DNA of 64,000 bases, from contig NC_087245.1 of the NCBI RefSeq assembly GCF_037042905.1, forward strand, positions 24,988,001 through 25,052,000, written 5' to 3'. Each line of letters starts with the position of its first letter. The stretch's first letter is position 1. The notes below the pieces were generated by a model that saw nothing but the letters and a program-made list of their open reading frames with translations, had not been told where the DNA came from and made no database searches. Both the position numbers and the translations under genes were made by a program. The stretch comes from Lytechinus pictus. Its lineage: Eukaryota. This document shows, piece after piece, positions 1-64,000 of the stretch.

Positions 1-550
1 TGTTTTTCAAATTTAGACCAATCATTTCTATGGACGAAGATTCTATTCATGGGTAAAAGTGAGTCTTTTTTCACCTTTTATGAGGGAGGGGGATATAATA
101 TTTTCAGATTATAATATCTTATTTATTTTTTTGACGTCTAAAAAAAAACGATGGGGGAAAGACCTTTGATGCTCTGCAATCCTTACTCATAACATAAGAT
201 CATCATTACGGATCTTATGGAAAGCACACCTTCATAATTATTTCCCAGTAAAAAGTTTTGACAGATCAAATTAAGACATATTACACACCCAACTTCTAAA
301 TATTCAAAATAATGACCTCTGATCTTAATGACCTTTGATTTTGCAACTCCTAAATGTCAACAGATCATTGTCACTCATGAATAAACTTAGCCAAAATGTA
401 AAGTTCAACCCTCAGTCAAATGCTTCTTCAGTTATTGTAAGAATGTCATATTTCAGATTTACCTCTGTGACCTCTGAACTTTGACCCCCTGACCCCAAAA
501 TCTAATCCGATTACTGCAAAATGTGATATGGAACGGAACCTCATACTAAC

Positions 551-2772
551 CTTGAAAAGCATGCAAAAACAATGACGGAATTCTGGAGACAAAGATCATC
601 ATTGAAGAACTGGCCACACCCAGTATCCCATATATGGCTGCAGCAGATAGATAGGCTAGCCCTAGAGCAGCACGTCCTCCATAGATATCCCCGAATCTAC
701 CATATATCGGACCACCAACAAGCATGATGCCAGAAAAGAAAGTTTGGAGATAACCAAATGTCACCATATCCATATTGAATTTCTTGGACAGAAACTGGAA
801 CCACAAAAGCAAAGGAAAGTTGAAAACATGGAATGTTCATAGAAATTTGCATAAAAATGGACAGGTATCTTCTTATAATAAAAATCATCACATTATTGTG
901 TAGAAAAAAATTTGTAATTTAATAGGTTTAAACGTTTTGTGTTCTATACTTACTCAAAGGGGAAATTCACCCTGACAATCACTTGATTTTTAATATAGAA
1001 ACAGAAAAAAATACAGAAATATATTGGTAAAAATTTGACTAAAATCCATAAGGGTCTAACTTAGAGAATATTATTCATTTTCAGTTTTAAATATGTGACT
1101 TCATGTCTGAGAGTGATTCACATATATAAGTATATTAAAATATTTTCAATAATAATTTATTAGGTCTATATATTTCTCTGATATACCTTAATGCAGTAAT
1201 ACATAGTCACAGGTTAAACTGTTTTAAATTACAGTATAGATAGAAAATTGTATTATAATTACTTCTATTGTATATCTGCTTTTCAGTAAAACAAAGTAAT
1301 AAAGTTTATTTACACATGTCACTGTCAGTTAACTTTCCATCTAATTACTTGCATAGCTTCCAGGAATATAAAATTTGTTTAAATCTTAATTATGTACTAG
1401 TCTCAGTCTACTAGAGACATTAGTCAGAATGAAAAGTGGATAGAGGGGTGAGGCTCGGACTGAGGGGTCTATATCTCAGTTAATTGGGAGGACAATAATT
1501 AGCATAAAGGAAAAATGTATTATAAAGACTGGAAGTGGAAGACTTTATAAATGTTCTCCCTCTTTTTACATGAGATTCACACAAAAAAATCTTAAGAACT
1601 AAAATTCTTAAGAAAGAGGTAGATTTACTGTAGCTGTAATTATCATGGCTTCACAAACGTCATTGCAAGACAAATATATATTTTTTTTTTTACTCAGTTA
1701 ATTTCAACTGCCTACATCATGGCCTATTATAAATAGATCTAACACTCAGCTGCTCAGTACCGTATGGGTACTAGTATTCAACCCGTCATAATTCAAAGAT
1801 TTTGACATATTCCCCAAAATATTTAGAAATAGGGAATTTATCTTAATTTCATACCTTTGTTATTTCCAGGGTAATCTGTTGTCGATATTTTCTTTGTCAA
1901 TCTGTCGACTGTATGCGCGGAGGATCAAATTATGCGGCGATGGCCTTTTGCACAGAATGGTACTAGTATTCAACCTAGTGAGGATTGATAGCAAATCTCA
2001 AAAGGGTTAAGATTGCTAAATTAGATCTAGATCTATGTAAGTCTCTGGCTTTGATTAATTCCCTGTTTGGTCTCATCTCAAATGGTCTAGTCCATAGTCG
2101 GATGGGACAAGGGCAGATTGAGAGACAGGGCCATCTTTCATCGCTAGGTTGAATACTAGTGCCGACGGGTTGAATACTAGTACCAAAATCCGTCGCCGTA
2201 TAATTCGATCGCCCGCGCACACAGTCAACTGGTTGAAGAAAAAAATAACGGAAAAAGAATAACCAGCATTTGCTCTTGGAAATAAGACGGGTCTGAAATT
2301 CAGGTAAATTCTATATTTCTATATATTTGAGGAAACTCTCCAAACGGGTTGAATACTAGTGCCCTTACGGTACTATTAGTAACAGACTACCGGTATAACT
2401 ATAAACACTTAAACAGCCTACCGGTAAAACGCCCATTTGTATCCAGAAACAGACAGCATACAGAAATGTATTAATTAGAATCACTGTTTTCACTGCTTTC
2501 ATATTAACGTTTGTTTTCTGTTGCCTCCGTTCATTTTTCTCACGATGAATTTCTACTTCCAGCTCCATCTCCCTTGTTAGTGACTCTCCCCCGGCGGTTA
2601 GGCCGCGCTCGTCTTGATGAATAGCCCCTCTCTCCACAGTACCGTCTGCTAGTGTGTTTGCTGCAGCGTTTGTTTTCATTCCAATTCTACCATTTGACAG
2701 ACGTTCATCCGGAGTTAGATGTTCTCCATTTCGGTCTTGTCCTTTCCTGTAACGATTGCCAGACCTCAACAT
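551..2772 (-). CDS. SLC22A18: Solute carrier family 22 member 18-like MFS transporter, first two coding exons (2772-2422, 794-551); gene continues off the left edge
   Basis: Spliced peptide ...VILINTFLYAVCFWIQMGVLP|FLSKKFNMDMVTFGYLQTFFSGIMLVGGPIYGRFGDIYGGRAAL... resembles the SLC22A18 N-terminal helices as recalled (FGYLQT, GGPxxGRFxD MFS motif A). Canonical GT/AG sites at 2421, 795 and 550. Confidence 0.85.
1760..2370. mobile_element. ~610-bp palindromic MITE (Tc1/mariner-pogo-like) in SLC22A18 intron 1
   Basis: TA|CCGTATGGGTACTAGTATTCAACCCGT ... ACGGGTTGAATACTAGTGCCCTTACGG|TA. Internal inverted copies of the TACTAGTATTCAACC motif. TA on both flanks. Confidence 0.75.
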
Positions 2773-4514
2773 ATTTTTTATTCTAAAATTTAATCATTTG
2801 AAATTCTGAACAACAATCCGATCCGAAGACTGAGAAATTTACGACACGTAGGCCTAACCGATTTACAAAGCCAAAGAGCGCAACTCTAAAAGATGAATAT
2901 AAACATAGAGCTATAATAGCTCCATGCTATAAACTCCGTAGTAGGCTTTTTAAGCGCGAATTTGCCTCGGCAAATTAAGGGATCCCCCGGGGGATCTTCG
3001 AGGGGGCCGGTGTGGGTGGCAGTACCAGCCCAGGGATTTTTAGGGGGCAAACGAATATTTTTGGTGGGGGGGGGGGGGATGCAGACACAGTTTGTTAGGC
3101 CTGTTTCACAAAATCAAGCGAGAAGCGCAAGCTGAAATTAGTAGAGGTAGTGAGGCCCCAATTAGGGATGGGGGGGGGGGGGGCGGGTGCAGCTGCGTAT
3201 CCAGCATCAGATCCTACAAAGCATTTGAGGGGCCCAAGTGTCTGGAGACAATAGTGACTCTATTATTCTTGTGCATGGACCCATGCATTTCTTTGTCACA
3301 GTAGTTGATGCTGGATACAAAGCGGCCTGGCTGGGCTCGATGCAGCCCCCCCCCCCCCCCCCACTTTTTTCCAAAACCATGTAAAAAACGTAAAAATTAC
3401 CATCTGATTGTGAATTTGCATGGTCAGCCCCCCCCCCCCTCGTTTTCAAATCTGTTCCGCAGCACATATGGACCCATATTGCAGTGTCTCGTGAAGATGA
3501 TATTTCACCAAATGAATAATACGGGAGCCGCAAGGGCGAGCTGAAAAATGTTAACCTCCTGAGATGGTACTGGACTCATTGGATTGTATTCACGAACCCA
3601 TGGCCATTGGAACAATTTTTTACAGGGGGTGCTGATGTAAATTTGACAAGCGGGGTTCGATCACTTCAAAAATGAACGTAAAAGGGTGTCATGACAGCGC
3701 CCCGGGAAAATCTTGGCCGGGTGCATGCTTCAGCACCCCCGCTTCCTAGGGTCATGCATGAACAGGATGGGTATATAACTAAACAATGGATGGGAGCGCG
3801 TAGCGCGAGCTGAAATTTAATAATATATCTCGAATCACGAGAAAAATAATTTGTGCATTGACTTGAACACTTGATTTTTAAACCCTATGTTATCCTATTG
3901 AACAGATCTTGTTATTTATCTCAATCAAAAGCCACTGCGAGCGCGAGCAAAATTTCGAATTTTATCTAGTGACCTGAAAAAAATTAGTATATTAATAATG
4001 ACTTAATGAGAAAATTTTCAAAATTTGAAGAATATGCAAAGATAATGCTGTTTTGGGGGCACTTTACAGCTTAGTAAGATTTTTTTTTTCGAGTTTTCGA
4101 AATTTCTGGGGGGATAAGACCTTGACTGGAGGTGCCCCCGTGCCCCCCCCCCCCCTCCCCCGGATGCCACCACCAGGGCCCTGGGAACGATTTTTTTTTC
4201 ACTGGGGTGCTGATGTAACTTTGAAAAGCAAAAAAAAGAAAAGGTTTTCACTACAAAATGGAGGTCAAATTGGCCCTGATAAATATGAAAAGAAAAAAAA
4301 TGAGTTTCACTAAAAAAATGAAGGTCATTTTGGTTATTTTTTTCCTTTTTACATCCCTCCCAGAATACCTTGGGTGCTGCCTGAAAAATAATACACGCAG
4401 TCCCCCCCCCCCCCCAACAGGCGCGAATCCAGAATTTTGCACCCGCGGGGCGACGTAATTTTGGCGCCCCTGTGAACTTTTCGGAAAATGGCGCCCCCCC
4501 CCCCCCCCCGACAG

Positions 4515-5365
4515 GCAAATAAAGGTGCCTTAAAATTTTTGATATTCCGACCTAAAATTTTGAAAGTCTAAAATAAAAGCATTTTTGGTATTCAAGAACA
4601 GGATGGGTATCTATCTCAACATTATTTTTATTCGCGCGCAAAGTGCGAGCTGAAATTTTTTTATATTCTGACCGAGAATTTGGACATTCTAAGCATAATG
4701 TTGGTAGTCATGAACAGAATGAGTACCTAACAAAACGAAGCGCGAGCTTAAAATTTTAGAATTTCCGACCCAAAACTAGACTTTCCTAAGCACTTTTCGT
4801 AACCATGAACATGATCGTCACCTATCAATTGATGCAAGCGTAAAGGGCGAGATGGAAATCTTTTATATTCCGACCTAAAATTTGAAAAGTCTAAAAACAC
4901 TTTTGGTATTCAAGAACAGGATGGATATGATCTAAATAATTGATGCGAGCGCGTAGCGCAAGCTGAAAATTTTGATATTCTGACCTAGAATTTGGACATT
5001 CTAAGCATATTTTGGTAATCATGAACAGGATGAGTATATAGCAAAACATTGTATGAAGCGCGAGCTGAAATTTTTGATATTTCGACCCAAAGTTGGACAT
5101 TCTAAGCACTTTTCTAACCATGAACAGGATCGTCACCTATCAATTGATGCGAGCACAAAGGGCGAGATGATTTTTTTGTATATTCTGACCTAAAATTGTT
5201 TGCTTTCTAAGCACTATTGGTAATCATGAACAGGATGGTTATCTAACAAATTATATGCGAGCGCGAAGCGCGGGCTAAAAATTGTTGATATTCTGACCAT
5301 AAATATGGAAAGTCTATAATCACTATTGGTAATCAAGAACAGGATGGGCATCTAACTATGCATTT
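4515..5365 (+). repeat. Degenerate tandem array of ~115-120 bp units
   Basis: Recurrent GCGCGAGCTGAAATTTTT..ATATTCTGACC..TTCTAAGCA..CATGAACAGGATGGG motifs. Confidence 0.85.
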
Positions 5366-5379
5366 GAGTGCAAGCGCGG

Positions 5380-6110
5380 GCGCCAAAGTCATGTAAAACA
5401 TGAATTTGGCGCCCCCCGGTCGAACATCGAATTGGCGCCCCAAAGGTCGAATATAAATTTGGCGCCCCATCCCTAGGTTGAAAATGAATTTGGTGCCCCA
5501 GGAAAAATATCGAATTGGCGCCCCAAAGGTCATATATGAATTTGGGGCCCCCTCCCTATAGGTTGAAAAAACTTGGGCACCTAAGGCAGAACATCAATTC
5601 GGCGCCCCCCCCCCTTCCTAGGTTGAAGAGTAATTCGGCGCCCCAATGTCGAACTTCAATTGGGCGCCCCCTATTTCAAACATCAATTCGGCGCTCCCTA
5701 TAATATGTCGAACACCAATTCGGCGCTCCTAGGTAGAACATAAATTTGGCGCCCCCTATATCAAACTCTAATTCAACCTATGTCGAACATGAATTCGGTG
5801 CCCCTAGGTAGAACATAAATTCAGCGCCCCTAGGTCGAACATCAATAATTTGATGCCCCTAGTTTGAACATAAATTCGGCGCCCCTTGGTAGAACATCAA
5901 TTTGGTGCCCCCTATATCAAACTCTAATTCGGCGCCCCCTATATCAAACTGTAATTCGGCGCCCCTATATGTCGTACTTCATTTCGCTCCCCCTCCCTAT
6001 GTCGATCCTCACTTTGGCGCCATCCTAGACCGAACATAAATTCGCCGACCCCTATATCAAACTCTAATTCGGCGCCCCTATGTGGCTATGTCGAACTTCT
6101 ATTCGGCACC
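5380..6110 (+). repeat. Minisatellite with ~22-24 bp units (AATTCGGCGCCCCCTATATCAAACTCT-like)
   Basis: About 30 successive AATT(C/T)GGCGCCCC cores with variable spacers derived from one consensus. Confidence 0.85.
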
Positions 6111-7494
6111 CCCCCCCCCTTCTTTTTCTTCTTCTCTCTTTCTTTCCCCTTTTTTTTCTCTTTCTCTTCTCCTTTTCCTCCCCTTTTCTTTCCCCTCTTT
6201 TCTTCTTCTTTTTGGCGCCCCCCTTTTCTCCTACACAGGGGGGCGGGGGCGGGCCCCGAAAGGCCCCCCACAATACACGCATGCCCAAGGAAATTCCTGG
6301 GTTTGCCGCTTCCCAGGGCCGTGGCCTCCACTGGCATTTATAGAAGCAAGTTTCATAAAGTTCATATCGAAATTAGCTATTTATGAAAGTATGAAAAGTC
6401 TCAACTTATGGCGATTAAAAATGGCGGGTTTACTTAGTAATACAACTCTTAACATAAAATTCATATGTCCTCCTTAATCGCTGAATATGCTGCTCATCTG
6501 TATAATGTCTCAATTCAACATGATGTTACGTTTTAAACGTTTTGATACTTTTACTGTACCCATTCATCGATTTTTTTTCCCCACACATTGAAAGTGTCCC
6601 GCTTTATATAAAGAAGTTATAAGACCGCTATTATATACAAAAGAATTATTCATCCTCACCTCGATTTTTGTGCCACCGATTGAATGAAACACAATTGCAC
6701 AAAATTAATAACACATTATTATGGTATATACATCCTCGATATCTAAAGCTTCAAATACCTCAAATAAATAACCTGTTTATTAAGATCCAAAATGTTCAGT
6801 CTGTTAAAATGTAATTGGAATTAACACCCTCTCCTTTTGCAGGGACAGTAGAACCAGGGGGCAGGGGACACTTCCCTCCACAATGTCTCCAATAGGAAAA
6901 TATTCTCTTTTTTTTTTTCAAAATGAACTTTGCACTTTGTGATGTAACACGTTCTTTAATCTGCGCATTTTCGCCCTAAAGTCGATTTTCTTTATTTGTT
7001 ATTTATTTCAGATGGCGAAATATTTCTTTCTTTTTTCATTCACTTTTCTTTTTTCGCCTCTGAAGGGCCACGTATAGGCTTACAGTCACTAGCGTACCTA
7101 AGGAAGGCAGGGGGCAGACTGCCCCCCCCCCCCCCTGACGAGTCACAAGCAAAAAAAAAAGGAAGCGAAAAAAGGGGAAAAAAGAAAGAGAAAAAGGGGG
7201 AAGGGTAAAAAGAAAAAAAAAGTTTAAGAGAAAGGGGAAAACAAAAACTGGACTGCAGACTGTCGGAAAAAATTATGAACTGTCGGGAACACGGGGCTGT
7301 TCCAACTGAATCGGTTTTTTAGTTCCACCATCTTTGTCGCTAAATATAAATTAAACTGTACACTTTTATCGGTAAATTGTGATTTTTTACGAAATGCGAC
7401 TTTTAGAGCGCTCTGTACCGATAGTGAGGACGGATTGGGCTGACCAGGGACAGGAAAAGGTAGAGAACAACTTTTAGGTAATATAATTATAACA

Positions 7495-8470
7495 ATACAC
7501 GCTCGCATCAATTTTTAGGTTAGATACATAAGATAAATGTCTAGTTTTCAGGTTGAAATATCAAAAATTTTCAGCTCGCACTTCGCGCTCGCGTCAATTG
7601 ATTAGTTAGAAACCATTTTGTTCACGGTTACAAAAAGTGCTTATAATATCCAGTTCTTAAACCGGAATATCAAAAAATTTTGCTCGTGCTTCGCGCTCAC
7701 ATATATAACTGTTTAGGTATATCCATCCTGTTCATAATTAAATGAAGTGCTTAGAATGTCCGGTTTTCAGGTCGGAATATAAAAAATGAAAATATCAAAA
7801 ATATATCATTAGAAACCAATTTGTTCACGGTTACAAAAATTGCTTAGAATATCAAGTTCTTAGGTCGGAATATCAAAATTTTCAGCTCGAGCTTCGCACT
7901 CGCATAATATTCCATCCTGTTCATAATGAAATGAAGTGCTAAGAATGTAAAGTTTCAGGTCGAAATATCAAAAAATTTCAGTTCGCGCTTCGCGCTCACA
8001 CCAATTAATTGTTTTTAACTATCATCTCGTTCATAGTTTAAAAAAAAAAGGTGCTTAGAATAATCCAGTTTTCAGGAGGGAATATCTCAGATTTTCAGCT
8101 CGCTCTTCGCGCTCGCATAAATTAATTATTCAGTTAGAAACCAATTTGTTCATGGTTACTAAAAGTGCTTAGAATATCCAGTTCTTAAGTCGGAATAACA
8201 AGTTTTAGCTCGCGCTTCGCGCCCGCACAACTGTTTAGATACCCATCCTGTAAAACTGCTTAGAATGTCTAGTGTCCAGTTAGGAATATCAAAATTTTTA
8301 GCTCGCACAATTTATAAAGGAATATACCCTTCATATTCATAATTAAGTGCACAAAATGTATCGTTTTAGGTCTAAATTTTTAGAAAAATTCAGCTCGCGC
8401 TTCGCGCTCGCAATTATTATTTTTATAAGGCTAAATAATAAATGAAATTTGTTTCGCTCGCTCGAAAATC
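7495..8470 (-). repeat. Same ~120-bp tandem family as 4515-5365, in the opposite orientation
   Basis: Recurrent AAAATTTTCAGCTCGCGCTTCGCGCTCGCA..CATCCTGTTCAT..GTGCTTAGAA, the reverse complement of the upstream array. Confidence 0.85.
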
Positions 8471-10072
8471 AAAAACTGTGAAGTTCATATTTGGGCAATG
8501 ATTATAAGCCCCCCTTGAAAAAAATTGTGCCTATACGTCCATGTCTACTACCCCCCCCCCCCCCCCCACCTTGCTCATCCTTGTCGCTTGCCCCCCCTGA
8601 CGAAATATGCCAGGTAAGCCACTGCTTACAGTATTTCCCCAAATTCAGACGAGCCAAAAGACAGGGGAAAAAATGAAGGAAACCGTTCGGGAGGGGGGGG
8701 TTACGGGGTGTATCCGCACCCTTGGATACGCGCCTGCAAGTGTTGCTTTTTTTACCGTCGACTGAAATCCGATCTCCCAGCTTTCATAAAATGCATCCAA
8801 CATCTTCCTAAGTTCGTTTTTTCCTAAAATTAGGGGCGCCATATTGATCTTAAACTTGAGGGACGCCAAATCGCCCGGAAAGCAAGGGGGCTTCAAAAAT
8901 AGTTTTAAAGTTATATAGGGACGCAAAAATAAGAGGTTGTGGAGCGTGTTTGATCATAACCTTATCCCGGAACCTTATAGTGGCGCCAAATCGATAAGTA
9001 ATTAAGGTTGGGGCGCTATATTCATGATATAGATTTAAGTATTGGGGTGTCCCATTTACTCATAAGGGTTGGGCGTTGATTTCTTGTTTTCATAATATTG
9101 TCTCCGAGTGAGATCATGACTTGATCAGATTAGTGCTTAAAATGTCATCTCCAATCATTTTAGCACGAGCTTCACTTGAAAGAATATGTTTAAAAGGTCC
9201 CATTCAGGACTGCATACATGTAATGTAAAATAAGCTCGCGCTTTGCGCTCGTGTTATTTAATTAGTGAGGTCACCTATCCTCCTCGAATTTCTGCACACG
9301 ATCCTTTTGCATAATCATTTTCGGGTCAGTGTGTGAAAACAATTGAATTCAGCTCGTGCTTCGCGCTTGCATTAATTGCATATTGAGACCTGCTCATGGT
9401 CCCATTTGGATGTAGGTGGAGCAATATTGTCAGCGGAGCAAATATCGGCGAAACAAATTTTACAAAAAGTGCTTAGAATATCTGATCGCCGAGATGAAAA
9501 TATTTTTCCGCCCCGGGCCCCTATAGCTATTATAGCGAAAGCTGGACCCTTCCCTGATGGTAAAGAAATGTCAGCTCATCGCGCTCACATAATTTTACTA
9601 CAGAGCCTACTCTGATGAGAAGTTAAAGTAAAGTAAATCCCCACAGTGCTTTAATTACGGTTTTCTGTAGTTCGCCTCTATTCTTTTCAAAAAGTGGTAT
9701 ATTTATATTACAACATATTCATGGATATTTTTTCATGAACAAAAGTGATCTTCGCGATTGCCCTTTTTTCACGTGGCTATGCAATGAGATAATTCAACAT
9801 GCATTTAAGGCACCTATGTTTGCCTGGCGGGGCCCCCCCGCCCCCCCCCCCCCGGCATTTTCTGAAAAGTTCACAGGGGCGCAAACATTAGGTCGGGCCC
9901 CCGGGTGCAAAATCCTGGATATATATAAATGCGCCTGTTGTTATCACTGAATGAAGCCAATTAAATTGATACGTGAAACTATAAGAGATCGAGATAATTA
10001 CATTTATTTATGTATTGATATGTGTATTGTGTGAGGGTGTGGATGTGTGATCACAAAAAGAAAATATGATAT

Positions 10073-10485
10073 TAGGGGCGGATCCAGGATATTTCGAAAG
10101 GGGGGCACATTTTTCCAAGGGAAATTTAATTGACAAGAAAAATTAAAAGGTCCTCATTTTCAATGGGGGGGGGGGGCAGTGTTAGAACGACATATTTACA
10201 TTTTTTTTATTATGCCTCTCAAAGGGATGATCCGCCAGCTAGTGATGATAACGTAAGTGACAGATTCAGAATTTTTAGAGACATGCATGTTGGGGGCACA
10301 ATTAATAGCAAATTTGAAAAGAGATGGGGTGCGCACTATTTTTGTAAGGATAAAAGATAAAGATAACAATTTTTTCAGATTTAGCTATATTAGCATTGGG
10401 CAATTTTCAAATCGTAGAAGGGCGCACTTCCCTCTCGCCCCCCCCCCCCCCCCCCCCTCCCCCATGCACCTGGATCCGCCATTGC
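10073..10485. mobile_element. Non-autonomous TIR element (MITE) upstream of RPLP0
   Basis: Terminal inverted repeats GGCGGATCCAGG ... CCTGGATCCGCC. Confidence 0.6.
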
Positions 10486-10679
10486 CACTGACACTGTTTC
10501 ATCGTGCTTGCGCCTCGAGTACTTTACCCATTCGTACTTTACCCATTCTCTACCCTCATGTACCACCGTTGAGGTGTGCTTTGCTCAATGGAGTAACGTC
10601 TCTTTACATTCAACGCCCATACTGATTTTCGCTGCTCCATCTGTGACTCGGTGGAGTATGGTCGCGTACACGAGCAAAG

Positions 10680-10734
10680 CACGTGTACTAGTTACCAGCC
10701 AAATCTGTCTCTTTCGTTATCTTCATCTGAAATT
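10680..10734 (+). promoter_or_regulatory. RPLP0: RPLP0 core promoter with TCT initiator/5'TOP tract and non-coding exon 1 (~10709-10734)
   Basis: TCTCTTTCGTTATCTTC pyrimidine tract followed by donor GTAAGA at 10735. E-box CACGTG at 10680. Typical ribosomal-protein gene architecture; the exact start site is inferred. Confidence 0.7.
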
Positions 10735-11301
10735 GTAAGAATGTGGAAATGATAACCCTCTAGAAATTGACTTAAATTACTATTTTCTGAATGCAAATTG
10801 TGTGAAATGAGCGATAATTGTGATGTATGAAGATTGAAATTTCCGATTTAAATATCTGAAGGGGGAGATGATGTGTAATAAAATGATAACGAGTCATTTT
10901 GAAAAAAGTCGAAAGAATTTGTGAAATGAACAATCGTGTAGGTAGCGTTCGCTGCGTGTGGACGTGTGTGCGTGTATCATGCTGATGAGAGCTGTCTGGC
11001 TGTGGACAGTGCAGTGTGGTTCACGAATAGTTGCTAAGTTATTGTGCAACTGCAAGTGCAACATGTGGGTTCTTTGGGAAATGGGAATAGACACAAATAA
11101 TAGCATTGGCCCTTGCTGTTGAATGCAAAGTTAAATTGCAATTTATGTCTGAATGTGATGATGAATGATTGTTGGCATGATTACACTGTAATTTACAGAT
11201 TAGGCTGACTGGGGCCTGGGCTGAGCCGAGTCTGAGAGTGAGAATAGTGAGTGATTGAGAAATTTGTGAATTTGACAGTCGATGCAATGCATGCCGTGTT
11301 T

Positions 11302-11461
11302 TAAGGTTTATCGCTTATCAGAACCGCAATGCGTTATGGGATCGAAAAGGGGGCCGTTAGCGCACTGCGGACAGTCAGTGCACAGATATAGCTAGCTAGC
11401 TAACGGCCCCTTTTCGATCCAGGCTATGATGCATTGCGGTTCTGATGAGCGATGAACCTTA
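11302..11461. mobile_element. 160-bp hairpin MITE in RPLP0 intron 1
   Basis: ~60-bp arms TAAGGTTTATCGCTTATCAGAACCGCAATGC...GGATCGAAAAGGGGGCCGTTAGC / GCTAACGGCCCCTTTTCGATCC...GCATTGCGGTTCTGATGAGCGATGAACCTTA. Confidence 0.7.
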
Positions 11462-11867
11462 TTGCCTTGGCCATGCCCATGCCTTGGGAGATTCATGAAT
11501 GACATTTATTTAGATCTAGACCTATTTGTAATTGCAATTTTTTTTTGTATGTGCATCAGAGAGAAGGGGAATTTAGATTCAAAAGTTAAAATATTAACGT
11601 TAATTAAAGAAGATCAGCTGCAGTACGTAGTCTAGTCTGAAATCCTTTCATGTGAATAACTGTCTTCAGTAGTTTCTAATTTGTTTAATTTTTTTTTAAA
11701 TGGCCAACATTTTTAGGTTCTTTTATTGTGATTTTATTTGTAAAAAAAAATTAAAAAGTTACTAATTTATCTATATCTCATTTTTATTTTTCTCCCCTAT
11801 TTTCCACTGGTTGGTTCCAGTTTGTCTTGTCTTTAAATCAGCTTCGGCGATCCTTGAGTCACACAAG

Positions 11868-14800
11868 ATGGTCAGGGAAGACAAGACCACATGGAAGTCC
11901 AACTACTTCGTCAAACTCATTGTAAGCGTGAGCCTAGTGCTATCCCAATATTACAGCACTTGAAAATACTATCCACATTTGATAATTCAAGCATTTCACA
12001 ATACATGGCCACCAATGTTCGACATTAGCATTGGAGGCCTACTTTTCTTTCCACTTTGGGCCAGTGTTTTCCTAGAAAGCACATGCTGTGAATGACAATG
12101 GAAAATGAAAGAAATCCCAGGTTCAGAAAAGAATAGGGATTGATCAGGCGAACTGGCCCAGTGAGATCCCTGAAAATTGTACTTAATTGAATTTTGTTGT
12201 AATCATTCAGAATAGAAGAGAGATTTGCAATGGCATGAAGTAAGTGTATTGTGCCAACCAATCTCTTGGAAATATGTGTAACTTAACAGCATAAAAGGCA
12301 AAGTGGATGAAATGCTTGAATTGTCATTTGATTAGCTGTTCGAAATATAAAATGAGAAATTTAGAGAAATGTTTATATGATCTGTTGGGAATAAAGTTCA
12401 ATTTATAAGTTTGAATTTCTATGGACCAATTTGAATTTGATATTTGTGGTTTACATATTGTATTTATTTGTGGGGGAGGTCATTGTAGGGTAAAATTGAT
12501 TTTGAACCCTCCATTAATTGCTTGGATCTACCCTTTTGTACATGTATTTGAGAAGATTCTAACAAATTATTATTTTGAAATGAGCCCTTCATTTTTTTGA
12601 AGTTGCAAAATGTCAGACACAATAAAAATTCTGGTGAAAAATACATTTCATGCTCTTTCTCCTTTTCAGGAAAACTTAAATGAGTTTCCCAAGTGCTTCA
12701 TCGTCGGTGTTGACAATGTCGGCTCCAAGCAGATGCAGGCTATCCGTTCCTCTCTACGAGGACATGGTGTTGTCCTCATGGGCAAGAACACCATGATCCG
12801 CAAGGCCATCAGAGGACACTTGGAGAAAGATCCTGGCCTAGAGAAGTAGGTTCATACAGGTTTAGTTCCTTAAAAAAAACAGCAAAAGAAAAACAAGCAA
12901 CTTAAAAGAAAAAAATGCAGGAAAACTTGATAATTTTTTACTATTGTAAAAACCTTTTTTAAGATTAGTTTTACAGTGACTGATTAGAAAACCTGAAAAA
13001 AAGTTAATATTCATTAGACATTTTCTTACTGGGTTTGCTGAGATTACAATTGAAATCATGTTATAATGAGGGATGAAAATGAAAAAGTTAATGAAGAAGA
13101 TTGACCAGGAAATCCCATGTTCTATAGGGTTTACTAGGCCAGTTAATGAGGTTACATCAATGCTTTTTAACAGGTTTTAAGTTGTGGTGGTTTTTGGCAA
13201 GTGGGAGGAAAGATACTGTCTTTGTAGTAGACACTTCAAACAAATGCTTACCAGAAAGGGGATTAACACAATGTGTTGTGCAGGGAGTGTTGGAAGAGCT
13301 GGTTATATAAAATGAAGTGGCTACCAAGCTTTCCTTCCCTTGGTACAGTTAATGGTTATCCATATATGTCTTTTGTTAGTCAATATGTTTTAAGCATCTT
13401 TCTCCCCGTGCTTCTTTTTTTTTTCTGCAGACTCCTTCCTCACATGAAGGGCAATGTTGGTTTTGTGTTCACCAAGGGAGATTTGTTGGAAGTTCGAGAG
13501 TTGATCCTTGCCAACAAGGTAAACACACCCTACAAAAATATGTTCAGGGAGGGGATGGGGGATGTGCTTGAGTAATTATTTTAGGGTCAACTTGATGAAT
13601 TGGTAATATTTGGCTTTTGGGGAGTGTGTTTTGGTTATTATTGGGGTTGGTGCCATGTTTTATGATCATGATGACATAAGGGCACGTTGCCAGTGCGATG
13701 CATAAAGTGCCATCAGAGCCAGAAATGGCTGAACCCACTGAAGGCCCGCATCCCACGTTGACCAAAAAAACAAGCCCTTATTAACACGTCTGAATCATAA
13801 AAGAATGATGCCACTTACCTCTATAGTAGACCTTCCTAGGCCAAGGCCTATATTTCAAATTTGTTGACATTTGGGATAATTTTATGAAAATTTGCTTTTC
13901 ATTGATGCCAATCAGTTGGTATATTGCTACGTGTGATTATTAAATAATGTTATAACACCTTTAATAAGCACAAAGTTTCAAAGCACAGCCCATCTTTAAA
14001 ATGCTCCATGGTTGTTGCTAGAAAAGATGTTGTTTGAGCTATATATATATGAATAGTATACTTTGATCTATCAGATTTGATTTAACTTAGATGAGCTGCA
14101 AATATGATATTGAGTATGGATTGAATTCAAAGTGAATCCAAAATGTAAAAACCTGCCAAATGGGAAGTATGGCCATGAATTTTGAGCTTGCCTATTTTGT
14201 GTTACATCACCCAAATCTAATGAAAGCACATTGTTATCAAGCAAGATTTTTTTCTCTCCTGTCACTATATAAAAACAAATCGCCTCCTGCCCCCTTTGCA
14301 TTAATCTTATAAGAACAGTTGCAGCTGCATTGTCAGGAGGAACATTGTACTGGTAAGCTAAACATTTAAATGGCTATTGTGATTTTTCTTTTTTTTACAA
14401 ATAGCTTCCTATAAATGTATGTTTACACTTGTCCACAATGTTGTCTTGAACAGGTTGCTGCCCCAGCCAAGGCCGGTGCTCTTGCACCCATCGATGTGTT
14501 CATTGATGGCCACAACACTGGTTTGGGACCCGAGAAGACCTCCTTCTTCCAGGCTCTCTCCATCGCCACCAAGATCGCCAGGGGAACCATTGAAATCTTG
14601 GTAAGAATCTGGTCTCTTCATGTTGATTATCGAGAAGGAGAAAAGGATATTAATAGGATCAAGGCATAAATTTGAAGAGATGGGGGGGGGGTCCAAAGTA
14701 GGCAATCTCCATCAAAGAGTCGAGTATTTACTTGAGGTAACTGGTAATGATGATCTGAGGGCATGTTGCCAGTGCGATGCATAAAGTGCCATCAGAGCCA

Positions 14801-17398
14801 GAAATGGCTGAACCCACTGAAGGCCAGCATCCCACGTTGACCAAAAACCAGCCCCTGATAATGTGTCTGAGCCAGTTTCCTTTGTTGACAAGAGCCTTTC
14901 TGAAATGGAGCAGCCAAGTTCATTGTAGAATTTCTTTGTCATTGTAGTACATAGTTTGCTATTTCAGAGGAATGTTAGTGTGGTCTTTATACACGATTAC
15001 CAACAGATTTTAAACAAGTTCTCTTTTTCCCTTCCAATGGAATGGACTCGGATGCCCTTGTCTGTGCTCCTGCGACATTTGCTCCAATCGTAATTTATCA
15101 GAGGGCACAGGGTTCGAGTTCGGATTGTAATAGTTTTTGGTTTAGAATAATGTACAGATAAATAATAGGTTTATGTAGTCATGGAGGTTCGGTTTTATGT
15201 TTGGCATATCATGCAAACTTCCCAGCAATTGTTGCTGAAACAATGACATGGAACCGTGTTACTTGATGAGTGTAATCAATTGTTCAGTTCTTTAGTTCTG
15301 GGCCCGTCAAAGAGTTACTATCGATCCAATCAATCGTAACTCTATGGAAATCCATCAGTGTCATAATTTCTTCTACAGGAAATTTGTAAAGAAATGTCCT
15401 TTGTAAACAAAGGAGAACACACCAAATTGTCAAGAAATAAATGAATTTATAGATATACATTCATATCTAGAAAAAATTTTGAACAAACATGGCATTTTAT
15501 ATGTTGACGTTGCTGGCCGTCCATAGTTGCAATTGATCGGATCAATCTCAACTCTTTGTAAGATGGGGCCCAGAAATATAGTGTTATTCACTTTGTTATT
15601 GAATATGTATTTTGTCCTACAGAACAAGGTACATCTGATCAAGAAGGATGAGAAGGTAGGAGCTTCTGAGGCTACCCTGCTTCAGATGTTGAAGATCTTC
15701 CCATTTTCATATGGTCTCCAGATTCGCCAAGGTGAGTCTTCAGGGATTCCCTACTACTACTCAAATAACATGCTTGTTATTCAATGCCTGAAACAAGTTG
15801 AAGTTCTTCTGAATTCATTTAGTGCTTTATTCGCATCTAATAGAATGAAATCAATATTCTATGGATTTCTATTCAGATCGTTATTTGTTTTTTGTTATAA
15901 ACTAGCTTTTAGAGGATATTATAGTGAAATCTGTTTGTAGCTTTGTTAATTGCCTCTTATTTGCAATGTAGGTATAGCTTTATTGTACTGACTTGTTTGT
16001 GTTCTAGTTCTTATTTAAATTGTTATTCGTTCAATATGCAGAGTATTCCACTTTTCATCATTATTTGGGCTGAAACTAAATAAATTGTTAAAAAACAATA
16101 TTTTTTTCTAGTGAAAATATAAATTTTGTAGCATGTTTTAGATCTAAGATTCCACCTATTTTAGGAAAGCTTCAAATAAATCCAACTAGATGACACTAAC
16201 AAATAAATATGCCCCTTTGCATATACCAGAAACACAACTTGAAGCTCATTAAGTCTTCAGAACAAGACTTTGTCATGCATATCACTTAAATGAAAGAAGC
16301 TTCTTTTTTTAGAACTTGCCTACTGACTGGGCTCGTTATTATCACTGTGTTGTTTTTTGTTTGATTTCTACATCCTGCAGTGTACCAGGATGGCTCTGTA
16401 TTCCAGCCCAGTATCTTGGATATTACTGATGCTGACATTCATGCGAAGTTCATTGCCGGCGTCGCCAACGTGGCCGCACTCTGCCTGCAGATTGGCTATC
16501 CGACCCTTGCCAGCGTACCTCACTCCGTCGTCAACGGCTTCAAGAACGTCCTGGCTATTGCTGTGGCAACAGAGATCACATTCCCCCAGGCAGAGCAAGT
16601 AAGCACCTGGCCTCGTAGCTTTCCTTGGACCATTGTAGAAACACAAGTCTCTGATTGAAAATCAAGTTGCTTTGGGGGTTTAGCAATGGTCTTACGATCC
16701 AATTCAAACTGCTCGATCTACTGTAATCTAAAGCTGTTGTCATGTTATGAAATCAAACTATGTTTTCCTTTCATATTGTGCCTTTGGAGAAGCTTGGGGA
16801 ATCCAGTTGTAATTTACTAATTTGGTTGGATGGTGTATTGATGACTAGAACTATTGACCTCAGACCAGGAGAAAAGTCGTCAGGTTATTTATGAGATGCT
16901 TCCTCTTTTTAGCTTGGGAGTACATGTATTGTACATGTCATATATGCATTTTCCCCTCTAAACAGGGTCCATTTCATAGTGACTTAAAATTCTTCAAAAT
17001 TTATTATAGTAGCTTCCATTGAAATTTTGATTGTGATAGGCTGCAGAGCCCTTTTACCAAGGTAGTTGCCATAATGCCAAAGTTGCAACTGTTGTTGTAT
17101 CTCTTTTTAAAATAGGCCCTAGGATTTGGATTGAGATGGAAAGGGCATTTTGCCCATGTTGTGTTGGTATGAGATCTTGTGAGGCCATCTTCCCAAGAGT
17201 AGATAACCATCCATCTTGAATGTGTCTTTTTTTTTCACTCAATAGGCAAAGGCCTTCCTGGCTGATCCATCAGCGTTCTTGGCAGCAACTGCGGCGGCTG
17301 CTCCAGCGGCTGCTGAGGAAACAAAGGAAGAAGAACCCAAGAAGGAGGAATCCGAGGAGGAATCCGACGACGACATGGGATTCGGACTCTTTGACTAG
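11868..17398 (+). CDS. RPLP0: 60S acidic ribosomal protein P0 (uL10), 314 aa; exons 11868-11921, 12670-12845, 13431-13518, 14454-14600, 15623-15731, 16381-16598, 17246-17398
   Basis: [60 protein letters not shown]-terminal [17 protein letters not shown]. All introns GT-AG and the frame is consistent (945 nt). Confidence 0.98.
13663..13797 (+). ncRNA. SNORD22: C/D box snoRNA, U22/SNORD22-like (copy 1, RPLP0 intron 4)
   Basis: C box ATGATGA at 13668, D box CTGA at 13790, terminal stem TTTTATGAT/ATCATAAAA, ~125 nt box to box. Core CAGAGCCAGAAATGGCTGAACCCACTG resembles the vertebrate U22 core as recalled (CAGAGCC..GGUGAACCCACUG). Confidence 0.85.
14199..14347 (+). ncRNA. Candidate H/ACA box snoRNA (RPLP0 intron 4)
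   Basis: 3' hairpin CCTCCTG/CAGGAGG followed by A-ACA-TTG (ACA at 14342-14344). A-rich ANANNA-type hinge at ~14270-14279. Weaker 5' hairpin (AAATCT/AGATTT). Confidence 0.4.
14742..14874 (+). ncRNA. SNORD22: C/D box snoRNA, U22/SNORD22-like (copy 2, RPLP0 intron 5)
   Basis: C box ATGATGA at 14747, D box CTGA at 14867, terminal stem AACTGGT/GCCAGTT. Core nearly identical to copy 1. Confidence 0.85.
15298..15573. mobile_element. MITE (PIF/Harbinger-like), same family as 24533-24811
   Basis: Inverted termini CTGGGCCCGTC..AAAGAGTTAC ... CAACTCTTTGTAAGATGGGGCCCAG; near-identical second copy in the window. Confidence 0.8.
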
Positions 17399-17748
17399 CC
17401 AACTTGCTCTCATCGACTCACTAGCTTGCAGTAAAATGGGACAAGAACAACCTCAACCTTCTGATGAGTTTGATAAATTGGTGCACTCCTTGTGAATGCT
17501 AGTGGACTATTGGTCTGCTCTGCCATTCACCATTATTTCATAAACACTTTCAAGAAAATGATATCTTCTGCAAGTTAATGATGGCAGTCCATCTTCTGCA
17601 CATGAACTCTTGTTTTGGTAAAGACAGAGCTTATAAGCTTAACTCCAAAGTTGTTAATTTCTCAGTATTTTCATAGTCCCTTTTTACTGCATGTTTGTGA
17701 TTGCAAGCATATGGGATGAACATTTTAGTTTCAATGTGTGATGAGATG

Positions 17749-17754
17749 AATAAA
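17749..17754 (+). terminator. Probable RPLP0 polyadenylation signal
   Basis: AATAAA ~350 nt downstream of the stop codon, followed by a GT/T-rich stretch. Confidence 0.6.
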
Positions 17755-17789
17755 TTATACCAACTACAATTCATTCAATGAAATACGTT

Positions 17790-19100
17790 ATTTGTGTGTA
17801 CATTGCTAGGGATCACATGATATAGACGACAGCAAATAGTGTTTTACAAATCACTTCTCAAACAAACTCAAAGGTCGACCCAAGTGCCATATGGGGAAAG
17901 AGGGCTAAAGCAAGTTCAGTATTGTGTGACTGATCTCTGTTGTGTGAGGAGTGTGGAAATTGGATTCACTGGAGATGCACAAAGGTGAAGTTCAAGTGAC
18001 CCAAAGTTTTGCAAGAGATTTTGTGGGGAAGATGCCAGAGAAGAGATCGAGAAGCCTGAAGTTTAGGCGGATTTACAGCTGTACCTTTACTGTTGCAATT
18101 AAATGCATCTGATGCTGGGAGACTACAGTGAGTGCGAGGCAACCACCCCCTATACACTCCCATCTTGCTTTAATTGTCATTTTCTTTTTATCAACTCCAA
18201 TGTGGTGCAGGTTTTTCGTACAAGAAATTGCCGTCAGACGATTGTCAACAAAAAGGGGGGGGGAAGGCTTTTAAAGCAAGGCTAGTGTTTGGGCGGTGGC
18301 TGCTTGTAGTCTCGCTGCATCTGACGTTGTGCGTAACAGCAGCATGCAGACTTGTATTAGCAAAGAAATAGTTGCAGCCCCCGTCTCGATTATAGACAAA
18401 GGTTGTGGGTGGTGGTGGTTGATGCAAGTCTGCTGTGACAGGTAGAGCGAGATTAAGATGGGCGAGAATGGAGAGTTGTTGCATGGGATAAGATTTTCTT
18501 TGAAGGGGAAGAGAATAGTGTATAAGAGTTGTGCAAGATTAACGATGCTGGGTATGAGTGAGACAATGGCCCGAATTCCTAAAGATGGTTTTGAAAACCA
18601 TTGGCTGAACCCATGGTTTATGCAGATTTCCTGTATAAATTATGTTTATTTATTGCGTATATTAGCAAAATGTCCAAGGCTGATGCGCGCTCGTCACAAT
18701 GCGCCAAATTTACGACCGTTGCCATGCTTATGTATGCTATTTTATTCAGGAGTTCACAGTTCTGAAGAGTAGACTCAAAGCAGTGGACTCGCGAATAAAA
18801 CAACATACCATGGCAACAGCCATCAATTTACCGCCCTGTGATAAAAGCTTGCATCAGCATTGGACATTTTTCTAATATAGACTACGCGGTAAATAAACAT
18901 AATTTATACATATATATGCGTAAACCATGGGTTCAATCGATGGTTTTCAAAACCGCCCTTGGAAATTTGGGCCATTGTGTTTGATTGAAAATGATTGTGA
19001 GGACAGAGAGCGATGTTCTAAGTCTAGGCGATGAATAAGAAGGCAGAGCACTTAATGTACATGTTGGGGTTTGGAAGGAGAGGTGGACCAGTTTGGTGAA
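17790..19100 (+). pseudogene. Highly degenerate non-LTR retrotransposon (RTE-like) ORF C-terminal relic, interrupted by a MITE
   Basis: Frame-shifted peptides SLLCEECGNWIHWRCTKVK, GCKSAVTGRARLRW and GELLHGIRFSLKGKRIVYKSCARLTMLGMSET resemble the RT thumb-region KGxxYxxCVRxxMLYGSETW signature. Confidence 0.6.
18568..18973. mobile_element. ~400-bp palindromic MITE nested in the LINE relic
   Basis: TGGCCCGAATTCCTAAAGATGGTTTTGAAAACCAT ... ATGGTTTTCAAAACCGCCCTTGGAAATTTGGGCCA; arms pair over ~100 bp. Confidence 0.8.
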
Positions 19101-19221
19101 AGCAAATTTGATCACAATATTTTGCAAATTAATATTTTTCAATACATCCTTGAGTGAACAGATAAGCCATCCTTGTAGTTGGGGGTTGGATTTCTTGGAA
19201 TGACCCCCCCCCCCCCCCCCC

Positions 19222-19255
<34 letters not shown>

Positions 19256-20637
19256 AATATATAAATAAAATAAAATAACTAAATAAAATAAAGCATAAAT
19301 AAAAAAACAAAAAAAAAAAATGAATAAATAAATGAAAGATTGAGTGAGTGAATTGAATCAATCAAATAGAATAAAATCGAATAAAAATATAATTATAAAT
19401 ATACATGTAATTAATATTTCATAATGAACAAATGGAAAAAATGATCTATAATTGGACTCTAACCTTAATAGTCCCAGGGGGCAATATGCCCCCCTGTCAT
19501 TTTTTGGCAGGTTTTTTTTAATTATCAATTTATCATCATAGTACATTTACTTTTTACGAAGAGTTGGGGGTGTACTGTGTTGTGCTATAAGTGAGTGTAC
19601 AGGGTTCCAAACAAAATGACTACAAAGGTTCACACATTCACTCTTGACAATTATTTTGTTCTGACAAATCATTAAAAGATACAATCATGACAAGAAAGCA
19701 TGGAAATCTGTAATGGCAACCAAATTTATTAACATATCCATTTTAAAGTGATCCACAAAATCACTTCATCAAGCAACAAACTGCTGTATCCTCATCACAT
19801 TCCAATTCGACATGTTACGTAGTAAAGAAATATATGCACCAAAATTCAGTTTAAAAAAAAGATAATCATACTTAAATCTAGTAAATTGTATATGCCGGTG
19901 CATTAATAATGAATTTATCGAAGGTGGTATTAAAAGACTGACCAGTGACTATCAGATGTAAAACATAGTTGGTAAGTCTCATTGGAAATTCAATAAATAC
20001 CAGAGGTAGTCTGGCACAGCTTAAAAGAGGATAAATTTTCATCAAAATAACAGGAGATTATGTTTTTAATGCAGTGCCAATTCTCCATTACCATACCTAC
20101 AAATTCTATCATCAATCTGGGGATCAGCATTTGTTAATAACGATAACATTCATTATTAAAACGCTTTCATCATTAATTGTGAAAATGATCTCAAAATTAG
20201 TTTGAACAGAATCCAATGAAATTACCACCTAAGTGTTTGTATGTATAAATAATAAATAGTTGCCAAATGGCTCTGGAAGAAAATGCGTTAATTGCTGAGA
20301 AATGAGCAAAATAAGCACGGAATTCCATTGAATGTTGGGTATTTTTCAAAGCAATATTAATGCAATGTCCCACACACGCTTTTCTGTGTAAGGGATCATC
20401 AGAATTATCGATTTTGAGCTAAGATTTCATGATTTTACAAAGGTAAGTTTACAGTAATGTACCAGATCTAGATGTATGATAATATTTTGAAAATTAACCT
20501 TGATTTCAAAGACTTTTTCATGAAAAAAATGTTTGCTGCAACTACTGTCTTTTGCCTTTAAGTGTACTAAAGCTTATAAACTTATAAATAAGATACAGTT
20601 AGATTTGCTTAGGTGGAACAGTAGGCCAAGTGTAAGT

Positions 20638-20779
20638 CCAGGGGAGCGTTTCATGAAAGGACTTGTCCCATTTTATCCGACAGTTACTATAGTAACAGTG
20701 CCTCTCAGCCAATCAGAATCAAGGAAAGATGTCAGATCTGACAACTTGTCGGACAAAAATGTTGATGAAACGGTCCCCC
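20638..20779. mobile_element. Short MITE; related element at 38403-38552
   Basis: Inverted termini GGGGAGCGTTTCATGAA ... TTGATGAAACGGTCCCC. Confidence 0.65.
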
Positions 20780-21443
20780 GAACATTGAAAGTCATGCATT
20801 ATACATGTCAAACTTGACCTAAATATCAAATAGATCTCCATGGATCCTAACATTCAACGTAGACAGACTAGCCTGCATAAGATATAAAGTGGACATTTTA
20901 AAAATAAGGAAACCCAGATTTGATAAAAAGTAACCATAAGCCCCCAGTATTGGCATTCAAAAGACATGATGAAATGATAAGGATTTTCAATTGAGCTGAA
21001 ATGTTCATTTAAAAAAAAGGTTGTGCACACCCCCCCTCCCATCCATCTCACACACATGTTCTCGAGTCTTGTCATCAATGTTCATTATGTGTCTTCAGCA
21101 TTACAGCAAACCAACTGCAATTTTACATATTTTCAAAACAATGATAGTTCATAATTCATGGGCCTAGCCTAGAAGCAAAGTGTTGGCTCTACGGTAGTAG
21201 ACAGGAATAACCGTTTCTGGGGATTTATTTAACAACATCTGACATATATATATATATGTATCGACGAGCGTAGCCAACAAAGTTCAGCGGAACAACCGAT
21301 GTACAGAGACTGAAGCTTTTGGTCTATGGCTTTAGGTGCATTTCCCTCAGTCAAATTTCAATACGGCAGAAATCTGTTTGACTTTGGCAAACTTCGACGT
21401 AAAAGATGTAAATAATACATGTCTGCATATTCTGGTGTGAAAA

Positions 21444-22473
21444 AACAAGTGGAGTGTATCTGGCACTCTCGCCTGAATTATGTGATTCAATGTAGCAGTA
21501 GTGCCGACTTTGAAAACTACTATAAAAATAATTATTCACAAAAAACATGTAATATCACACTACGTTCATTGACCCTAAATGACATTTGAAGTTGATCATG
21601 TGACCCAAGACTTGTCAGTGATAATTGATTACCCCCATTTCCACATTTCATAAACTATATCCATAAACTTTCAAAGTTATGATGGCAATTCAACAATTAC
21701 CCCCAAGTTCATTGACCTAAAATGATCTTTGACATTGGTCATGTAAACGGAAAATTACACAGGATGTTCAGTGATACATGTACTTGATTCCTCTTATGTC
21801 TAAGTTTTTATGAACTAGATCCATCAACTTTCAAAGTTATTATGGTAATTCAACAAATACCCCCAGCATGGCCAAAGTTCATTAACCTTAAATGACCTTT
21901 GACCTTGGCTATGTGACCTGAAATTCGCACAGTATGTTCAGTAATACTTGATTAATTGACAATTGCTCCGATGGAAAATCTGTATGTTAAGCCAAACATA
22001 AAACCTAACCTCTGAAACTTAATAAACCCTAATCCTTGTCTTTACATTATTCTGAGATAAAAACTCAACTACAATCCTAACTCTTACCATATGCCTTCTG
22101 AGATATCAAAGCCAGAGCAAATGTTGTGTCATCGATTAACCTTGTGTCCAAGTTTCATGAACTAGGTCCATATACTTTCAAAGTTATGACATTTCAAAAA
22201 CTTAACCTTAGGTTAAGATTTTGATGTTGATTCCCCAAACATGTTCATTGACCCTTAATGACCTTGGTCATGTGACCTGAAAGTCAGGCATGATGTTCAG
22301 TAATACTTGATTACCCTTATGTCCAAGTTTAATGGACTAGGTCCATATACTTTCTAAGAGATGATGACATTTCAAAAACTTAACCTTCAGATAAGATTTC
22401 AAAGTTGACGCCGCTGCCGCCATAAGAAAAGCGGCGCCTATAGCCTCCCTGTGCTATGCAGGCGAGACAAAAA
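21444..22473 (-). mobile_element. Non-autonomous Helentron-type element (HINE) with internal tandem repeats
   Basis: Minus-strand 5' end TTTTTGTCTCGCCTG; 3' end CAGGCGAGAG...CACTCCACTTGTT (subterminal inverted repeat plus short hairpin). Internal ~140-170 bp repeated units carrying GTTCATTGACC..AAATGACCTTTGACCTTGGTCATGTGACC. Confidence 0.7.
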
Positions 22474-24532
22474 TGCTTAGAACTGGGCCTCTATTCGACT
22501 TATAGAGAGCTAAACTTACATGTAAGCAGTCTACTGTAGTTTCAGCTAATAAAATTTCCACGTTAAAAAGGGGAGGGAGGTTGCTCTACTAAGAAATTTT
22601 GATTTCGATATAGATTTCCTTCTTTATTAATATCCAGTATATTCAGAGTGGTTCATTAAAGAATATAATTCACCAATCCTAAATAATGATGGAAAACAAA
22701 CCAAATTTAAAAATAGTTGCTCCAAAGCTTATTCCCACCAGTCCTTTTAACTATATTACAAGCTTTTACAAAGAGAACAGCAATCATTACATGCCACATG
22801 CAATGTTAAGAAGGCTATTCATTTTTAAACATCTCAAATTGGCAGAAGCCAAGACATGATTTCCTATACAAGGGGCTACTGGGGGGACCAACAAATATAA
22901 GGCCATCAAACTTTCCAGCTTTCAGAAATGATGATTACTTATACTGCAGAAAGAACATGGCTTAATGTCATATTTATTTCATTTTCAAGGATGAACACTT
23001 AAAGAAATATTTGGGTCTTGCATTTTTCTGCAATTACTCTCACGATCTCCCTATATTGCAAATCATTGCAAGCTTTGCAGGGAGATATGCTGTTCTGTAT
23101 CAAAACTCTAAAAATACACGATAAGCAACATAATATGCATAAATCCTTAATAATATAAATTTTGCTCCAAGTATGTGCATGCAGAAATTCCTTATCAAAG
23201 ATATCAACATTCAGTGTCAATTTTTTTTAAACAAATACTTCTTTCCCATGTATCGATTCAATACTGTACATCACTCTCTACAAACTGATTGGACACTTAG
23301 AAAGCTTACTTAACGATTGGCCAGCCTTTCAAAACCAAAATGCCTTATAATGACAAACAGTTACTGTCCACCAATGCTCAACCCTTGAAAGCATATAGAT
23401 TTATAAAGGGCTAGTGCATACATCCTTTTTATCTTAACCCCCCCCCCCCACACAACTACTGAAAAGGATACATTCATCAAGGACTACTTCACCAATGAAA
23501 TATGAATGGTGAAAATCTGACATTTTTTCCTTTCCCCATGTGTTTCTTAACACACGGATACGATACCAATTTTTGCTTTAAATACCAATGTACATTTACA
23601 ATACTTGAAGTTATCACACTACATATAAAAACAATACACAATAAAGTACGGTACATGATTCCTTTCCACATGTACACGCAAGAAGGCATGTTCATAACAA
23701 AAACAAAAACCAAAGACAAATAAAGCATATACATTGGTATGAACCAATCATACATATAATGTAAAGATATAAATGAACCCTGTAACATAAGAGTTAAGAT
23801 CAATCGTACTTATTCAGTGAAACTGTAAATCTATGGTATACCTAGTACAAAGAGTTATAATCACTCACAAACATTGATGTTATGTTACAGGGCCTAGCTG
23901 GCTGCAAGAAAAGTCAATATAATGACATCAAAATCAAAGAGTTTGGGGAGCATGTTGCATGAATCATCTTTGCCTGTGATTTCTACTGACATAGTTGCTC
24001 TCAACCAATCAAATGGATGGATTTTAAGTAGCTTATAACGACACAGAGACAGAGTCTGCACGTACGTGGACTGTGGAAATTGTTGTATTCTTCTAGTATA
24101 ACCAGCCAGTTGCCAACAGGTTGAACATTTATACAACATAAGATTGAAATAGTGTGTCTATAACACATAGCAGCTGATCAACAAGCACAAAGAAACAAGT
24201 CCAAGCATGACTTACCCCCCCCCCAAAAAAAAAAAATAATAATAATGCTTTGTTTCTAGCCATTTTAATTGTCATTTCTATCTTCTACAGACCATTTCAT
24301 GAAAGCTGTCAGCACCGACACATGATGCATGAATTTTAATCTTTGTGTTTTAGGAATTGTATAAACACCATAATACCATGATGCGTGCATCCTTCAAAAG
24401 TGTCTAACTGGGGTTACCAAAGGTGTGGGTCCTACACTCAAACTTTCCTCCCTATTATCATACAGAAATATATTCAGAAGATGTGAGTGTTGTGTAACAA
24501 ACTGGAAAAATAAATATTATTCAGGGATAATT

Positions 24533-24811
24533 CCAGGGCCCCGTCTTACAAAGAGTTACGATTGATCCAATCAATTGTAACTCTATGGAAATCCATCAGT
24601 GTCATAATTTTTTCTACAGGTAATTTGCAAATTGTCCCTTGTAAACAAAGGAGAACACACCAAATTGTCAAGAAATCAAGGAATTAATGGATATACATTC
24701 ATATGTAGAAAACTTTTTGAACAAAACATGCATTTTATATGTTGACTTTGCTGGCTTTCCATAGTTGAGGTTGATCAGATCAATCGCAACTCTTTGTAAG
24801 ACAGGGCCCAG
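24533..24811. mobile_element. MITE, same family as 15298-15573
   Basis: CAGGGCCCCGTCTTACAAAGAGTTACGATTGATC ... GATCAATCGCAACTCTTTGTAAGACAGGGCCCAG. Confidence 0.8.
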
Positions 24812-25497
24812 ATTACCAGAATACAGAAAACATGGAGAGATTCTTAACCTTACATGTCTAGTAAAAGTGGTTGCATGATTCAGAGAAGAATGAGGTCAAG
24901 CGGGGGGAAAAAAAAGAATTATAAGAATACAAACAAGAAACAAATAACTCACAATAAAATAGAAAATATATCATTTTTCCCATGAAACATGAAGTCTTCT
25001 ATCAGTTTGCATTCAAATTAAGACTCATCAGTCAAAATCATACATATCTCTAGATAAATTTGAGAACACAAGTCTGACCTAGTTTTCTAAAATCAAATGA
25101 AATTAATTCTATTTGATTTGTGGACTCTAATGTACCACTACAGAAAATGCTAGTGCATATAATTCCTTTTTTAATTATCAAGAATATCATATATCCTTAT
25201 AATAAAAATGTGTAGCACTAGGCTTTATTGTGTAGTTTTTGTGTGAGGTTTTTTAACAATGAAGTCTCAAGGATGGTGACATATGAAAAATAGCAAAAAG
25301 AGGCTGCTCACAACATTGAATAGGATAGCAGTTTCTAGTAATGTCCAGCCGATGAAATAATAATAAAAATAACACCCATGCGTGGTATCCAAAATGATTT
25401 AAGGCAAACAATAAAGTGGAGTATCTTCATTTCTTTGAATAAGAAATCCTGGATCAATAGATTCTACAAATTGATAGAAGTGAAATATAAATGACAT

Positions 25498-28400
25498 CTA
25501 ACTGGTATCCATGAGTGAATCACTGCTACTGAGAGTTGAGTCTTTCTGGATGCTGTCAAACATGGTAGCCATCTCAGGACTGGAGCGGATCTGCATCAGG
25601 AACTCGGTCAGAAGCATGTTCTTGTCTGTAAAAAGGAGGAGAGATAAACGGAGGAGATTAGAATAGGAGATATACAGTGAGAGATAAGGATAAGAGATTA
25701 GATGAGGAAATCAGGGGGAAAGATAAGAGGAATAAGTCAAGAAAAGATAAACATCCACTGGATAGGGTCAAATAGTCATTATTGACTAGCTATTCAGTTG
25801 CCCTAATATTATCTTTACCCTGGCAGTCCAGTGGATGCTCATTCAACATGTTTATTGTTGCATTGTATGATGTATTGATTTATTTGATGTATTTCATAAT
25901 TGCCAAAGTATGATGATTATGATGATGATGATAATGACAATGACGGTGATGATAATTGATAGTGATGACTGATGGTAATGACGAAGATGATGATGATGGT
26001 GATAATGATCGATGATTGATGATGATGATAATGATGATGATAATAATGATGATGATGAAGATGATGATGATGGCGATGATAATGATGATGATGATGATGG
26101 TGATGATGATGGTGATGATGATGATGATGGGTTCGATCCCAGCCATGGCGTAATTTTTGGCAAAAATTGATCCACAATGTGCTGCACTCAACCCAGGTGA
26201 GCCACGCTACATCCTATACTGTATTATTATCATTATGATGATGTTGATGCCAACCAGTTATAATAAAAATAATTAAAACAAAAAGAATAATTTTGATTTA
26301 TGATTTTTTAGGGGAAGGGTGTAATTTCATTGTTGTCTCACCACTATCTGGAACAGCCTGTAAAGCAGCTACAACCCTCATGGCTGATCGTTTCAACTCA
26401 TCTTGTTTCTCAAACTCCTGCTTGACAGAGTTAGCTTTAACCTTGGTGGTACATGTCGTTCTCAGTGGTTCGATTAGTCTGTCTAGCCCTGGATAAATAC
26501 AAGAAAATTATTTCATAAACAAAATTTCATCAGTTTGCATCTCATTAGGTGAGTAAATGTAACAGCCCTGGATAGGATACAAGAAATCATTTCATAGACA
26601 AAATCTCAACAGTTTACAACTCATTAGGTGAGTAAATGTAACGTGTGAAAATGATAGACCAGTCCAGAAGAAGTTACAAAATCATCTAATTCCATTCAGT
26701 TGGATTATATGATCTGAATAAATTAAACTAATATATTGTTTACAAAAATAATAAAAATCAAATCACCTATAAATATCACTGACAATACCAGATAAAAAGA
26801 ACCTGAAATCAATTGTTTTTCATCAGTAAAAGTAAATACACATTAGTGAGTTTTGGCTGGAAACAGAATAGCATCAGAGTTGTGCATAAAATAAAATTTG
26901 GGGGCAATTTTGGGTTTACACAATGTCACCTTATTTCAAAACCACGTACCCGGGTGTCAAGTTGGCTCTAAAACGTTGAACAAGACTTAAAATAAATTAT
27001 TCATGAAACAGTGCAGTGCAACACTTCCATGCTACAAATTGTGCCTTCATGGTCCCTTCCCTAAGCTATTAAACACCTGGGGGCCGTTTCATAAAGCTGT
27101 TCGTAAGTTAAGAGCGACTTTAAGAACGACTGGTGATCCTTTCTTACGCGCTAAACCATCACCAATGAATATACCATTTACCACAAGAAAGGATCACCAG
27201 TCGTTCTTAAAGTCACTCTTAACTTACGAACAGCTTTATGAAACATCCACCTGGGTGTAAATCTCAAATATCATTACCACCATTTTCCCTTGAATGAACC
27301 GAAATCACGACTCACTCTGTAAGATTGCATGTGGGCTGAGCGTTGACAATCTGACCAGCATCAAGTACGTCAACATCTGTGGTACAAAACAACAAAAACA
27401 CACTGTTTGCTACCTTCTTCCATTGAGTACAATCCTTTAGTGTGAGATAAAAGGATACCTATCAACTGGAGAGTTAACTGAGGGTGAATGGTGTGAGGTG
27501 GCTCCACACACTGTTGCAGGCAGGACATTCCATATAAAGCAGATGTCATTTTGAGACAAGGATTCCTGACAACATACACTAGAAATCTATAACTAAACTG
27601 TATGCCTTTGCCAGATCACAATTTTTAATAATAACCTGTATGGCTGTTGGCCTTGTTACCCCAAAATTTATTCTGATCATTTCCACTCACATAATGTATG
27701 TATACATGTGTCAAGTTTTATGGTAATTTGATCTCTTAAATGGCTCTCCAGTCATCGTAAGAACAAAATAATTTCAGATGTAATATGATCTCTGTGACCT
27801 TTGCACAAAAGGTATTGATAGTCTCTAACAGTGGCATAATGAGCAAAAATTTTTGAGGGGGGCCAGACATGGCATGTAGGGCGAAATTTCTAGAAAGCTG
27901 TGAGCAGGCAAAAATGTGGACCTTTTTAATATGAAAATCCATCTCTTTTTGAAAATGATATCACAATTCACTGTTTTTCCTTTCCTTTTAATCTTTTTAT
28001 TCATTTCTTTTCGTGGTTGTGAAAGCACTCCCCCATCTGATTCATGACCCCTTTGAATGACCCTGAGTGATAACACTGTCTTACCTTGACATCATAGTGA
28101 TCCTTGAGCCCATCTTCTAAGTGATTAAGAAACTCAAAGATATCCAGTCTGTCCAGACATGATTCTAGTAATGTATACATACATTCAAATGCAGCCTGTT
28201 GAAGAAAACGTTACAAAAACTCATCATATCCTCGAAAATTTGAAAATTCATCCATTCAACAAACCACCCAGAAAGTATGTATCATGTATTACCACACCTG
28301 GTTAACAGATTGTTTTCAAGAAAATCAATATCAGAAAGATACTGCCTGCCTACAGGTTGAATATAACTATTAATTCCCCCCCCCCCCAGGGTGGTTTTTT

Positions 28401-31400
28401 TTTCCACAAGGGATTGTATTTTTCCAGAAGCGCACATCGCTGTGGGAAAATATTTCTCCCCAAGAGGAAACATAGCTTCAGAGAGGTGGATGGAGGAACA
28501 GACTGACCAGGCAATATCTGTCATATTTATATAGTCAATGTAGATTTCTTATCAGAGTCTGAATTGGGTATATGAGAAACTTGCACTGCCCGCTGCATCA
28601 TAATAGAATAACGCAGCACCTGTGTTGAAAAATCAGTGAGTGACATCACCTTGGTTAATATATCATTTTATTAACTGAAGTAATGTCAAAACCTAAAATA
28701 TATACCTGTGTAATACACAAAGCAATTCTGTTTACTTATGTTGGCCTGTGTTTTAGCACATCACAAAATCAATTGATAACAGAAGATCAATAATGGAAAG
28801 CTTTGGGGTAGCCTAAAAGAGTATCTTGATAACAAATTTCATCTGGAAGGAAAGCATCCAAGTTGATACAAGGTTTACATATAGTTTACCTTTCTCGTAT
28901 CTAAGCCGTCATCTACCGTGTGTTTGAAGGGACCCATCTCTACCTCTCGGATCAGCTCTTTCTGTAAAATAAAGAAAGCAAAAATTTATCAAGGAACTTT
29001 TTATCAACAAATAATAATACACTATAATATGAATATTATTTGGGCTCAAATTAAAAAATTTGAACAAGTGGCCAGAGAAAACAGAGGAATTAATGTTTTT
29101 AGACATCTTTTCAGGCTCCAAACTTACTTACTTATCAAAAAGTTTAAACAAAGAAAGGAGCAATATCAGACGTAAAATTAACTCTTTCCAATGATGCAAT
29201 GATATTATATACAACTTTATAAAGTGATAAAATACTTAAGAGATAAACCCTAATTTCTATTCTTCAACCAGGACTTTGGAGTAATAATTCTGAACTCCTA
29301 CCAATTACAGTTCCCATGGGAACTGAAAGTTGTTAGCACTGACAATAATTTGTAATCTGACAGCTCAAACATTAAAAGTCGGATGCTTTTCAGCCAATAA
29401 AACCCAAGTAAATTGTCAGATCAGAAAATCAGTTTTGATGAAACACCTGTCGGATTGTCTCCTACCTTGACTTTTGTTTCATTGTAGAGATGTGGTAGGA
29501 TTGTTTCTAGTAGATCTCTGATAAGGGTTGGTTTGTTGTGTGCTGCTGAATTGAAGGTAACCAGAGATACCCGCCTCACGTTAAGATCGGGATCCTGCAT
29601 GGTCTGTAAGAACTCTGCAATGCATGCCTTCAGCAACGGGTCTATGGCTTGAGGCTGTCAAAGAAAAGGAAGTCACTAAGGCTGCATTCCATGATAACAA
29701 CATTGAAAGCACAATATTTCAACTTCAATGAATAGATAACATTGGATACATGGTATATCACTTCTGATGTTGTAAAAAAAAAGTTGATCCCTTGAACACT
29801 TCTTCAGTTATCATGAGAAAAGGATATTTCAATAAACAAAATGACCTCTGTGACCTTTGACCTCATGACCCTAAAGTCTAATCAATTCATCACAACTCCA
29901 TAATACATGAGCCATGTTTGAAGTCGAACCCTAAAATGGTTCTTCATTTATCACAAGAACAATATATACATTCAGGTACATGTATACAGTGACCTATGCG
30001 ACCTTTGTCCTCTGACATTGTCCAGCAAAAATTTATCAGATCATTGCCATCGCTATAAGCATTAAGCATACTTGAACCAAGCTTGAAAATGATCCATCAA
30101 ATATTTTTTTAGTTATCACGTAAACAAACTGTGATGCCTCTGGTAACCATCTATAGAGGGCTGAGGCATAAAAACGCTGCATTTATTTTAATTGATACTG
30201 CTACTTTTATTGACATTGCCCACTGAGTAATGCTTACCTGATCTGAGATTGTGAACTTGACCGCTGTGATTACCGTATTCCTTGTGTAGGCAGAATCAGA
30301 CTTCAAATTTTTCTGGTAAAAATAAATATAGATACAAACAATAATGTGCATGTCATCAGTAGGTTCTATGGCATCTGCTTCACCAACAATCCTTACCCTA
30401 ACACTCATTCTAATCAAACATTATTTTGAACAAACAGCAACCCTATTATAACCCTCATCTATTTGGAAACTTTCCTGAAGTGGAAATATGATGATGTTCA
30501 AAAGCATTCCTATTTCAAACAAACATTTATTTGTACCATGTATGTTTTGTGGCTGATGATGATGTTCAAAAGTATTTCCTACTTCAAACAAACATTTATT
30601 TGTACCATGTATGTTTTTTGGCCTCCATTTCGATGAAATCATTTGATAAATAGATGGAACTTGTTTTTAGAAACACTTGGGGTTCAACACAATACGTAAT
30701 TCATAAGGTTACTTTTCAATTTAAAAAAAATACCCTTGGTCAACAATGAAGAATAACTAGTATCACTTATCAACGATTGCATATCATGCTAAATAAAGAC
30801 TGTTCACATGACAGTTCTCAACCAACTTTTTGCAAGGATCAATAACATGTTATAATTCAGCCTGATAACTGATTGATCTCCTCTTCATCAGGCTAGTGAA
30901 ATGATAAAGTGTTTTGGAATCTATTTCTTACCTTTAACATTGGTAGCAGCTGCTCAGGATTTATGAGGGTAAGCTTTCCCAAACACTCTGAAACTACATT
31001 TCTTGTTCCTTCCTCCGGGCATTCACAATGATGGAATAACATTGACCTGGAGACACCAATGGGAGGTGTGACACAAACACAATAAAACTATGATTGACTG
31101 CAGAGATCATCCTATTATATCAATATGGGGGTGATGTACACACCATGCTTGCAATTAATCGTAAATTTGGAAGTGATGGATCAACTTCAAACACGGAAAA
31201 TTAATTCACTCTCTGTTGTAAGAATCACACCATCAAGCCATTGCTTATCTACGATTAATTGCAAGACTTCAGATTGAGTTTCAATCCTAAGATTTCCTTA
31301 CAATTTATTTTTAGATGCTTGAGATAATTCTAATGACAATAAAAATTTATATAGTGCATAAATCATTGAAGACTCTCTATGTGTTTTACACACATCAAAT

Positions 31401-34400
31401 CGATAAAATATACAAATTGTACATTGGACAAATTGCCCTGTGAGATGTCTACAGAGGTTTCATAACCATTTGTAAGTTACACAAGTATCCTCTTTGTCAA
31501 AAAAAAAACACAATTAAATAAAAAATAGGCAAAACCATTACACAACAGAATCGATGACAATAGACTGTATGTCGAAGCTATATAACGGTTTGGATAAAAA
31601 AAATAATAAAGTGAAAGAAGACAACCATAAACAAAACTAACATAATTTTACAATGTAGCTGCTTATATGTTTTGTTGTGTAACTTACCAGATTGTTTCAA
31701 CAAATGGTTTCAGACCATCAACACCAGCCTGTGAACTACTTTGACATGAGATGATCTGAAAGATAAAGATGAAAAAAAGAACAAATTAATTCATATGAGA
31801 TGGGACTACAACCATACACTTCAATAAACCTAAGCACATTTCGTACTCACTTGAATATTAGCCAAAAAGGAATTTGATAAAGAATGAGGTACATGTATCA
31901 TCATAGGATTCAAGCTCCATTATTAAGTTAATTGTAACCAGTAACACTTGATAGAGCCCAATTTTTTTAATGTATGAAGATGAACAATGAAAACACATGT
32001 ACATGTATAATGGTATGTACAAGGAGATAAATGTCATGGCGAGACACAAAAATACGCAAGATTAAATGACTGTCATTCTAACAGCTCAACATCAACACCA
32101 ACAACACACACCCTTACAAACATGCAAAGGACCTTAGTTTTTAGCTCATCCGGCCCGAAGATTATTCTTCTTTGTTCTGTTGATGTGCATGTCTTTTTAC
32201 TATTTTCATGTTTAGCCTTTTAAATCTTGTGTTTTCATGAACATGCTTTTTTAATAAAACAACAGGCTAATTGTGACAGTACATTATCAAAATCATCTAC
32301 TAGCCCAAATCTGCACCGCAACCAAGAACGCATTTCATCGCTGCACATTATTGCAATAAGAATTACTCATACATATGTATCCTTCTATTAATTGCTGCTT
32401 TTAAGCAGCTCCATCTTAGTGTTCACTTTAATTTTCACAGGTTAACATTTAGCCCACTCTCGTTCATGCTGTTTATTTTTTTATTTTTAGAAAGCCAATT
32501 AGGCACAATGTGCTTTATGGACCCAGCCTCGAGGAAAGTTCAAATAGATCATATAAATAATGCAACAACAGAAAAAAAAAGATTCATTGAAAATTGAATC
32601 TGCCTCTTCATACAGTGCCTTCATGTGACTAACGTGTTGTCATTTCTATTTTAGTTTAAGATGGATACCTACAGAAACATGAGGGCATGCACACTCCAAC
32701 TTAGTGGAGTTGTAGCAAGAATGAAAGCCCAAAGACTATCTCTACGAGCAGCTCAAGATACCATCACCCAAACAACTGAAGAAGTTGATTCATGTATACT
32801 TATTACTAGTAAATAGAGTAGAAGGGACAATAACAAGACTCCACAATTCAGTAGCAAAATCGAATAAAGCTATAAGAGCAAAGTATTAAAAGAACTGGAA
32901 AAACTGAAGGAAACACACAAAAATACAGCTCTGTGCAGTGTATGCAGAAGTGATGATTTCTTATCTCAGGATACTTCAGTCATGGAGTCTAAAGACATAG
33001 GCACATCGCAAACAACAGCAAGTGATCCTGCAACTGCACAAGATTTCTTTTCTGAGACTGTGTCCATGATCGACTCGCAAGACATTGCTCAAAACACTGG
33101 TACATCACAAGCAATGGCAAGTGTTCCAAGTTCTACTCAAGCTACATCTTCTACACCACAGCGATCAAGCGAAAACTTGTCTCAAACTCTTTTTGATTCA
33201 CAAGAATAATCTAAATACACGTTTCCTTTAAAAAAAAGAGGACGATTCCACAATTGGTAACGTTACATTTAAGCAAATTTTTAAAATTGATTTCACTATT
33301 GCATCACCATTTAACTCACACTGATATTGCAATATGTCCATCTACCCAAGCTCTATAATATGCAAAACAATTAGTACTATTCAATGAACAATTGAGTCGC
33401 TATAGTAACTTAAAGGGTCAGGTGGAAACGTTACAAAAACGACTGATGAAAAAATCATGTGTTTTTAGACTTAAAGTTTCCTAAAATGTGAGGTACACTG
33501 TACCTTGGACATATTGTTTTATTCATTTCAGTTTCAAAGGACCCATCTCAAACAGCAGGTCTCCCACATGAACTACAAGTAGGACAAGGGATGCGATAAG
33601 AGACTGTTGTAAATATCAATGTTGATGATGGACTCACCAATGGTTCTAGCTGTATTGTAAAGAAGATACACACCCCAAATCACAAGGCAAACAAGAGCAC
33701 AATTCAAATCATACTTTGACCAAGGAATCAACAAAAAGTGAACACCCATATTTGCTGCCAAGCGTACTTTCCTTGTCACCGGATGCCGTGTCCCAGTGAT
33801 CAGAACTCAGTTTCCACTCAGGCCAGCTGCAGCAAAGAATATTCACAAGTCTCAAGGAGATACAATGAATGAAGTGGTGATTGACATGAGTTCACGAACA
33901 TTTCCCCATAGCCATTATGTTGCTTTGAGTAGAGTAACATGCTTGGCAGGACTCCACATTCTAGAACTCAATGAAAAGAGTATCAAGGTATCTCAAGCTG
34001 AAGCACTTGAAATGAAACATTTGGAGTTTGAAGCATCACTTCATTGTGCCAAATCTTTATACATTGGATTTTAGTATTAGCGGTGCTGTTTTCTAGAACA
34101 AAGGAGGCCTAATATTAGGATTTATAGATATATCTAGACCCTATCTACTATTTTGCTGAGAACAGTTCGATTTGTCGTCATGCCGAAGGCAAAGTAGAAG
34201 AAGAAGGGAGCTGCTGCTCGCAACAAGGCAGGGGCTGAGGCACCAGAGAGGACGGTCCGGCCGTCAACTCCGGTTCGCCAGGGTAGCAGTGCCGGTGGCA
34301 GCGGGGCAGAAGAGAAACAAGACAATGCAAATGTTGAGCTTGTTCCTTCCCTTTCTAATTGTGAAGTGGGGAGTGAAGGTACGGGGGGGGGGGGGGGGGG

Positions 34401-37400
34401 TCTGATGGCGTGCCCAGAAATAGTTACGCTTGAGCAAGCGCTAGCTGGCCCAGGGAAAGGTCTCACGGTGGGTACGTTGCCGTCGGGGACGGCGGGGGCA
34501 GATGAATTAGAGGTTAGTGAGGGACGATCTGCCTCTCTTGGGCTGGGGACTAGGTCTCCTGCCGCATCCGGGGCACCGGAGCCATTTGTGAGTGCCTGCG
34601 ACCCATTAGGGGCCGAGGTGCCTGTATCACTGAAGGAGAAAATTTGGTCGAGCGAATAAATTGATTTGAGTGTGCTCCTTAAACAGAATTTTGGCACACG
34701 CGATGAATTAGGCCTAGGCCTAGGGGCATCATTGGGTGTAGTTGACACTAGGGCTACTTTGAGTTTGTGCCAATTGGAATTTGGTCTTTGTTTGCAGCTC
34801 CAACCGCAGACAAAGAATAGGAAGATTGTGTCGGTAGAGCAGTGGACTTCGGTGTTCTTGGTGTATGCTTCGATATATATTGAGAAGCATGTTGAGAGGG
34901 GCAGGGAGCTAATGAAGTATATGGATTTAATAAGGCATGCAGCCTGGGCGTTTGCGGGCTATGGTTTTAGGGACTACGATACCCATTTTAGGGTTAAACA
35001 GGCCCGTTTTCCCGGGCGATCATGGGCGAGTGTTGATGCTGAGTTATGGTTGATGTTGGTGGCTTCCAACGGTCTGCGGCAGCGCCCCACTGTACCCCAT
35101 GCACTGAGTCAGCAATACAGGGGGGACTTTGGTGCAAAAAGATATTTTCTTGGCGGCGGAAAAGGGCCCGGAGGACCTGGCGTGGCTAGCCGGGGCGTCT
35201 GCTTCGCCTTTGACAGAGGCAAGTGGCCACAAGGTAAGGCCTGTATTTATGAACACAGGTGTTCCCGCTGTCAGGCGACAGGAACGGTGCAAAGCAATGT
35301 AACCAGGGACGAGCCTTGCCCGGTCAGCCTATTTCTTCACTCTCTCCTCCATCCTCTAATACGTCTCTGTATTTTTTAAATATTTTTTTTCTTTGTTTCG
35401 TGTGTGTGTGTGTCTTTGATAATGCATGTCGTCCCGTACTTCTGTCACCTTATTTTCAATTTTTGCTATCATTTCTTTTTTTTCTTTAAAACATTTTTCC
35501 TATTTATCACATTTTACTTTTCCATTTTATAATATTGTATATTTGTACATTTTGTACAATCGAATGAATTTCCACATTTCATTAACTGTTATTACTTAGC
35601 CTTTTCTCAATTACTTAATATAAATCATTTCTTCAACTCGCTATAGGGGATCCATGCTCTACAAGCAATGCTTTTTAGTGGATCCCCTCATTTCCATACA
35701 CGCTTAATACTATTTTATACAACCTTATATTATATAATTATGCTGAGGTAAAATTGATCTTGTACTCATACTTTGTTTTGTATCTGTATTTGATTTATAT
35801 TTGTCATGGAAATGAAAATAAACTTCTTGATTCTTGATATGGATACTCAGAGATTCCATCGTGTTTTGGGCCCAGCGCAGGACGGAAAAGACCGGCAAGG
35901 CGGATCTGGGACTTGGGGCATCCGTTCGCTGATTTGGGTGGAGTAATGGACTGGTTAGAGAGAATCAAACGCCATGAGCCAAATCCGTCAGTTGTCATGA
36001 TGCACGTAGGGACAAACGACATTGAGTCCCTTTCGAGGAGACAGCTCGTCTGTGAAGCTTATAAAATTTTTGACTCCAATATGGGCAGTTTTCAGCTAGT
36101 ATGGTTAGACATTTTGGAGCGGGTACGATATGAATATGGTCCTCCAGATGAGCAAAGGCAAGTTGGACTTGAACGGAGGGCTACGAACAGGTATGCTCGG
36201 TCCTTAGCTTCCAGATATGATGGGAAGGTCGTAACACATTCAATAACTCATAAAGATGTTTCACTATTCAGGAATGATGGTCTGCACCTAGCCGATGAAG
36301 GACTTGATAGATTTATTGGCAAACTAAAAGCTGGCTTGTCATATATTAGATGAGTATTGTTTTTTATTATGCATTTCCCCGCAGTTTCTCCGGCAAGACA
36401 GGCTCCTGTCCGTCCAATGAATGGTATTTCATTGGGAGCACTGGATGTGTTTTTGGACGGCCAGGAGTTGGTATCGTTGGAGTGATATTATTAACTTTGT
36501 TGAAATTTACTGCTGGTGCATTTACATTTGAGTGTATGATATGAGTAAACAATTTATGAGTTTATTTTAGAGGTGCACGGGGTCGAATGTAGGGGTGGTT
36601 TATAAAACCATGACAATGTGATATACCCCCCCCCCCCCTTCACCACGCTCGGTGATTTGGCGATAATAATAGTAGCTCTAAATTGGTGCTGGAATAAGGA
36701 ATAATTTGCTCACAAAATTGTTAGGCTGTCATCAATACCAACGGTAAAAAAAAAACGGCAGATATGTGTGTTCTTTGAGGGGGACTATTAATCTTTGGTT
36801 GATTTGATTAGGGCATGGATTTTGTAGACTCATGCTAGAATCATTTTGAGTGTTTTTTGCGACGATCATATTTAAATATATTCTTGTTTGGTGGTAATTT
36901 GGCAATTATGCTGCCAATATCACAATTTTCATAGAATATAGTGGGGTATTCCTTCCCATGCTAGGCCAGGCATGTGGATTTTAATAAATTATGTTCTCAT
37001 GTTATGATGTAATTTGCAGGTCCCCAATCGGAACTTAGGTGAGGGAGACCTAGCTATTTCTACATAAAAATTTGTAAGAAATTTGTTAAGCTTAAGTAAT
37101 AATATTGTGTCAAGCTTAAAGTTTAATCTTAGCCTCACCTGATCTTAAAGGCAGGGAGGCTGGTCTATACACGGTCATTCATATATTTATATATGCTATA
37201 ATTGTGCCATCTGTAAGCAACCGATTAAGCTTAGTTCATAGCTGTACTGGGATTCCGGGCCGGCTAGCAGGGAACCAGTGGGAAAACAGCAATGAATTCA
37301 AACTCTGAATTTTGGAGGGGGGCCTTCTAGCCGGGCCCCATCTTTAACCCATCTCCGAGGAGCTTAACAAGGGTATCGGTTGGTGTCAGACATTATCAGT

Positions 37401-40400
37401 ATATACATGTATGGTGATATCCAGCTTTTATTTGTGACAAAAGCAAAGTTGGAAAGATGCACATTCATCTCTATTTCATTGAAGCTACGACAAAAGGCAA
37501 TTAAATTGTCTTATTTTGTTAGCCATGAATAATGTTAACGTAACAGTTAATGCCATCTTCTGTGCCAGGTCTGACCACAAGACTATTGGGCAGAAATTAA
37601 AAATTGTGTTAAATTTCTTTGCGAGATGCCCGATGAGCACCACAACATTGATGTGCTAGTACATCATTCCTTCTCTCTCCCTCTCTCACTTTCATTATCA
37701 ATTTTCTTTGATACAGCATGAACTGTATATTTTCCTCTTATTTATTTAAAAATTCTCTTAGATCAAATTCACAATAAGACAAATTCTTCTCTACCAAGAG
37801 ACATCTTCTATAAGATAACACGCTAAACATATACTTTCATTCATTCTCTTAGATCAAATTAATATAATTGCACAAAAAAGGCACATTCTTCTCTGAGCCA
37901 TCTTTCTATACAATGTCCCTATTGCAAATGCCAAGTTTTTTTAGTATGATCTGAAGAATATTTTACCTCTTTAAGAGAGTGTAGTAGGAGGTACTGTCTT
38001 TTCTGCTGCGTCTCTATTTCGTGTAGAACAAATGGAAGGTACTTGGGAAGGTTGCCTACACTAACATTACCTGGAAGGAAATTAATTATTCAAAAGAAAA
38101 GAAGAAAATAGAAGAACAAAAAATAGATTAAATATACATGTTTGCAAATTCAGCTTTGCAATATTTTTTCTATACCTTTTGACTAATTCTTTGTACAAGT
38201 AATCATATTGTCATGATTTCATGAAATAAAATTCCACGGAAGAGGAAAGAAATATTCAAGAGGGATAAATATAACTTGTCCTGGGAAAAGAGGACTTTTT
38301 TTCCAACTTTGGCTTGTGCTTGTCTTGCTCAGCATCACTAGGTTATCACAATATTTCTGTTTGTTTATGTCCCAAATAGAGAGCTTTTCAATAAAAGTCA
38401 ACAAGGGAGCATTTCATCAATATTTGTTGTCTGAGAAGCTGTCGGATTTGGCAACTGTCCTTGATTTGGATTGGATGGGAAGCATGGGTGTCTGTTACTA
38501 TAGCAACTGCTAGAAAACTACATTATTTGTCCTTTCATGAAATGCTCCCTAGGTGAGTTTAATGTCTTGTCTCGTTTTCCTGTTTGTTTTTCGAATTATC
38601 ACTTTCAAGATAATGAAATGAATGAAAAATCATAATGTCTTACCAAGGGCATAAGAAGCAGCCGATTTGACCTCTTCACAAGGCGATGAGAAAGATTCTA
38701 CAATGACCTTCTGAAGCTCAGCCTGACCACTCAAATCTCTGCATTAATAATAGTAGGAATATTTGTTACTGTTGTAGTCAGTTTCAGGAGACACTGTCAG
38801 TCACTTTTAGCTTATAAATTCAATCATAAGTCTTGATATTTGAAATCATATATGGGTCTGATTCTCACAACAGGAAATATAAATCAATTTTACTGAAGTT
38901 AAATTAATCCACAATTTACGGAATGCTACCTTATGATGTTCAGCACAAAAAGTAAACTGATGACTGTCTGTTGTACACTGATATTCAGAACAATTACCTT
39001 ATTGTGCACTCTCATAGTGAGAATTATTACTATCTTAATTTTCATCTTCATAGAACCTTTTTCTTTCGGAAGAAACTTACACATGTTTTCCAATCTCTCC
39101 AAGGGCCAGTAAAGCAAACAATCTGATAGAATCCGTTGATTCAGAATTCTGAAATAAAAAAAAATAGAAAAAAGGATTATGAAATGCAGATATTGACCCC
39201 ATTTCACATAAGTAAAACTAGGAGGGGATACCACACACACTCCTGTTTTTTCAAGTGCTCAAAATGAAGGCCAATAAGTGTATATAAGCAAAGTTTGCAC
39301 CTACAACTATTTTACTCACGATTTGATCATTTTCAATGTACATGCATACTTGCTTCAAAAACGTAGGTAGAAGGTAATACCCCGTGGGGATTAAACTACT
39401 TTTATGAAATGGGCCATACTGTCTGAACCATCTATAGAGACTTTAGTTGGTACACAGACAAACAAAAAGTTTTGAATTCACTCAATGTGAAAGAAAGGTA
39501 TGAGTTTTGATTATTTATGCAGATCAAGTAATTACCCCCCCCCAAAAAAAAAAAAAATACAACAATGATTTATTGTATAATCACTTTAAAAAAAAAAAAA
39601 TTACTGTATGTAACAAGATATGAATAATGATATACATTTTACCCAAAAAAAAATCAAAGAAACACAGGTACTTCATAAAATAGAGCATCAATGGATAGAA
39701 ATACATACATTTCAAACAAAACAGCCTATTAAAATTATAAATTGAACTATATAATAACAACAAATAATTAGAAACCCCCCAAAAGAGGCTTAAAGGCTAT
39801 CATATAACAAAAAAAGATTTTGAAAGAATATTCCTTCTCACCTTTATATCATTTACAAACTGAACAACAACAGCTGATCCTTGGTTTGCACAGGAAATCG
39901 TTAAAACGGCAACACACTTTGCAATTGAATGGAAAGCCTACAAAGCAATTAAGATTTTTAAAAGGTTAAAGTCATCATGTCACAAGAAAAAAAAATCAAA
40001 GATAGCATATGGATGATAGCATTCAGGTTTCATTATTGTAGAGTGAATTAGGGACTTCAGATAAAGTAAGCATAAGGCTCTATAGAAGAACCTTTTTTTT
40101 TTTTTTTTTTATTTAAGTTTTTATTGAAATAAATCATAACAATCACAATATTTACAAATGATTAGCATGATGAAAAAAGCATAAAATCATGGAAACATTA
40201 CAATAAAAAAGAGGCAGATATAAGATTATAATTATCTAAAAGTTTTCAAGAGGGAGGCGCCGAGATAGAAACAAAAAAGACCGCCCTGAAGAACAGAAGC
40301 CAAATAAAAAAATCGGACTAGAATGAGGTCAGACAGCTGAAGGTCCCCCGCCACAATTCTCTCTCTCTCTCCCTCCCTCCCCCCCCCCTCTCACTCTCCC

Positions 40401-43400
40401 TTCACTCGTACACACGCACATTAAAACCTTATCCCCGTACAAACACAAATATCATTGCCCCTCCCCCCCCCCCTCCTGCATACGACACACACACACACGC
40501 TCACATAATTAAGAAAAGGGGAGGAAACCCTCAGCCACGTGACTCCATCCAATCCAAGATCCTGCCAAATATGGACCATCAACACTTTGCAAGTTCGAGA
40601 AAAAGGTCAGGAGGTCAAACATTCTCCAGAATGCGCTTGCATAAATTAAGTCTCGGAGGTCGCCCTTGAAAGTACATACATATGTGTGCATATAGTATAC
40701 GGACGAATCAAGCAATACATTCTTACACCGTACTATGCATTGAAAGATAACAGTTCAAAGATAAACATGGTTTTCTTCATATAAAAATAATGTACAAACA
40801 ATAATCACTATATCATATTATACAGTGGCAGTATGAATTTTAACTTAGAGATTATTAGGTAAGGGGAACAATATAGGTGTCGAAAATCTGTAAAAAACGA
40901 GAAAAAGATAATTTAGATATCAGAATCGTGGGTCACAGGAATAAATACAGAGGTTGGCATGGACAATTCTACAAGAAACTTCTGTAATGTAGAGGAAATA
41001 GTGCAGCATGGTCACTAGCTGTAAAGTATACATGCAATAATGATACACACCCTTAAAGGTCAAAACGCCATTTCTTAAAATGACTATGCAGTCTATTTTT
41101 CTTTTTAGCTAAAAGATATTCAATTTCTTTTTGTTTTTTAACCACTGATTTAAATGAAATAAAATTTGGAAGAATATTTCTAAACTTGCAGGAATAAATG
41201 TGATATTTCAAAAGTAAAAATAGATATGAAAGAAATCTGTCAGTGCTTATGCCAAAAAGCATTTCAAAGTTAGTTACAGACAAGTTCGATTTCAATTTCT
41301 GTGAGATAACAGTGATAAGGTCATGCCAAATAGGAGTAATCTTTTCACATTCACAGAATATATGGATTAAGGTTTCTTCCTTCTTTCCACAGAAATAGCA
41401 GTCAGGAGAATCTTTCCTCTTGATCTTAAATAGGAAACTGTTGACTGCAATAGTTTTATGAAAAATTTTAAAATAAAAAGACCTTAATTTAGTGTCAATA
41501 GTACAAAAGAAATTAGTGTAATGAATCTTCTCCCAGCTAATATCAACAGGTAACAATAAATTATCATTCCAATATGCATATTTCTTGATTGGAACATGAG
41601 GGCTAAGTAGGATGTAGTAAACACTCTTAGGAACTTTTTTGTAATGTAACAAATTAAACACAATAGTATCATGAACACCAATAATGTCGACATCAAATTC
41701 TACCAACCAGCTCTCTGGGATATTTTTCATCAAAAAATTAAACTTTCTTCTATCTCTCAAGGATATACCAAAATCAAGTACCAATTCTTCGAAAAGTTTA
41801 TGTCCGGGAAAAGGAGGATTAAACAAATCTGAAATTGTAAGGATGTTTTTATTAAACCAATCTTCATAATGAAAGTAAGGATTTGATTTTGAACGAATTA
41901 ATTTGTTATACCATAATGACTGACATGCACTTAGTTCTGAGAATTTGTGACCATAAAATTCCTTAGTGGCTTCTTCTCTGTAAAAATACCATGAACGTAA
42001 AGAATCAGCCAATTGAATATTGCCAAGAGAGTTCAAAACACACTCTGGTGCATTACATTTCCACAAAAGAGAAACATCTTGATTAAACTTTTCCAAAAAG
42101 GTTAACTCAATTTTCTTCCAGGGAGCATCAAAATTTTCATCAAGAAGGTTTTTAACCCAAGTCAATTTCTGGGAAATGGCGAATAATAAGGGATCAATCA
42201 TTTTAAGACCAGCATTTCTATACTCATTACACATAACTTTTCTCTGCACTCTATCCCTACCTCCACTCCAAATAAACTTGTAAAAAATCTTGTTCAACTC
42301 TGTGAAAAAGGAGCGAGGTATTTTTATACAAAGAACTGAGAAAAGATAAATCAATTGTGGCAATACAAGAGTTTTGATAACACAAATTTTGCCTATTAAA
42401 GAGAGATTTCTCATCCGCCAACAATTTACAGTATTTTCTATTTTTTTCAATCTCTCTTTGTAATTCAAACAGTACAAGAGACTTAAGTTTAATGAGAAGT
42501 GTACACCTAGGCATTTAAATTGAGTAGTTTTCCATGAAACACCCTGGCTAGAATAAGGAAAATTTTGGCATCCTTTTTTAGATCCAATCCAGACCGCCTC
42601 TGTTTTACTAAAGTTTATTTTACAACCAGAGTATTTACCAAAATTTGACAAGACATCAAAGAGTTTGGAAAATGAATTATTTGAGCCATCTAGAAAACAA
42701 ACTGAATCATCTGCAAATAAAGAGATTTTAACTTCAGAATTATTTTGCAAGGGGATACCTTTAATTTGATCGTTTTGACGAATAGAGAGAGCCATTATCT
42801 CAATAACCAATAAAAACAAATATGGGGAAATTGGGCAACCCTGAAAAATTCCTCTCCTCATAGAAATACGATTAGTTAAGAAACCATTATTCAAAACATA
42901 GCTTTGACGAGAAGAATACAAGGTTTTTATTGAATCAATAAAATTTGTGCCAAAATTAAATTGTTTCAAAGTTTGAAATAGAAAATTATGAGAAACACTA
43001 TCAAATGCTTTCTCGATATCGAGTAACAAAATAGTTCCAGGGATATCATTAAAATCTGTATATTCAATAATGTCCAAAATAAAACGAATATTATGACCAA
43101 TATTTCTTCCCTTCATAAAACCAGATTGGGCATCGTGTATAAGGGAGTGTAAAGAACACTTTAAACGAGTTGCTATACATTTGGCTAGAATTTTGTAATC
43201 TGTGGTTAATAATGTGATAGGTCGATAATTCTTTATGAACAAAGGATCTTTATCTTTTTTAGGGAGAAGGGTTATAACTCCATTTCGTTGAGAAGACGAC
43301 ATAACACCATTCTTTAATGAAAATTGGATGGAATCAATTAACATATCGCTTATATCATTCCAAAATACAATGTAAAATTCAACAGGCAGGCCATCTAACC

Positions 43401-46400
43401 CTGGAGTTTTGTTCATTTTCATTGCTTTAACTGCATTATACAATTCACTTTTGGTAAGAGGTGTTTCCATGAACTTCTTATCATCCTCAGAAAGTTTTGG
43501 AACTGAAATATTAGCAAAAATTGCCCCATTAAGATCATCATCATCTACGCCTGAATTATTATCTGGTAATGAATATAACTTGGCATAAAAATCATGTATA
43601 CTTTCTAAGATCTTTGTGGAATTAGTGATCAAATTTTCCTCATTATCATTAAGCCTATTTATATTTTTCCTCTGCCAGGATCTGTTTTCCAAATTACAAA
43701 AATATTTGCTACTTTTCTCACCGTCTTCTAACCATCTAACTTTAGATCTGATAATCAAACCTTTAGTTTCAAACTCATATATCTTATCCAATTTATCTTC
43801 AAGTTCCTCCAATTGTGAGAACAAGGGGTCACCAGCTACATATACATTATTTGATAATTGTATCTTAATTTTATCAATATCAGCCAATAATTTATTTTTT
43901 TCTGAATTTCTTTGTTTTTTCATACGGGATGAGTATTCAATACAGACTCCTGTAATGAAACATTTAAAGGTATCCCAGATAATGTTGTTGTTACATTGGG
44001 AGTCTTGATGAATAATTTTAAATTCCTTAATTTTATCCTTAACTAAATTAATAAATTCAGTATCAAAGTGTAAATAATGGGTATTGAGTTTCCAATAACC
44101 TTTACCTTTCACTGGTTGATTATCATTGAAATCAACAGAAACAATTGAGTGATCTGACTGGATCCCTGGTAAAATCTGCGATTTCTTGCAATTATCCAAA
44201 AAGTTATTTGAAACTAAAATAAAATCTAATCTGGATAATACTCTAGGGGACTTTTGATGTCGAGTGTATTTTTTCAAGCCTGGATGAAAAGATCTCCACA
44301 CATCACATAAGCCATATTCCTCCATTAATACAGAAAGCATTTCACTAGTTTTAATATTTGAATGGTGATCTCTAGAACCCTGATAATCAATGTCGTCAAT
44401 AACTGTGTTAAAATCACCGCCTACTATTATAAATTCATTATCAAATTTTTCAAGTTCTGCAAACACTCTCAATAAAAAATCTGGGTCATCATTATTTGGT
44501 CCATAAACATTTACTAAAGTGATAGGGAGTTCATTTATTATGGAATTTATAATCAAAAATCTCCCATGAGGATCCTTAAAGATAGATTTAATATTTGTAT
44601 TTAATGAGTTTCTTATAAGAATGGCCACACCTCTACTATTCGATGCAAAACTAGCAAAAAAAGCTATTTCACCCCACTGGGTTTTCCACAAGTGTTCATC
44701 ATTAATATCACAATGGGTTTCCTGGAGAAATACAATATCAGATTTAAGGGAACGCAAGAAATGAAAAACCTTTTTCCTTTTAACATAATCCTGTAGCCCC
44801 CTACAATTAAACGAACTGAGCTTAATAGACATTATTTTTTAAGATACACCCGATTCCAAAACCATCATCACTATAAGGAATACAACATAGCACAAAGAAG
44901 AAAAGGTACATGAATGTTATGCAATCTGCCATTACCGAGGACGTTAAAAAATAAGAATAAAAATAAAAAATAAATAAATACATATTATTAAACATGGAAA
45001 AAATAAAGCAAGGCAAGCACAAGATCGAACAAAGGGCTTCAAATCAAAAACACAGCCCTGTGTATGAGTGCTAATAACCTAGACCGAGATCAAAACAGTA
45101 CACGTACATAAAGGCACCAAAAGACTGACTAGAGAGTAGACTCAGATGAAGTGATGTCTATCAAATACTAACTATGATCACTGAAGGGCAGTAACAATGG
45201 ATGAAAGTAAAATACAATTAAAGTAAACAGCCTTGGGGTGATATTACACTCATGACAACGAAAAGATACAAAATAAAAATCAACACCAGTTAACAACTCT
45301 TTCAAAGTTTCTGATGAAGTAAATAAAACAGTCATACATTATGATACACTATAACGTGGTAAGTCAACCAACGATGTTCAACTTTCCATCTCGAGCTCTG
45401 AAGCCCACCCTGTCCGGGTAGAGGAAGAAAGGCCTCTTCCCCTCATCTCTCAAGCGCTTGATGAGATCCAACTTGTTTCTCCGCTTTTGCAATACACATT
45501 TAGAAAAATCTTCCGATACAAAGATCTTCTTTCCCTTATTCTCCTTCAATTTAGCGATGCATGCCTTACGAACTCGCTCCTTTATGGTATATGATGTGAA
45601 GGCCACGTGTATTACCCTTGGGCTTGGATCTGGCTTCTGATCTGGGTATGAGCGCTTTGATGTTGGTGTACGGTGACATCTCTCAAATGTAGACTCTTCT
45701 GGAGATAAGCCCACAAATCCATGGAGGAAATTCTGCAGTACTTCGATACAGCTTTCTCTAGGGCTTTCCGGCACACCATGAAAAACAAGGTTATTACGAC
45801 GAGATCTGTTCTCTAAATCGTCTATCTTGGCAATCATGTCTTCTCTCTCTGATTTGAGCTTTTTCACTTCTGCCACTACATCATCAAGTTGAATGGCACA
45901 CGCAGAGATTTTCTCCTCATTCTCAGACACTTTCAGGTTCATTTCATCTAATCTCTCTAGAAGAAGTAACTCCATGTGCTGCTCCAAACGAGTGAAGCGT
46001 GACTCAAATCGATCGATAAAACTACTGAACCAATGTGGAGGTGGGTCAGATTTCATCTCACCAACACTGTGCTTAGCCGTACCGACCAGCATCTCCCCTG
46101 CAGACGCCACCGCCGAAACCTCCCCCGGGGCGTTGGCCTGAGTCGCGTCAGAATCTTGCACGATAACTTTCCTTGGGGCCGTCAGTTTGGGGTTATTCTT
46201 TTCAGGAGTATCTAATTGTCTTTTAGGTCCCATTTTTACTCAATCACTGCCACAGATCATCAATCGACAGAAAAATACTTTGCTTACCGCCAGAATCTTC
46301 TCTTTGTCAGAATTTTGGTGAAAATTTAGATCAGCATTGTCACATGGCTACTGTCTCTTCCCATGGAAAAGGGCGCCCTTCCTCTATAGAAGAACCTAAC

Positions 46401-49400
46401 ATAATCAGGATGGTCTAGTGCTTCCGACAATCGTCTTTCAATGAGAGGGTCGTGGATTCAAATGCTAGCCATTGTGCTGCACTCAACCGAGGTAAGATGA
46501 ATGGGAACCCAATAGGATTAATTCCTTGTATGCGCAGTGCTGGACACCGTAGCTCGAGCTAAAGCCGGAGTGATAATAATAGTGCTCCTCAGAAGAGACC
46601 ATTTCTAAATAGACGGCATGTTTTAATGCAGAGCTTGGGCAGCTTTATGAACTAACATAATTTTCAGTCAAATCCATACATTTACCTGTTTGTGAACAGC
46701 GTAGGGTGTGCTAGATGGTTGAGTAGCCTCCGTGGGGCTGTAGACAGGAGCAGTCAGTAGTCCTAGGAGATCTTGGAATCCCATCTTAGCGGTCTTGGTC
46801 AAGACTAGAGCCTTGAAGAAATCTAACATGGCATTCAGGGCACCACCTAAATAAAACAAAGAAGGGTAGTGAGTTCTGCAGGATTCATGCATCCATGAAG
46901 GTAGCCACAAGACTGACCGGGTAGTACATTGTGAAGCATCTAGAGGGGTGTTTCCACAAAGAATTGAAGCCATTCTTAAGTGCCTACACATACATGATAT
47001 TTAACACACAATATAATTGATTAATACAAAGTTGCCTTCTAAAAAGTTGTCTTCTGAAAGTGATTTTACCACACAACTGGGATTTTAAGTATGCGTTAAG
47101 GTCAAACTTGAACCTTTGTAAAACACCCCCAGAGAAACAACAAACAAGAACAGATAAAATATTTAAATGAGGTAAGATACAAAAAATACACTTATAAATA
47201 ATAAACAAATAATACAAGGAAATTATGTAATTTTAAGAAATATACAATAGTGAAACAATTCAATTTCATTTATAAAAACAAACACATTAAGGCAACTTGT
47301 AAAAAGTCTGTGAAGTGACTCATAGCAGGAACCTTGCTATAAGATAGCAACTTTTCATTGCAGTCTCCATATGATTTTGTCTACAGTGACTGTGATTATT
47401 TGTACTGAAAAGCTGTTTGCAGGACAGCTCTGACTTTTGAGAAGGTGCCTAAAATGAAAATCTACCGTGTATGTGATGGAAAAGGGGTTACCTTGAAGAA
47501 GCGGAGATCTGACCAGAACAAGAATCTCAACGAGGATGTGATCATAGATCTTTGACATACTAGACGGGTGGATCTCACATAGAGAGGTCAAGAGGTTAAG
47601 GGTCAACTGTGAGATGTGAAGGTCACTCTCATTGATGAGTGGAGGGAGCTCTGTCATGATGCCATCCATCATTGTACTGGTCAGAGAGGGACCTGAAAAG
47701 TAACAAACACAAACAAAACTAGGGTCAAAGGTCACGCCCTTTCATTTTCAAGCCACATGAAAACTTTGTGAGGTAGAGGGTCGTGTGTCCGAATTCCACT
47801 GCAGCCTAGCATCCATTGGCAAGGCATCACTCCACACTTTGGTAGGATGCTACCAATTAGGCGAAGAAATATTCTGGGCAAAGAAATATTGACTACATGT
47901 ATTATTACTATTGACACTGCAACCATACAGTATCATGGATTGAATTGGTCAACATTTTATTTGAATAAAACTGATAATTGAGTAAAAAATTCATCAGAAA
48001 TTTCAATTCCAAGTATTTTATCAAACTGGATTTGTCATCTTTCTCAAAATGAATGAATGTGCATTGTTGGGGTGGGGGCATTCCACTTACCATAATTTCT
48101 GATGAGTATGTTGAGAGACGAGAGGGTTGCCAATTTGAGAGCTCTGTGATTTTTTCGCAGGAAGGATGCCAAGATAGGAACACCTTGACCCTGTCAAGAT
48201 ATGAAACATAAATTGATATATCAAACAGATTATAAAGATTCAGATCAGTGCTAAGTAAAAAAGTTATCAAGTGACCCAAGAGGCAAGGATTGCATTCATT
48301 TCATTCTAGGTTTTGACGTCACCTCAGTGAATATTTATAGGCTCAGTGAGCATTATATTCACTGAAGACAAAGTGAAAGTTAGACCAACTGGGTATTAGA
48401 CTAAATGAGAAATAGACAAAGAGGGTTTTTGACCAAGTGAAGTGCAGATCAACAAGCAATTAGACAACATGAATATGAACCATCTCCCCACCTCAATCCT
48501 ACAAAATCCCACTGCTACTAGCATGTTATTTATTATGTTCCATGTAATTAAACTTCATTAATTGATGATATGATAAATCAAATAGAAAATAAAATGTATC
48601 AAGCTTACCAATATGGGAGAAAGATCAACTTCGAGGGGTGAGCTAGCTATAAGAGTAAGCGCTTTGACTGTGGTCAACCTGGTAATCTCATTCCGCAGAC
48701 GATCTAAGAATATCGGCAAGCAAGTTGACAGCTCAGACTTCAGATGGTCACCAAGATTACAGATGATCTGCCCCCTGATCAGAAAAATACATGTAAATGA
48801 GGGAGGAGAACAAAAGTTCACCGGTAAGTACTGGTGTATACAGTCACATAACATTTAGTCCCAATGATATATGTTCATCTTTCTTACTTTCCCATTACAT
48901 TCCATTACATCATAATGCAGTATGCTCTATGCATGATCAGTGGAAAACATTTTTAACACATTCAGGGAATATGTTCAAGTTATATCAAATGAAACATATT
49001 GGTTGGTATTCTGATAGTCATGGTTTAGATAAACCTTGGTTAACTTAGACCAAACTTTTATGGAGTGCCAGTTGTCAACTCATTCACCAACTAAGAATAA
49101 TTCTTATCCTGCTGCAAAAAATGGTCAAAAAATTAATTGAGTCCTGAAATTGCAAGAATAGGAAAACACAAAATTATAATGAATTTTGATGAATTAATTG
49201 ATACATTATAAGTGCATGAACAAAGAAGAAATATGATGAAGCCCAGCATTCCATAGAAGTTTAAGTTTTTAGTTTAGACTAGGGTTAAATCTAGGTTTGA
49301 TGATCAGAATACCCACCCATTGGCACCGAAAAGTCAGACTGTATTCAGAGAGCATACATCCTTAATGCATAGTAAAGCCTATCATTAATAAATGATGACT

Positions 49401-52400
49401 TAGTTTTAATCCTTCCTAGACAACAAGAAGACACAAATAGAAGATCATGAAATGGAGAGGTCAATGCACTTACATGCATGAGATTGCCCTTTCCTTGACC
49501 TCTTGGTCAATGTCTGCTGCCTTGAGACGAGTCAGTGTGCAACCGTACAGGTCAAGCACAAACGGAGTGAAATCGAAACCATTGTCTTTCTCTGAAATGA
49601 AATACAACAAAATATAAAGAAATTTTCTTGTACTAGTAATAAGATTAAGATTGTTTTGAAGCAAAAACAAATCCAATGATATATTATGACATGAAAATTG
49701 ATTGAGATATATTAGCTGGGTTCTGTACAATCAAAATATGGTTTAAAAGAAGATCCCCAAAATGTATATGTACAGGAAATAGTAAATGCATGGGCAAATT
49801 GCATCAAAACTTATTTCTATGGTAACTTTTCCATTGTGATAACAACCATGGAAACAATTATTTAAATTAGCTTTTGAGCCCCGATATGGTCTTAATGCAA
49901 TGGGGTCATTGCAAAACTTTTATCATAAACGGTCACTTAATCAATCAATTATAACAAAGACTTGGCCATTCTATCACACATTTATTCAATCCTTTAGTCA
50001 GACAGTCTATTCAACAATCGCTTGATCGCTATACATGTATGAATAAATTAAGTGATCCATACATACCTAGTGGTCTAATGACCTTCACTAGAGTCTGAGT
50101 AACCATGAGAGCCTCTGATGTGATTTTATAGAACGGATCACCAGCTGCTGCGACCACAGGCTACAAAGAAAACAAATTCAGAAGATATTTCATAACTTTG
50201 ATGGAAAAGGGTTATTTCAATTGATAAAACTTGATTGATTGGGGATAAGAGGACTTTGCTGGAATTGTATCTTGATCTCAATTCACTGTATGAAAGAAAG
50301 TTTAAAATTGTGTTTTCAAACCTCAACATGTATAGATCTCATCTCAATTTCACAAGACTTGTAAAGGGTAAAACAACCCTGTATCCTCTTAGAAGTCATG
50401 ATATGAATTATTTATTTGAAGTGAAATGAACATCAACAAAACTGAATCAATATCAAATAAGAGTTTGATGAGAAGTCAGATGGGAAAGGTGAATGAATAA
50501 GGGCTGTTTCTTATTAATTTTTTTTTTTACATTCCTATAATTTTTTTTCTGACTTTCTGGAATGTCATTTTGAGGAAAACTTTCCTTGACTTACCATAGA
50601 TTTCTTAAAATCAAAGTGATTTTTAGGTCAATTAAATTAGAAACTTAAATGTTATCATATGAAATTCAGAAAATATTTTTAGAACCAAAGAATGCACCCT
50701 GCCTCGAATATACATAATTTTGCGTCAAATCAAGTAAATAGAAGTCAAGTTTACTAGCATGACTGAAATGTTAATTTGAAGGAGTACTTTTCAGATGCCC
50801 TGTTACAATCAAATAAATCAAAATTTGAATAGAGGTTAACTTACTGGAACGATGAGAGATATGTGATCATGGAAAGCTTCTGGACTGTGGTTGAGCAGAA
50901 GACAGTTGAGGAAAGCCAAGGCATCAATCTTCATGTTGGAACTACTGTTCTTATCACTGGTGGGAAAAGAAAATTGGCTTTAATAGACTTGAGTTTACAT
51001 GGGGGAGAAGATTACAATTTGCAGACGCTGGACTCAGTTAAGAACAACGGAAAGTCCACGTAATATATATAGATACATCTTGGGGGTTTAGCAATTTAAA
51101 CTCTCCCATTGAATCAAATTACAGACATTCCTTTGCCTGGTTTAGGCAATGTGGGACCAAGGTTAGTAATATGAGGCAAGGACAATTAAAAATATAATGG
51201 CTATTTGCTTTAACATTTCATCTACATGAGCACTAGATTAAACCTGTCTAATACATAAGTTTGAAAACACATATCAACTAACATAGCCTTTGAATTTCGC
51301 CAAAATCATAGACACAGAGATGTACATGTATGTAGAATAGTAGCAAGAGGATATACAGATAGGCAAGGGTAGACTTCGTAGAGGCAAAATCTTGTCTTGT
51401 CGAATATTTCTGAAGCTGGGGTCATAAAAGAAAATTATAACAAAATGACTGCAAATTACGACAGAATTTTTAAAAAATCAGATATCAAACCTTATTGCAA
51501 CAGTATACACTCTGTACCAATTAAACAGTTCTAAGAGAGGAATTTCAGTCATTCACTTTTTTAGCACTACTTTAACTCCAGTTTTTTCAACACCGACTTG
51601 GATTGATTACTAATGATGTTTCTGGTACTGGTACAACAGACTGGTGTTTGGCTCAAATTTCACAATAAAAAACACTGAAATAAATGACATTTCCTTCAAG
51701 CGTCTACTCACACAAGAGAGAACTCAATCCCTGGTACAAGTGATGGGATATGAGCTGTGAGGGCGCCAGGCGAGACGTTGATGAGCTCTGTCAAGAGATT
51801 GAGGCAGCCTTGTCTTGTCTTGATACTCTTTTCCTTCATCTGTTTGTAAAGGGCTTTCACTATGTTAGGCACCTGTAGTCTCAAGATGGCTATCGGTCTG
51901 TACAAACCAAAAAAAAAAGAACCAAAAAAAAAAGAGGAATGGAATAGACATCATGGCGATGATTCACTCTTACAGTTACATTAAAATTTGAGATGAATTC
52001 AATGTAATGAGATTCAAGTGGTCTACCATTTCTTTAAATTGATTTTAACTCTCAAGGAATCAAAGAGTGAAAACAACATCACGACAATGATTCACTGACA
52101 CTAACAGTTAAAATCAATTTCAAGTGAGATGTATTAAATTCTATGATATTGAAGTGGTCTACATTGTCTTTGAATTTATTTTAGCTCTTAAGAAATCAAA
52201 GAGATGATTGATGATACAATATTTGAATAGAGGACATAAAAAAGGACGCACATAAGCTTTATGATGTGTACTTGATAGAGCATGAAACACCAACTAAATG
52301 GAGGCGAGGCATACAACAATAAAAATTCTAAATTCTGGCTCATACTTATAATTTTTTTTAGAATAAATTGCTGCATGTACCGTATGCTTCAGTACAAAGT

Positions 52401-55400
52401 AAAACAAAGAACTGCACAGAATACAGTAAAATTCAGTTGCAATTACACTGTTCCATCTTTGCTTGTTTGGATTTTTATCTTGAAGTTAGATCCGTAAGTT
52501 TGAACAAAAAATGTCAAGCTTGCACGCTAGAACACAAGGCCAATGCATTAGTCTGCATGTTAACCTCATATGCACTTGTTTCATTTCATTGTGTTGCATT
52601 TAATGCAGCATTTGTCTGCGTTCTGTCAATAACGCAACTGAACGCAAGATGAAAATCCAACGTGTCAGCCAGGCTTTAGGGAAAACCCCATGAGAGGGTT
52701 TTTAATAAAAATAAACACAATGCAAAACTAAAAATAAAAAAGGTTGTCTTACCCTTCTTCTTCCTCCATAGCATCAGGATCAAAACAGCCTGTGTTGATT
52801 GGTTTAGTTTGACGAAGCAGGGTGATGTATGCATGGAAGATATCAGCCTTCACATTCTCCTCACGCTCTATCATGTTAAAACAATGGATAACACTTACTT
52901 TGGTGAACATTCTTACTAGCAAAAAAATGTTGCATTCAAATGAAGTTATTTTAATACACATTGTTATTCTGGAGCTACAAATACTATTATAGGAGTTTGG
53001 TGATTTTTTAAGTCTGAAATTTTCATAAACTTTGCTTCTGTCATATTACAAGGTAGGAACTTTGACAAGAGTCACATCCCCATGCCTTATAAAATGGGGA
53101 ATCTAATAAGTATGGTTGGATATTTTTGGATATTTTTATGACCATTTCCCTTCAACTCTGGCGAGTTGGAACAGGGTAACAGGAATAATGTCAAAATCAA
53201 ATCCCTTTTTATTAATTCCTATCAATTTATCTAAAACATGTTGTACAACACAAATAGTGAATATTCTTATTCCTGCTATGCCTTATTGGATAGGGCTCCT
53301 TTCTGTCACCTCATGCGAAATCTCATATCATCACACAAATGCCTATTCCCTATTTGTAAACTGATAGTATTGTTACATCATGCAGCCATATGTACTACTA
53401 CTAATAGGCAATTACATAGCACTGTTTATCTAGAATGTCTATTCCAAGGTGAACTACAATTGTTATCAATCTTTCAGGCTGCTACATCTATTACTATGGA
53501 TTCAGGAAATAATCATCTTGGATACCCACTCACCTCCCTTGGTTTCACTGAGTACTGAACAAATGGTCAATTAATATAACCAAAGTTGTATCAATTGCAA
53601 TCTAGGAACTAGACTGACTGGTATTTAAAAAGGCTAAGTGGCTTTAAGCTACAAGATATACCTTTGAATCTTGCGACAAGTGCAGGTGACACTGTGCTGT
53701 AGAACTCTGTCAACATCTCGTGTCTAGATCCAATCACAGCATCCAAACACTTCGCCGATGCCCTCCTTACTTTCCAGCTCATGTCATCATCATCACTGTA
53801 CTCATCATCACTCTCACTGTGGGGTAGCAGCAAAACATCCACAAACATTATAATCACATATAACACATCAAAGACCGAATTTTCTTCTGGTCATGAGTTT
53901 GAAATGTGAAAAACACTGTCCCAGAATGATTGGGAAATGTGAACTATTATGCTCCAACAGCATGTAAAAAAATGATGCTTGCTCTAAGTTATCGAAATCA
54001 CCAACTTGATAACTAGTGAAAATCAGCCCAGAATTACATGCGCACAGGAATTAATGTATGGGACAACATACAAATGGTCAGCCAGGAAATTTTGGCAAAT
54101 TTAATCAAAATATGAATGCACGGACACTTGAACTGCAATCACTTGCAGTAGACCATTTTTTTCTACCATCTTCTCCCTTTACATCATATAAAGAATTGAA
54201 AGTGCACATTTTTGCTTCCTCTTTCCCAGAAATACAAGAACACATGTAATACAGGAAATTGATATTCACGTAATACAGATCTAGTAAAGTGCAAACTGAA
54301 TTCTGCTATCCAAGTGACGAACACTATGGCAACCACTCTTTATAAGACACTGTACTATAATGCGTATTTTCATGAATAAGTTGGTTTGTGCAGCAAAATA
54401 AAAATCTTTCAATATTCTCTTTAGGTTCCATAGATTCTACTCTTGCATATTTATTCAAAGTAAGATTGTTTGGAATCAGTTGGATGAATCTTAAGCAGAT
54501 CTTTGATAGATCTGAATTAAGACTCAAGTTCACCCCAACAACAATTTTATACGCATGTAAAAAAATCAAAGACAGGAAATTCTATCACAATCGGATGTAA
54601 AATAAGGAAGTAAACACTTTACCAAATTTGTACTGTTTTACAAAATTGTGATAGATACAAAACAGGATGTATGTTGATGAGGGAGCCAATGATATGAAAG
54701 TATCACTATTTATGTTGTATTTTGTGATCTAAACTATCATATTTCATTTTTCTTTCTCCAACAGTTTTAAAATATCATTTAACCCCCCTTTCCAAATATT
54801 AGCATGTGTGTAACTTATTTAGAATGAATCAATGAAGAGCTTTATAGTATTATATATCATAGATCTATAAAAAAAACATTTTTATATTTCATATAATAAA
54901 ATACGAAACATCCCAGGCTCGCTCATTAGCAGATTGTGTTGTTAATACTCTTATGTACAGCTAAGTCTCCCCCCCAAAAAAAAAAATAAATAAAAATAAA
55001 GTAAGTAAGTGAGTGAGTGAGTCAATGGATGAATGAATGAATGAATAACTATATAAATAAATAAATAAATAAATACATGTAAATGACTGACTGAATTAAT
55101 GAATGAATAAATGAATAACTAACTAACTAAATAAATAAATAAATAAATAAAATTTTAAAAATCAAAATTTAAATTTTCCTTTTATACATCTGATTTTGAT
55201 GAGCTTTTCAGTTATAGTATACTTTATATTTTTCTATTCATTCAACTTGCTGTTGGGGGACTTGGTATTTAGCTATACCAATTACGGCAAACATATGATA
55301 ATCTTATTGTTCTTACCCATCTTCTTCTCCTTCAGTATCCATAGCATCTTCCTCCTCATCATCGTCTTCATAATTGTAGTTTGGATCATAACAGATGTAC

Positions 55401-58400
55401 TGGAGACAAAGGTCTACAATCTAAACAGTGTACAACAATGAAAATATATATCTAGAGTATGTAGTATATATAAGGTCCAAAGGGTCAGGCTCTGTCACAT
55501 TGCACTGTGCAAATCTTGCGAGTGACTTGCGGATGACTATTTTTGCTACCCACAGGTTGCCTGCATGTTGCCTGCATTGACAGTACATGTATCTCGTAAG
55601 TATCTCACACGCAGTTGCCAACAGAAGCGAATGCAGAAAAGTTTTGAACATGCTCAAAACATTTTTGCAGGTGAATTACGGGCAATCACCTGCAACTCAT
55701 CTGCAAGGCTTGCACGGAACGATGTGACAGGGGCTTTACATACGTCTAGGTAGTCTAGTGTGCCCTTGTCATAACAAATCTTTACAAATACAGTCCCTAC
55801 TGCATACACAAAGAATTTGTTATCAAACAAAAGAGCTTCTACTATTCAGATTTGGGCTACGAATCAACCAGGATTAGCTTACAAATATATCTTTCAAACT
55901 TCAATAAGGGATATAAAAATTAATAAAGCAAGTATTTCCTTCCAAAGTATTGGTGGCAATTCGCCTGACAATATTGCAATTATCACGGAGAGCGGGACAG
56001 TAATTGCCTGTCCATCTTCTTGCCTGTCCATCTTCAGATGAATAATTTTCAACTTTACTTTCTCAAAGCCTGGAAAATGTATACATGTAGAAAGCAATTC
56101 TAGAAACTGAAGCATGCAACCTCGATAAAATTGTCAATCCAAATTCTAAAGCGAATCAAATTAATTTCCTCTTACTCTAGGACCATCATGGGTTGGTGAC
56201 TTTTTCATGGTAAACACAATAAAAAAAATTAACTTATCCCTACCCATACAGCTACAATATAATAGTAACATGGAAAACAAAAATTTGCTTACAGTTGAAA
56301 CATGAGATGACACTTCTTTGGGACACCGTCTAACAAAAGATTCAAAAGCCTGCAAAAAAAAAAAAAAAAAAAATAGTTATAAACCACAAACTGAACGAAA
56401 ATGTCTGAAAATGGGTGCATTGGTTAAACTGATGTTGGAACAATGATTCTTCAGACAGGCTCCACATTATGCATGATCAGCAAGGATAATATTGCCAAGT
56501 TTTCATTATAATCTAAAAGGTTCTAACTGCATTACTTTTATGCATGAAAAAGTAAGATAGGTGCTTTATTTGTTTTTATAGCATAGTGACATATAAATGT
56601 ATTACGATATACTTTCCAACTGTTTTCCACTTCATTGTTATACTGTAGAAATGATTTGCTGAAAAAGCAATGCCACTTTTCATTGCATATTTTTACCATT
56701 AAATTATCCTCATCAAACACCACATTCTGAAGTTTTTCAAGGATTTCTATTATTCCCTCTAGGGAACAGGAAGTAACAGTGTTAAACTGTACAGAAGTTC
56801 TTTGAAATATAGGAAAACATAAAAACTAAAGACACAACTACTTACCTGGATACAATATTCTCTGAGTTCATCATCCTCATCAACCTTGCAAAACTTGACG
56901 ATCAGGGGAATGATCCTCTCCAAATGTTCCCCAACACGATGACCAGCTTGACGGCTAAATAAAATAAAAATATCAATTTACAAACTACATGTAAGATCAA
57001 TGTCAACACAATATCATTTAGTAGTAAATTTTTGGATTAATCAACTAATGCATAAATATAGTTCATGATATAAATGTTTAACTTTGCCATTGATTGTAAT
57101 TACCATGATAACGTTGTTTTACAACTAATCAAATAAAGATTTTCACTAAAATGAATAAAGTTCACTAAAATGAATTAAGTTAAACAATGGCAAGCTTTGC
57201 ACGTGTGCATGAAAGTTAACTCAAAGCTCACAAGCCAAAATCAAGCTGTAATAAACACATCTAACAATAAACAGGAAATGCTTTCTATTCAACCATGCTA
57301 TCTGGTCTATTCAAAAGGTCTATTCAACCAGATAGATCAGGATATAACACAGTGTTAAATACCCTATTGTGCCTTTAGAGGCTTGGTTTCATTCATCTTT
57401 TAACTATTCAATTTCAGTAACAAAAAGGACAATCTAATTCAATAGAATTTGGCAACTTCTTTACATAGGTATACAATTTTTAAGGCTCAACTGGTTGTCC
57501 ATGTGGGCTGTACAGCTTTCTACCATAGGCCAAGATGCCAGAAAGAATAGTTTGGAAATTAAGGAATAAAAATATATACATTACTGTATCTATTGATTGA
57601 AAGTTAATTGACACATCGTGCATTCAACTACTCCCCTCAATTACAATACACCACATTGACATTCTTGTCACAATCATCAATGGAATGATATCTTACAACA
57701 TAAAGCTAGCATGATGAAAACTGACTGAGATATCAATTCAGATTGCCATACTTCTATTCTTGGTAATGTTATGTTAAATGTAAAATCATAATACAACTTC
57801 AGCTAATGTGCTTTATAACTAATTCTTGTTGGTAAAGTAATGTGAGATGCACGATTAAATAACTTTAGCCAATTGCATTGAAACTTATTGATAAGACACA
57901 TCTGGCTTGCCATACTCCCTTTGATGGTAAATTCATGTGTGTTGTAGAATCATCAGGCAACTTAAGCTAATGTTTCAAGTTTCAAGTTTCATTTATTTCT
58001 CCTCAAGAGATCAAGATAAAAATACATAAAAAATAGACAATGTAAATACAATGAACATCAAATTTAAAGAAAGTGAGGAAGGTAATGACCAAAAAGGAAG
58101 AAACCTTGTGTGAGGCCAACCCATAACAAAAATTGTACTTAAAGTTAAAGAAATATTAAAAACATCATATAATTACAAATTCAATGTGAAAAAAAAAACA
58201 AAAAAACATAACAAACAAACACCTAACTAAACCTTAACCAAATGAGAATGGGGGGGGGGGGAGAACCAAAAATAAATCTAAGACTTAGACAATAAAAATG
58301 TTTTGTATTTCCTTTTAAAAACAGATACCGAAGGGCTTGATTGAATGTCAGAAGGGATTGAGTTCCAAATAACTGGTCCTTGATAAAATATACTGTTTTT

Positions 58401-61400
58401 GAAGATGGAAGTACTGCACTGTGGAATATGGATATTTTGGGCATTTCTTGTTGAATAAGTATGTACAGATGTGTTTAATAAAAAATAATTCTTAAGTGAA
58501 TTAGGCAAGAGATCCTTTTTATAGAAAAACATGAAAAGTGCAATATTCATTCTATTCAAATCCATTATATTCAAAATTTTCAAAGATGTAAACAATGGTC
58601 CAGAATGGGAGAGATAAGAAGAGTGAGTTATAATTCTCATGGCCTTTTTCTGCAAAAGAAATATTCTGTTAATATGTGTTTGGAAGGCATTACCCCAGGC
58701 TATATTGCAATAATTCAAATATGGTAAAATCAAGGTATTATACAATAAAAGAAGAATATTCTTCGGCAATGTGTGGAGTTTATACATAACACCAACGATT
58801 TTGGCAACTTTATTGCAGATGACACCAGCATGTTCATTCCAAGTTAACTTATTATCAACATTAACACCTAGAAAGGTAGTAAATGTTACTTCATTAACTG
58901 GCTTATCATTTAAACAAACCTCAAATTTGAATTGTGATCTATTTTTATTTGTAAAAACCAAAAAATTTGATTTCTTAACATTTAAGGTCAATTTATTAAC
59001 AGTAAGCCAGTTAGATACATATTTCAGTTCCTTATTGAAAATATTTTGTAAAGTTTGTACATTTTTATGGGACATGAACAAGCTGGTGTCATCTGCATAT
59101 AATATAGAGTCCACAATTTTGGAGACATTACTTAAATCGTTAATGTAAATTATAAACAGAAGTGGGCCGAGGATCGACCCTTGAGGCACTCCACATCTTA
59201 TACCTTGCATCGAGGAAGAAAAATTATCAATCGAAACAAACTGTTAACGATTTTGAAAATAATTGTCAAATAAACTGAGTGCAACCCCCCTAATTCCATA
59301 ATAACTTAATTTACGTAATAATAAATCATGATCAAGTGAGTCAAAAGCTTTGCTTAAATCAATAAAAAGACCAATCATTGTTTCCTGTTTATCTAATGCA
59401 CTTGTGACTTTATATACAAATTCTGCTAAGGCCGAAGATGTGGAGTGCCCCTTTCTAAAACCAAACTGATTATTGTTAAGAATATTGCACTGAGAAATGA
59501 AACTATGTAAACGAGAATAAATACATCTTTCTAATATTTTTGAAAAAATTGATAAAACGGAAATTGGACAATAATTTGAAATAATGTCAGGAGAACCAGA
59601 TTTAAAAACAGGGACCACTCTTGCAATCTTAAGCTGGTCTGGGAAAATCCCAGTAACAAAAGAAGAATTGAATATATCACATAATAATTTAGCAATTACA
59701 TGTATTGACTTCTTTACAACCTTGACATCAATACCATCAAAACCAGCACTGACATTATTTTTAAAACCAGTTACAATATCCAATATTTCTTTAGGAGTTA
59801 TTGGGGACAAAAATAAAGATTTGTCGTTTTTAGTAATATACTTTAATAAATCAGATTGAGTATTTATATTAGATGTAAGTTCAGAATGTAACTTCGGACC
59901 AATGTTAACAAAGTATTTGTTTATTGTATTACATATCACTTTATTATCTGTTAAGACCTGATCCTGGTATGTAATTTTATCAAGACCAGTTTTCTTTTGA
60001 GAACGACCAAGTGTTTTGTTAATCACTTTCCATGTTTGTTTCATATCACCAGAGGCATTTTGGAACTGTAATCGATAATATTCTTTTTTTGTTTTTTTAA
60101 TCAAATTTGTGAGTTTATTTCTTGATTTCTTATAAACACATTTCCTATATTCAGATGGATTCTTAATAAATTTCTTATACATCTTACATTTTCTTTTAGT
60201 TAACTTTTGTATTTCTTTTGTCATCCATGGCTTATAGCTCCTATTCTTATTGGTTATGGAAAAAGAGGAATATGGAAAGCATACATTGTATGCATGTAAA
60301 AATTTGTCTAAAAACTTATCATAAGACTTATTAGGATCTTCATGATCAACATTCCAAACAACTTTATTTAATTCAAGAATGAATTTAGCAATGTTTTGAT
60401 CTGTGATCTTACGCCGCTTCCCAGATATATTATTATATTTATTACAGTTAAGAATGGTGTTACTTAAACAAAAAACAGGAAAGTGATCACTTATGTCTGA
60501 AAACAATGCACCTGACAAAAAAACACTTTCGTCATTGGTGAAGATGTTATCCAACAGAGTCGCAGAGTGATCAGTGACTCTGGTTGGATAACGAATTAAA
60601 GTGTTCAGGGAATAAGATATCAAAGTGTCTAAAAAAATATTAACCTTATAATTCCTATTCACTTTTAACAAGTCGATATTATAATCCCCGAGTAAATACA
60701 GTTTATTACAAGATATATTTATTTTATCCAGTATTGCACATAATGAATCAACAAATAAACCAATGGGCTGACCAGGTGGTCTGTAAATAGATGCGACATA
60801 TATAGAATTATTACAAAGTTTCAATTCCAAGGACATACCTTCTACGTGGCATTCATTGATATCAAACTCTGTTACATGGGAGTATTCAACATTATTACGA
60901 ATGTAAAAACCAACTCCTCCACCTCTTTTATTCTTACGTTCTAAACCAACAAATTTATAGTCATCGATATTAAATATTGCACTTGGTGTGGATTCGGAAA
61001 TCCAAGTCTCTGTTAGGCCTATGATTGTAGGTTTGATATCTAAACAGCTTAAGAATGAAATCAAATTCTCATGGTTCTTAGAAAGACTTCGACAGTTTAT
61101 ATGTATACATGAAAAATGTTTATCATTTATACAATTATTATTTGACACACAATCCCTCAATTTGGTATTGAATTTAGAAATAGAAAAAACATTATTAGAT
61201 AAGTTAAAAGTAGCATCTTCGGTATCAACATCAGGTGATAAAAATCTATTTAATCTTGTAATATTATTCAGATATTGGCTCTCAAGATTATACATACAAA
61301 AATTACACTTATATATTATTCAAAATAAAAGAATACAAAAAAAGTGATATCAGATTTTTTTAATGCTTAAGACTAGTTTGACAGAATAAAAAAAAGCTTA

Positions 61401-63217
61401 ATAAAGTCTTGCCAGGTGCAATTAAATAACACCACCAGTCACACATCCCCGACACTGCCTACCTGCCTCAAACCGGAGAACAATAGATACATGTAATTCA
61501 CTGATTCCTGGCTGAGCCAGGCAAACAGGCATCAAAGATGTGTGACTGGTATTGCACAAGTATGTACAAATGGAGATCAGAGCAGAGAGCAATATAAACT
61601 CCGCACATGCACACAATGTACATTGAGTAATACAGACTCAGTACATAGGATATCATAGGTATAGAAGTTAAAAGATGTCCAAACAGGAGGAACAAAGCAA
61701 AGTCGAATCACAGTCACAGTCTCGCTAAATCTTCATCGCATGTGATGAGCTTCTTCACGATGTTGCCAGATGATGTAGGAACACCGGCAAAAATTCTTCC
61801 ATCTAATGTCCAATAGCGCGAGACCTTCTTGTGTTTTCGAACCTTGTGGTATAGTGACTCGTTCGATCTAGTTAAGTCTTCATTAACGAAAATTCCTGTT
61901 CCTTTCAGATTCTTCCGAGCTGCGATGAGTTTTGAGCGAATGCGATATGTAGCGAGCTTCACAATAATTGGACAGGGGAGATTCCGTGTGTTACGCGCAG
62001 CTCCTCTGTCATTAGGGTCACTCTTAGCAGCAGTTGGGGAAGAAACTCTATGGCAACGATCAATTTCATCCATCTTTAAGTTAACTCCTAGCTTCTTCTG
62101 AGCAAGTTCGATGATAAGGGCGTCTGTGTCTTCATTAGGTGTTTCCTGGATTCCATGAACACGAATACTATTTCTCCTTGTGTACTGTTCAAGAGCGTTT
62201 AGCTTACGATCGGTCAAAGAAACGTTGTTAGTAGCAGAAGCAATGGTTTTCTTCAAATTTTCAATCTCATTAGATTTGGATTCAACCTTAGCCTCTAGAT
62301 CCATAATCTTTCCTTCTTGTTCTTCAACTGTTTTCACCAATGCATCTAGCACTATTTGTTCTTTGATGGCTTCTTTCACTGTTGTTTTTAGGTAACTTTT
62401 GAATTCCTCATTTTTCAGAAGTTCTACAATAACATCTTGTGCAAGCTCGGATGGTGTAGCTTTCTTTTCTCTAGGCATGATAAGCTCTAAAACTCAAGGG
62501 GTCAATTCGTAATTCAGAACCCCTGTAGAAGCTAAGCCGTAAGACTAGTAGTAGTAGTAGATCTACAGTACATGTACTATGTAGATTTAGCTGATTTTTA
62601 GCTAATAATATCACTCCAAAAACCAAGCTGGAGAGCCCCAAAACAGCAATAAAAGTTCCACACCAGAGTAGTGATTGTACAAAATAAACAACCCTTTCGG
62701 TCACAGTTCAACAATAATGTATGATAGTCTATGTAGATCTATAATCCAGATTAAACTAACCATCGAGTTCCAGCAAAATTATGTGTACGTGGGACTGTAC
62801 ACAATCATCCAACTTACTGTGGTACCGAGAACTGCAAATAAGATCATGTAGACCTGGCAAGATGTGGCTCAAAAATATGCTTCTACATTCCAGACGGGTT
62901 CATCAAACAGTCTATGATGAGGAATCACGAAATAAAACTTATTTATAAGTCTAAAAAAGTCCGAAATTAAAATCTTACTGACTCTTACTAACTGCTCATC
63001 ACCTCAGAGAATAAAGCAAAGCTTTAAAAAAGTGATAAATATTACTCAACCATTTGGCTTACCATACTCTGTTAATTATGGAACACCCACCTGATTGCTC
63101 CGATGCACTGTACATATGTCCTTGTAGTAGAAGAGCTCTTGTTAGCACTCAGTTCACTGAGCAGGTAGTCCATCAAATCAGAGAAAAGTTTGACACTGCT
63201 ACTCATGACCAGGTGAC
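25498..63217 (-). CDS. CAND1: Cullin-associated NEDD8-dissociated protein 1, 27 coding exons (~1044 codons; 5' exons lie beyond the window): 63217-63091, 56954-56846, 56349-56293, 55420-55317, 53816-53662, 52867-52753, 51897-51712, 50956-50845, 50160-50067, 49591-49474, 48774-48609, 48190-48091, 47692-47492, 46846-46686, 39937-39842, 39148-39081, 38738-38644, 38070-37967, 31755-31688, 31046-30932, 30312-30238, 29654-29466, 28961-28890, 28195-28085, 27376-27316, 26488-26342, 25625-25498
   Basis: Peptides [87 protein letters not shown] and C-terminal MDTS*. GT-AG boundaries with consistent phases. Confidence 0.96.
25908..26129. repeat. Imperfect (GAT)n microsatellite
   Basis: Direct trinucleotide repeat; it explains the poly-I/S/H spurious ORFs. 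Confidence 0.95.
26129..26200 (+). mobile_element. tRNA-derived SINE fragment
   Basis: B-box-like GGTTCGATCCC followed by AGCCATGGCG...TGTGCTGCACTCAACCCAGGTGA; related to 46405-46600. Confidence 0.55.
27077..27253. mobile_element. Hairpin MITE in a CAND1 intron
   Basis: ~60-bp near-perfect arms GTTTCATAAAGCTGTTCGTAAGTTAAGAGCGACTTTAAGAACGACTGGTGATCCTTTCTT and its reverse complement. Confidence 0.8.
33530..34074 (+). pseudogene. PIF1-family (Helitron RepHel) helicase C-terminal remnant
   Basis: [35 protein letters not shown], then [19 protein letters not shown] and HYVALSRV (SF1B motifs IV-VI); contains stops and frameshifts. Confidence 0.85.
34180..35379 (+). pseudogene. DIRS/Ngaro-type gag-like ORF with two in-frame stops (34195, 34657)
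   Basis: One reading frame from ATG 34180: [47 protein letters not shown], and a C-terminal Cys/His finger [18 protein letters not shown]. Confidence 0.75.
35806..36353 (+). pseudogene. SGNH/GDSL hydrolase domain of the type carried by Ngaro/DIRS retroelements, frameshifted near the 5' end
   Basis: Block [13 protein letters not shown] (GDS changed to RDS) in a different frame; block [14 protein letters not shown]; block V DGLHL. Confidence 0.75.
38403..38552. mobile_element. Short MITE
   Basis: AGGGAGCATTTCATCAA ... TTCATGAAATGCTCCCT inverted termini. Confidence 0.65.
41053..44832 (-). CDS. LINE ORF2: APE endonuclease, reverse transcriptase and CCHC finger, 1259 aa, intact
   Basis: [73 protein letters not shown]. 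Confidence 0.95.
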   Translation of the reverse strand: MSIKLSSFNCRGLQDYVKRKKVFHFLRSLKSDIVFLQETHCDINDEHLWKTQWGEIAFFASFASNSRGVAILIRNSLNTNIKSIFKDPHGRFLIINSIINELPITLVNVYGPNNDDPDFLLRVFAELEKFDNEFIIVGGDFNTVIDDIDYQGSRDHHSNIKTSEMLSVLMEEYGLCDVWRSFHPGLKKYTRHQKSPRVLSRLDFILVSNNFLDNCKKSQILPGIQSDHSIVSVDFNDNQPVKGKGYWKLNTHYLHFDTEFINLVKDKIKEFKIIHQDSQCNNNIIWDTFKCFITGVCIEYSSRMKKQRNSEKNKLLADIDKIKIQLSNNVYVAGDPLFSQLEELEDKLDKIYEFETKGLIIRSKVRWLEDGEKSSKYFCNLENRSWQRKNINRLNDNEENLITNSTKILESIHDFYAKLYSLPDNNSGVDDDDLNGAIFANISVPKLSEDDKKFMETPLTKSELYNAVKAMKMNKTPGLDGLPVEFYIVFWNDISDMLIDSIQFSLKNGVMSSSQRNGVITLLPKKDKDPLFIKNYRPITLLTTDYKILAKCIATRLKCSLHSLIHDAQSGFMKGRNIGHNIRFILDIIEYTDFNDIPGTILLLDIEKAFDSVSHNFLFQTLKQFNFGTNFIDSIKTLYSSRQSYVLNNGFLTNRISMRRGIFQGCPISPYLFLLVIEIMALSIRQNDQIKGIPLQNNSEVKISLFADDSVCFLDGSNNSFSKLFDVLSNFGKYSGCKINFSKTEAVWIGSKKGCQNFPYSSQGVSWKTTQFKCLGVHFSLNLSLLYCLNYKERLKKIENTVNCWRMRNLSLIGKICVIKTLVLPQLIYLFSVLCIKIPRSFFTELNKIFYKFIWSGGRDRVQRKVMCNEYRNAGLKMIDPLLFAISQKLTWVKNLLDENFDAPWKKIELTFLEKFNQDVSLLWKCNAPECVLNSLGNIQLADSLRSWYFYREEATKEFYGHKFSELSACQSLWYNKLIRSKSNPYFHYEDWFNKNILTISDLFNPPFPGHKLFEELVLDFGISLRDRRKFNFLMKNIPESWLVEFDVDIIGVHDTIVFNLLHYKKVPKSVYYILLSPHVPIKKYAYWNDNLLLPVDISWEKIHYTNFFCTIDTKLRSFYFKIFHKTIAVNSFLFKIKRKDSPDCYFCGKKEETLIHIFCECEKITPIWHDLITVISQKLKSNLSVTNFEMLFGISTDRFLSYLFLLLKYHIYSCKFRNILPNFISFKSVVKKQKEIEYLLAKKKNRLHSHFKKWRFDL
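45364..46233 (-). CDS. LINE ORF1: L1-type coiled-coil/RRM RNA-binding protein, 289 aa
   Basis: Coiled coil followed by [23 protein letters not shown] and VSEDFS motifs. Confidence 0.92.
   Translation of the reverse strand: MGPKRQLDTPEKNNPKLTAPRKVIVQDSDATQANAPGEVSAVASAGEMLVGTAKHSVGEMKSDPPPHWFSSFIDRFESRFTRLEQHMELLLLERLDEMNLKVSENEEKISACAIQLDDVVAEVKKLKSEREDMIAKIDDLENRSRRNNLVFHGVPESPRESCIEVLQNFLHGFVGLSPEESTFERCHRTPTSKRSYPDQKPDPSPRVIHVAFTSYTIKERVRKACIAKLKENKGKKIFVSEDFSKCVLQKRRNKLDLIKRLRDEGKRPFFLYPDRVGFRARDGKLNIVG
46405..46600 (+). mobile_element. Degenerate tRNA-derived SINE next to the L1 insertion site
   Basis: A-box-like TGGTCTAGTG, B-box-like GGATTCAAATGC, and core TGTGCTGCACTCAACC shared with 26129-26200. 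Confidence 0.5.
55485..55738. mobile_element. MITE (Harbinger-like)
   Basis: AGGCTCTGTCACATTGCACTGTGCAA ... TTGCACGGAACGATGTGACAGGGGCTT inverted termini. Confidence 0.6.
58278..61295 (-). pseudogene. LINE ORF2 (APE + RT, ~1005 codons) broken by one in-frame TAA at 59246-59244
   Basis: [49 protein letters not shown]. The two ORF-track entries share one frame. Confidence 0.92.
61714..62478 (-). CDS. LINE ORF1 (coiled coil + L1-like RRM), 254 aa
   Basis: [26 protein letters not shown] and FVNEDLT motifs. Confidence 0.88.
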   Translation of the reverse strand: MPREKKATPSELAQDVIVELLKNEEFKSYLKTTVKEAIKEQIVLDALVKTVEEQEGKIMDLEAKVESKSNEIENLKKTIASATNNVSLTDRKLNALEQYTRRNSIRVHGIQETPNEDTDALIIELAQKKLGVNLKMDEIDRCHRVSSPTAAKSDPNDRGAARNTRNLPCPIIVKLATYRIRSKLIAARKNLKGTGIFVNEDLTRSNESLYHKVRKHKKVSRYWTLDGRIFAGVPTSSGNIVKKLITCDEDLARL

Positions 63218-64000
63218 CTGAATAAACAAATAATTGTCAATGGCCGATTGAGATTACAGCTACTCATGATACAAAAATTTATAGAGCATGATCTACACAC
63301 TACTCATAGTATTATTACTCTGGCTTTGCCTGACTGCCATCTTCAGAGCTGCCAACCTTGTGCAAGCAAAAAAAGGAATCATTATGGCCAAAAAAAGGAA
63401 TTTCCAACAAAAAAAAGGAATGTGTTAAAACGAACCTTAAAACCACACGCAACAAACATCCAATGCAAAAAGTATGTATGCAGTGAACAATTTAAAAAAA
63501 GTTAATCTCTAGGCCTAGTCTGGGCTAAGTAACGGAGTGTTACAAATTGGACCCTTAGTCTTGGGCCGTTTGATATAATCTACCAACTTTAATTAAGTCA
63601 GTAGCAGGGCTTGAATTAAGAATTGAGAGGGGCAAGGCCATTTTTAAATGGGCACTTTCAGCTTGGGGCAACCGGCAAAGTGGCCTTGAATGCCGCAAAA
63701 TTTCAAGGGGTATCAAGGCCATTCTAAAGGGCATGAAGGCCACTTTTATTCTAGTCAAATGGGCACCTAGGCAAATTTTTCTAAAAATGATAAGTAGCTA
63801 GGCCTTTCATTTTGTAGTGCAACCTACTCCGGCACTTATCAAAGTGAAGATCTGTCGAGAAAAAATTCTTTCAGGGGCCAGGGCACCAAAATCAGTTCTG
63901 GTGAACATTTTTAGGGCTCCATTTTTCTGGGGCTTCCTTTCCACTTCTAAAATAATTCATTGTTTTATGTTGAGTTTCCAGACAAAACTACCAATTTGTA

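Follow-up and report, generated by a model that had tools for sequence, protein, structure and literature searches.

A folded transposon relic in an RPLP0 intron of Lytechinus pictus and its possible recruitment to splicing

The RPLP0 locus

The window analyzed here is a 64,000-nt stretch of the Lytechinus pictus genome (contig NC_087245.1 of GCF_037042905.1, positions 24,988,001 to 25,052,000 of the forward strand), and all coordinates count from its first nucleotide. The host gene was identified as uL10/RPLP0 by a PF00466 domain match. Two of its exons enclose the intron of interest:

11868..11921, + strand: RPLP0 exon upstream of the intron, coding part; donor GTAAGC at 11922
12670..12845, + strand: RPLP0 exon downstream of the intron (PF00466)

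The fold described below sits inside this 748-nt intron (11922-12669). The junction 11921>12670 is backed by 37, 50, and 34 reads (121 in total), counted in about 6% of each of three rRNA-depleted libraries; these were made without NMD inhibition. The designation "intron 2" depends on an upstream exon that was inferred from sequence only. The RNA reads carry numerous fixed differences from the assembly (16412-17588), including about eight over an 84-nt piece of the 3′-UTR; the three runs, which bear the same species label, thus appear to come from a divergent population or a cryptic species. A search of public runs returned three entries containing part of the stretch, all from one organism, and no RNA run was among them.

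Predicted fold of the intron element

The region 11980-12326 has a minimum free energy (MFE) of −112.2 kcal/mol (z −5.7), and none of 100 shuffled sequences was as low. Its predicted parts are listed below, where TIR denotes the terminal inverted repeat of the dispersed repeat treated in the next section, and the ancestor is its reconstructed consensus.

11980..11998, + strand: closing helix, 5′ arm; 15 nt of the left TIR (11984-98) and 4 nt at or beyond its edge
12308..12326, + strand: closing helix, 3′ arm; right TIR (12308-22; the inner 11 nt of the TIR are lost) and 4 nt
12007..12039, + strand: hairpin 1; three of six inner pairs impossible in the ancestor
12050..12058, + strand: helix a, 5′ strand; pairs with 12299-12307; new in the RPLP0 copy
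12057..12065, + strand: helix b, 5′ strand; pairs with 12152-12160; 9 bp; −16.2 kcal/mol; crosses helix c
12152..12160, + strand: helix b, 3′ strand
12064..12082, + strand: hairpin 2; covers the pyrimidine tract and the G of the 12075 AG
12083..12089, + strand: helix c, 5′ strand; pairs with 12286-12292
12286..12307, + strand: 3′ strands of helix c (12286-92) and helix a (12299-12307)
12113..12171, + strand: either-or pairing; GGGAT (12136-40) pairs with 12113-18 or 12166-71
12219..12266, + strand: hairpin with the donor in its loop; pairs mostly possible in the ancestor too

All four helices named in the initial annotation were found at the positions it had given, and the 19-bp closing helix contains a single U-G pair. 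Among 252 genomic tiles of 347 nt, five contain a helix of at least 19 Watson-Crick or G-U pairs. The pairing GGGCCAGT/ACTGGCCC, described there as 8 bp long, is present but comprises 9 bp (helix b); the nested ensemble gives it a probability of 0, and imposing it raises the energy by 7 kcal/mol. The view that the pyrimidine tract is paired holds for 12050-57 and 12064-71, while 12040-12049 is predicted to be unpaired; likewise, of the AG ending at 12075, which had been placed in a hairpin loop, the A lies in the loop but the G does not. In agreement with the annotation, which had recognized no known family here, Rfam gave no match over the cut-off in the window and none that was relevant at E values up to 10.

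Identification of the element as a dispersed repeat

We searched the genome (812 Mb in 368 contigs) for related sequences. The first DNA similarity search returned two hits, that is, one other, decayed copy, which suggested a single-copy element with one retrocopy; this interpretation was overturned by the family of 74 copies described here. A 20-nt pattern common to the RPLP0 copy and the decayed copy had 84 genome matches, as compared with 15 for the control. Of the 82 other matches retrieved, 28 were homologous in their flanks, beyond the seed, and 36 grouped into one cluster, with their 5′ edges concentrated at the edge of the element. Two further searches (40 and 35 loci listed, 30 retrieved from each), the second of which used the TIR motif (35 genome matches versus 0 for the control), enlarged the set to 74 copies. 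Only 4 of 39 matches in the first of these were among the earlier 36 copies; this small overlap suggests about 340 copies or more. The family therefore numbers no fewer than 74 copies and probably runs to several hundred. The copies are spread over many contigs and are non-coding (longest stop-free stretch, 63 aa).

The consensus built from the 74 copies is 375 bp long and carries 28-bp TIRs, and conservation stops at a terminal AATT. The RPLP0 copy matches it from end to end (nhmmer E 7e-17) and is its sole match in the window:

11983..12323, + strand: whole copy of an old TIR-bearing dispersed repeat (MITE-like); 74.5% identity to the reconstructed ancestor
11976..11983, + strand: 8-nt direct repeat with 12325-12332; resembles a target duplication, although the family shows none

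Fifteen of the 19 closing-helix pairs are the family TIRs. The initial annotation had treated the fold as a single element unrelated to repeats and had itself named a match to a dispersed repeat as grounds for giving up this view; since 11983-12323 is a copy of such a repeat, we have given it up. Comparison with the sister copies shows the element to be a MITE-like relic, apparently an old non-autonomous DNA transposon inserted in the RPLP0 intron. It resembles MITEs in being short, non-coding, and dispersed, and in having 28-bp TIRs that fold back. It differs from them in two respects: 29 two-ended copies gave no signal of a target duplication at lengths of 2-11 outside AATT, and the RPLP0 copy gained interior stems that are absent from its sisters. 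The terminal AATT itself could be the duplicated target site. A bare repeat of this kind is ordinary; the practical point is that long intronic closing helices deserve to be checked against old repeats, since plain similarity searching gave only two hits here.

Two transposon groups were considered and rejected. hAT transposons make an 8-bp target duplication, whereas the 8-bp flanks of the 29 copies have a mean identity of 0.28, and only the RPLP0 copy has 7 of 8 positions in common. Ginger transposons have TGTNR ends, TIRs of at least 40 bp, and a 4-bp duplication (PMC2836005); inside the AATT, the present family ends in TGTGC and has a TIR of about 23 bp. A scan of viral contigs yielded 35 matches, the best with an alignment score of 36, which were taken as chance. 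The decayed copy returned by the first search (C13) has itself received an insertion of a high-copy repeat with a tRNA-like head (2502 candidates; L002, about 1660-1890).

Gain of structure in the RPLP0 copy

The interior of the family consensus is unfolded (z +1.0, or −0.5 after CpG correction). In 29 copies that passed length and identity filters, the mean interior z was 0.0, as compared with −3.6 (sense) and −2.0 (antisense) in the RPLP0 copy; two of the 29 reach −4.1 and −3.3, both being only partly homologous in the alignment. The folding energy per nucleotide was then compared over 54 of the 74 copies (at least 250 aligned bases, 72% identity, no insert longer than 15 nt): it is −0.294 in the RPLP0 copy versus −0.195 ± 0.027 in the sisters, and none of the 54 is as low. 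Neutral descendants simulated from the consensus were also never as stable (0/400, 0/300, and 0/1619, the last set being GC-matched; z −4.4). The lowest simulated value, −0.287, is near the observed one; for this reason, and given the number of copies in the family, a single chance outlier is possible on the MFE alone.

The stems were next examined individually. Pairs that were impossible or absent in the ancestor account for 5 of 9 in helix a, 7 of 9 in helix b, 5 of 7 in helix c, and 4 of 8 in hairpin 2, counts that depend on a single alignment. Helix b, which lies outside the MFE structure, is the strongest interior helix and is equalled by one of the 54 copies and by 0.07% of 1500 simulations. 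At least as many helices of 7 bp or longer are seen in 12 of 400 simulations and in one of the 54 copies. The RPLP0 copy is also the most diverged, or tied for this position (74.5% versus 80.1 ± 2.7%, n = 51). As for the TIRs, all 15 pairs are kept in one of 19 two-ended copies, six of seven double changes in other copies are compensated, and two of the three changes in the RPLP0 copy also occur in a TIR variant carried by a few further copies.

The proposal of the initial annotation that the RNA is under selection is thus supported in part, as the interior structure is new, sense-biased, and beyond that of sisters and simulations. Helices a, b, and c arose in the RPLP0 copy, as did the GTAAGT donor and the YAG acceptor; together with the stability of the interior, this suggests selection on the sense-strand RNA, and we consider it rather probable that the fold is under selection. 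Two caveats apply to this estimate: the copy was picked from several hundred for looking folded, and template switching during replication can create perfect stems in one step without selection, as described in the available text of PMC8794818. The repeat was found in none of the RPLP0 loci sampled from metagenomes, which belong to distant animals. If selection drove the gain, the locus would offer a rare, reconstructable start of a structured regulatory RNA in which each new pair can be dated, and its host, RPLP0, is a dosage-sensitive ribosomal protein gene.

Splice signals and the candidate cryptic exon

The AG dinucleotides at 12064, 12075, and 12210, the GTAAGT at 12240, and the in-frame TGA for an exon starting at 12076 were all confirmed as the initial annotation had reported them. 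They delimit the following features:

12076..12239, + strand: candidate cryptic exon, 164 nt; stop TGA 12106-12108
12240..12245, + strand: GTAAGT donor; the commonest sister state is GTACAC

If the exon were included, translation would end after 28 codons, giving an alternative form with a premature stop. The donor is predicted to be largely open, and the tract of the 12075 acceptor is predicted to be buried in hairpin 2. At the donor position, none of 63 sister copies has GT[AG]AG, and GTAAGT occurs anywhere in 6 of 74 copies; at the acceptor position, a tract with YAG is seen in 2 of 49. In 3000 simulations, a strong acceptor together with a GTRAGT donor appeared in 2.9%, and GTAAGT alone in 11%. 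Under a loose rule, GTAAGT with an upstream acceptor is common in the genome (27 of 232 tiles of 748 nt).

No read supports the cryptic exon, as compared with the 121 reads of the normal junction, in these libraries from divergent animals, and the read depth over 12064-12551 is 0 in all three. Inclusion would accordingly amount to less than about 2.5% of steady-state mRNA, a soft bound: the reads are divergent, the count refers to the junctions listed (127 weaker ones lie outside), and unproductive forms may need an NMD block. Unproductive isoforms of ribosomal proteins can be visible only in NMD mutants, according to the accessible part of PMC4937301. The assembled contigs of one run (X1) include one unspliced piece (12134-12446) with a depth of 3.5 versus about 6000-7800 on the exon junctions; because contigs drop rare forms, this picture was not counted against the exon.

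Comparison with 28S rRNA and SNORA53

The initial annotation had suggested that P0 binds the fold through rRNA mimicry. uL10 and uL11 contact the Kt-42/H43/H44 core of the rRNA. Word sharing between the element and this core in the species' own 28S is at background (p 0.16-0.32), which speaks against the suggestion. In the wider H42-H44 region, three words of 8-10 nt recur in the element, a sharing above that of copies and simulations (p 0.004-0.01); this region was bounded post hoc, as two of the three words sit at the base of H42 and set its edges. Five of 51 sister copies reach the same score somewhere in 28S. A scan for a kink-turn with UAA gave one weak candidate and missed its rRNA control. 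The host gene is the homologue of L10, in which respect the element resembles the bacterial L10(L12)4 leader; there, according to the available text of PMC4538822, L10 binding needs a kink-turn and an unpaired UAA, whereas the site in the element is at most putative. The literature listings, which covered few subscription papers, contained no report of the element or of intronic autoregulation of RPLP0. Autoregulation by P0 is unsupported, and uL10 would join the autoregulated ribosomal proteins if the fold proved to act on splicing.

A scan of metagenomes for the same exon-intron border found at least 119 stretches, about 19 of them from RPLP0. In one group of related animals, SNORA53 was detected in the orthologous intron at six of nine loci scanned (58-84 bits; L028 445-705, L030, L041, L047, L063, and L073), and the other three gave no match. 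L. pictus itself has a true, enlarged SNORA53 with an intact guide in a mitochondrial carrier gene, which we take from its peptide to be SLC25A3. This RNA (L129 1322-1714) is about 390 nt long; its 5′ hairpin is greatly extended, and the RNA contains an internal, partial repeat of the 5′ block. Rfam scores no more than a portion of it, at 37.7 bits, just below the cut-off. Judged against the species' own 28S, the bipartite guide is present in it, and the upstream guide is missing in the RPLP0 intron element. In human, SNORA53 lies in SLC25A3 and guides two 28S pseudouridines from the proximal 5′ hairpin (PMC8763049, available text), so that RPLP0 as the host in those other animals differs from the human host gene. 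The element did not match the SNORA53 family model (H box, 3′ hairpin, ACA), and a custom covariance model built from eight sequences gave it only 4.4 bits. Because of this low score, and because a true SNORA53 exists elsewhere in the genome, the element is not regarded as SNORA53.

Possible function of the fold

We tentatively read the element as a MITE relic whose fold was recruited to act in cis on the splicing of its intron, a reading that we regard as nearly evenly balanced. An old DNA transposon landed in the RPLP0 intron, where its TIRs close a long pre-mRNA helix. As the comparison with its sisters shows, the copy later acquired helices a, b, and c, hairpin 2, some of hairpin 1, an improved acceptor, and a donor matching the consensus. 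Selection may then have retained the fold for its effect on its own intron, of which it would loop out 347 of 748 nt. By default, the tract of the 12075 acceptor would be buried in hairpin 2, and skipping of the 164-nt exon would follow. Since positions 12064-65 are claimed by both helix b and hairpin 2, and helix b also crosses helix c, a second fold could expose the acceptor, and the resulting stop-containing mRNA would be subject to NMD. Should the fold have been recruited in this way, true gating of the exon and plain masking or assistance of splicing seem about equally probable. It is unlikely that point changes and small indels rebuilt the decayed transposon into a two-state or pseudoknotted RNA switch that sets RPLP0 output through a poison exon, perhaps by sensing P0 or the P-stalk; if they did, the origin of a feedback switch could be followed one change at a time from the ancestral state given by at least 70 sister copies.

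Among known systems, the closest in working is SNORD2-EIF4A2, where, as far as the available text of PMC10324135 describes it, an intronic fold hides splice signals. Both have a long intronic duplex placed to alter exon inclusion and NMD, but there the folding partner is a snoRNA, whereas here it is a transposon relic whose effect would be of the same kind; the likeness is one of working only, and the element is a member of no snoRNA family. The intronic alternative splice signals leading to a premature stop also recall AS-NMD autoregulation (L10ARE of RPL10A; rpl-12; RPL3). L10ARE spans 39 nt, its conservation reaches from nematodes to vertebrates, and its binding has been demonstrated (PMC4937301, accessible part), while the RPLP0 element is 340 nt long, repeat-derived, and absent from the other animals sampled, and its isoform and binding are only putative.

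The main alternative to recruitment is that the element is a neutral, decaying MITE copy whose stems were made by TIR pairing, chance, and template switching, and which was picked as the best folded of hundreds. Its homology to the repeat over the whole length, a divergence within the family range, the concerted TIR changes elsewhere in the family, the one-step stems that template switching can make (PMC8794818, available text), and the lack of reads on the element all agree with this account; yet the sisters underwent the same processes and none of the 54 folds as well, the MFE excess is a signal distinct from helix b, and the sense strand folds better than the antisense strand. We hold neutrality to be doubtful, though a serious candidate. 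A model in which the fold mimics rRNA and, once bound by uL10/P0 or the P-stalk, turns on the poison exon would suit the derived donor in its loop, the derived acceptor, the stop codon, and the word sharing with the wider H42-H44 region, and unproductive isoforms can need NMD mutants to show (PMC4937301, accessible part). This idea is quite unlikely, as the Kt-42/H43/H44 core shows only background sharing, the wider region was set after the matches, five of 51 copies do equally well, Rfam gives no match, and skipping accounts for all 121 reads.

A stable intron-derived RNA with its own function, closed by the long helix, would accord with the paired ends and with the snoRNA-like RNAs in other RPLP0 introns, but the depth of 0 over the element, as compared with 9.4, 0.95, and 14.3 (sense-mate column) in the bin 14748-14991 holding a C/D-like RNA, all from reads of divergent animals, and the lack of an Rfam match make it very unlikely. 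Least probable, to a degree that leaves it hardly credible, is a relic or chimera of SNORA53 (RF00563). This RNA occupies the same intron in other animals, and the two share a loose layout of two blocks with an a-b helix; indeed, a two-block profile scores the intron at 35.4, higher than all 236 tiles, all 300 shuffles, and all 51 sister copies. Nevertheless, with the species' own SNORA53 alone as the query, 41 of 236 tiles score as high, the covariance models miss the element (E 5.6), nhmmer finds nothing, pairwise p values range over 0.06-0.93, and the blocks forming its body align to the repeat consensus. We regard the two-block likeness as faint.

Other RNAs and repeats in the window

Other foldback repeats in the window lie at 11302-11461, 15308-15571, and 18563-18978; many divergent reads on both strands indicate that 15308-15571 belongs to a high-copy family. 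A duplicated C/D-box-like RNA was found in two later RPLP0 introns (13662-13800 and 14742-14878; 93% identity over 106 nt). It had no Rfam match and no 10-nt complement in the rDNA stretch compared, and a test of its likeness to U22 gave nothing. An RPLP0 intron of another animal contains a related RNA with C/D ends (L070 2493-2635) that shares a 17-nt core, and the C/D-like RNA is likely to be an undescribed conserved snoRNA. Reads are present on its second copy, in the bin whose depths are given above.
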